The notes beneath the pieces are model-generated. The model worked only from the letters and a program-made list of their open reading frames with translations. It was not told where the DNA came from and ran no database searches. A stretch of 58,989 bases of DNA, the filler included, from Basidioascus undulatus (Eukaryota): NCBI GenBank assembly GCA_000826855.1. It is 8 parts of 8 records of this genome, joined end to end, with 100 filler letters (N's around TTAATTAATTAA, not from the genome) between each part and the next. Parts side by side here need not be neighbours in the genome. Positions count along the whole stretch, not along the records: positions 44,355 to 51,626 come from JTLS01001586.1; 7 more parts are not named here. One strand, given 5' to 3'. This document shows, piece by piece, positions 1 through 58,989 of the stretch (positions are counted from its first letter, which is position 1; each line of letters begins with the position of its first letter). The position numbers and the translations under genes are program-made.

Positions 1-314
1 CCCCCGCCGCCACCCCCAAAGAGCTTGCTCGTCTTCCTGCCGATGCCCTTATTCTTTCCCTTGCCCTTGCCCTCTCCCCCACCGCCTTTGAGCGTCTCCT
101 CCTGCTCATCCCCGTCCGTCCCCTCGGGCAGCGCACCAAACTCGCCCGGCACCGCCTCGACGGCGGGCGAGTGCTTGGACCCGCGCCGGCTGCTCAGCAT
201 GCGGTGCAGCTTCGAGCTCGAGCCCGAGCTGCTAGAGGGTGGAGACCCGACGGCGAAGGAGTTGTACGACGATGGAGGCGGCGGCGGCGCGGAGGGTCGC
301 CGGTGGCTGGGCAT
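1..314 (-). CDS. N-terminus of a hypothetical protein, running off the window start
   Basis: ATG at 314 in a GCCGCCATG context; open frame MPSHRRPSAPPPPPSSYNSF...KGIGRKTSKLFGGGG to position 1. Confidence 0.5.
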   Translation of the reverse strand, partial: MPSHRRPSAPPPPPSSYNSFAVGSPPSSSSGSSSKLHRMLSSRRGSKHSPAVEAVPGEFGALPEGTDGDEQEETLKGGGGEGKGKGKNKGIGRKTSKLFGGGGG

Positions 315-1019
315 GGCGGCCGGCGGACAGTCGGCGAGTTGTTCACTGGCGCATCAGCTTGAGCTGGGAGATCGGCCCGGTGTCAGTGAATGTCTCTTTC
401 GAATTTGAAGGTCAGTTTCACGGACTGTGAGGAGAGTTGTGAGCGTGGATGTGAACGTAGATGCGTAGAGCGGGAGATGGGCGTTGATAGAGGCAGCCAA
501 CAGGGTAGGGTCATCACCGCGCGACCACCGCGCAGCGCGCAACAAATGCGGATCTTCCGAGGAAGTTCCCTGGGCGTAGACATGCCACCGCGGCATTTGC
601 AGGCATCAAATTCGGCCGCCGTGGTGAGCTGAATAGAAAGACCTGCGCTGGATGAAGTGTGCAAAAGGGAAGTGGAGTCAGAGAGCGATAAATGATATGA
701 CCGCACGTCGACGCGAAATGGGCAGCCCGCGAATGTGACCGCTGTCAATCCACCGCCACGCAGAGAAAAGTAGGCACAGCGGTTGCACACTTATACACGT
801 GCTGCACCCGAGATGTAGAATCCTGGAGATTGACCACTGGCATCTCAATTCAGAAAGATCTGGTCAAACGCGGCGCACTGCGGCTAAGGAGAAGTGTCGT
901 GAACTGCATCAACACTTCTGGGACCCGCCGCTACTGTACACCCCATACAGAGTCTATCTGTGAGGTATGCATGAACATCGAAAGAAAAGTACACTCCCGA
1001 CGGCAGCTCCCATGTCCAA

Positions 1020-1430
1020 ACAGCTCCCTTTATGCGATCAACATCCAACAAGGTCTCGCGTCCGCCGCCGGCGGGCCACAATGGGCTCACTTCGGCGCAG
1101 CGCGGCCCTGATAAGTATATTCCGTCTCTCCTCCTCCTACCGCAACGCCTGTAAATATCGACAGTGAGCTCTGACCTGGTACCCCTCCACCCGCGCAAAT
1201 GACGGGTCGTTCGTCAGCGTCGCGCTTGCACCGGATTTCAGTATGTCTACCTCCCTCCAACAAGAAGGAAAAACCCTTTTAAGGAACTAATAACCAACCT
1301 CTGTTTCACAGAAGCATAACACCGTCCAACGGCAGTCGCGCTCTGGCAACCCCCCGGTAGCTCTCCAACAGCTGATGCTTCGGCGCCTTCCAAGCTGGCA
1401 CGGCGACACGGCTCTGGTTCTCAACAACTA
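1020..1430 (+). pseudogene. CalB-like lipase remnant, copy 1
   Basis: Reads LYAIN..GLASAAG, Q*ALTWYPSTRAN..ALAPDF and GDTALV. These match Candida antarctica lipase B (QWGLTFFPSIRS..FAPDY) and the copy at 4320-5660. The TWSQG motif is decayed and there is a TGA at 1165-1167. Confidence 0.65.
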
Positions 1431-2109
1431 GTTCCGTTTGAAACAATTTAAGTAGTTGTTTGTGTGCAGTTCCCGTCAAAGAAAAGGCACCAGGTGCTTT
1501 GTTCGAACGCAGGCGGCGGGGAGTCGACCCGACAGGTCGCCCTGTTCTGGACGGGGCTGCAAGCCTGCCGGCCTAGCATGGCTGTCCTGTTCGTCCGTGC
1601 CTTTCATGAAAATGGGTTCAGTATGGGAGAGGCTCAAACGGACTTTATTCAACGACAGGGCAAAGTCGTCCGTCATACCGGGGAACTGCACGACGGTCCG
1701 CACTCTCCCTCGGTACCTTCTGCTCACGCTGATTGTTCGAACGGGTGGGTTCATATGCAGCGTAAAAAGACAAGGATAATACATAACGTTTAGATGTTAC
1801 ACTCTTCGAGGCTGGTCCCTTGACCACAAACCACCCTCACACCCGAGCAACGCACCGCCATGGCAGTCCTGTCGACCTCCCAACGAACTTCTCGCCAAAA
1901 TTGACAATTGACCACCAGCGACTCAACACGGCATCGGGTCCTTCCCCACCGTCTTTTTTAGCTTTCCATCGTCTATCGCCGGCTGCACGCCCAAACGGAG
2001 CCCGTTCTGTATCGCTCGCCAACGTTCGGCCTTTAGGACGGATTCGATGGGCTTCCGCTCTACATGCTCGATCATCACCCGCCCTACTCTTGGGACCCAT
2101 GTCCGGCAC

Positions 2110-3030
2110 ATGAATGTTTATTGGTGGACCGACGACGGTGAGCATCACCCGCATGAGTCAATTGGGGACCTGGAGTGCCTCCTCAGTCGCAGGAGCTCGC
2201 GATTTCTCGAACTTCCTGAAATGTCCCTCCAAGCAAGTCCTCCTGCTTCTCGACTTCCTTTTGGCACTGGAGTCTTCCCATCTCGCTCCCTCTCAGGACG
2301 GAAGCCTTTTCTTTGACATCATGACGCGTGGCGGACTCGACGGCTCCCTGCCGCAGGGCCTGAAGTCGCTGCGCGTGCTGAGATTCGAGTGGGGAGACGA
2401 CCAATGAAACTTAAATATAGAGTACATCATACCGTGCTTTGCTTCCGCTCGCTCCGCTCGCTCACAGTGCACAAGTTGATGCAGACGTCTGGGAGTTCGA
2501 ATGACACGGCGCCGCCGCGCGCGGCTACTCGACCGTCACCGACCTGATCTTCCCGCGGAGTGCTATCAACACATCAGTCTTAGCAACTATTCTTGCCAGC
2601 CCATGTGCGCTGAGCCGCCTCGAGTATGGCTTCGTGCCGCCAAACCGCGACTTCGTCTTCGACGCGAGCCCGCTTGGCGAAGGACTCCGCAAGCACGCAC
2701 GGCTCTCCCTCACGCACCTCGTTATCTCGAGTGAACACCACCGAAACATCATAGGGAATCTCGGGTCTCTCCACAATTTTGAACAACTCAGCAGCATGGC
2801 CCTCCCACTCAGTCTGCTGTTGCGTCCACCGCCGTCTCGCCACAGGCTCGCGGACGTGTTTCCGCCCGTGCTCAAGTCCCTTAAACTCGAGTTCGACAAG
2901 TAGTGGCCGCTCGAGGCCTGCGGTGACGTGTTGGTTTAGCTCATTGATCTAAGCAAGTGTGGCAAGCATGCGCTCGAGGCGATCCACATGGTGGGGTACG
3001 AGATGGCCGGGCCTGTGGCGAGCGGCTGAA
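2110..3030 (+). pseudogene. Degenerate LRR/F-box-type protein, copy 1
   Basis: Fragments LKSLRVLRFEW, IGNLGSLHNFEQLSSMALPLSLLL and LADVFPPVLKSLKLEFDK*WPLEACGDVLV*LIDLSKCGKHALEAI, with in-frame stops. Paralogous to 5810-6077. Confidence 0.5.
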
Positions 3031-4319
3031 CGGAGAATGCAAAGCGGCGGGAGTGTTGCTTCGTTTTTTTCCAGGCATAGAGGAGATATGCGGGTTCGGT
3101 TAAAATTGTTTCGAAGTTCTTGCGCTTGGAACACCTGTCGAATGAATCTTACACCTGTTTAAGAACTGAGTATGTCTCGCCAGTGCAACCGCCCCTTTGC
3201 GCTGTAAATATCGGCGCTGGGGAGCACGATCTCAAACTTCTCCTTCACAAGAACCTAATCCGAACGGTAACTTAGTGGAGTGTATACAAACTGAGAGAAT
3301 GTAGCAGCTCGAGGGGTGCCCGCTTCAGTCTCTCTTCACCCGAGCCTCACAGAGATACAACCAACGTTTATAACGGCAACGATTATCTGTTTTCCTCCCT
3401 GAAATGAATACTACATGGTTCCTTAGGCCACTATTTGGTCTTCTGTACCGCCCACCACTTGTGGGATGCAACCACAGACGAACCAGGATCAATTGCGTCC
3501 TGCTTCATAGCGGAAAGTCACCCTTTTGGGGTGATTGTCCCGGTCAATCCTAGGTAGTCCGTCGCGCAATTTAATTCTGTCCAATAACACTCCCCAGTAG
3601 ACTGTTCAAAAACAAGGGATAGTCCATGAATCGTTTAAGCTATTTTGAGAATTGAACCGGATTATCTGAGACTGTCCCCCAAAAAGGCCCTTTCTTCGCT
3701 ATGGTCCTGCCGTCGCGTGCCAAGTAGCCAAGGTATGAGTAATATGTATGCGGCTCCAATATCACTCCTGGAAAGCCGGTGAGGTTTCGAAGGCAGTATT
3801 TCCTAAGACCTGCAGCCGGCGGCACATCCATGATCAACGAGATGTTTTGCTGTTATGATTTACATTGGACGCAAGTTCATTGTCCCTGTCAAAAGTTCAG
3901 AGGTCTTCCATGTCCCCTTTTCTCTATTCAAACCCAGAACTAATCAACGGTCTTCCGCTCATCCTTGCGGATCCCAAAAGGGTCATCCACTCATCCTTTC
4001 GGTTGTCTTCGCTGTACATTAGATATTTCCAGTTCCAGAACTCAGCGTATAAAGACTATTTTGAAAAGAAATACAGTGCGGTTAATGTTTCTACCTGCGC
4101 CCCCGCACCGCAACGGCGGAGACAAGCGAACTGCCGTTGTGCGCCGTTGGTAGGTTCGCCGCCTCTGCTCCCGAAGGACTCAGCGCAGCCTCCCTTGAAG
4201 CGCTTCGCATTTTGGATCGGGCGCTGTGATGCCCACGTTCATCCGGATGCTATGCGAAAGGCGCGCCGGAATCTCCAACACATACAATGTATCGCCCGGA
4301 GAATGATGAGAGCCTCGAG

Positions 4320-5660
4320 ATGCGCTTCCTTCTCACTCTCACTGCCACGGCTACCGTCGCTGCAGGGCTTGTTTGGGATCGTCAGGTAGCTGGGGACCCC
4401 GAGTTTACACTCGAAGACGGTCAACTTGCTTCGGTTCTCGGTTGTCAAGGAACTTCGCCGGACAGCGGTGAGTGCTGAGCTTTTGTTCTGCTGGGACGAG
4501 CGCGCAGGCTGATCGAAGGCTGCCTGCAGTCACAAACCCCCTTGTGCTCGTTCCGATGAGTTTGACCGCAGTATTCACTACCATCCTCCTGTACCTCATT
4601 TCGTACCTCTACCCACACCCAGGGCACCGGTTCAAACGGCGCCGACTCTTTCGAAGCTGGGTGGGTGAAGCGTGCGCCCGAGCTGGGTTCGAGCCGTCCA
4701 CCGCCTCGCCGCCGCCGTACATGTGAGTCTTACCCACCATTTGGCATACCGCCACTTGCCTTCGTCATATGTCACTAAATGGACGGAGCAGGCTCGGCGA
4801 TATCAACGCGGAGTACATCGTCTACGCGATCAACAGGCTCGCGTCCGCCGCCGGCGAGGCCGTCAAGGTCCGTACTTGGTCGCAGGGCGGACTGGGTATA
4901 TGTCTTTTGTATGTCTTTTAGAGCCATCCGGTGCTAAAGAGAATTGCTTCCGGCCACGCGTGAGCGCTGACCTGGTACCTTTCGACCCGTTCGAACCGTT
5001 CGTCGCAGCAGTTCTCGACCAGCCGCTTCATCGCCGCGCTCGCTGCTGGCGGCTGGGACAAGGCGCTGGTGCCTACTACCACCGTAGCTCTAGGGATGAC
5101 GGGTGATTTTTCTCCCCTTTGTACAGTGTTCTGGAAGCGTGCTGATCAAACGCGTGCAACAGGTGGTCAATCCGGTAGACAGCGCGGTGCTGGAGGGCGC
5201 TGCGAACGTGTTGGTGCAGGTTTACTGCCCTGTTCGTCAAGCATTTTCCCATAAAGGATTCTTGGCGGAAAGTCTGAACAGGATTGGTGAATACAGGACA
5301 AAGTTGTCCGCCACGCCAGCCAACGGCACGACGGTCCGCGCCGTCTTCTTCGTCTCTTTTTCCGTTGCACTGCCCGCGTGAACGGACAGGCTTCGTTTAC
5401 AACGTCGCAAAGGGTGGGTAAGATCCTTATCATATACTACCGTCACATCGACCCTTCAGACTGAACTCCAACTCCCCCGAACACGGCGGTCTCCTCTCTT
5501 CCGCCGGCCGCGCCGACCCCAGCGACATCCCAGTCTCCAACAGCACGCTGTGCGAGGGCTCCACCTCCGGCCTCACTGCGGACGACGTGCAGGAGCTCGA
5601 AGCGGCCTCTACCAAGGCTGATCGCGATTATCTCCATCCGGAACATCTCCGTGACGGAGG
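4320..5660 (+). pseudogene. CalB-like secreted lipase, copy 2 (disrupted)
   Basis: Signal peptide MRFLLTLTATATVAAG, then GDPEFT..LGCQGTSP, NPLVLVP, GTG, SPPPYM, NAEYIVYAIN, the nucleophile motif TWSQGG (4874-4891), LVPTTT and VQVYCP..FSHKG, all collinear with CalB. There is a TGA at 4961-4963, a damaged acceptor, and the APDxxGT segment is missing. Confidence 0.8.
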
Positions 5661-5809
5661 GGCCGGCTCTGCGGGACTTCGCTGTGCTGTACTAGGCTGG
5701 ATGCTGGGGGTTCAATGCGCTGTGCGCTTGGCAGTCTGCAGCGGCGTTGCCGACAACGTCATTACAGGCACGCGCGGGTCGTTGCAAATAAAACCAAGCT
5801 CAGCAGCGT

Positions 5810-6077
5810 GGGCGTACACCTCAGTCTTCTGCTGGGCCCGTCTCCGTCTTCTCTCAGGCTCCTGGACATCCTTGTGCCTGCGCTCATCTCCCTCGGGCTT
5901 GGGCTCGACGAGGACTGGACGCTCGAGGCGTGCGGGGACGCGTTAGTGGAGCTTTTTGACTTGAAAAAGTCGCGCAAGTATGCTCTCGAAGCCATCGAGG
6001 TATGGGGACATGAGGCTGCCGGACCTGCGGCGAAACGGCTGAGCGTTGCTGGCAAGGCTGCGGGCGTGCAGTTATGA
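5810..6077 (+). pseudogene. C-terminal remnant of LRR/F-box-type protein, copy 2
   Basis: LLDILVPALISLGLGLDEDWTLEACGDALVELFDLKKSRKYALEAIEVWGHEAAGP aligns with 2845-3030; the N-terminal part is absent. Confidence 0.55.
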
Positions 6078-6456
6078 GGTGTTCCGGTATGAGGAGGCTC
6101 GTGACGAGGAGTCCAGTCACGGTACGAGTGGATGAAAGCAGGCGGTCTTGGTTCTGCTGGGTTTCAAACATCTTGGAAACTTGAAGACGTGCTGCATGAA
6201 CACTTGCTGTTTGCGAAGAACTGATGTGTGTCCCATGTCTGTTTTGAGTGCTGTTGCAATCCTTCCAAGTCGGGTCCAAGAGCCCGTCTAGACGTTTGCA
6301 CCAGAGTACGAGTAAGCAACACCGTAAGCTTTCATTATTGATGACAGTGCTGTCGTCGTACACGACTCCACTACCCGGCTGGCTACCCGGCTGGCTCCCC
6401 TAAGACACGATTTCAGGGAAGAATTGCACATATATTATGAATGAACCCCTCATGAA

Positions 6457-7304
6457 TTACTGCCTCCCCACAAAAGGCTGAGAATAGGGCACGCCCCCAT
6501 ACGCGCCTCCCGAAACAGGTGCGTAGCCTGGAGTGGCCGGGGCCTGCTGCAGCGGGACTGCGTATCCCTGCTCTGCGGAGCTCTCGAGAGACTTCTTGGG
6601 GGAGAGCTCCTCGTGCTGCCCGATGTTGAAGAGGGTAACGAGGTTGGGGAGGATGAAGAGGGCGGCGACGATCCTGTTAGAGTCGGTTCAGCGTTTAGAA
6701 ATATGGGGCAGAAACGCTGCGGGGGGCGGGGGAAGGGCGCACCATTCAGGGAGGGCCAGGAGCACGTAAAAGACTGACTTCTTGTTGACTGCCGCAGTGC
6801 TATCGTGAGTGACAGCTTGAGCCTATGCGGGCGTATATCAAGTCCGCAGTGAGTTCCAGCTCGATCGTGAGATGCTAGTCCTTGCGTGCAAGAAAGCATC
6901 CTACCAGCTTGAAAGCAACCACGACCGCCAGCCCTGCGACGACGGCCACAAGCAGCCCGAGCTGATTCGTCGCCGCGCCGAACTTGGACATGAGGAGGAA
7001 GAGGACCGCTGCGGAGGTGGCGACGATTGCGACGCCGAGCACGGACGAGGCAGTGCGCATCGTCTTGACTTCGTCCGACTTGCCCGGCTTCCCGATGTTG
7101 GTAGCGGCGACAATGCTGAGTACAATGACGGTAATGATGAGGATCCGCACGACCAGGAGGAGTTGGGAGAGGCGCTGCTCCGAGGGCGCGTGTGCGGTTA
7201 CGAGCTCTTTGAGGAGCGCGACGAGAGGGTCGCACTGTTGAGGTGCCATGCACGGTGGGCAGTCAGAAATGGTGGGGGGCGCGGCGGGCGCGGGGGGGTC
7301 GTCG
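6457..7304 (-). CDS. Fungal multi-pass membrane protein, 5'-partial, at least 3 exons
   Basis: Hydrophobic helices (LLLVVRILIITVIVLSIVAA; LGLLVAVVAGLAVVVAFKL), then KSVFYVLLALPEW / IVAALFILPNL. GT-AG introns; stop TAA at 6457-6459. Confidence 0.7.
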
Positions 7305-7404
7305 NNNNNNNNNNNNNNNNNNNNNNNNNNNNNNNNNNNNNNNNNNNNTTAATTAATTAANNNNNNNNNNNNNNNNNNNNNNNNNNNNNNNNNNNNNNNN
7401 NNNN
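7305..7404. other. Artificial contig linker
   Basis: N44-TTAATTAATTAA-N44 (stops in all six frames). Confidence 0.98.
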
Positions 7405-8745
7405 CCCCACCCAAAAGCCGTCTCCGTTCGTTCACCGCCTTGTGCGGCGCGTCGCCCCCCCCCCTTGCGTGCCGGTAGAAGACGTAGTGCTGGAGGATGA
7501 AGATGATGTCGAAGAAGAGGCTGACGACGGAGAGGCCACTGGTTTGTACATGAAGTGAGCGGGAATGTGAGATTGGGAAGAGAATGGTGAAAGGAGAGGG
7601 GAGGAGGAGGAGGTGATGGGGGACGGGAAGGGTGACGGACAACTTGATTGGGTTCCCGGTGATGCCGGACCAGTCCTTGGAGAGGGAGGAGTCGAGGAGG
7701 AGTTGGATCCTGTTTTCAAGCCGGATATGAGCATCAAGGAGAAGCGGGAGGAAGGCGTGGAGTCGCACAAGGATAACAGGCCGCCAGTGAAGTCCTTTGG
7801 CCACGGTCAGTTTCATCAGCCGGAGGATCGGCGGGAGGAGGCGGAGAAGCAGGGCACGCACGAGCAGGATGTTAACGATCGACCACCCCACCGTGCTCTT
7901 CCGCGCGTAGTTCAAGTACATCTGCGCCCCCCCCTTTCAGCCTCTCGGAGCCGGAACGCCCTTCTGCGCGCCCCTCACCTGTGGCACGTACTGTTCCGCC
8001 CGTCTGCTCAGCGGCCGGCGCAACGGGAAGGGAGGTGGGAGGCAGGTACCGGACGCACACCGGACGCACCTTGCTAACAGTGATGTACAGCTTGAAATAA
8101 GACAGCGCATAAAGCAAGTCGATCACCTGCGTGTCGCCGAACGCGGTGGACGCGGCGATAACGGCGAGGACGATTCCGACGCCGGTGAGGACGTAGCGGT
8201 TCCACTGGGAGAGGTGCTGCCCGGAAGCGCGCTGAATCCATCATCCATCCCTCATATAAGCACCCAACCACCCTCCCGAACAACAGAAAGGCGAACGGGA
8301 TAGCAGAACGTCTGTCCGAGGCTGATGGACGAGAGGAGCAGCGCCTGTTTCCCCGCCGGGTGGTTAAAAGCTAGTATGGGATTTGGGAAGGGTGACCCAC
8401 ATGCACCGCAAACGCCACGTCATTAGGCTGGACGGTGTTATCCTTCCCGCCATGCCGCTCCCTATACTGCCGCTTCACTCGCTCGCTCGCAAAGAAGCCG
8501 ACGCTGTAGATGCTCAAGGACAGGAAGCCGAGGACGTTGAGCGTTGCGAAGTCGATCGAGAAGCCGTCGACCCTAACCGATTAATCCCCTCCTCCTAAGC
8601 AAACTTGATCCATGGGGAAAGAGGATGCGAGAGGACCGGACCGTTTGCGGCGGTAGTTGAGCAGGACCTGCGGGTAGAAGGAGATCGACCACGCGGCGAA
8701 GTAGACCCAGCCGATGAACGAGGAGAAGGTAGCGAGGCCGCTCAT
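7405..8745 (-). CDS. ERS1: Cystinosin-like PQ-loop vacuolar cystine transporter, multi-exon, 3' end in the gap
   Basis: [104 protein letters not shown]. Confidence 0.92.
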
Positions 8746-8990
8746 TTTCGAGCGGAGGGTCAGCGAGAATTGAAAGAGATGAAGATGGTGGTTGATGAAG
8801 AAGAAGGTGGTTTAAGAAGCAGTGGGCGACAAGGTGAGATCGCGGAGGAGGAGCACGTCATGTCCCCCCGGGCACTGCAGTCGCACGCGCGGGGGACGCG
8901 ACGCGGCTGGCCTTCTGGCTTCTTGCTGCTTGCCCACTCTCTGTCGACTGTCTGTCCATCAACGCACAGCATACACGAAACTGTTCAGAG

Positions 8991-10277
8991 ATGCTGGTGA
9001 CCTACCTCTCCAAACCCGCCGACGGCGACCTGGCGTCGAAGTGCGCTCAGGCTATCCCGTTCCTACGCCGGGGACGATGAGGTCCTCGTCCGGAACGTCG
9101 CGGTCGCGAGCAACCCCAAGGTAAGGCCGTTCTCCATGCCTAACCTCGGGAGGTTTGAGTAGTTCTGAATGGTTCTATATGTGGGGGGACAGGATTGGAA
9201 GATGCCGCTGTTTGTGGAAGGGTGGGAGGGGGTGGAGGGTGCGTCTTCCTCCTCGTCTCCCGTTTCACGTCCTCATTGTCTCACGCCCCACACAGGCAAC
9301 GACATTGCGGGCTACGTCGAAGCAGTCGGGTCGAACGTGACCTCTTTCAAGCCTGGCGACCGGGTGCGTCTCCTCCCTCCCCACCCGCTCTCCCCACGCA
9401 CCTCATCCCCTTCCCATTCCAACAGGTAGAAGCCTTCACCCGCACGCGCCACGCCCCCTCACACGGAGTGTACGCCGAACTGACCCTCGCGCCGCCGTCG
9501 ACCACCTTCCTGCTCGGCCCGAACACGCTATTCGACAATGCGCCCACGCTCCCGCTCCCGCTGGGCACGGCCGTCGTGGGGCTGTTCCAGTAGCTGGGGG
9601 TGCCTGAGCCGCTGGGCAGGAAGTGGGGAAGAAGGGGGGAGAGGGGAACGAGAGGGACGTGATTGTCGTATGGGGCGCAGGGGGATCGCTGGGCAGTTAT
9701 GTGGTGCAGCTGGCCAAGAGGGCTGGCCTGTTCGTGTACATTCGTCTGCTGTCTTCCCTCCCCTTGGCCGCACGCGCTGACCACTGTGTATACGAAACAA
9801 TCAGGTATCGGCATAGCGGACTCCTCCACCCCCCTCGCCCTATGCCTAGGCGCAGACGTCGTCCTCGACCGCGCCTCGCCCTCCCTCTCCACCCAAATCC
9901 TTTCCTCCTCCCCCCGCCCCCCAAATACGCCTTCGACACCGTCTCCTCTCGCCTTATCAGCTCGACCCTCCTCTCTGTCCTCTCCGCCTCCCCAACAGGC
10001 GGGCGCCTAACCACCGTTCTCGGCCAGCCCCCGACGGACCTCCCCGCGCGCGTGACCGCGACGCGCACGTTTGCGGGGGCCGTGGTGGGGCGGTGGTACG
10101 CTATTGTGGGGGGTGGGTGGAGCGGGGGGAGTTTGAGACGAATCGGGTGTGCGTGGTGAGAGGCGGGCTGAGGGGCCTAGAGGAGGACTGGGAAGGCTGA
10201 GGAGGGGGGAGGTGAGCGGGGAGAAATTGGTTTATTTGGTGGAGGAGACGGAGGGGAGGAAGGAGGGTGGTGCTTGA
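8991..10277 (+). pseudogene. MDR-family (zinc-binding dehydrogenase / enoyl-reductase-like) oxidoreductase, disrupted
   Basis: DEVLVRNVAVASNPK-DWK; NDIAGYVEAVGSNVTSFKPGDRV; VVWGAGGSLGSYVVQLAK; GADVVLD; KYAFDTVS; GEKLVY. In-frame TAG at 9591-9593 and several frame changes. Confidence 0.75.
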
Positions 10278-12215
10278 GAGGAAGGGGCAGTTTTTGGTGT
10301 GGGATATCTTTATTATTCGGGTTAGAGCTGTAGGGTTGATTGTGTGGCGATACACACTCCTATGCGGCCAGCAGCTGCCGTCGCTCTCACGCTCTCGTCT
10401 TTGTTGCACTGCACACTTCAACCCTCCCGCTGACGCTCTTGGACTGCTATGCACCATGCGTCGACTGCATGAGGTCAATTCTCTGCGCGGATCATCCGCG
10501 GAAAGACTGGCGACGACGACGGTCCAAGCTGGCTCACCGTCCGAGTCCCTTTGTCTCCTGCTTCGCACTGCTACTAATCCCAGCTTGCCGCACCACATCA
10601 GCCCACCATGGCACTTCACACAATTCGACACCTCGTTCTCAAACAATCAAGTCTCTTTAGCGGTCCGCCCTCGTTCGGGGGTTGCGTGCGTCGATTCCAT
10701 TCGAATTGGTCTGCATCCTCCATTTAGAGGTCGGCTGCAGCCGCAGCCGCCTCGTCACCCGACGACAAACCGTTCCCGTGGGCGCAACAGGCTGCGAGAC
10801 GAGCGGATTATTCTGCTATAAGCTGTCTCGGATAAATCGGTGGTCCTGACTGCCTCCGAGTCTCATCTTGCAACCAACGAGTAGCGTGCGTTCAAGCACT
10901 GGCGCACAATGAGCAGGTGTGACCCTCCCCCCCTTCTCTGTGGGCCCCAGGCCTGCTTACTGTAAGTCATATCTGTCTTCTCATCGATCCCCCTTTCCTC
11001 ATGTTGCCGTATGTACTTAGGAGACCAAGAGCCTCTTCGCCCGCCGCGTGTCCGCAGCAAGGCGCGGGGTCGCCCTCGACTCACGCTCAGGTCCTGGTGT
11101 GTCTCCGAGTTGATGCGCTTGATCACTGCGAGCGGGGTGCGGGCGATCGCGATGACGGTGTGTAGGGGGCCCTTTCTTCTCATGTCTCATCCCTTGACTT
11201 CGTCCAATACGCATCTATATGTCGATTAGCGCATCTATATGGCGATCCGTTAGACCTGACACAATTCTGGCGGGGCAGGCAAAAGGCACGCCCCGTAAAC
11301 AGTTGCCACGCGCATTCACGAAGATCCGGAAAGGTTTTCCCATACTGGTTTTTGCTGATCATATACCTGCATTTCCGTACTGTTATGGTACTAATGCAAG
11401 TCGGGCGCCGGAACGAGTAGGACCCTCCAGCGTATCTTGCGAAGCACGAGCCTGGAGCTGATCCGGTGGGAGCCGGAATGGAGCGCCGAGCTTCAGCGAG
11501 TGCGGGAGTTGTCCGGGGGCAGAAGCGATGTCTTGGGTGGCGTTCCCACTGGGGTGCTGGTAGATCTTGCGCATGCGTCGCCGCACAAGAAGCTGCAGAC
11601 CGTTGGACCGGAGCGGGAGAAGCCATAGATTCATCGTCACGCTGACCCCTTTTGTCGTGTCTGTCGCCGCTGCGGTCATCATCTTTGCCTGCTGCTCACT
11701 GTCTGACCTGCTAAACTCTTCAAAAGGGGTTCGGATGATCTAGATGTGGCCTGGGGATATCGCACAACTGATTCTTCATGACGCGACCGATGCTGCCCCC
11801 TGGCGATCGTGTTCATGAGACAGCGGGACGCGCAGGAGCTCGCCTTCGGAAAGTCTGGCGGCGGCGGGAGACAGACGGGGCAGGGGACAGTGAGTATTGC
11901 GCGTCGGGCAGAGGGAGGGCGAGTGGGAGGGGACCAGTGGTGATTTGACGGAAGGGAAGAATGGTCGTGAATGGGAAGCGAAGGTAAGGGTGGGTGAGCG
12001 TAGCGTGCAAGGGTCGAAGCCGCTGCAAGCACGCAGCGTGCAAAGCCGATGCCCGCACGATCAGCGACGCTGTGCGGCAATAGAAGCACCCCAATCGAGC
12101 CCTTCAAGACAATACTCATTCAAGACTTGCGCACCAAGCTCGTACATCAACCCTAAATCTAGAAGTACAGGTTACACACCCTCCCCTCCCACCGCGCTCT
12201 CCCAGAACCCATCAT

Positions 12216-12606
12216 CTAGTATGGCTTGCGCGGCAGCTGGGTAGGCAGGATCCCGAAGCGGCGCTTGATCGTGACGCTGTACCACCCACACCCAGCATCA
12301 GTGCCCCGAACGAAACTACGGGAAAGTCCGAAGTGATCCGGCGCGAAACGGGACTCACCGGTGGCGCGAGAACTTGTCGTCCGGGGAGAAGCGCGCGGGG
12401 TGGGCCGACTTGGTCGGGACGCCGGCCTCGGTAACCTTCTGCTCAAGCCCAGACATGGATAAACGGGATCAGCGGGAGGTTCAGGAGGTAAGAAGGGAGG
12501 GGGGCCGGCGATCGGGGTGGGGGGGAGGGGAGGGAAGGCGCGCAAGCCGGACCTTGAGCGAGTAGATGCGGTTGCCCTCCGCATCGAGAGTGTACATCAA
12601 GTGCAT
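12216..12606 (-). CDS. NOP10: H/ACA snoRNP subunit Nop10, 64 aa; exons 12606-12553, 12438-12359, 12276-12216
   Basis: Spliced product [64 protein letters not shown]; canonical GT-AG introns. Confidence 0.96.
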
Positions 12607-12821
12607 TTTGGGCAGAAAGTGCGGGGAGTGAGAGAATGTGGAGGATGAGGTGAGGTGGGTGAAGGGAGAAGGCGAAGCGGCATCTGCAATTTGGGTCTTG
12701 CCTCGCTCCTCTGAATTCTCCTTCCCCCCGATAGGCCCCTTCCCCTGCCCACCAAATGCCGATGCTTACCCGGGCGTCTTCTCGCTTCCTCCTACCCTTC
12801 ACCCTCAACCCAATACGCGCG

Positions 12822-13849
12822 ATGATCCGCCAATCCACCCGCCGCATCTCAGCGCAAACCGCCTCGTTCGCCGCGCGCGCCGCGTACTCGACCGAGCCCC
12901 CCGCCGCCGACGCAGAGGTCAAGCCCGGCCGGAGCGGCCTGGGGCGCGGGGCGGGCGGCCCGCTCAGCCTGGGCGGGAAGGACGTGAACTTGGATGAGCT
13001 GCTTGCGCGTGGGCGTGCAAGGAGCTGGTCGCCGAGTGAGTGAAGCGCTTTTGTGCGAGGTTGAGAGGGCGAGCGAGTGGTGCTGATGATCTGGGTGGGC
13101 ACGCTTCCGAAGGCACCGCCAACCTCGCGGGCGACTCGACGTCCGCGCACCGCTCTAGCCTCGCATCCCGCCTCGCATCCCGTCGTCCCCCCGCCGCCGC
13201 CGCCGCCACCGCCGCCGCCTCCGTCACCCCCGCTCCCTCCCAGGCCGAAGCAGGCCAGTTCGACGACGCCCCGGCGGCAGCTGCTCCCGCTCCTGCCGCA
13301 GAGGCGCCTAAGCCCAAGCCCAAGCCGAAGGTCTACCAGCGTCCCAAGAACGCGGGCCCTACGCTCGCCGAGCAGCTCGCGCAGGCGTCCGCGTCCGCGT
13401 ACGCCTCCTCGTCTAGCTCGTCCAGGCCCTCCGCCTCCGGCGCTGCTCCCAAGCGCCCCCCGCGCGACATGCGCCCTTCGTCCCAGTCCCCGCAGCCCTT
13501 CACCCCCGCGCGGATCACCTCCTCCGACGCCGTCCCCGCGTCCTTCAACCCGACCTTCGCGTCCACTTCCACCCCCTCCCCCGCGCCTTCTTCGACCGTC
13601 GACACCGCCCTGCGGAAGAAGGCCGAGCACCTCTCGCCCGAGCAGCGGCGGCAGAACGTCCTCGAGGCCGTCGGCGGCGACTACTCGCGCTTCCTCCCCC
13701 GCGCGCAGCCGGGCAACCAGGCGCACCTCGTCGAGCAGGCGCTGCTTTGGAGCGGGATTGCGCGCATGGAGGACCGCGAGGTCCTGAAGGCGAAGGTGTT
13801 TGAGGTTGCGGGTGTGAAGCAGGGGAAGGAGCAGAGGGCGAAGGCTTGA
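12822..13849 (+). CDS. Hypothetical protein with a probable mitochondrial presequence, 2 exons
   Basis: Arg/Ser/Ala-rich N-terminus MIRQSTRRISAQTASFAARAAYST; GTGAGT donor near 13036; long GC3-rich exon ending ..VGGDYSRFLPR..KEQRAKA*. Confidence 0.7.
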
Positions 13850-14702
13850 GGGATGGATAGACAGGATGGGTGGGGAACGCATTAGGATCTTACTGCAGGA
13901 GGAAATGATTGGCGAGCCTGATCATCGTCTGTGCGACCTCCGCTGTTGCGAAACATCCAGATAGTCTGCCCGCCTGTTCTCTGTTTCAACAGGTCGTATC
14001 GGTGGACTCTTGTAACCGTCGAAAGTTCTCCGACGACAGTGTCCGACGTCTACGGCTACGAGCTTCACATTGGCCGAGCGGAGTTCCATGCGCAAGGAGC
14101 AAAAACTACTAGTCGTCAGTGCAAAATGCCACCGGAACCGAGCTCTGAAGGCAGCGCCAACTGTCCATATCTGGTCTTCTCCACCCATCGGAGCCAGTAA
14201 ACTCTTTCGAAGTGCTTCGCATGCCGGTCAGATGGGCCCAGATGGACTGAGTCGGGCCGTCCGTGTTAATGACGCGCTGCTGGTTCTCGATTCTCGCACG
14301 GGGATGCCTCTCCTCCCCATCCCCTGATACGGTCGAATGAATCATGACACCTTCAGCAGAGCCTTATATAGACCAGAAAGCTGACGCTAGCTACAAATTC
14401 AGTAAGTGCAACACTCCTGACGGTCTCGTCTCCCCGTCGGACCATGGCGTCGTATGCAAAGAACCCATGCAGACCAGATGCCTGTCAGCGCATCTGACGA
14501 GTGCATTAACTTTCGCAGGCGTCCCGCATTCAACCTCACAAGGATGAAAGACGATGCAATGTGTGCAACCAAAAGCAATGCGCATACTCCCTCTCCCCCC
14601 ACTCCCTCCCTCTCACCTCCTCCTCATCCTCATCATCATCACTAATAATCACCACAGCGCCAACGACAAGGAAAGGAATGATACTCACAGTAGTCAACCA
14701 TA

Positions 14703-14802
14703 NNNNNNNNNNNNNNNNNNNNNNNNNNNNNNNNNNNNNNNNNNNNTTAATTAATTAANNNNNNNNNNNNNNNNNNNNNNNNNNNNNNNNNNNNNNNNNN
14801 NN
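14703..14802. other. Artificial contig linker
   Basis: N44-TTAATTAATTAA-N44. Confidence 0.98.
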
Positions 14803-15462
14803 CCTTCCGCGCCCCCCCCCCCGCCAACCGACCTCCTCTCCTCGCACCTCCCGCCAGAAACCGCCTCACTGCACCTCACCGTGCAGGCGCTCCTCTCGCT
14901 CCGTGGGCTCTCGCCGCAGTTGCACAGCATGGGCGCGCTCCAGCCCAAGCTGCTCACCAAGCTCGTCGTCAACTGCGCGATCAACCCGCTCACCGCGCTC
15001 ATGGGGTGCCAGAACGGGGCTTTGTACACCCAGCCGGCGGCACACGACCTCATCCGCAAGGTCTGCACAGAGGCGAGCAACGTCCTTGCCGCCGCGCACC
15101 CCGACCAGCCGCGCCTATACTCCACCGCCCTCCAGCGCAGCGTGCTCAAAGTGGCCCGCGCGACCGCGGACAACTACTCCAGCATGCTCCAGGACGTCCG
15201 CGCGGGTAAGCACACCGAGATCGAGTATCTGAACGGGTACATCGCCCGCCTTGGCGCCGCGCACGGGGTCCCCACGCCCGTGAACGCTATGCTGCGCGAC
15301 CTTGTCAAGATGCGTGCAACCCTGCCTGGAGGCGAGGCGGACGCGAGGAGATGGGGGCGCATGGAATATAGGGAGAGACAGGAGCGCAGCGCGGAGAGGT
15401 GGAGGGAGCGTGGGGAGCGGTTGAGGGCGGTTTGGGGAGATCGGAGGAGCGGGGATCGGTAG
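14803..15462 (+). CDS. PAN5: 2-dehydropantoate 2-reductase (ApbA/PanE), C-terminal domain, 5'-partial
   Basis: KLVVNCAINPLTAL; NYSSMLQDVRAGKHTEIEYLNGYI; GVPTPVN. Confidence 0.88.
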   Translation, partial: PSAPPPPPTDLLSSHLPPETASLHLTVQALLSLRGLSPQLHSMGALQPKLLTKLVVNCAINPLTALMGCQNGALYTQPAAHDLIRKVCTEASNVLAAAHPDQPRLYSTALQRSVLKVARATADNYSSMLQDVRAGKHTEIEYLNGYIARLGAAHGVPTPVNAMLRDLVKMRATLPGGEADARRWGRMEYRERQERSAERWRERGERLRAVWGDRRSGDR

Positions 15463-15924
15463 GCCAGGGTTGAGGGGATTGTAGAGGGGACGGAGAGGGA
15501 GAGCAAGGAGGAGGAGTAGGATCGCATCGTCCACCCCATCTACAACGCATTTTGCAATCTACGCCGCACCTCTTGCATGGTTGGCTTGCTCGAATCGTCC
15601 TTCGCCGGGCTGCGACCCTTCGTTATGTTTCAGGGTTAACTTGGCTCTACTCTTTGTGGGACTGCACATCATCCCTTTCTCACAACCTACGAACGAACGT
15701 CCAACCTTCAAACGATTCAGCGTCCTCATCCTTCTTATATACGAGTTTGAGCGCTGGTGTGTGTCTGCCAAAGGACTCCGCCGCCCTCGTCCGCATCGTC
15801 CGCATCGCCCCGCCCTCCCCTCCCTTCCTTCCTCCTCTCACCACCTCACGCACTCAATCTGCGATCCCTGACAGCTGCATTCTCTCATTGCACCTGTCAC
15901 TGCTTAGAATCAGCTGCCCGCATC

Positions 15925-17268
15925 ATGGTCCAGAGTCCTCTTCGTCGGATCCCTGTCGACATCATCACTCACATTCTCGCGCTTGCGACCGCCCCCAGCG
16001 TCGACGAGGCACAGCCGGGGCCACGCAACAAGCTCTTCCCCCCGTCTGCAAACTGCTTTATGTGCGTCAACTAGTCTGTCTATACCATTCCCCATGTCCG
16101 TATCCTGACCCTTGGGAGCGTGGAAATCAGCCTATTTCTCAGCGTTGTCTTGTCGAGACCATCACTCTTCGACATCGTGATTCGATCGAACTCCTCTGCG
16201 AAAGCCTCCTGAATTTCGAGCACAGTGGCTTCGAGCTATCGAGATATATACGTCGAATCGACATTCTCATCGACACCGCAGGTTTGCTTCACTCGGAGAA
16301 CTTGCTCGACTCAACGGCGCTTGCCTCCGTCCTTCCGCGCTTTGTCAACTTGCGGACACTCACTTGCACTGGCCAAGATGACTGGGGCTTCTTCGTGGGC
16401 TACAAGCTGCTAAATGCGCTCAGTAATACCACCTCCGATACTCTTGTCCAACTCGAGGTCGACATCGACGGTCAGCAGACCGAGGCCCAGTGCGAGTTGT
16501 TCTTTCATGCACTGAGCCACTTTGGGCATCTGCGCCTTCTTACTTTGGGGCTCTCAGAAGAGGATCCTATAACCCGCAATCACGGTTTCACCACAACCTT
16601 GCACGCGCTTCATGAGCTCGACATTGGCAATCTGACCTGCCTTTCCTGGTTGAAGGGAGCTCTCTTTTCTCAACTTCGCTCCTTGACTTTTTCTTACGAG
16701 GATCATTGGATGGAGCCGCTCCTCAGTTTCGTAGATAATCACAGAAAACACTTGCGGAATCTTGCGATTCAGATGCACGGCGAGCTTACAAACGCAAACG
16801 CAGATCTCAGCACCACGTTGAGCTGTGCCCTGGACTTCGATCGCTGAAGCTCACAACGTTCCCTAACCTTCCAATGCCCGGTTACATACGAAGCTGCCCC
16901 CGTCACTAACTCACATTTTGCTTGGATTTTCAAACACTTCCCAGCACTGCCCCACGGCGATGGAACAGTTTTTCTCCGCCCTTATGGAGACACCTCCTAA
17001 GCGACTCAAATCTGTCACATTACTCCACGAAGAGCTGATCGGCATGCCTTCCGGCGAACGAGAAGAATTCGTTTGGGCCGGATTGCCTGAAGGGGACTTT
17101 CGCACATGGGCGCTTGGGATGAGTTCGAAGCTTGCGCGTTGCGGGGTACAGCTGTGCGACGAGGAAGACGAGACTGCGTCCCACAAGTGTGATGATACTC
17201 TGCATGTAACAGCTGTCGCTTGTGAACCCGCTCTTGTCTGCGCAGGTACCTTGCCTGGTCTGAAATGA
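15925..17268 (+). pseudogene. F-box/LRR-type protein, apparently frameshifted
   Basis: F-box-like start MVQSPLRRIPVDIITHILALA; LRR-like units (VNLRTLTC, HLRLLTL, LHELDI, QLRSLTF, HLRNLAI, RLKSVTL). The frame breaks around 16830-16910. Confidence 0.55.
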
Positions 17269-18129
17269 CCACGCCGCCCATCCCCAGTATCGTAACTGCG
17301 AGTCGAGTCTACTCCGCATTGCTCGCACTCACTAGCTTATGGTGATGTGAATTATAATTGAATCTTCATTCCGCAAAGCGCGGTTCGCAATGTTTGAAAT
17401 CTCTTACGATGCACATGCACAGAGTGTCCGTACTTCTCCCCTCAGTTGTCTTGTCTTGTCAGCCACGTTTCCTCCGTTCAAACCTTCAAACCCATTAGAG
17501 GGGTAAGTGCATGATGGAGCGTATTTACGGTCCCCAACTTCTGTAGTGATATTGTGAGTGCATATACTGTTCGTTGATCTACTCGCGCCTTGCCTACCTT
17601 TGACGTCGTCGTGCACACACTTCCCATCCCGCTCCACCGGCTCGATTCATCTACTTGCTGCGACCACATACCCCGCGTGGCACTGAACCCCTACTGAGGC
17701 CTGAAGAACAGCTGCCCGATATCGAACACCAGCGGACTGGCACCGTGTCTTTGCTCTTCCTCAGCGCGCCTCAGCCTTGCGAGCAGCCGGACTGTCTGCC
17801 CCACAATCCTGCCTTTCCCCCCCGTTAACCCGTTCTCTTCAATCCTAAATTTCATATACATGCTCCAATTTCTTGGAAGCAAATGCACTGTGCTCTCTGT
17901 GCTTTCCGTGTACACACAAGACTGCGGTTAGGCAATGAGGGCAGGCGTGTGAGTAGTATCAGCGCACAACTAGCCAATGCACTCCCCCCACGCCGTGGCC
18001 TCCCCAAGTTGTGGGATTGCAGACGAAATATTGAGAAATTAATCTGCATTCGAGACGGTTTACAAGACACAGATGTATCCAAACAAAGTCCTTCACGACC
18101 CGACACAGCGTCCACGGCCACACCCCGTA

Positions 18130-18749
18130 TCACCACTCGTCATCCTCGTCCCAGCGCCCGCGCTCACCCGGAAGTCGCAGCGACTCGAGAGCTGCGGTTG
18201 CCTCAGCTAGCTTGACGTCGAGCTTGTCCCGCTCCCTGATGACCCAGTCACGTATGTCGCACGCGTCCTCGAGCTCACGGCTGATCGAAGCGATGTCGAG
18301 CTTCAACTGCTGGTTGTCGAGCTTCAACTCCTGGTTCTCGAGCTCCAACTGCTGGTTGTCGAGCTCCAACTGCTGGTTGCCGAGCTCCAACTTCTTCGCG
18401 TACTCGCCCTGCTCCTTGACCTCCCGCCGGAGGGAAGCGATAGTGGCTTTGGACCCCTTCCTCAGCTTTCCCCACCTGTTCTTCGCCGCCTCCAGCTTTC
18501 CCTTCTCCCGCGCCACAATCTCGATGTACTCGTAGCGGTCGGCCAGGCTGTGCTCCCCCTTCCTGGAGCCGGCCGAAATATATCCATCTGCGGCCTTTAT
18601 CTCCTCCTTATGGCTCGTTAGATGGTGGACGGCAGCGTGAAAAATTGGACTCTCACCGACACGGGCGAGGAGGCATCCTCACGTCGGCGCTTCGCGCTGG
18701 GGAAATTCTCGGCGGTGCAAGACACCTTGATTGGGATCGTACTGCCCAT
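18130..18749 (-). CDS. Hypothetical coiled-coil protein, probably 2 exons
   Basis: Exon MGSTIPIKVSC..AKRRREDASSPVS, a GTGAGA donor and CTAAC branch point, then a heptad-rich exon (LELGNQQLELDNQQLELENQELKLDNQQLKLD). The acceptor site is uncertain. Confidence 0.5.
18294..18392. repeat. 21-bp coding tandem repeat, about 4.7 copies
   Basis: Unit TGTCGAGCTYCAACTGCTGGT, read directly. Confidence 0.9.
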
Positions 18750-21127
18750 TATGAGTGTGAGTGCTCGGAGGTCGGTGAAGATGGTGTAGGCGTTGATAGT
18801 ATGTCGCGCTGTAGAAAAGCAAAGAGCAGTGAGGTCTGGAGCAAGAGCAGGCGAGGGGCAGCGGACTCTCCTTATCCTTTGGTGGCGCGCTGTGGTATCT
18901 ACGCAATATTCTGATTTATGCAAGACATGGCGGGAGAACAGCGGAAGCGTGTGCAAAAGAAGGAACAGGCGCGCGCTACTCGAAGAGGCAGTCTGCGACA
19001 TGCCCTTCTGTAGCGTCACTCGATGCCCACAGAGCTTCCTCATATTTCGGAAGACCTGGAAAGATTAGGCAGAGGACGGTGCTGTGTACCTTACAAACGT
19101 TTTTCAGTAGAGGACAGAGCTTGGAGGATCAAGCGCTTCCACCCTCGCGCTGCGACCAGGGAGCAAGCATACATTGAGGTCCTGTTCCTTGCACAAGACG
19201 CGCCATGGCCTGAAGCGACCCTGTCTTTTCTTAAGTAAAACCAAAAAGTGTTCATATTGAACTGTCAAAAGGGTTGAGAGATGGATACGAACAACCATAT
19301 CGTCGATGTGTGCTCAGCGAGAATGTACGACCTATTCTTGCGAGCTTCTGTATAAGTGTCATGAGCAATATGGCTACCGTTTGAAATGCCCTATCCGTGT
19401 CGCAAACCTCTTACCCAAACAAATAGTGAGTGAAGACATAGGCAGATACGTAGGGGGACAAAAACTCACCGAAATCGACCGCTTGTCTGGTGTAGTCGAA
19501 GTTGTCAGGACTTCATCCCCCAGTACTCACCTCGACTCAAGAAAAGTATGTGTCCGAAACGCCCGGCTGCTGTAATAAAAGCAGTTGATGCTGCCCTCTT
19601 TTTGGTTCCATCTCCCTTGCGAGAGACTGCCATTTCACGCTACGCGGTGCATGGCAGCGGACCGTGCGGGGAAGCGGGGCCCCAAACGGTGAGCGCGGGA
19701 GGCCTTCGTTCAAATCCTGCCGCTGCCAAAGTCAGAAATTATTAGCCGAGACGCCGATATCTGTCCTCTTGTACGAGCATCATGAAAAGGCTTCAGCTAT
19801 GTTCTTTCCAAATCAGAGTAATCTCCGTATGTTCTTGCTTCTGGGGGGATGAGGGCGGCTGGCAGCGACTTGCAAGTCGCTGCTGTTCCAACAACACCTG
19901 CCAGTGGCGGTGGTTGCCCTTCCACTTCTTGAACTTCCTCGCGTCGAAATTCTGCCTCGGGTCAGGATAGACTTTATCCAATGTCCCGCCCTTTTAGTGC
20001 AAGTGCAATCGCCCCTGTCCTAGTTGTATTATAGCTTACTCGCGTGGTCCGCAGAACGAGACTTCTGACTTCAGCTCAACGTATCGTTGTGTTTCTCGAA
20101 TCATACGCACGATCAGGCCGTCAAAAGGTAACATGAAACATTGAGGTAAAGGAAACATTGAGGTAATATTTTTCACTGTATAATTATCCGAAGAGCAGGT
20201 GAGCTTAGCGGAGCGACAGCTGCATGTGGATGCTGTTCGATCGCCAGATATGTACACCTACCGCCCCTCTATCTGCTTGGCTCTTAAAGGGGAAGCTCTG
20301 AAGTGGACTCAAGGTATTATCAGTCTTCCCCCCTTCGAGGGTTGTAGGCTACTGCACAACTTAAGAGCGACAACGTCTATTCGCAGTGCAGCGCGCAAGC
20401 TCCCAATCCTGCTGCCTGTTCGGCCTGCATCTTCCCCAAGGGATGGTTCCCAACGGTGTATTTAATGACCTGGGAGCCTCTTTAAATGATTGTGAAGTTA
20501 CCAACCACCGACCAAAAGTGCCACATACCAACGGCCCCTGACAGCGACACACGGCGAAGCAGGACTCAAAACGACCGCCGCCGTTGGTGGCTGACTTCGG
20601 GCCGACTGTCCTCACGGAAACAAAATGAATATCACCAGACTTTAAAGTCCATCAGGGTTCACTGTCAATGAAAAGTGTTGAAGGGCTTGAAACCACCATC
20701 AATGAGACGACACTGCAGCGGCGAGAGATGCCCCTCCTTCTTCTATCTCGCCTCAGAACTATGGATCGCGTCCGGTTGGCCATGGAGCGTCAGAAGTGCT
20801 ATTCTTTTCACGGCATTCAGCCACTCCCAAGGTCTCAGATGTAACACGACCTATCGGTAAACGAGTCGTCGGGAGTGGTGGCGGCAGAAAGTGTACAGCT
20901 TGATGCGTGTTGCTTCTCTCGAGTTATACGCATTCAGACGTCTTATAGAGACGGACTGCAGTCGTGTGTGAACGCCCTGTAACCGTGCGATCTCGCAGCG
21001 AACAAGTGCGCTCAGCCGACGGGAGCACCTACCCCACAGGGCCAACCGCCAGCAACGTAGCAATGTAAGGTATCGTTGTCATTATCCTCGTTCTCTATCA
21101 ATGCTCAAAGCTCAAAACTCTCTCAAA

Positions 21128-21680
21128 TCAGAATGGACAGCTCGCCCCCAGGTGCTGCCTGATCATGTCGGGCGGTACGTCGATGATGCGCCCGCGGACT
21201 GTCAGGCGCCGTAGCCGCTTCGTCGCTTCGAACCTGCAGCGCTTCCACCAGTAAGGTGCTGCCATTGCTACGCCAGATAACACAAGGAGATAGACCCACC
21301 GGTGGCAACCCCCAAACGAAAAGTAGTAGCTCTGCCCATCCTTCTTCACGCGCCAGATCTCGATCGGCGTAAAGACGTCGCCGGCCTGGCAATCCCCCCT
21401 CGCTCAGTCCCCCATCTCACCATGCCTCAGAGTTGAGAAGGGGAAGACACACCTCGATGTCCTTCATGAAAATCTTCACCTTCTCCTCATCTAGCTCGGG
21501 CGGGATGGGGCGGTTGATCACGGTTATGGGCACTGCGCGTCGCGTTGCACGAGCTCAGCGCAGGGCGAAAGGAGGAGACGGGGAGGGGGACGTACCATCG
21601 TGAACGTTCGCGTCGGACGCGGCATTCTGGAAGACGCTGTGCTTGGTGTGCTGTGTGGTTGGTGCGTCGGAGGAAGACAT
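21128..21680 (-). CDS. SRX1: Sulfiredoxin, 4 exons
   Basis: VPITVINRPIPPELDEEKVKIFM; TPIEI; catalytic motif YYFSFGGCHR-FEA; canonical introns. Confidence 0.93.
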
Positions 21681-22091
21681 GATGGTGATGATGGTTGGAA
21701 GAGAGAGAGGTGGGTTCTCGAGTTGGAGAAGACCAAGAGCGAGCGGCAAGGGGGCGAGGCTGCGTCATGCCGGCTGAACATTTCTTTCTGGTCCAGATCT
21801 TATCAATCTCAAGTTCCCCGGACATTCCGCGAAACTTTGAGGCTCAAACGAAGAAGCAAACAAACGTTAACGAACGCGGTCATGGCACTCATGGACCTCC
21901 GCATGGAAAATCAATAGGGTCGAATGGCGACCGCGTGCGTTTCGAGAACAATCACCAGGCGGTTGGTGACCGACCTCGCCTCGTTGCGCTCACAGGATCA
22001 CGGAGTCCCGCTGCGACCGTCTGCGTCGGGTCCGTGAGCTCGCGGTTGAACAGGTGGTCGTCAGCACGTAGAGTCGGTCGCGTGTCGGGGC

Positions 22092-22191
22092 NNNNNNNNN
22101 NNNNNNNNNNNNNNNNNNNNNNNNNNNNNNNNNNNTTAATTAATTAANNNNNNNNNNNNNNNNNNNNNNNNNNNNNNNNNNNNNNNNNNNN
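22092..22191. other. Artificial contig linker
   Basis: N44-TTAATTAATTAA-N44. Confidence 0.98.
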
Positions 22192-24395
22192 GGTGGATGT
22201 CGTCTGCGAGGGGGGGAGGAGGGGGGTTTGGGGGGGCGAGAGCGGCGGCATGGCGATCTGCGAGAGTGTTGCGGCCCACCATGCCCACCGGACGATCTAT
22301 AGTCGACGAGAAGGTCAGCGCTCACCCCCGCCCCGGGCAGCCCCGGCCCGGTGTATGTTTCCATCAGTTATAAATGTACAGAAAGGGGAGATCGCGCCAG
22401 TGTGAGAGATACCGCTTGATGAACATGCGAGTCAGTTCGGTCGAGGATCGAGGAGCACGCCAGCCCAAGTGAGCGGTGCGAAATGAGACTCTGTTCTTGC
22501 ACTGCTGGCCCTGAGACCTTGCAGATTGTTGATTTAAACATGATAAGAATGGGAGGGTGCGGAGGCATCGCCTTCTACCTACCTGGCCCGCTTTCAGCTG
22601 TAACTTGGGCCTGGCGGCGGGGTGGTGGAGGAGGGGAGGGGGAACGGACGGCGCGAGGGTCTTGAGTCCATGAACCCCAGGAAGACAGTCAAGACAACTT
22701 CTATAGCTATAAAATGAGGGAACAGTCAGTTCGGTCCGCCGCTCATGATGGACAGGCAGTAACGTATCGCGGCTAGAAGTCGTACATGGTACGCTCCCGA
22801 GCGCCCCGTTTTGATTCTGATCTTCACGAAGCTCCCATCTTCCGTCTACGAGCTCTAAGTTCCATAAATCAAGTATCTATCAAACACAGCTTTCTGATCC
22901 CAGTAGTCCCTAACTGCAGACATTTTCTAGCGGCAGTAGGTGCAGGTCTTAGGTAAGCGACAGAACGCCGAGCGACTTGCCGGGCTCCAAGCTCACGAGG
23001 ACTTCATAAGGGATCAGAGCTTTCAACTTGAGCTCCTCAGGAGCACCGAGTGGAGTAGCCGAGTGATACGTCTCGGCTCGATTGCAGTTCGGACGACGCA
23101 TCCATGCCTTGGCTGTACTGTTCCCCAGTGACTGCTCTCGCCATTTTTCTGAACCAGTCTCTCACGTCCTGTCCGTCCCTATTCCAGACAGAGATCCCCA
23201 AAAATGTTCCCATGTACTTCCATCGGGCCGTCCCGTGGAACCGGTGGATACTCCTCTACCCGCTCTACACGCTTTCATCGCAATGCCCAAAGCCCAAACC
23301 CACCTCCTCTCTGATAAGACATCACTTCCTCTCTCCTTTCCAAGCTTTTACCATCACACCTCTTCTCCCTCTCTTTCTCTTCTCGACACGGAGCGAGCAG
23401 CAGAGGTCCTCCCATCGCACCTCGCGCACCGCTGGCGGACCCGATGCTACCCACAATGACACGGCGGTCAGTCAGGCTGAGGTCGCCCAGCCTGCCGCAT
23501 TCTTCTTCTGCGCCAGCTTCTTGACCCTAAGCCACCAGGCCATGACGCATACTTTGCTTTCGTTCCCCACCATTACACTGTTCCCTCATACCCATCCGCT
23601 CGCCGATCTTCTGTCTAGATTTCCTGCCTGTGCCAACGCCCTGATGAAATGCTGTCGTTGGCTCGGTTGCCTTGGCCAGTCAGTCAGTGGCTTCTGTCCA
23701 TCTTTTCAACGGCACCGACAACCAGCATCCGGTTGCAGCCAGTTGAAACGACTGCGCGCAGCGGCTGCGAACATGAAACGTATTTTGTGAAAGTGAGACA
23801 CGCGGGAGAGCCGCTAACATGGCAAGCTGCGGCCGGCGCAGAGGTGCAGGTGCTGCTGCCCCGACTCATGCGCTGGCAAAAGGCAAATGGGTGGTGAGCT
23901 GTAACCTGCATCAGTAGATGCTGAACACATAAAAACTGTTGGAAATGGACAGCTGCAGGCTTCGAGAAACACCCAGTGTAACCGGTTCAAGTGCAGCGAT
24001 GAATGAGCAGCGGCCCGTTCGCCGTCGCGCCGCTGCCGCCGCCCGCCCCTTGCTTGCTTGTCTCCTCTCCACGCCCGCCTCGCAGTGGGCAAGTGGTGTT
24101 GATTTGACGACCACCACGTCCTGATACCTCGCCCTAGGGCTTCCTACTTCCTCCCCCTTCCTCCCGAATTCCGCGTTTCCCTTTGCGATACCCCCCAATT
24201 CGCCTTTCATACCCCCCCCCCCCGCGGACTTCCTCATCCGGCAGCAATCTCAACCGTCGATCTGCCGCCCTCCATCCTACGCCCTTCCTCCCCCCTCTCG
24301 ACTCCTCATCTGAACGCCCGACTCTTCACCGAGCTCGAGATTTGGTCGCCCGCTTATCTGGCGCCCACCGTTTCACCCGTCTCTGAGGAGGCACC

Positions 24396-27300
24396 ATGAC
24401 GACCAAGCGCGGCAGCGTGCAGCAGAACGGGCATGGCGGGGCTGGGGCAGGGCCGGTCACGACGAGCGTGCAAGTCGGTGAGTGGCAGCGAGGACCTGTG
24501 GTTGTGCGGTGCGGTCGTACGGATCGCGGAGGTGGAACTGGGCAGGCAGATGCGGGCTGTCCCTTGCCTTGGCTCGAAGGCGACCCCTGCGCACCCACTA
24601 CCTAGCATCCCCCTTCCTTGCGCCAGGCGACTGACGTCTCTTTCCCATTTCCAGCTCTGCGTATCCGACCGACCACGCCCCAGGACGCCATCTCCATCCC
24701 GACGCGGTGGCAGCGCTCCGTGATCCAGCCCCTCTCCTCCACCTCCATCTCCGTCGACGTCGCGCCCTCCGCGCCAGGCGGGACGCCCTCCAAGCCTGGC
24801 AAGGCCGGCGCGGACAAGGTCACGTTCAGCTTCGATCGCGTACACGGGCCCGACGCGGGCCAGGCGGACCTCTACCGCGAGACGGCCGAGCCCCTCGTCC
24901 GCAAGTTCATCGAGGGCTTCAACGTCACTGTGCTCGCGTACGGGCAGACCAGCTCGGGGAAGAGCTACAGCAGTGCGTCTGGCTCCCCGGAGGATCGTGG
25001 AGGACATGGGCAAGAGGATTGACCTGGGGGTCGTCTGGGACAGTGGGTACTTCCGGCCTCGACGCCGACTACGACTCGTCCCCCTCCCCCGACGCCGACT
25101 CCCGACTCGGCATCATCCCGCGCGCGGTCGTGCAGATCTTCCAGCTGCTCTCTCAGAAGCCGGCCAACACGTTCTCGTACCAGATCAAGAACAGCTTCAT
25201 CGAGATCTACAACGAGGACCTGATCGACCTCCTCGCGGACGGGACGGCGGGCGCGGTGCAGATCCGCGAAGCGACAGACGGAACGATCATCTGGTCCGGC
25301 CTGCGCGAGTCGGCCGTGCGCTCCGCAGGGGACGTGATGGCGAACCTGAAGGCGGGCTCGGCGCTCCGCCAGACAAACCACACAGACATGAACGCCCAGT
25401 CGTCCCGCTCGCACGCTATCTTCTCCCTCACCCTCGTCCAACGCAAGTACGTCGGGTCGAACCCCCCGTCCCCCGCACCGGCCGCGCCCTCGACCCCGCA
25501 GCGCCAGAGCGGCATCGCGCGCCCGGGCCGCGTCGCCAGCCCGACGTTCGGCAGCAGGCCTAACACCCCCTCGAGCTTTGCTGCGCTCGGCAGCGGAAAG
25601 AGCGCCCTCCGCCCGCCCAGCGTGCTCGGAAACCGCTCGCCCAGCCCGGCGTTTGGCGCGCGCGACGAGGACGAGGGGCGCAAGGCGGGGGGAGACGACG
25701 GTGACTGGGTCACCATTACCAGCAAGTTCCACTTCGTCGATCTGGCTGGGTCGGAGCGTGTGCGTTCTTGTTCTTCTACCTCCGCCCCTCCTCGGCCTCG
25801 ACTGCTGAACCGGGATGCGGGGATTAGCTCAAGCGCACAGCCGCTCAAGGCGAGCGCCGATCCGAGGCCATCTCGATCAACTCGGGCCTCCTCGCGCTCG
25901 GCAATGTCATCTCCGCGCTCGGCGACCCGTCCGTAGCCAAGCGCACGACGCACATCCCGTACCGGTAAGGCTGTACCCTCAGAGCGTGTACTTCTCAGCC
26001 GCTGATCCTCCTTTGCTCCGATTCATAGAGACTCGAAACTCACTCGCCTCTTGCAAGACTCGCTGGGCGGGAATGCGCAGACGTGAGTAATACGCAGGTG
26101 GAGGGGTAGGGCGGAGACGCGAAGCTGACTGCTGGAGGGGTTGATAGGACCATGATCGCTTGTGTCAGCCCGGCCGAGTACAACACGAACGAGACCCTGA
26201 ACACGCTCAAGGTACAGTCCCTCCATTCTGCCTGGCCGGAGCTAGCCGGCTTACGTGTATTTCTACAGTACGCCAACCGCGCGCGGAACATCAAGAGTAC
26301 GCCGTCCTTCCCGCCCTGCCAGTCCAAGCCAGCAGAACGCTGACTTTCTACCACATTCTTCAGACAAGGCCGAAGTGAACGAGGTTGAAGTCGGGTGGGA
26401 CGACGTAGACTACCTGCAGTCGACGGTGACGAAGCTGCGGCGCGAGCTGGCGTCGCTCAAGGGCACGGGCAAGCTCCCCCCCGGGGGCGCATCGGACGCG
26501 CGCCTGAAGGAGGAGTACACGAACCTCGAAAGCAAGTACGAGGCGCGCACGTCCGAGCTCGACCGCCTCAAGCGCGAGCTCGCAGAGCAGCCCGTCGCTG
26601 TCCCCAGCTCGCCCACGACTGCTGCCAGCAAGGCCAGCTCGTTCGCGGAGATGGTCGCGCCGGTTATTGAGGAGTACGAGAAGACGGTGTGTTGCGGTTG
26701 CGGTTGCGGTTGCTGGGGAAAGAAGAGCGGTGCTGACTGGTTTGGAGTGCGGGTTACAGATCAGCTCGCTGGAGAGCGAGCTGAAACTTACGAAGGCTGC
26801 TCTGGTGCGGTGCTGCGTAGTCTACACTTGAGTGGTCTTGGGAGCTGACACTATTGCCGTGCGCAGTCTCATACGAACGCGGTCTTCGTCGACAAAGAGA
26901 CGGAGCTTGAGGAGCTGGCGGAGCGGCATTCGTCAAGCCTCACGCTCATCGAAGACCTCAAGTTGCGCGTCTCGCGGCTGGCCGACCGCGAGTCGACGAC
27001 CGAGAGTTATGTGCGTCATCCACATTTGGATCAGGGTTCAAAGGTGCCGTATTGACTCGAAAATTCAGGTTCGCGAGCTCGAGGACAAGATCAAGGCGTA
27101 CTCCGAAGGCGACGACGCGTCTGCCGTGTCGATCAGCGAGCTCCGCAAGGACATCGCGCGGTACAAGGAGCAGGAGGCCAACACGGAGAAGTACATCAAG
27201 GACCTCGAGGCGAAGCTGGCGCGGACGGACGAGGGCTCCGCGGCGCTCGCGGCGCAGGTCGAGAAGCTCGAGCGGCAGGCTGCGGAGCGCGATGAGGCGT

Positions 27301-29480
27301 TCGCGGCGCTACAGGAGAAGCTCGCGCTCGCGGAGAGCAGCTCGGACAAGAGGGACCTCCTCAACGCGCTCGACGAGCGCGACGCGCGCTTGACGGAGCT
27401 CGAGGCTCGCCTTGAGGCCCTCGTCGACGAGAAGCAGGACCTCGCGGCTGAGCGCTTGCGGCTCCGCGAGGAGGCGCGGAAGGAGGAGGGCGTAAGGGAG
27501 ACGCTCAAGAAGCGCATTGCCGCGCTGGAGGACTCGAGTCGGAGCGCCGCGGCCGTGCCTTTGCCGACGCCGACTGCTTCGGACGCGGCCGTCACTGCGC
27601 CGACAACACCGAACGAGACGTCGACTCCGACGGAGAAGCGCTCTCCGGAGGACCTTACCCCTCCGACAACGCCCCAGGGCTCTGCGTCTGACTCCCACCG
27701 CCCGCCCGCGGACGACCCCGCTGCCGACGCGGCGCGCGCGGACGACGTCGTCGCCGTACCGTCTGCCCCGCCTTCCGAGCAAGTCGTCGGCGGCTTGCGC
27801 GAAGAGCTGCGCGTCCTGCAAGAGACGCACAGCCGCACGCTTAGCGAGCTCGAGGACCTCTCGTCCCGCTACCGCGATTCGTTGCGGGAAATCGGCGACC
27901 TCCACAGCCAGATCGAGGAGGCCCGGCTCATCGGCGCGGAGAAGGCCGACCGCCTGCCCTCGTCTCCATCCTTCGCCGGCCCGGAAACGCCCGAGTTCTC
28001 GCCCTCCGACTCTGGCTCAGACGACAGTCCGCGCGGGGCGTCGTCGTCTCCGCGCGGGCGGCGGCGGCGGATGTCGGTCGACCCGGGCGCGACGGCGACG
28101 AGCCCGGGGAGCGTGTCGCGCCGGTTCAGCGCGGGTTTTGGGCGGGCGCCCTTGGCGGTGTTGCCCCCGGGGGCGCCGACAACCGCGCAACACGGTCGAA
28201 CCTCATCCTTGCTGCTCTCGCAGGAGCTGTCGTCGGCGCGGGGATCGCGTTCGAGCTGGGCCGGTCCGCCGTCGCCGAATCGGATTAGCCCCATCCGCCC
28301 GATGTCGCTGTTCGGCGGACCGCAGGAGCGCAGCATCGCGAGCCTCGAACGGGAGATCCAGACGCTGCAGAAGGTGCGCTGGGTTTCAGCTTTTTATTTC
28401 CTCGGCATGGGGACTGATTCTGATCTGGTGGACGCGCACAGACGCTCAAAGAGCGCGAGGAGGAGATTGCCCTGCTCGAAAGGGAGCTTCCGCACGCCCG
28501 CCAACTCCTCCCAGCTCAGATCCCTCTTCCTCCTCCCCCCGCCAACGGCACTCGCGACCTCCCCGCCGAGACCGACACCCTCCCCCCTCCGGCACCGAAG
28601 TTCCTGTCCACCCTCTCGCCCAGCACCTCGCAGAACTTCGACGCGCTGCGCCAAGGGCTCGACTCCGAGGGCGACCAGAACGAGCAGCATCTCCAACGTC
28701 TCAACGAGCTCATGAGGTGGGTTTATTCGGTCGTCGTAACCATGCGGCGCCATTCCTGACACTTCTTTGAAGCTCCATGGCCCAGAAGGAGTCGTCGCAT
28801 CGCGAGGTAGTCGACAAGCTCTCGGACCAGCTCGAGGTAGAGCGGCGGCAGCACGAGGAGCTCAAGATGCTCAGCCGGAACCAGGTCGCGAACATGTCGA
28901 CCGAGCTCGAGAACCTCAGACAGCAGCTGCGTCTGGTCGACGAAGAGCGGATTGCGCTCGCCGACAAGGTCAGCGAGGCCGGACGGCACGCGACGGACGC
29001 CGCCGAGACGCGCAAGCTCGCCGACGAGGCGCACGCGAGCGTTCTTCGTCGTGCAATCTCCAGTCACGAAGACGCGCTGCGCAAGAAGGATGAGGAGCTC
29101 GCGGCCGCGCTCGCCGAGCGCGACGAGCGTCATGCGGAGGAGATTAAGCGCGGCGAGATCGAGCGCGCCGGCACCCTGACCGAGAGCCAGGAGGAACACG
29201 CCGAGATCCTTGCGCGCCTGCGCGACGAGCATCAAGCTGCGTCCGAGAAGCGCGATGTCGCACACGCCGCGGCGCTGTCCAAGCTCAAGGACGACCACGC
29301 GGGCGCCCTGTCGTCCCGAGACGAGGAGCACGCGACCGCGCTTGAGACGCTCAAGGCAGAGCACGCGACGCTGCTGGCGAGGGCGACGGACGACCGCGCG
29401 CGCGAAGCCGAGGCTCACCAGGCCGCGCTCGCGCGGCACCGCGAGGACGCCGAGCGGGCAGCGGAGAAGGCCAAGGCGGA
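24396..29480 (+). CDS. Kinesin-4 (KIF4/KIF21-like) motor with a long coiled-coil stalk, multi-exon, 3'-partial
   Basis: VQVALRIRP; P-loop [93 protein letters not shown]. Confidence 0.93.
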
Positions 29481-29580
29481 NNNNNNNNNNNNNNNNNNNN
29501 NNNNNNNNNNNNNNNNNNNNNNNNTTAATTAATTAANNNNNNNNNNNNNNNNNNNNNNNNNNNNNNNNNNNNNNNNNNNN
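29481..29580. other. Artificial contig linker
   Basis: N44-TTAATTAATTAA-N44. Confidence 0.98.
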
Positions 29581-30411
29581 GGAAAGGGTGAGAGCGTAAA
29601 ATGAGGTGGCAAGGTTTGACAGTTGTCGAGAATTGAATATTTGTTAAGACGTTCATGACAGTACCTAAGATACCGCAGCAGCAATTTGGCAATAACTGAA
29701 TGATCTTGCATTCCTAAATGCCTTGGAACCCCATGCATCAAGAACCATTACGCTGCAATCAACATGGCAAACACCAGCTGACCAACTACTTAAGGGTGAC
29801 CTTTACAAACAAGTCCTCTAACCTGCCTGCCAGCAGATTCTCCGCCTTGGACAGCCTCAGTGCCAGTCCCAGATCCAGTTTGAAGACAGCATCACACACT
29901 GCTGGCTCTCATTCTCACCTTAAAACACATGGACCTCCTTCCCCTTGGGCCAATTGGGCTTCTCGTTGAGCTCAGTGCAAAAGCAGGCAGTGTAACACAG
30001 TTGGCACCATGCAATACGGAGGTTCCGCGGACCAGCGCGTGTCCCTTGTCATGGGCCACTGTCACGCATCAACCGCACCCGCGCTTGCCAGTCTTAACCT
30101 GCTCAATTCCCTTTCATGCTGTTCCCTTTCATGCGTCTCCTTTATAGTAGTTTCCCCTTGTTCTCTTAGCCTACATATCCTCTCCCTCCTCTGGCTGAAG
30201 AAAAGGAACACTTAGCCACATGGCCTCGCAGTCCCCGCTCTCCCTAATTTCTGGCTCAAGTCTTTGCTCTGTCACCTCGAATCGGCCTCAATATTGCTTT
30301 TATACATCTGCATCGCTACCCTGCACCCAGACACCCCCGTGCTACAATTCTGTCCCTGTACTCTCTAGAAGCCTGCTAGCGGCGTTGCGGACAGAGCTCT
30401 TGATTCCTAAT

Positions 30412-30513
30412 CTAAACCTATCTTACCTTACCTTACCATACCTTACCTTACCTTACCCTACTTTACCTTACTTTACCCTACCTTACACTACCTTACTTTA
30501 CCCTACCTTACCA
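30412..30513. repeat. Imperfect pentanucleotide microsatellite (TACCT)n, about 20 units
   Basis: cttaccttaccttaccataccttaccttaccttaccctactttacc... Confidence 0.92.
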
Positions 30514-31072
30514 TCGCGGTCACTCTCCGCAGCCATGCCCGTTGTTGCATGCTCTTGTCTTTACGATTGTCAAGTTCCAGCTGGGGCCATCCTCAAGATG
30601 CAAAGCTATACCCTCTCCGCCCTCAACCCGGCCATTCTACGCACATGTGTTGCCACGAAAGACCAGAGCACGTTTTCGGACAGGTCAGTTCCTTTGCATG
30701 CGGTCATCACACTCGTCTTCGCCCCATCCCATTCTCTTTTGTGGCTACACGGACGGATTCATGCCAAGTCTTGCCCGACTCGCACGCCGTGTCGTCGCAC
30801 TTTTGGTGACAAGCTGGCATGGCGGTGTCTACTGCCTGCCGACCGGCGGACTCCAGCCTTTCGCACTCCAGCCTTTCGCCCTGGTTGCGGCATTCGTAGC
30901 ACTAGATCGAAGCCCACACCTTCCAGAGCACAAAGCTAACTTGAACCCTCCCAGTGTTGTACAAACTCGCAGACCATCGCCACCTCAACCCCGCGGCCGC
31001 CTCTCTGATATCCTAGCACCGCCGCTCATTTGGACCTGTAGGCGCTCCGCCTCGCTCTCCGTCCCAGGCCGG

Positions 31073-33788
31073 CTAAGCCGCTTTGGGCCCGTGTGGCTTC
31101 CTGCCTTCGCCTTCGATAGGATTGCACCGCTTGACCAGGAGCGGCAGGCCGCCGCGCGGCTTCATGGTGATGGCCGAGTCTGCAGATGCGTTAAAGTCAT
31201 CAGCGAAGCGACCGAAAGGATAAGGAATACGCGAAAGAGCTCACCCGCTGCAACTTTCTGACCAGGTTCCGCGAGCTCGAACTCAAAGTTGGCGATGAGG
31301 GTGCAGAGAACGGCCTTCATCTCGACTGCAGCGGGGTAAATGAGGGTGCGGTGATGCGAGATCAGTGTCATCCAAGACACCCTTTCATACAGACTTCACT
31401 CACGAATAGACATTGCTCGACCGATGCACGCGTGCGGTCTGGAATGGGCAAAGCGTCAAGTGAGAGATCGTCTCCCCAAGCAGTCATCCAAGCCGCCGAG
31501 TGCTCACCCAGCGATGAAGCTCAACAGCGAGAATTGCGGGTTGTAGCGCTCGGGGAGGTCGAGCCATCGCTCTGGTCTGACTGCAGACGAAGACCAACGA
31601 CCGGTCAACCGCAGACCGACGGCACACATGCTCAAAAGGTCCTCTTACAGTCTTCAGCATCGCTTCCCCAAACACGAGGGTCCATGTTAACGACTCGGTT
31701 CGCAATGTAGAGGTAGGTCCCCTTGGGCACCCACGTCCCGTCGATCCAATCGCTCTTCGCCGCGATGCGCATCGTGGCTGGCACCGGCGGCTGAATTCGG
31801 AGGGTTTCGTGAACGACGCAGTCTAGGTACTTGAGCTCCTTAACCATACGGTAACCAGGCATCGAGTTGACGTTGACGAGCTGCGGGTCGGAATGAGCGG
31901 ATGTCATCGCGGCGGCGCGAGGAACGGTCGGCCGGTGCCGCTCACATCCTGACATTCCTCTCGAAGCTTTGCTTGCGCTTTCTGATTGTTCGCCAGCAGC
32001 CAAAGCGCCCAGGTACAGCCCGAGGCGGTCGTCTCGTGGCCGGCACCGAGGAAAGTGAGCACTTGATCCTCCATCGCCTCTGCGATGCGGGAACCGACGA
32101 AGGATCTGGCACTGTCAGCGAATGCACAGTGCTCCTGCGAACAAGCTCGCGTAAACCGCGTGCCACTCGCCACTCACTATCGTCCATCTTGAAGCTTTCT
32201 TCAGCCGAAAGATTCGCCCTGACGAGCAGGCTGAGGATATCCTTTTTGCCGCCGCTCTTTCCCTCAGCGCCGAGCTTCTCCGCCTCCTGGATCTTTTCGC
32301 GCAGCAAGCCCCGACTGATCTGTTTGATCGTGTACATGCTCTGCGCAAAGGTGCCTGCGGTGCACCGCGGCCGATGCGATGAACGACGAGATACATGTTA
32401 GCTTTCTTTCTTGAAGAGACGCCGAAGGGACCACGGCCGCCACCTACCGATGAGCTTGAAGTGCTCTATGCCGGTTACTCGGTAAAAGGCGTTGAACACG
32501 CGAGGTGACCATGGCCTGAGGTAGAAGAAGCAGCGTGATCAGATGCGTGATGTTTGGGGTCAACCGGCCTTCTCTCAAACCGGACACTCACTGGTCATTC
32601 AGCCACGTTGCGACTTGAGGAGCAAAGGGGAGGGACAAGAGAACAAAGAGCACCGCCAGGTTAGGGCCGCTCTGAAGGTCTGCGCGCGGAGACGGAGGTG
32701 AGAGGGGCCTATGGCTCGCAAGACGACGTATGGCTGTCGCTGCTCACTGATAAGATTGCTGTATGCCACAGAGAGGGGCACGTCCGGGTTGTGCACGCTG
32801 TTCACCTCGTACCCAAAAGCGGTGATGCCGATGATGTCAAGCAGGCATCGCGAGATCCACTCGTAGCAGTCCAAAATGGCGCCCTTGGACGGATCCTCCG
32901 ATCGCTGGATCTCCGCCTCGAGCTGTTTCACCAGGCCGGTGATCGGACCGTAGTACATGTTAAACTCTGGGAAAGGGGAGCAGCAGAGCAGAAGCGGTAA
33001 GGCCCTTGACGTTCAGCCACGCTGATTCAGTCGGAGGGCTCACGCGGCACAAGGTTCGTCATCGAGAAAGCAGGACTGCGGGCGGAGAAGCAGCGTCAGC
33101 CGACGAGCTCGGGTTCTCCATCGTGATCCACCCCGTCTGCCCGCCTTCACTCACTTCATGAACCTCCTCATCGCCTTGTGCTTCGGCCCTTCCACCGTGA
33201 GAAGACCGTACCCGGCTGCTTGGCCTAGCACGTTGGACACGAAAGCCGGCTGCAACGAGCAAGAAGGATCGAACTGAGAATTGTCAATGCAGAGGTAGGA
33301 TGCAGCGCGCGGACGCTCCGATTCACTCGCCTTGGGGTACTCGTACGCATCATCCACCAGAATCTTCTTGAGAGCCTCCGGACGAAGGAAGATCAATCGC
33401 TCGAGCCCGAAAGGACCTGCCGCTCGAATGACGCCCTTCTCCCCGTACTGCAAAAGGTGGACCACGCCGTCAGGCGCCTGAGCTGCGTCCAACTTGCGGC
33501 CAACAACCAACTCCTTTGGGTACCCACCTGCTTGTTCCATTGCATTTGCAAAATGCCTGCCTCCGTGGCCAGGATGGGCCCCATTTGGCCCCACAGCCAG
33601 TGGCCGTACTCTGGCCCCGGCAGGCGACGGAGAGGGGAAAAGAAGCGCGCATAGAGGCAGATCCTGAAGACGACGTAGGCCACGAGAAGCAGAATGACGC
33701 CGCCGTACAAGTGCGAGCGAGGTGTGTGATAGAGATAACTTTGCACCTTGTCCAGCGCTGACCCTGGGGATGCCTCAAAGCGTGTCAT
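31073..33788 (-). CDS. Cytochrome P450 monooxygenase, multi-exon
   Basis: N-terminal TM followed by SPLRRLPGP; GLLTVEG..H; I-helix FLGAGHETTA; ETLR; spliced heme motif FIAG|PHACIG; EMKAVL; stop TAG at 31073-31075. Confidence 0.93.
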
Positions 33789-35388
33789 GATGAGGATTGC
33801 TGATCGGGAATGGAGGTGCCGCGGACGAGCCCATTAAATGAAAGGCTCATGAAGAAGGAAAGGTATGCATCTGGTCTAGATGATCATGCGCATCCATGCT
33901 CCTTGACGCCATGTGATCCACAGAACGAGGTCAGCTGAGTGTCCGATTGTGGGATTGCGACGACACTTGTCTAAGTATCAGCGCGGAGTCGGTGCCAATT
34001 GATGTACAATTCCGCCCGAACACCGAGTGCAAACCCGTGCCCAGTCGCCGTCGGTGTCCCTCCTTCCGTGGGGGATGAGTTGGGGAGACTCCGGCACGGC
34101 GTCATGACATGGGTTCACCTCGGGTCTGGTACGGGGTGAATGTGACTGGGATAATGATATCACCATAGGCAACGATAATACTACCCCTGGTATCACCATC
34201 ATCGATCGCATTCTTAACACCGCCCTCCGCTGCGAAAGCGAACGTCGACAAGCTCAAACCACTGCCTCTCCCGACTCCTCCACTCCCTCAAGCACTCGCC
34301 CAGTTCGTCGTCGTTGGATCCCCACCTAACCCCTTTGTTGCGCGATGCAAAATCCCACATCTCAAGATAATACACGTCAAGACCACGCGTCAAGATCTCG
34401 TCGCATAGCCCTCCATAGATCCTCCCTCATGTCGTCGCCCGCTGTACCTCCTGAGCCCACTAGTGGCGTCGCATGCAGGGCTCTTAAAATCCTAACCCAA
34501 CCAGCCATGAAGTGGGCTTGGGCTGGGTCATACTCGCAAGTCTGGTGAAGTGTCAGTAACGAGAGAAGGAGATAGCGAGGCGTGGCAGGTGGCGAAGAGA
34601 AGAGATCCGGCAAGTCACATTTCCTTGTTCAGGACCGCTCTTTTTCTTGTACCGAGAGTCGACTTGATAGATCGAAATCTTGCCTTCAATAAGCCTATTA
34701 CTGCTCCTTGACAATTCACATGTCACTCAAATAGCACTGCCATTGCGAGCCAAAGCGTTTAGCCAGAAAATGCGATCCCGACAACGCAGACACCAATGTA
34801 TACCCGTCCCAGACCCAGTCCAGCTTCTGTATCATGCGACATGCATATGCTTGCCGAACAAGAGACCAGAAACGCCAGACGAGTAACGAGCTAACAAAGA
34901 CTGCGCGAACGCAAGGGGGTAACACCAAAGTCGAACGAAAGAAAGGGCAGAGAAGAAGTCGAAAGAAGCGTCAAGCGTTCATGTGTTCAAATTCAAGTTA
35001 AACGTGTGTCTGCGAGAATGGGATTGCGAGCGAGCTGCGTGCGATGGGGATGTAGGTGACATGCGAGGCGAAGCAAAGTGTGGGGTATGTTACTGTTGAT
35101 TGCTGCGGATAGAGGAGTGCGATGGATGTATGTGTGGTATGAGAGCGTGGCTGTGCGGGTATGCGTCGTGCGTGCAAGGCGGGGAAGCAAAGGCGAAGGC
35201 GAAGGGGGTCGAATAGCGCGTGCGCAGTGGTTGGTTGGGTGCTGCGAGGCGGGGTGGAATGCGCTCTTCAAAGGGAGGCGCTGCGTGGGGTGGAACCAGA
35301 GTACGTGAAGGCGTCAGCGTCAGTGCGAAAGCGAGGTCCGCGCTAGGACGGACGCACAAGAGGTCGCGCTTGCCGTCGAGTCACGCGT

Positions 35389-36755
35389 TCATTGCGGCGG
35401 GATGAAAGAGACGATCTCGTCGTAGAGGAGCTCTGCGTGCCGGGAGTCAGCATCGTCCGCTGCGCGCGAGAGAGAAGGGAGCGTGGAAGGACCAGCGATG
35501 CACTCTTCAGCTCCTCCTTCGAGATCTCGTCCTTCCTAAAGTCGAAGTCGAAAAAGTCTGGGTCGAGCGGGGGCGCGCCGGGCTCGTCGTCCGGGTCGTG
35601 GTACTGTCCGATCCATTGCCGTTCGCTCGAGTCAGTCCACGGTTCTCGGATTGTGGGGAAACAAAGTGGAGAGGGGAAGGGGCGGGTGGGAAGACGGAGG
35701 TAAGGGGAGACGGAGGTAAGGGGAGAAGGTGCGGGTGGAGGACGCGAGGAGGGAGGAAGAGTGGAGTGGGGACAAATAAGGAAGTGAGGGGTTGAAGGAA
35801 GGGCGAGCGGGAGTTGTGGGACGCGGGTGGGTAGGAGTGGAGAAGATCGGGGCGAGAAACAGGGAGAAACACGCACCGCAGCCAAATAAGGGTGGCTCAA
35901 GCACTCCTCGACGTTCATCCTTGTCTTGGGGCTGAAGGTCTGTTGTCGCCACACCGGCAATCCCAATCAGCATCCCTTCCCACCTTCCCATCTTACCATT
36001 CCCCCCTTTCGCAGCACTCTCCCGCCCTTCCGCCGCCACCCACCGCAGGAAGGAACAGCGAACGCACCAGCGTCTTCGTCAAGAAATCCATCGCCTCGGC
36101 ACTCGCGTTCGGGAACTGGCTCGCAAAGCTGCGCTTCTTCCGGAAGGGAAGGGCACGGATGTAGTCCCTGCTGCGCCGGGAGCTGCACGTCGTCCCGCCG
36201 CATTGTAAGAATACCGCGCAACGACAGTCGAAAGGGAAAGGAGAAGGGAGGGAGGGATGAGGGGATGAGGGGAGGAGGGGCGGCGTGGATGAGTGTAGGA
36301 GTGGAGGAGGGAGGAGTGGATGGAGGAGGAGGGGAGGTGTGAAGAAGGAAAGAAGCGAAGAGGGGAACTACGCACCCAATCGCGTAAAACTCGTCGAGCG
36401 AGGGCGTGCCGAGGACGTCGAGGATAAGCGTGAGCTGGTGGTGGTCTGCGGGGTGCCACACGCAGGGTTGGGTCAGTCGACTGCCGCATACTTGGGGTGT
36501 GGAGGTTGAGATGCGAAATAGGAGGCGGGTGGATGCCGGCGGGGGAAGGAGGCTCGAGAGGCGTAGATGAGGAAGGAACGAGAGGGGGAGAAGGAGGACA
36601 GATTGTCGGAAAAGGGGACCATGGATAAAAAGGCCCGGCAAAAGCCCTGCGAGGCAGAGCGGAGAAGGAGGATAGGGGCACGCACAGTCCCTCCCCGGAA
36701 ACAGCGGCTTCCCGCTGAGCATCTCCGCAAGTATGCACCCGACGCTCCAGATGTC
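35389..36755 (-). CDS. Fus3/Kss1-type MAP kinase, C-terminal half (5' part lost in the gap)
   Basis: DIWSVGCILAEMLSGKPLFPGRD; HHQLTLILDVLGTPSLDEFYAI; RSRDYIRALPFRKK; HPYLAA-YHDPDDEP; LLYDEI; stop at 35389-35391. Confidence 0.92.
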
Positions 36756-36868
36756 CTGTCCTCACAAACGTCCCCCACAGCCCGATCAGCAACCCGCTCC
36801 TAACCCTCTTCCGAAGCAATTGCAAAGGAGAGGATGATGGAGAAGGCGGAGAAGAGGAGCAGGAGGGG

Positions 36869-36968
36869 NNNNNNNNNNNNNNNNNNNNNNNNNNNNNNNN
36901 NNNNNNNNNNNNTTAATTAATTAANNNNNNNNNNNNNNNNNNNNNNNNNNNNNNNNNNNNNNNNNNNN
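36869..36968. other. Artificial contig linker
   Basis: N44-TTAATTAATTAA-N44. Confidence 0.98.
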
Positions 36969-38912
36969 TCTCCCTCACGCTCTATAACGTCTTTTCCCGT
37001 GCACCCCCCCACCTGCTTCTCCGCCCCAACGAGTCCGACACGTCCCCGCAGCTCCCCTCACAGCCTTTTGCGGCGCAGGCGCGGGTCAGCCGGAGCGCGA
37101 CGACGGGCGCGCACCGCGCTCCGCCGGGTTCGAGGACAAGGCATGCGTATCCCGAGTCGGACGCGGAGCACCTCGGCTCCTCGCGTGTCCGTTACCCGCA
37201 CAGCGAGGCTGAGCATGCCGGGCCGAGCAGGAGCGGGACACAGCGCCGCCGACCGCCCGTCCCGCCCCTCGAGTTAGAGTCCGAGCGCCCGTCGCACCGC
37301 ACCCGCGGCGGCGGAGCAGAAACCGACGTGGACCTCCCGCGTTCGCGTTCGCTTGCGCGCTCCCGCTCCCGCCCCTCCTCTCCCTCCGGCCGCCGCCCCT
37401 CCGAGCCTCCCGTCCCCATCCCCCGGGCGCACGCCCGCTCCGTCTCCCGCCCCTCGTCCCCCACCGGCGGGCGCCGGCCCTCCGTCCCCACCGAACCCGT
37501 CCCCGCCCTCCGCCGCCCCGCCGTGCCGGCGGTGACCAAGATGACCGAGCAGCGCTTCTTCGTGGGCGAGGTGCAGAGACACGTCGTTCTACCCGTCGGG
37601 CCCGACACGCGCGCGGAGGATGTCGTGGAGGATGTCGGGAGGAGGGGGATGTTGAGGGATCTGGGGAATGAAAGAGAGGGAGGGTGGGCGGTGTGGGAGA
37701 TGGCGCTGGAGTTTGGGCTCGGTGCGTTTGACCGTTCCCCTCTCCACACACCCCTTTTTATTCTCTTTTTCTGGGATTGTTTATGGTGGAGACTGATCGG
37801 TTTGATGGGATTGGATGGGCGACACGGACAGAACGACCGCTCAGGGAGTATGAGCACGTGCTGGACGTTATGGAGAGCTGGAGCGGGTCGGGCAAGGTCG
37901 CGAGCAGCTTTATTTTGAGGAGGACGCCGCTGACAACGACGCTGTTGAGCGCTTCGGTGCGTCCCCTGTGGTTCCGTCCCCTCCGCTGGGGAATTGCCGC
38001 TGACGGAGGAACTGGATGGGGGTTCTTAGGCCGTCCCGCCCAGTGCGCCGTCGTTCGAGGGCCCCGTGCAGTGGGAGAGCAAGCGCGGCAAGTGGACGAA
38101 GCGGTGGTTGATCCTGCGCGATGGAAGCTTGTGGCTCGCGAAGTCCGACAAGGTGGGTCTTGACACCCCATCCGCCTCCTCTCCTTTCTTCAGCCATGCT
38201 CATCCTCTTGGAAACCAATAGGGCAAGGACGAGCTCTTCCTCTGCTCGCTCTCCGCGTTCGACGCGTACGCGTCGACGCGCGCTTACGCTAAGGCCCCGC
38301 GCGACTGGCCGCACGTCTTTTCTGTCAAGAGCCAGGACCGGCTGAGCATGTTCGAGCGGAGCGAGGACTACCTGCACGTGTTTGCGGTGCATGATGAGGA
38401 AGAGGCGAGGATGTGGGGAGGAAGGATCGCAGCGGCGAGGGTGCGTTCCCCACCTCTCTTGCGCCCATGTGCTGATGATTGTACTAAATGCCCAACAACA
38501 GTCCTACGTCTTCCGCCAAGAGCGCCAGAACCTCTTCCAGCCCCGCCCGTCCCAGCCGCCGTCCGCCGCAGCAGCCGCGGCCGCCCTCCTCAACTCGACC
38601 TCCTCCGGCGCCAGCGGCCCGCTCATCGCCGCCGAGGCGCTCTCCGCGCCGCCCGACCCGGCGTCCAACACGCACACGGACCCGTCCATGTTCACCGAGG
38701 GGTCCCTTCTCGCCGGCGGAGGTGGGCCCGCAAGGCAGCCGGGGTTCTTGAACCATGATCCGGCGGCGGGGGGCACGGGGAGGCCCGCGCTGGGCGGAAG
38801 AAAGAGGAGCGGGACGCTGGGGGAGCGGGAGAGGGTGGGCGTGGAGGGAGGGGGAGGGGGAGGCGCGGGGGGAGTGGGGAGGAGCCGGACGCTTAATCGT
38901 GGGAGGGGTTAG
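36969..38912 (+). CDS. Ras-association (RA)-like plus PH domain protein, 5'-partial, 5 exons
   Basis: Frame open from the gap; TRAEDVV..GGWAVWEMALEFGL-ERPLREYEHVLDV (RA-like); KRGKWTKRWLILRDGSLWLAK..FSVKS..EARMWGGRIAAAR (PH). Confidence 0.8.
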
Positions 38913-39099
38913 GGACTGTACAGGATTGGACATTTCCCGTTTCGCTTTTCCCCTCTTGTTTTCCTTTTCTTTCGTCAACTTCATCGACCTCCAATCTGCA
39001 GCGATCACCCCCCTCGTTTCTTGATACCTTGGCTCTTTTCGTCGCTGGAATCGCGAACGCTCATCGCACATTCGTTTTGCTTACGCTCATTCTTGTTCG

Positions 39100-40950
39100 T
39101 CATTCGTTTACACCCCCCACATTCTTTTGCAATCGAAGATCAGTGCTTCCGTTTGTTTGGCGAACGCGCACATGCCGGTGTGCGACTGAGACAGGCGGAA
39201 GGCCAGGCTGGACGTGGAAAGCCTCAAAGGCTTGGAGGTTCCTGAACTTCTCAACCGCGGTCGCGCCGGTTCATGTTCATCAAGCCGGAGTACTTCAAGG
39301 CATTGTAGTGGGTATCGATGCAGCATATGTCGTTGTCAAAACAGAAGGCATACTCGCCCGCAACGACTCTCAACCCAAAAGGCGGAACCGTGCCAGCGCC
39401 CCGCCACTTCCTGCCCGTCGCCGCATCCGGCTGGGAGAGCTCGTCGCCGCTCTCAAAGGGCTCGCGCAGCCTGTTGGGGGTGCACAAACGTCAGTCATAC
39501 GACATGAGAGGTGTAGAGTGCGAGAGTAGCATGGCAGACGTACCGGGCGCACAGGCAGGCAACGGCGTCCCAGACGGTCACGCCGCCTAGATTGCGGACG
39601 TGAAACGTGTACTCCGTCCCCTGCAGAGCGACGGTACACGGCAAATGTGCCACGGGCGGGCTGAGGGCGAACGCGGCCCACACTGTTGAATGGGGACAGG
39701 AGGGTGCGTCAGTAAGGTCTCCCTAATGGCCGGCGCTGCACTGAGTGCAAACAACGTTGAATCAAGATGAAGAGAAAAACGTACAGTGCGCGTGCTGGAC
39801 AAGCAACTTGTCACGAATGTTCACCGAAGCCACCTCGTTGCCGGTAAAGCAGACTTTGCACTTCAGACCATTATCTTCTTCCTCGTCACCATCAGAGTCA
39901 TCGAGACCGAGGCCAGAGCGGTCGTCGTCCTCGCGGTACCGGCACCGCTCCAGCGTCATTTGCACCTCGCTGGCGCGCGGGAGCGGCTAACCGCTCCACT
40001 CATCCTCGGACTCGCCGCTCTCGGAACGTTCAGAGAGCGCCCGTTCGGAACCCCGCTCGCTGTCGGAATCGTATCCCAAGAGGACGGCGCTCCACAGCAG
40101 CGCAAGGACGGGGTGCGGCTTCGGCTTCGTCTTCTCGCGCGTGAGTGCATCGAGATGGAGTAGAGAAGGTGCATGGTAATGTAGTCCTAATGTGAGGGAC
40201 GTAAGTCCAGCAGGTCGAGTTAGTCCATTCGGGCGAGACAAACTGGAAAAAAAGGACTGAGCGTCCACTCACGCGGCTTCAGGTCGGGGCATCCACAATG
40301 CCCAAGGCTGTCCTCATTCTCCTCCACCTCCTCCGCCTCATCCACACTGTTTTCGTCCCCACCATACCCACCTCGAGCGCCTCTCGAGGACGGCTAGCAG
40401 ACCTGCAAGTGGCGGGTGACCATCAGCGGCGTATCGCGGCGACGCTGACGCCGCTGAGCAGCCCGCCCTCGCTCCCGCTGCGACCCTGGTCTGCCCCCTG
40501 CTTTCTTTTCCCCTTGATCTTCTTCGGCCGAGCGTCAACCGCGATGGCCGGGACGCCGTACCAGTACCAGGCGAGCGTCGCGCGCGCGTCGGGCTCGACG
40601 GCAGCGCGCAAGGCGAAGCAGACGCGCGAGAGCGCGACGAGGTCTTGCAGTGCCGAGAGGTCTTTTATGTTTCTGTCGGCGGAGACAACGAGATGATGCG
40701 GGCAACGAGTTCTGGGGGCAGGTGGAGGATTGGGAACTTCCCCCGCTGCGAACTGGGACCAGGCGAAACGGGTCAACCTTGTCGCTCGTGTTGCAGCACA
40801 TTAGACCAAGCATGGACGTACCGTGATAGCCCGCAGCTGCTCCTCCGCAGCCTCATCCTTCCTCAACGCCGTCACGAGCTCAGCGCGCAGCCGGGCGATC
40901 TCGTCATCCCGCCCGTCGCCAACGCCTGCGTCTCCCGGGTATGCGGTAAT
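39100..40950 (-). pseudogene. Degenerate F-box protein gene
   Basis: FPILHLPPELVARIISL, then a frameshift, then LQDLVALSRVCFALR, which together form an F-box. Acidic tracts follow, with multiple stops and frameshifts. Boundaries are approximate. Confidence 0.5.
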
Positions 40951-42312
40951 GGAAGATATGCGGTGATGTATAACATATGTGTCAAGAGCTCTATGTAAAT
41001 GCTCTTTCACGATTGCGATGCGGAGACGGCGTCGAGGACGAAGCGAGACTACAAGCCCAGTGCGCTTCAGCAACTCAGCCACTGATTCTCCGTTCCATAC
41101 ATCAAAGAAAAGCAAGAAAAGACCTTACACGCCTTAATTCGAGAAAGCTGCGGAAAACGGGCTGCCCCCAACACATCAGCGGCGCGGTCAGCAACGAACG
41201 CGTTTGGCGTCGAAACCCGAGCTCACATCTTCGTTGCAGGCCTTCGCGAGCGTCTCGTCCAGCGCCCGAAGATGAGCTGGGTCGCGTAGAAGGCTTCGCG
41301 ACCAGCAGGGCGCATGAGGAGCAGGAATCCGATGATGCCTTGGAGGCGTGCGTCGCTGAGCGAGATGAAAGCTTCGGGCGTGTGTGGGGGGCAGTCCTGA
41401 ACGCGATGTGGCGTGACAACCGATGTCTCCATACGCTTGTACTTCGGCGACGCAGTACTTTGTTTGTCCTTGGTGGGCGGCTGAGAAGATGTGTGAGATG
41501 TTGAAGCATGTGCGATCGAGTGGTTGCGCTCTGCGCGATGGGGAGAGCGTGAAGTTGAATTGGGACGAGACGAGCGCTGCATCGGAAATGTGAGACCCTG
41601 TCAGACTCCGACGCATAGGTGAGCGCAGAGGACGCTGCCTGTACCTGGAGAGGATCAGGCCGTCGTGCCGATGGCGACAGCTCGCGCTCGAGCACCGCAG
41701 GACAGGAAACTATCAGAAAAAGGGCATACAACTCAGGTTTAAATTTTTGTGAACTTTAGGCACTGCAATCACCACCGGGCCTTGAAGTCCTTCCAGAATC
41801 AAGAATCAGGAGTAGCGCCAGGCGACGGGACTCCCCCTCAGTCGCCACTGCTGCTACGTGGTCTCTGCCAGAAAGGCTCACAACATCCCAAAGATTCTTT
41901 TTTTACAGGAAATGTGCTTTTAAAATGGCAGTGAAAGTGACCAGGCACCCTTTATCGCTGTAGGTCTGACTCTCTGAGCGTCACCGTACTACGTATAGGC
42001 ACCTTGCACGTACTAAAACAATCTCGGATTCGGCACGGTGAAAAAGATTTCATCGCAATTCCATTCAAATTTGCTCAAACATAAATAGGTCAATTTTCAA
42101 GTGCTTCCAAACGCTGGCGACGAAATGCTGCGTTGCACGCTTGCAGCTGCGTTGATCAGGGCCCAAGGAAACGCGGGCCAACGCGGGCCCCGGGCCCCGC
42201 GTCCCTTGTGCCTGTCTTCGCGCGCTCGAGGCAGGTCCAGACTTTCACGCGCTTTACCTTGCATGGATCGTTGAGCACCTCGCAGCTCGCTGGTCTACAT
42301 TCGCACTCGACC

Positions 42313-44254
42313 ATGTCCTTTCTAGCAGGGGCTCCAGCGACTTGGCGGGCGACGGTCGTGGCGGTCGTCTCGGTTGCGACGTTCCGACGCTCACTCGGGA
42401 CGCGGACGGCGCTCCTTGTCGGACTCGCGTTCCTCATGGTCTCCGCCGCGCTTTTGCCCTCCTCGCCGCTGACGATAGAGAACGCACGACATGCGGTCCA
42501 TTATGCGCACTCTGCGATACATACTACGCCCCTGAACGGTTCCGAGCTTAGCCGGCCGCGAAGGGACACGTGCATGATTGCTGGGAAGGAGTGGGAGGAG
42601 TGCGGGGAGGGAGATGTGCTTTGCGCGAAGTATGGGTGAGTGTTTGCATTTGACACGCCTGGACTAACTGGGGTCTTCTGTGCGGATCATATGGGTTTTA
42701 ATTGTGGGGGGGAACTCAGAGAGAACGCGTTGCGCGCGTCTAGGACGTATACTGGGCCGGAGGTGCGCTTGAGGGCCGTGATGCGCAAGGCGCTGAAGGG
42801 AGAGCCGATAAAGCTCGGCGTGCTGGTCTGTCCTTTTCTCGTTTTCTTGAGGGTAACTGCAGTTGAGTAGCAGTCCGTGAAATTGATCCATGCAGGGTGG
42901 GAGCGTTTCGATCGGTCATGGTATTCCCCACGGCCAGGAGTTCCACATCTACCACCGTACGCGTGTTCATTTCGCCACGCTCTAGCATGCGATACTCAAC
43001 TCCTATTCTCCAGAACAAATATGGAAGTGGTTTCAAGGCGCTTTCCCTCAGACCGAAGTTTCCTTCTCGAACGGTGCAGTAGCCGGTGAGCTCTTTCGCC
43101 CTGCGTCTTCTCTGCACGACTTTCCTCCGCTGACGCCCCTACGCGCGAGCAGGCCAAGGCTCTGACTTCCACAAGCTGTGCTTCCATGCGCACATGGATG
43201 AAGACGTGGACCTCATCCTCATAGACGCGGCAATCAATGACTTCAGGTCCGCAGTGTGGCAATTCCGCCCCCAATTCTCACTCGCTAACGCAGCGCGTCG
43301 GGGCCGCGCGCAACAGGAAGGATCAGAAAGCCGCGCTCGACATGGAATGGCTCATGCGCGGGTTGTTGGATCTCCCCAAGAAGCCGGCTGTCGTGCATGT
43401 GCAGACGCTCGCGGTCATGTACGTTGGCAGGGCTGGATGGTTTTGGTGGACGCTGGGGGATAACCCGTCCGAGGTTGAGACAGGTTCGAGATGATCTCCC
43501 TTGGAGGCGACTTGCATACCCCCATCGCCGAATATTACGGGGCGCCCGTCATCGCTAGTCTTGTGCTCCACGCTCCCATCCGCATGCTGCTCACACAGAA
43601 CGTTCCGCCAGAGTCTTCGCCCCGTCCTGCTCCCTATCCTCCTGAACGATCCTTCAAAATTGATGGACTATTATTTTACGCCCGGAGATATCGTGGATAC
43701 CCGCCACATTGGGATCGGCGGTCACGACATGCTTGCTGGTGCGCTGCGCTGGCTTTTTACGATGGATATCAGGAGCTGACGCTGCGGTTCGAATGGCAGA
43801 CCTCGTCATCTCCTACTTTCAATCGGTCTACTGCTCGCTTTCTCATGAGCCCAAGCGCGGCTACCTCACGCCGCCAGAGACGGACATGCCGCCGGTGCGT
43901 TTGCTTTCCTCACCGCAGCACGTTGGAACAGACCTTAACGGAGCCTTTTTCCGATTTTTCTTTTTTTTTTGGGTCAACACAGCAACTCGTCTTCTCCAGA
44001 TTCAACGCCACCAACCCTCCTCCCACGTACGCGCCCATGTGCAACTCGACGCAGTCCACGCTGCGACTGCTTTCGCCAACAAGCACGTCCGGGTTCGCGC
44101 TCGAGACGTTCAACGGAAAGAGCTACTGGACGGGGTACAAGCCGGGCGACCGGATCGAGTTCGATGTTGAGGTGCGTGCGAAAGGGTGAGTCTTGCGACT
44201 CTTAGAAGGCGCCGAGGCGGGTGAGCAGGCCCTGACGAAATGGTTTTTTTTTTT
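42313..44254 (+). CDS. CAP64: Cap64/Cas3-family SGNH-like protein, multi-exon, 3'-partial
   Basis: N-terminal TM; LCAKYG..SRTYTG..RLRAVMRKALKGEPIKLGVL-GGSVSIGHG; NGAV; CFHAHMDEDVDLILIDAAIND; MEWLMRGLLDLPKKPAV; DTRHIGIGGH; KSYW..PGDRIEFDV. The symbol reflects family membership; orthology is not established. Confidence 0.82.
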
Positions 44255-44354
44255 NNNNNNNNNNNNNNNNNNNNNNNNNNNNNNNNNNNNNNNNNNNNTT
44301 AATTAATTAANNNNNNNNNNNNNNNNNNNNNNNNNNNNNNNNNNNNNNNNNNNN
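44255..44354. other. Artificial contig linker
   Basis: N44-TTAATTAATTAA-N44. Confidence 0.98.
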
Positions 44355-44411
44355 TAGATGCAGCAGTGCCAGCTCCCACCATTTTATACACGAGAGTATG
44401 AAAGGGACTAT

Positions 44412-46080
44412 AACGGCGGTTTGCTTCTTTGATGTCCATGCAATTGCGCCTCCAGAAAGGATGAACATGTATCCGGATGTCGAGCGTCGTGAACCGATGT
44501 CGCCCGCCCAGTCGGCGTCGCAGAAGCCGATTGGTAGTGTTTCAGGAGTGCGGTAGTATGTGATCTCGTAGTCGATTGTACCGTTCAGGTAACGTAGAAC
44601 TTGCTTGACTCCATTCCAGTGTGAGCGTCCGGGATTCGAGGAGAATTGGCTGAGAATGCCGATTGTGAAGGTGAGGTCGGGTCGAGTGCCGAGCATGGCG
44701 TACATGAGCGATCCAATTGCGCTCTGGTATGGGATCTTCGCCATGTTCTCTTGTTCGTCCTTGGTAGTCGGGCCGTCTTCTTTTGAGAGTTTGATTCCGG
44801 ATGCAAGCAGCGTAGAGGTGGGTTTAGCGTTGTCCATGTTGAAACACTGCAGCATGGTGCTGATGTAGTGCGCCTGCGAGATTGAAAGTGTTCGCTGCAC
44901 CCGGTCACGATGGATCTGGATGCCGAGGATGTAGTGTGCTTTGCCGAGGTCCTTCATGTCATATCGCTTCTCGAGGTTGGCCTTGAGGTTGTTGATACCG
45001 GGGAGAGACATAGACATGATGAGGAGGTCGTCGACATAGAGTGCGATGTACGTTGGTCCGTGTCTGTTGGTCCGGAAGTAGATGCAGTGGTCCGCCTCGA
45101 TCGGGGAGAAACCGAGTGCAAGTAGATCGCCGTCGATCTTCTGGTACCAGGTTCGACTCGCCTGCTTGAGACCGTAGAGACTTTTCTTGAGCTTGCATAT
45201 GAGCTTCTTGTTCTCCGCCTCGAAGCCTTCGGGTTGCGTCATGTAGACGTCCATATCGATGTCACCATTGAGGACTTGACGTCCATCTGATGGATGTCGA
45301 GGTCCTCTGCCGCTGCGATTGCGAGAATAAGTCGGATGGAGTTGAACTTTGCAACGGGAGCAAAGGTTTCGTCATAGTCGATTCCGGTGGTTTGCAAGTA
45401 GCCCTTTGCAACGAGTCGTGCCTTGTATCGCTCGATTTCGCCCTGTGCGCCATACTTGATTTTGAATACCCATTTGCAGCCGATTGCACGTCGATCCTTT
45501 GGTATTTCGACGAGATCCCAGGTGCTGGCGCGTTGTATCGAGTCCATTTCGGATTGCGCCTCCTCCTCCCACTGTCGCCTGTCAGGGCCCTGTAGTGCCT
45601 CTGCGTATGTGGCTGGCTCGGATGTGGCTGCTGCAAGGTTGGCGCGCATAACGTGATTCCGCTCCGAATGTCGAGTAGGTGGTCCATATGTCTTCTTGCT
45701 TCGGCGAGCTGGTGCGCTAGGAGTTGTCTCGGGTGTCGGATCTTGTGTGAAGTCCTCTCGTCGTCCGAAGTGACGGGTTGCGATGGTGAAATTGGTTCGG
45801 TGAATGGTTCGGGTTCGATGTCCTCGGAACTTGATGTGGTGTCGTCGATCTCGAGTTCGATGAGACGCTCGTCCTTCTTCTCTCAATGAATGTGACGTCT
45901 CGTGTCGAGATGACCTTGCGTGTCGAGGGGATGAAAATCTTGTAGGCCTTCTGTGTGTGGGAGTAGCCAATGAAAGTTCCCTTGATCGCCTTCGGATCGA
46001 ACTTCGTGCGCTCGTGCTTTGGGCGATGAACAAGTGCCACGCAGCCGAATGTGCGGAGATGAGCGATGGATGGCCTTTTT
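44412..46080 (-). mobile_element. Ty1/copia pol fragment (post-integrase SH3-like region, RT, start of RNase H); no LTRs seen
   Basis: HLRTFGC..KFDPKA..FIGYS; CKWVFKIK..RYKARLVAKG; ETFAPV; HQMDVK; SLYGLKQASRTW; LYVDD; GFCDADWAG..RRSTSGY; WTSKKQ. Frameshift near 45274; truncated at both ends. Confidence 0.95.
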
Positions 46081-46496
46081 AAAAGAACATACCCGGATAC
46101 CTGCAGATTGTAATTGGGAGCTCGCTTTGGCGAATGCCGCTGGCTGTGCCATCCTTGAAATTCTTGCTGCCCATGCTTGAAAGGATGCCCTGTATGCTTC
46201 TGAGCATGAAGCTTTTTTGAGTCTATGATAAGGATTGTTCGTGAATATTTTCCGTTGCTCTTACCATTAATTCTTGTGGAAGGAGCATGTCAACAGTCGT
46301 ACTTGTCCCCGGCAGCGGGCTGCACGCCGACCGCCTGTGGCACAGTCTGTAGCCTCTTGGCACGGCAGGCGGGCATATGTCCAATGATTTGATGAAGAAA
46401 AACTAAAGACTACGTACACATGGCCCGAGGAGCTGTTCACCACCCGTATCGCACTGCGTCTTCATTACTTTCGAAGATTCAGCTTTCACTGTGGGG

Positions 46497-46501
46497 AAAA
46501 A
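46497..46501 (-). terminator. RNA Pol III oligo-T terminator (T5)
   Basis: TTTTT begins 2 nt after A37 of the tRNA 5' half. Confidence 0.65.
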
Positions 46502-46503
46502 GA

Positions 46504-46588
46504 TACGAGTGGCGCGCTCTACCACTGAGCTAAAGGGGCATTACATGATTTATGCCCCCTGGCTGGATTGAACAACCGACCTCACCAT
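46504..46588 (-). tRNA. Circularly permuted tRNA-Thr(CGU): 3' half 46588-46553, 13-nt spacer, 5' half 46539-46504
   Basis: The halves GCCCCTTTAGCTCAGTGGTAGAGCGCGCCACTCGTA and ATGGTGAGGTCGGTTGTTCAATCCAGCCAGGGGGCA join into a 72-nt cloverleaf with all four stems paired and anticodon CGT. Confidence 0.85.
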
Positions 46589-46598
46589 TTCGCAATTA

Positions 46599-46609
46599 CC
46601 ACTCGAATA
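46599..46609 (-). promoter_or_regulatory. A-box-like element upstream of the tRNA 3' half
   Basis: TATTCGAGTGG has one mismatch to TRGYNNAGYGG and lies about 25 nt upstream of the B box (46573-46565). Confidence 0.5.
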
Positions 46610-47560
46610 ACCAAGCAGTGATGATGACCCAGAGTATTTTAAGGTCAGTCACCTGATGTTGGAAGGCAACCGAGTTTGCCCTCCTATGAGAACTTCTTCT
46701 TCCTAACACCAAGTTTTTAGAATACAAGTGGACTTGTCTAGAAATTATAAATCAAACCGTGCATTGCATGAAGTCTCTCTGAAAGGCAGGTGTGGACATG
46801 GCGTTTTTTCAAAACGGGCTGTACATATTGCGCCACCCAGGGTTGCCTAAATTACAAAATGGTGCACCGGGATTATTCTCTTCAGGCATACTGAAGCTGT
46901 GCTTACCCACTGAGCATTCGAGCGTAGCACAAGGTCAACCGTGACGAGGCCCGCCAGGTATGTATGTCCCGGACGGGTCGCAGGTCTTTAGTGTCCTGTG
47001 TCCCGCTTTCTGGAGGGGAAAATTTTGCCCATGAACAGATAAGTTGTGCACCATTGAGTCTTGGTTGTACCGCTGTACATGAACCGTCGCGATTCAAGGT
47101 GGAAAGCCCTGATGGAATAGCTGAACGAGCTCCGTGTCTATGGCTCAGCTTTGTCTTCCTTTTTTTTTCCGAAAGACAGTTTATGTTTGTACTGTAGGTA
47201 ACATCGCCAAAACAGAGCCGCACAATTCGTACCACTTTGGGGGGCGGCGTGCTGGTAACGCTCTGACCAGTTCGAGACTGGTGACTCCCATCTTTAGGTT
47301 CATGTGTTTCATGGGCAGGCATTTCTATGTTCGAAACCCCAATCTACCCTCGCATTCTGCCATGCTCATAAAAGAACACATCAGTGCAAGCTAAGCTTTT
47401 GCTCCTCAAATGAACCAACAAATCTCGCTGCGCTTAGTTTCATGTGAAGTAGAACTCATCCTCACGCTGTAAGTCAATGTCTTCGACGGCGAGGCGTTGC
47501 AGACATGGCAAAGGGGTCAAGGCATTGGTCTTTGAAAATCTGAAGCCTGGCAGGGCGACC

Positions 47561-48064
47561 TCATCCAAGAGTTGAAAATGTAGGGGCAGCGAGGACGGAT
47601 TTGAGTGACGCGGGAGGGCACTGCACAGTTAGCCGAGAAAGGGGAATCAGCTTCCTCCATGTCCGGAGAAGAACCAGGGACCAGTCGGCGTTTCTGACGT
47701 GAATCGAGTGGTTGAGACACGGCAGTGACAGCGAGTGGACAAGCGAAAGCAGCTCGTTGTTCTGGCCAACCGTGCGAGCGAACAGGCGGTAACGCTCGAT
47801 GATGCGGTGCGCAAGTTGCCCAAATAAGCTGCGGAGGTGCATGCGGGGATTGTGAAGAATTTTGGACTCGCTTGAATTGAACCGTGGCCCAAGCTCAATT
47901 GAGGAGTAGAGTCCGGGCGTGCCCATGGCGTTGCAAGCACGATCAACGAGGCATAATGTGGCGAGCGCGCCGTAGTCTCTGCGGTATGCGAGCGGGTGGG
48001 ACGGCGCCGCGACCTGATTAACGACCAGCTTGATGACGTCGAACGACAGCTGAGGAGGAGCCAT
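47561..48064 (-). pseudogene. F-box-like protein, probably truncated
   Basis: MAPPQLSFDVIKLVVNQV..LATLCLVDRACNAMGTPGLYSSIEL..LFARTV..LLSLVHSL is a typical basidiomycete F-box-like N-terminus; it stops after about 167 aa. Confidence 0.5.
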
Positions 48065-48944
48065 TGTGCGAATGCGAGGGTTTCGAGGATGAGAGGGACG
48101 GGTTGCGTGGTGTGAGTGGGTTGGTGGCCAGAAAGGCAAAGGTAAGGAGCAACTCAGCTCTTGGCTTTCTTTGAAGCCCCCCGAAATGTTCAAATTTTCA
48201 AGGGTGGGAAACGGAGGGACCGTGACATCGTGACATCGAACACGAGTTTGCCGGCGGCGGCAGCACGAGCATTCGTGATCCTCTGGCATAGCCACTGATC
48301 TTCAAGCCGATATTCTTGGTTCAGTGCAGGAAAATCCGGGCGCGAGCTCGTTATCTCATATTGAAATGAATACACGTCTCGGAAGAAGTACAGGACGCTG
48401 TGCAGAGACACTTGATTGGCAGGCGTCTTGCACTGATGCATGCCTACCCTCATACTGTTGTCCATCATCCCTGAGAATCAAATTAGGGTCGCCAAAACGA
48501 TGTTCTCCAAGTCCGAATTAGGTACCGCCCAAGCAGTGACTATGAAGGAGGTAAGTCAGGGCAGGGCAACAAGACCAACATTGGCGCAGGTCCTTCATGT
48601 CTCTTTTGCTGTCATGCAACATCACCACGTAATTGACCGTCGGCACCTGAAATCCTGTCCAGAAGGTCAGGGTCCTTGCGCGAAGCATCACATGCAACGA
48701 CTCTCTGCTCAGGTCCACAGTTGCAGCAATAGAACGCAGAGCCGGCGCGAAGCGCATCCGTCAACGCCCATCCCGAAGCCGAGCAAGATCTCTCTTGCTT
48801 TTGGGGTAACTTGTGCGCAAGGCAAAGAGGCCTTCCTTACCATTCCGCAGCGTCCATTCAAACGTTCCATGAAGTCCGTCGACCCGTCTTCCACTCTCAT
48901 CAGTCGTACAACCCCTCCTCCCCATCTTCCACCTCTCCCTCGAC

Positions 48945-51390
48945 CTAAAGCGCCCCCCAAACCACCCTCCCATCCACCACCGTCGCCCTCACCTTCACAT
49001 CCAGCACCTCCTCCTCCTCTACCTCCATCACGTCCCTCTCCAAAACCGTAAAATCCGCCCTTTTCCCAACCCTCAAGCTCCCGGTCACATTCTCCGCGAA
49101 CGCGGCATAGGCAGGCTCGAGCGTGAGCCCGCGCAGGGCCTCGGCGTGCGTGAGGCGCTGGGCGGGATACCATCCCGACGGGCCGTGCGGGGATGTGGAG
49201 GAAGGTGAGAGGCGGGTGATTGACGCTGTTGGGAGAGAATGTTAGTGGAGAGGAAGTGGAAGGGGGCGGAGGGGCGCACCGTGGAACGTCTCGAGTAGGC
49301 CAATGCGCTCGACGGGGAAGTCGGTCCCGAGGGGGAGGCGGACGGAGTTTCTGCCCGTCCTAGCACTTTCAGTCATATCCTACGAAAACGACTGTTTGCA
49401 TAACCAACGCACTTAAGCAGAGTCCGCCAAGCATATGCTCCTTTAATACGCTCCGGGCCCTGCACCCCACCATTCTCAGCCCCCTTCCACTCTGCCACAA
49501 CTTTCTCACCATCCGCCTCAACGCACCAGTCGCTCCTCAGCGTACCACATATCACTCGTCGCATGAGTCGGCTGGACACTCGCAATGACTGTCCCACCCT
49601 CCTCAAATCAGCCACTTCGCCTTCCCACCTTCTTTTTCGCCCCACCGACCTCCAAGCTCCCCCAACCGCTCAACGTCCTGAGGAGTCAGGATCTGCGCGT
49701 GCTCGACCCGCAGCCGCGGGGTGTTAGCGCCCGGGGGGTCGCCGATGGAGCGCAGGGCGGCGGCGAAGGCGTCGAGCTTCGTTGCTTTCACGTTCATAAA
49801 CGCGGGGGAAATGGGAGGTAAAAGCACAGGATGGACCCACGACAACGGTGTTCGCTTTGTCCTACCCTCCCGCAAGGCTCAGTAAGCGACTGACTGCGTT
49901 CGAACAGGCGAAAGGGAACGCACCCCAATCCCATGCGCGTTCACTTGGAAGCCCTATCCCCCCACACTAGAGCCCATATTTTCTCAATACCTCTAAGCCA
50001 TTATTGAAAATGCGTACCGCGTCCACCCACTGCTGCACCAGCGGCCCAAACGCCTCCTCCGGTGCCTTGAGGATCCCGCGCGTGTCGGGCTTGTCTGATT
50101 TCTTCAGGTAAGCATCCCTCCCCCTCTCACCTCCCACGAGGAAAGGAGGAGGGCTCGAACGCACCGGAGTACGGCTCGTGCAGCGCTGCGCCCCAGCTTC
50201 CGAGGGCGCCTGCTTCGTACACCATCAGCGTCGTGTTTTCCTCCTTCGTTGGAAGACGCACCGTCTGTGAAGATCTTAGCTGCCCTGAACCACGCTAAGG
50301 TTATAAGAAAAGGAACTTGGGAAGCCGGAGAGAGGAGGGAAGACGCACCGCACAGTCAGATGCCCATCTGCGTAGCCATCCAGCCGCTCAACCTCGTCCC
50401 GGCAGAAGCGCATCCCGCAGTCAACCATGGCGTAGAGCTTGATCTACCCTTCCGCACAACATGAGTTTGACCGCTTCTTCCCTTTCCACATCACTTTTGT
50501 CAACCGTCGAAGACGCACGGGAAGGTGTCCTTCGCCCGCTGCCCTTCGCGTTCCAATCCCGACATCAGCCTGGCGAACACAAGGGAAGGGAGAAAGGGTA
50601 GCGAGCGCACTTTTTGAAAAATCTCAAATCCTCTGGCGTCGCCGCCGCGTCGTGCACGCCAACGAGCCCGCGTTCGAGCATGTCTTGCGTGGTTCTTTGG
50701 AGGTACGCCAAGCGCTGTGCGTCGGTAGTAGGAGGTATATGTCGTGCTGCCCCAACTCTATCATAAGCCCAAGGCTCCAAAATACCAGACATCCGAAAGC
50801 CGAAGACCCACAAACCAGCTCCATAGCATTATCAACCAGGACCCCCGTCGCCTGCCCGCTCTCATCGCGGACGATTAGCCCGCCCTCCACCGTCTCCGGC
50901 AGGGAACCAGCGATCCTTCGCACGACGTTATATGATCCAAGTAAGGCAGAAGGAAGGGGGAAGGGGGCAGAACGTACTCGAGTGCCCGCGGAGAGACCCA
51001 CGACGCGTGCACGTCGATCCGCGTGAGGACGATCGGCCTGCCGGCGAGGAGGGGGTCGGACGCGAGCTCATCGGGGGTGGGGAAGGCGGGCGGGGTGAAG
51101 CGGGTTTGATCCTGGTCCGATCAAGGGATCGGTCAGAGGGAGAAGGGGAGAGAGGGGGGAAGGTAGGGACGCACCCAGCCGGCCCCTTCGATCCATCGTG
51201 TTCGGTCGGAAGTGAGGGAGGGGTCGGCGAGGATGTACGTGCGGAGGCGGTCGACGACCTCTGTGTGTGGAAGGGGTTAAGGAGGAGGAGGGAGGAGAGG
51301 GAGGGGAGAGGTACCGGAGACGGAGGAGCATCCTTCCAGAGAGAGAGACTGCGCCTTCCCGTATGCAAGGACGTGCGCGTGCGCGTCGAG
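48945..51390 (-). CDS. Amidohydrolase-3 (YtcJ-like) protein, multi-exon, N-terminus missing
   Basis: DAHAH; RIDVHASWV; GVLVDNAM; VHDA; KIFTD-GALGSWGAAL; HGIG-DKAN; RVEHAQI; SVQPTH; GTDFPVE; GSLRVGKRADFTVL; TVVDGRVV; stop at 48945-48947. Confidence 0.9.
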
Positions 51391-51626
51391 GCGGAGCACT
51401 TTGAGGATGTGTCCCCGAAGAGCGCGGCCGCTGTCAAGGCTGTACAGTTGCAGGAGGGGGAGACGGCGCAGGAGGAGGTGAAGGTGCCGGCTTATCGGCT
51501 GACGGTGCGTCGATCCTCGTTTCCTCTCTTGCTTTCTTCTGCCTTCAACCCCTCGGCGCCTTCGCCCGTTACTGAGAAGACACTGATCTGGCACGCGGAC
51601 AGTGTTCAATGGATGGACAAGGCCTC
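51373..51626 (+). CDS. RPC25: C-terminal fragment of RNA polymerase III subunit Rpc25 (RPC8/POLR3H)
   Basis: VRVRVEAEHFEDVSPKS...VPAYRLT, intron 51505-51602, then CSMDGQGL. This resembles the Rpc25 C-terminus (IRFRIE..FVDVKPKS..PAYALLGSCQTDGMG, recalled). Confidence 0.7.
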
Positions 51627-51726
51627 NNNNNNNNNNNNNNNNNNNNNNNNNNNNNNNNNNNNNNNNNNNNTTAATTAATTAANNNNNNNNNNNNNNNNNN
51701 NNNNNNNNNNNNNNNNNNNNNNNNNN
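51627..51726. other. Artificial contig linker
   Basis: N44-TTAATTAATTAA-N44. Confidence 0.98.
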
Positions 51727-53190
51727 CAAAGGAAGGTGACAATAGGGAGAGGGTAGGGGAGGGTGTAGATGTCCTTGGTGAAGGGAGGGAGGGTATTCAT
51801 GACAACATGCCACCTTGCTATTCACTCTTGCAACGAACTGGGCAGAGCTCACCTGCCATGGCTATACCCAGGTCACACTCTGCGAGCCAGGCATTTGAGT
51901 TATGTGGCATCGAGACCCTTGGCCCTCAAACCCCACCAATGACAAGGAGAGTGCAGACAATGATGCAGACTCCCTTGATGAGTTGAAGGCCTTCCTCTGC
52001 ACTTTCCAGCAGCTCATCCTGCACCCTTTTCCTTTTGCCCTTCAGCTCCTTCTCAGACAGCCGCTGCTGAGTGCAATACCCTCCAAGGAATGGCTGGCTC
52101 AGGTGACACAGATGACACCAACAAACCAGTGGAGGCAGCACAGCTCCCGCGCATGGAGACAGGCATGAGTGATGCAGAGTGAGGATCAAACAAGAACAAC
52201 ATGGGTCAGCAAGCACCTGATGAAAACATTGAGTTGGTAAGCTGTGGATAAAAATGATGAGTGAGTGTCCAGTCAACCACTCCCCACTGACACTGCAATG
52301 ACTTCTACTGGGATGATGACAATTGCTCAAAGGTCCACAAAGTGCACAATTGCACCCTCCTCATTGATCAGCACTGCCACATCAAGAAGTCAACCAATCG
52401 CATCGAGTGCTGTGCTAATTGACAGTGACATGCAGTGCTGATACAGTGTCCACACTCCATATTGACACCAGTTCTCCTACCCTCACTGCTCCTGATCTAG
52501 TCACTGCTCTTGTATGCTGTGGAAACCTTGCAGCTCTGGGTCTCTTTCAGATCATCTCAATTGAGCTGAACAGCAAAGCTGTCGTTCACATTCCAGAATT
52601 GCACCTCGGCACTGTTCGCATGTGGGCTAAGCTCCTCTGCCTCGCTCCATCATTTGTCAGCTTGACATCCAGCCTGAAAGAGTGGCTCTATGCCCACAAC
52701 ATTGAAGTGTTGCACCTTCCCCCCCTTCAGCTGTCTATAACGGTCAGTGTTCATATGCCTTCAGTAAGTCAGACCTGCGGTATAGTCCATTTCCTGACAT
52801 TCTCTTCTGCACTCTGATCACTCCACATGTATTTAGATCTGTCCTTGATTGTCTCTCATTCTGGACTGACTCTCTGACGCACCTCCCCAAGCTCCAGCCT
52901 ACGGCCACCTTCCCTCTCCGCAATCACAGGTACATGTGCTGCTTCCTGTGTGCTTCAAGCACCTTCCCAATGCACTGTCCTGAAACTTTTCAGACCACTT
53001 CTCTTTCATCTCCGCTACTGTCAGTCTGAGATTGTCCACTTGATTCCCACTGTCTATGTCCGCTGTGCACACTGCCCCGCTGTTGTCAAGTGCGAAGAGA
53101 CCTGTGCTCACATTGCAGCTCATCTCATAGCCAAGGAGGTCTGGATTGAACATGGTCGTCCAGCTGACCCTGTGCATGAGGTGTGTGTGT
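51727..53190. other. CpG-depleted degenerate sequence, probably an old methylated repeat
   Basis: About 8 CpG in 52201-52800 by manual count, with TG/CA excess and no intact ORF. Confidence 0.5.
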
Positions 53191-53193
53191 ATC

Positions 53194-54489
53194 TCACTGT
53201 TTCGTTGTGCCCTGCCATTTTGCATTCACCTTCGCCTTTGCTTGCGCAAGTCCTGCAGGCATGGAGGGCAACACACGCCGCTCTTGCTTGAGGATGGGCT
53301 TGAAGGACTTCTTGGGTGCGGTGGAGGTGAAGGAGGTAGAGACAGAAGACTTCTTTGGGGTGGAGGAGGTGGAGGCAGTGGAGGTGGTGGCGGAGAAGGC
53401 GGAGGAGAGGGTGGTGGTGGTAGATGGCGGAGGGATGGAAGGGGCGGACGCGGTGGTAGTAGTGGCGGTGGTGGAGGTGGATATAGTGGTATTGGTTGAG
53501 GTCATGGTGAATGAGGAAGAGAGCGCGGATGTTGAGGGGGCTGATGGTGCGGGAGCCGGTGTGAGGGACGACGTGAAGTGCTCGTATAGCTGCAGGGCGC
53601 AGAAGGCGTCTCGTGCAGCATCTGTTTTCCCCCGCAGCGAAAAAAATCATCAACATCCTCCCCTCCTCAAAGCCAGTCAGCCCCGCCCTTGCACTCACAC
53701 TCGATCTGCGCCCTCCCAAGCGGCAGCTCCCAATTACTCATCTGCGCCCTTCCCTTAACCAACCGTCTCCCCAAATACTTCTCCACCAGCTTCCGCAGCC
53801 CAATCAGCTCCTTCCCCTCCTCCCCCCCCTCCCACCGTCTCGCCAGAAACGATAGCTCCGCGGCGCCCTGCACAGCCGCGGTGGGCCCGTAGTCCGCCGC
53901 AAGCTTCGCTGCGTCCAGGGCGACGGATACGCCGGCTTTCGGGCGCGCGGAGGAGAGGAGCGTGGACAGCGATGGGGGAAAGCGGGGAAGGGCGGAGAGC
54001 TGGCTTTGGGGGAGTGAGAGGGGAAGGGAAGGAGGGATGGGATGGGGGAACGGACATGAGAGCGATGAAGTGCCGGTCGGCCAGTTGGAGGAGAGCAATC
54101 TTATTGGGCGCTTGCCCTTTCCGGAAGGTGGGGCACCATTCGACGTCGAAGCCTAGGGGACTGGTTGCCCTCCTCCTTCAGCATCGAACGAGCGAGCGAG
54201 AGGAATGGAAGAGGACGCAGGGAAGGACGCACCCGTCCCCACCCTCCATCAACCGTCGCACAGCCCGGTCCACCCCCGCCTCATCGCGCACATAGCGCAC
54301 CTCGGGCGCCGCCCAGTCCCTTCCCGCCGCGCGCGGGGGGGAGAGGTGGTCGTACGCCCGGAGGAGCGCTTCTGCGGCTGCTGCGCTGGCGGAGGAGCGC
54401 GGTCCGAGCGCGAGGGTCTTGGGCGTCGGCTTGAGGGAGGGGTGCCGCGCTGCCCGTGGGTGAGGAGGGGCGGGGGAGGTGCGGGTCAT
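53194..54489 (-). CDS. WRN-type DEDDy 3'-5' exonuclease, 4 exons, with a Ser/Thr-rich tail
   Basis: ExoI LGFDVEW; IALLQLA; KAGV..LDAAKL; IGLRKLVEKYLG..K..QMSNWE; ExoIII-like AARDA. An upstream in-frame ATG at 54753 is an alternative start. Confidence 0.85.
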
Positions 54490-55172
54490 TGGGGGATTTG
54501 AGGGATTTGATGAGGGGGTTGGGAGGATTGAGCGCGCGGTGGATGTGGCGGAGGCGACGATGCGCCGGATGGTGGGAGGGAGGGACGACACGGTGGGCGG
54601 TGGGAAAAGGGGGTTAAATAGCGAGAATGGAGCAGCACGAACGCACGCACGCACGAACGAACGAACAAGAGCAGGCGGTGTCTTCCCCAGGATCTGCTGG
54701 GTGAGAGCCACGGACTGTCCTCGGTCGCCAGCACGTGCCTCGAATCGATGCATTACAGCGACTGCTGCGATGCTGGAGATGGAAAGTCCACTTGCACCCT
54801 CAACATCGTCATTTCCCTCAACTGACGCGGCAATTCAAACGGTCAAGTCTCTCGACATCTGGCTCTGTGCTCGTTGCGGCGAAGCGGGAACTGCAACGCG
54901 TTGCGTACGGAACGACTCGATCGCACCGACACGTTTCCACCTCGCTGGCTTCCCCTTCCTGAGCTGCCCTCGCTCGGAGTGGACGTTGGGATACTGCGAT
55001 AAAGTCCTGCACGCGGGAACTCTATATCCTGTGAGTGATCTTTTCTCCAAATCGAGTATCCAGCCGCCCGCTTCCCATCGACTCCTCGGAAATCCCCGAT
55101 CTTCTCATCGTCTTCTCCCTTACCAGCCCCACCCCCACCTTCTCCTCCTCCCATCTCTCTTCCGCCGCCGGC

Positions 55173-58989
<3,817 letters not shown>

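Follow-up and report, generated by a model that had tools for sequence, protein, structure and literature searches.

A circularly permuted tRNA-Thr(CGU) locus in the genome assembly of a basidiomycete-like fungus

Permuted tRNA genes and the anatomy of the locus

Table 1 of PMC3978253 lists 34 permuted tRNA genes, carried by Cyanidioschyzon merolae, Ostreococcus and Micromonas, the nucleomorph of Bigelowiella natans and Thermofilum pendens, with intervening sequences of 1–74 bp. Counted by host, these come from a single red alga, four green picoalgae, a nucleomorph and an archaeon (PMC3978253). Among eukaryotes, the excerpted text of a 2026 review names only unicellular algae as having permuted tRNA genes (PMC13578239), and a 2026 paper on the plant TSEN treats C. 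merolae as the sole eukaryotic precedent (PMC13728533). No report of a fungal permuted tRNA gene was found in the titles and abstract starts of the open-access papers that keyword searches returned. An earlier, sequence-only reading of the DNA studied here had named C. merolae, prasinophytes, a chlorarachniophyte nucleomorph and Thermofilum as known hosts and knew of no fungal example.

The locus described here lies in the Basidioascus undulatus assembly GCA_000826855.1. The window, by which we mean the whole stretch of DNA analysed (58,989 nt, filler included), consists of eight contigs of ~7.3 kb joined by seven N44-TTAATTAATTAA-N44 linkers. The gene's own contig occupies 44355–51626 (7,272 bp; JTLS01001586.1) and ends in a repeat; the sequences beyond it in the window are not its genomic neighbours. 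Read on the minus strand, the locus runs through a 3′ half (46588–46553), a 13-nt spacer, a 5′ half (46539–46504), TC and T5, a permuted layout that matches the description in the sequence-only reading exactly. Its features are as follows, with tRNA numbering for the halves.

46635–46642, minus: TATA-like TTAAAATA, which begins 54 nt before A38 and is a candidate promoter element for Pol III
46589–46605, minus: leader, counterpart of the 3′ part of an intron (MFE and centroid folds, flank comparison)
46553–46588, minus: tRNA-Thr(CGU) 3′ half, positions 38–73 (A38 to A73), comprising the anticodon-stem 3′ strand TGGTG, variable region AGGTC, T arm GGTTG/TTCAATC/CAGCC, acceptor strand AGGGGGC and discriminator A73 (sequence reading, ARAGORN, element check)
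Within the T arm of the 3′ half, minus: B-box-like TGTTCAATCCA
46540–46552, minus: intervening sequence of 13 nt, which closes the acceptor stem as a loop and has neither CCA nor a T run
46504–46539, minus: tRNA-Thr(CGU) 5′ half, positions 1–37 (G1 to A37), comprising GCCCCTT, TA, D arm GCTC/AGTGGTA/GAGC, G26, CGCCA and CTCGTA (loop CUCGUA) (sequence reading, ARAGORN, element check)
46532–46522, minus: A-box-like TAGCTCAGTGG, in the D arm of the 5′ half
46507–46505, minus: anticodon C34 G35 U36, in the 5′ half
46497–46503, minus: trailer TC plus T5 (T5 at 46501–46497), candidate Pol III terminator directly after A37

Joined by script from their window coordinates, the two halves give 72 nt with no gap and no overlap, which ARAGORN calls as tRNA-Thr(cgt) with four regular stems. 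A position-by-position check of the rejoined tRNA found all the consensus elements sought: U8, A14, G15:C48, G18G19, A21, U33 and A37, together with G53, U54U55C56, A58, C61, G1-C72 and A73; no CCA is encoded after A73. The good Thr(CGU) cloverleaf that had been expected upon rejoining is therefore present, and the break lies at 37/38, as had been proposed, with the qualification that it can equally be read as 36/37 because the base preceding A38 is also an A. The T5 tract noted earlier after the 5′ half is the sole run of at least four T on the minus strand across 46700–46470, and TTAAAATA is the sole AT-rich motif met by a regex scan of the same interval. Structurally, the unit fits the definition of circularly permuted tRNA genes of type II (37/38).

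This architecture shares much with the type II genes of C. merolae, which include Thr(CGT) and Thr(AGT) (Soma et al. 2007, as summarised in PMC3978253). In both, the 3′ half comes first, the junction falls at 37/38, the spacer is short (13 nt here, 7–74 nt there), a T stretch follows the 5′ half, CCA is absent, the consensus nucleotides are normal and the isoacceptor Thr(CGU) is represented; a TATA-like motif upstream is a candidate further likeness. The 13-nt spacer also falls inside the 1–74 bp range of known permuted genes. Section 4 of PMC3978253 describes the T stretch of algal permuted genes as following the 5′ half and the TATA-like sequence as lying upstream, within ~50 bp; the corresponding distance of 54 nt here comes from one locus only. 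The two systems differ in that C. merolae is a red alga with broad BHB recognition, whereas the present host is a fungal opisthokont in which a ruler-type heterotetrameric endonuclease is expected. The break here falls solely at the canonical intron position, while C. merolae is also credited with junctions at 20/21, 50/51 and 59/60, and several copies for one anticodon seem to be present. Expression through a circle has been shown for C. merolae and is a proposal for the fungal locus.

The permuted genes of Ostreococcus, Micromonas and the B. natans nucleomorph (Maruyama et al. 2010, as summarised in PMC3978253) are nearly all of type II, the type found here, with spacers of 5–64 nt. Those tabulated belong to genomes of the green lineage and specify mainly Ser, Leu, Cys, iMet, Arg and Asn, with none for Thr, unlike the present case. 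Thermofilum pendens (Chan et al. 2011, as summarised in PMC3978253) shares circular permutation and processing by the tRNA-splicing endonuclease, but is archaeal and is described as having its junction at 59/60 in the T loop, extra introns and strict BHB recognition. The YrlA family (RF02553) also contains a permuted tRNA-like domain, but it is bacterial and has no anticodon arm, whereas the arm here is complete and split at 37/38.

In its native order, the locus escapes standard annotation. ARAGORN finds 0 tRNA genes in the whole window, Rfam gives 0 matches in the window at gathering thresholds, and within 46350–46750 there is no tRNA match (RF00005) at E values up to 10. At that relaxed cutoff Rfam returns only weak YrlA, mir-2001 and SNORD48 matches, which we treat as noise or hairpin echoes; the YrlA match, which scores 19.4 bits where the gathering cutoff is 69, echoes the order T arm, acceptor stem, D arm. 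These misses illustrate how standard tRNA finders overlook permuted genes.

The rejoined tRNA stands out against a chance control in which every 74–100 nt segment of the whole window (1,555,226 segments) was scanned as a circle by ARAGORN. The control yielded 313 matches, 282 at the tRNA-Thr locus and the other 31 in seven small background clusters. One background cluster is left at 105% of the ARAGORN threshold and none at 110%, while the tRNA-Thr locus is still called at 115%; the cluster surviving at 105%, at 28050, is an artefact with 83% G+C. No second copy of either half occurs in the window with up to three mismatches allowed. Neither half can therefore be assigned to a conventional gene whose other exon lies close by, and the lack of partner halves that the first reading had reported for the contig extends to the whole window.

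Related copies in two sequencing runs

Support for the order of the locus was sought in two sequencing runs from different studies, X1 and X2, one of which may be the source of the assembly. Between 96 and 98% of sampled words of 46300–47500 are present in them. In both runs, exact contigs cover 45968–46533, which comprises the unique downstream flank, the trailer and the 5′ half up to position 7, and 46566–47500, which comprises the 3′ half from position 60, the leader and the unique upstream flank. Exact contigs in two runs support the joins of each half to its flank; none of the contigs listed for X1 or X2 bridges the locus's own 46534–46565. The gap probably reflects unitigs breaking at words common to several copies.

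Such copies are apparent in both runs. The comparison uses summary tables only, is confined to contigs at least 85% alike and favours conserved copies; all counts given here are among the rows and contigs listed. Per run, three further contigs (X1, X2; depth sums) cover the spacer and align colinearly across the permuted unit. They include a 28,968-nt contig in X1 and a 12,390-nt contig in X2, each aligned over 46504–46595 with 11 differences and 1 gap, and a 10,859-nt contig in X2 with 9 differences and 3 gaps over 46504–46594. The permuted unit is likewise matched by a soil-metagenome contig of 151 nt, over 46510–46593. Four distinct variant sets occur across X1 and X2, one of them in X1 only and another in X2 and the soil run only. 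Among the contigs listed, which attest presence only, there is no joint and none that fits two places, an outcome that we do not count against the existence of a copy in conventional order.

The differences between copies are unevenly distributed. Among the 17 substitution rows listed inside 46504–46595, 13 lie in the spacer and four in the acceptor stem, with none in the D, anticodon, variable or T regions. Spacer substitutions affect 9 of the 13 positions, and all six listed indel rows also fall in the spacer, which implies sister spacers of roughly 8–13 nt. In one contig, of depth 47.6 in X1 and 17 in X2, 46536 G>A occurs together with 46557 C>T, changing C4-G69 to U4-A69; on this comparison, the pairing of C4>U with G69>A is a compensatory change in the acceptor stem. 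The substitution 46534 A>G (U6>C) converts U6.G67 to C6-G67. The substitution 46558 C>T (G68>A), present in the soil contig and in an X2 contig of depth 45.6, would disrupt the pair C5-G68 unless a partner change lies outside the rows listed.

Similarity between the sisters is also sharply bounded. On one side it stops at 46504, the position of A37, and on the other at 46591–46595, 3–7 nt before A38 (four contigs in X1, five in X2), so that the GAA preceding A38 is kept in all those contigs. By eye, each sister flank (30-letter loose ends) has an RTGGY motif 6–13 nt further up, where the locus itself has GUGGU at −14 to −10, and the sole sister downstream flank listed has TTTT 7 nt after A37.

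Taken together, the permuted layout is kept in three other contigs per run and in the soil contig, with differences mainly in the spacer and one compensatory pair, the pattern expected of a layout conserved under selection. As judged from these alignments, the locus most likely belongs to a small family of permuted tRNA genes of type II (37/38). Sister contigs that share the layout and vary in their spacers speak against tandem-duplication debris, a scenario that the first reading had set out as one way in which its interpretation could fail; other contigs of the organism show the same order.

Predicted precursor and proposed maturation

The 104-nt RNA corresponding to 46600–46497 is predicted, in both its MFE and its centroid structure, to form a cloverleaf in which the spacer loop caps the acceptor stem (−32.9 kcal/mol; z = −2.07 against shuffles). 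In this fold, leader nucleotides UGCGA (−6 to −2) form a predicted 5-bp helix with U33–A37, leaving A(−1) and A38 in a 2-nt bulge that holds the proposed 3′ cut site. By inspection, three of the four central pairs form in the strict archaeal BHB register and C32-G(−3) is possible; G(−3) with C32 could form the anticodon-intron pair. The leader segment CGAGUGGU (−17 to −10) is complementary to G28–G35. When a longer leader is folded, the MFE structure (−37.1 vs −32.9 kcal/mol) pairs CGAGUGGU with G28–G35 and disrupts the anticodon stem.

The predicted precursor looks like an intron-containing pre-tRNA with an opened intron, of which the leader represents the 3′ part and the trailer the 5′ part. 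Ordinary fungal intron-containing tRNA genes have the same break at 37/38, and the leader is complementary to the anticodon loop in the manner of an intron. In those genes the exon order is normal and the intron closed, whereas here the order is inverted and the ‘intron’ is open, so that ligation must circularise the RNA. An intron-like leader and trailer are compatible with a history in which such a gene was duplicated in tandem and then lost its outer halves, as in the model outlined in PMC3978253.

We infer the maturation pathway, with its endonuclease, circle, RNase P and tRNase Z steps, from algal precedent. RNA polymerase III would start ~10–25 nt upstream of A38, perhaps positioned by TTAAAATA at 46642–46635, and would transcribe the leader, the 3′ half, the 13-nt spacer and the 5′ half before stopping in T5 after A37. 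The transcript would fold as a normal tRNA body, its acceptor stem closed by the spacer loop and its leader paired with the anticodon loop in an intron-like manner. The tRNA-splicing endonuclease would cut before A38 and after A37, and tRNA ligase would join A37 to A38, giving an 85-nt circle. RNase P and tRNase Z would then excise the 13-nt spacer, and CCA would be added.

What is known of eukaryotic tRNA splicing bears on this scheme. Eukaryotic tRNA introns are described as sitting at one position, 37/38, which is where the break lies, and a ruler-type endonuclease is described as needing the mature tRNA body, not a local motif. The order of the promoter elements counts against the mechanism, since the B-box-like element comes before the A-box-like one, opposite to the usual arrangement of Pol III genes. 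So do the longer-leader fold that disrupts the anticodon stem and the three of four central pairs in the strict BHB register. Splicing in budding yeast is described as cytoplasmic, with the endonuclease on mitochondria and the ligase in the cytosol. End trimming in budding yeast comes before splicing. With trimming first, the precursor would be cut in two before ligation, and the pieces could stay paired.

Weighing these points, we think it reasonably probable that the locus is a working type II (37/38) permuted nuclear tRNA-Thr(CGU) gene, one of a small family, in a basidiomycete-like fungus. The broader proposal, that the whole tRNA-Thr(CGU) isoacceptor of a basidiomycete lineage is encoded only by permuted genes, is tentative, and we would give it somewhat less than an even chance.

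Alternative explanations and implications

The main alternative, unlikely in our judgement yet ahead of the other rivals, is that the units are a dispersed tRNA-derived repeat (SINE-like, mobile or duplicated) or decaying relics of tandem duplication, with a conventional gene supplying tRNA-Thr. Several copies do share the tRNA parts together with 3–7 nt of leader, G68>A would break a stem pair, and the studied copy lies ~430 nt from a 5′-truncated Ty1/copia fragment. This fragment, downstream of the gene on the same strand, retains an RVT_2 domain and the SH3-like tail of an integrase; it aligns to full-length polyproteins only from about residue 630 (46079–46124), and the homology continues off the contig end. 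The gene is not at the truncation point, however: depth tables place the end of the repeat near 46076 and show 46103–46504, between the copia fragment and the gene, to be single-copy. The pattern of differences also argues against a repeat: copies of a young repeat should be alike along their whole length, and those of an old neutral one should have decayed evenly. The listed differences instead cluster in the spacer (13 of 17 substitution rows and 6 of 6 indel rows) and spare the D, anticodon and T arms, one acceptor pair is altered on both sides, and similarity ends exactly at the junction nucleotide A37, with no tail and nothing shared beyond 92 nt. A relic of a retrotransposon primer-binding site was considered separately and rejected, since the sense strand of the tRNA is the strand of the copia ORF and hence not complementary to it; the copia homology beginning only at about residue 630 and the single-copy interval 46103–46504 also disfavour it.

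The locus might be transcribed into a product other than a decoding tRNA, such as a 5′ tRNA-half-like small RNA running from the A box to T5 or a tRNA-like regulatory RNA. The A-box-like element at 46532–46522, with a terminator 20 nt beyond the D arm, might by itself delimit a short Pol III unit, and there is the weak Rfam likeness to the permuted tRNA-like domain of YrlA (19.4 bits). That score falls far short of the gathering cutoff (69), and YrlA is an RNA of bacteria. For a half-RNA, neither an intact, co-varying acceptor 3′ strand nor a T arm would be needed upstream, yet both are conserved among the copies, and nothing is missing from the anticodon loop or from either strand of its stem; we regard this reading as improbable. 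About equally improbable is that the contig derives from a co-sequenced alga or other protist with known permuted tRNA genes. The window does consist of unrelated contigs joined together, and the proteins on the gene's contig point to no taxon: the copia RT matches plants, one arachnid and metagenome proteins at 34–55% identity and is taxonomically uninformative, the ORF at 47561–48301 has seven weak matches, all unnamed or ‘hypothetical’ metagenome proteins, and the ORF at 50827–51624 has no match in the protein search or the atlas search. The taxon-informative PMR1-type P-type ATPase exon (56933–57928) is on another contig, the last of the window. Its 120 listed relatives, at 42–58% identity, comprise ~100 named basidiomycete, four glomeromycete and one plant record and 15 without an organism name; an atlas search with the exon yielded no informative taxa. 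The assembly therefore looks basidiomycete, with no closely related annotated species among those listed, in keeping with the fungal genome assumed by the sequence-only reading, and the link to the gene's contig is indirect, through this exon on a different contig of the same record. Against a contaminant, the locus contigs and sister contigs are equal in depth in both runs (45–51 in X1, 16.7–17 in X2), each run totals ~34–35 Mb, as for a single fungal genome, and the tetranucleotide profile of the gene's contig correlates with those of the other seven at 0.72–0.90, compared with 0.77–0.93 among those seven. Least probable of all, and very improbable in our estimate, is a permuted order produced in assembly from collapsed repeated tRNA sequences. 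No listed X1 or X2 contig spans 46534–46565, and the gene's contig, only 7,272 bp long, terminates in a repeat. Two studies nevertheless supply exact contigs that join each half to its own unique flank, neither flank has the missing partner within 2–5 kb, and other loci of the same order are bridged inside contigs of 12–29 kb; a swap between such loci would still leave each of them permuted.

A working permuted gene in this fungus, the reading we favour, would extend permuted tRNA genes to opisthokonts and to a group that is highly amenable to genetics and whose splicing machinery is well understood. Were the isoacceptor encoded only in permuted form, an essential tRNA would be made via a circle as a matter of routine by a fungal, ruler-type Sen endonuclease and a Trl1-type ligase. 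Permutation of tRNA genes would then have arisen independently in opisthokonts, and the pathway would not be peculiar to algae with archaeal-like BHB recognition. The locus raises the questions of whether a ruler-type eukaryotic endonuclease and a yeast-type ligase can circularise a pre-tRNA, how a precursor with its B box before its A box is transcribed, and how the precursor keeps its integrity where end trimming precedes cytoplasmic splicing. Fungal genomes that seemingly lack an isoacceptor may hide a permuted form of it.

Scans for the locus's own T arm, an 18–48 nt gap and its own D arm gave 0 loci in JGI metagenome contigs, 0 in prokaryotic genome contigs and 0 in viral contigs, none of which is a fungal genome collection. 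A looser T-arm/D-arm scan of the metagenome contigs returned 28 loci, none like the fungal gene. By script, 24 of the 28 have 1–5 of 7 acceptor pairs and were read as adjacent conventional tRNA genes, and one locus with 7 of 7 pairs (L019) is a tandem repeat of a single conventional tRNA. Three more loci (L017, L021 and L024) also have 7 of 7 acceptor pairs and form a separate curiosity, unlike the fungal gene.

A permuted-tRNA-like unit in metagenome contigs

Three metagenome contigs of 9.8–15 kb, recovered as loci L021, L017 and L024 in a looser scan for a T arm, a gap and a D arm, carry the same permuted-tRNA-like unit, which is separate from the fungal gene.

L021, 1470–1570: permuted-tRNA-like unit; same unit in L017 and L024

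The unit runs in the order T arm, acceptor 3′ strand, 6-nt spacer, acceptor 5′ strand, D arm and start of the anticodon arm.

The two acceptor strands form 7 of 7 pairs. About 1.1 kb from the unit there is a tRNA-Lys of conventional layout. In its native order the unit received no call from ARAGORN or Rfam; circularised in silico, it was called mostly as 'Tyr(ata)'. The unit may belong to a phage or prokaryote, either as a permuted tRNA or as something that mimics a tRNA.

Other features on the contig of the tRNA gene

44355–46124, minus: 5′-truncated Ty1/copia retrotransposon fragment, with SH3-like integrase tail and RVT_2
47561–48301, minus: open frame of 246 aa

The Ty1/copia fragment is cut off by the contig end and contains at least one frameshift between its ORFs. 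Full-length polyproteins match it only from about residue 630 onward, and copies from the same organism begin to diverge from the window copy near 46063–46076. The open frame has a coding-like composition (GC1/GC2/GC3 of 0.59/0.50/0.62); a search for a Pfam family found none, and its only relatives are seven weak matches (best E 8e-10), all metagenome proteins that are unnamed or annotated as 'hypothetical'.

Window assembly and genes on the other contigs

The window comprises eight contigs of 7,263–7,304 bp, ordered from longest to shortest. Because these are separate contigs joined together, features that flank a linker are not adjacent in the genome.

7305–7404, 14703–14802, 22092–22191, 29481–29580, 36869–36968, 44255–44354, 51627–51726: seven linkers, each N44-TTAATTAATTAA-N44
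55035–58988, plus: PMR1-type Ca2+/Mn2+ P-type ATPase exons (Cation_ATPase_N, Cation_ATPase, Hydrolase, Cation_ATPase_C)
24635–25933, plus: kinesin motor-domain exon
31635–32114, minus: cytochrome P450 exon

The closest matches listed for the PMR1-type exons are basidiomycete proteins with identities of only 42–58%, which indicates that the protein collection holds no close annotated relative of this organism. The kinesin and P450 exons lie on two further contigs of the record.
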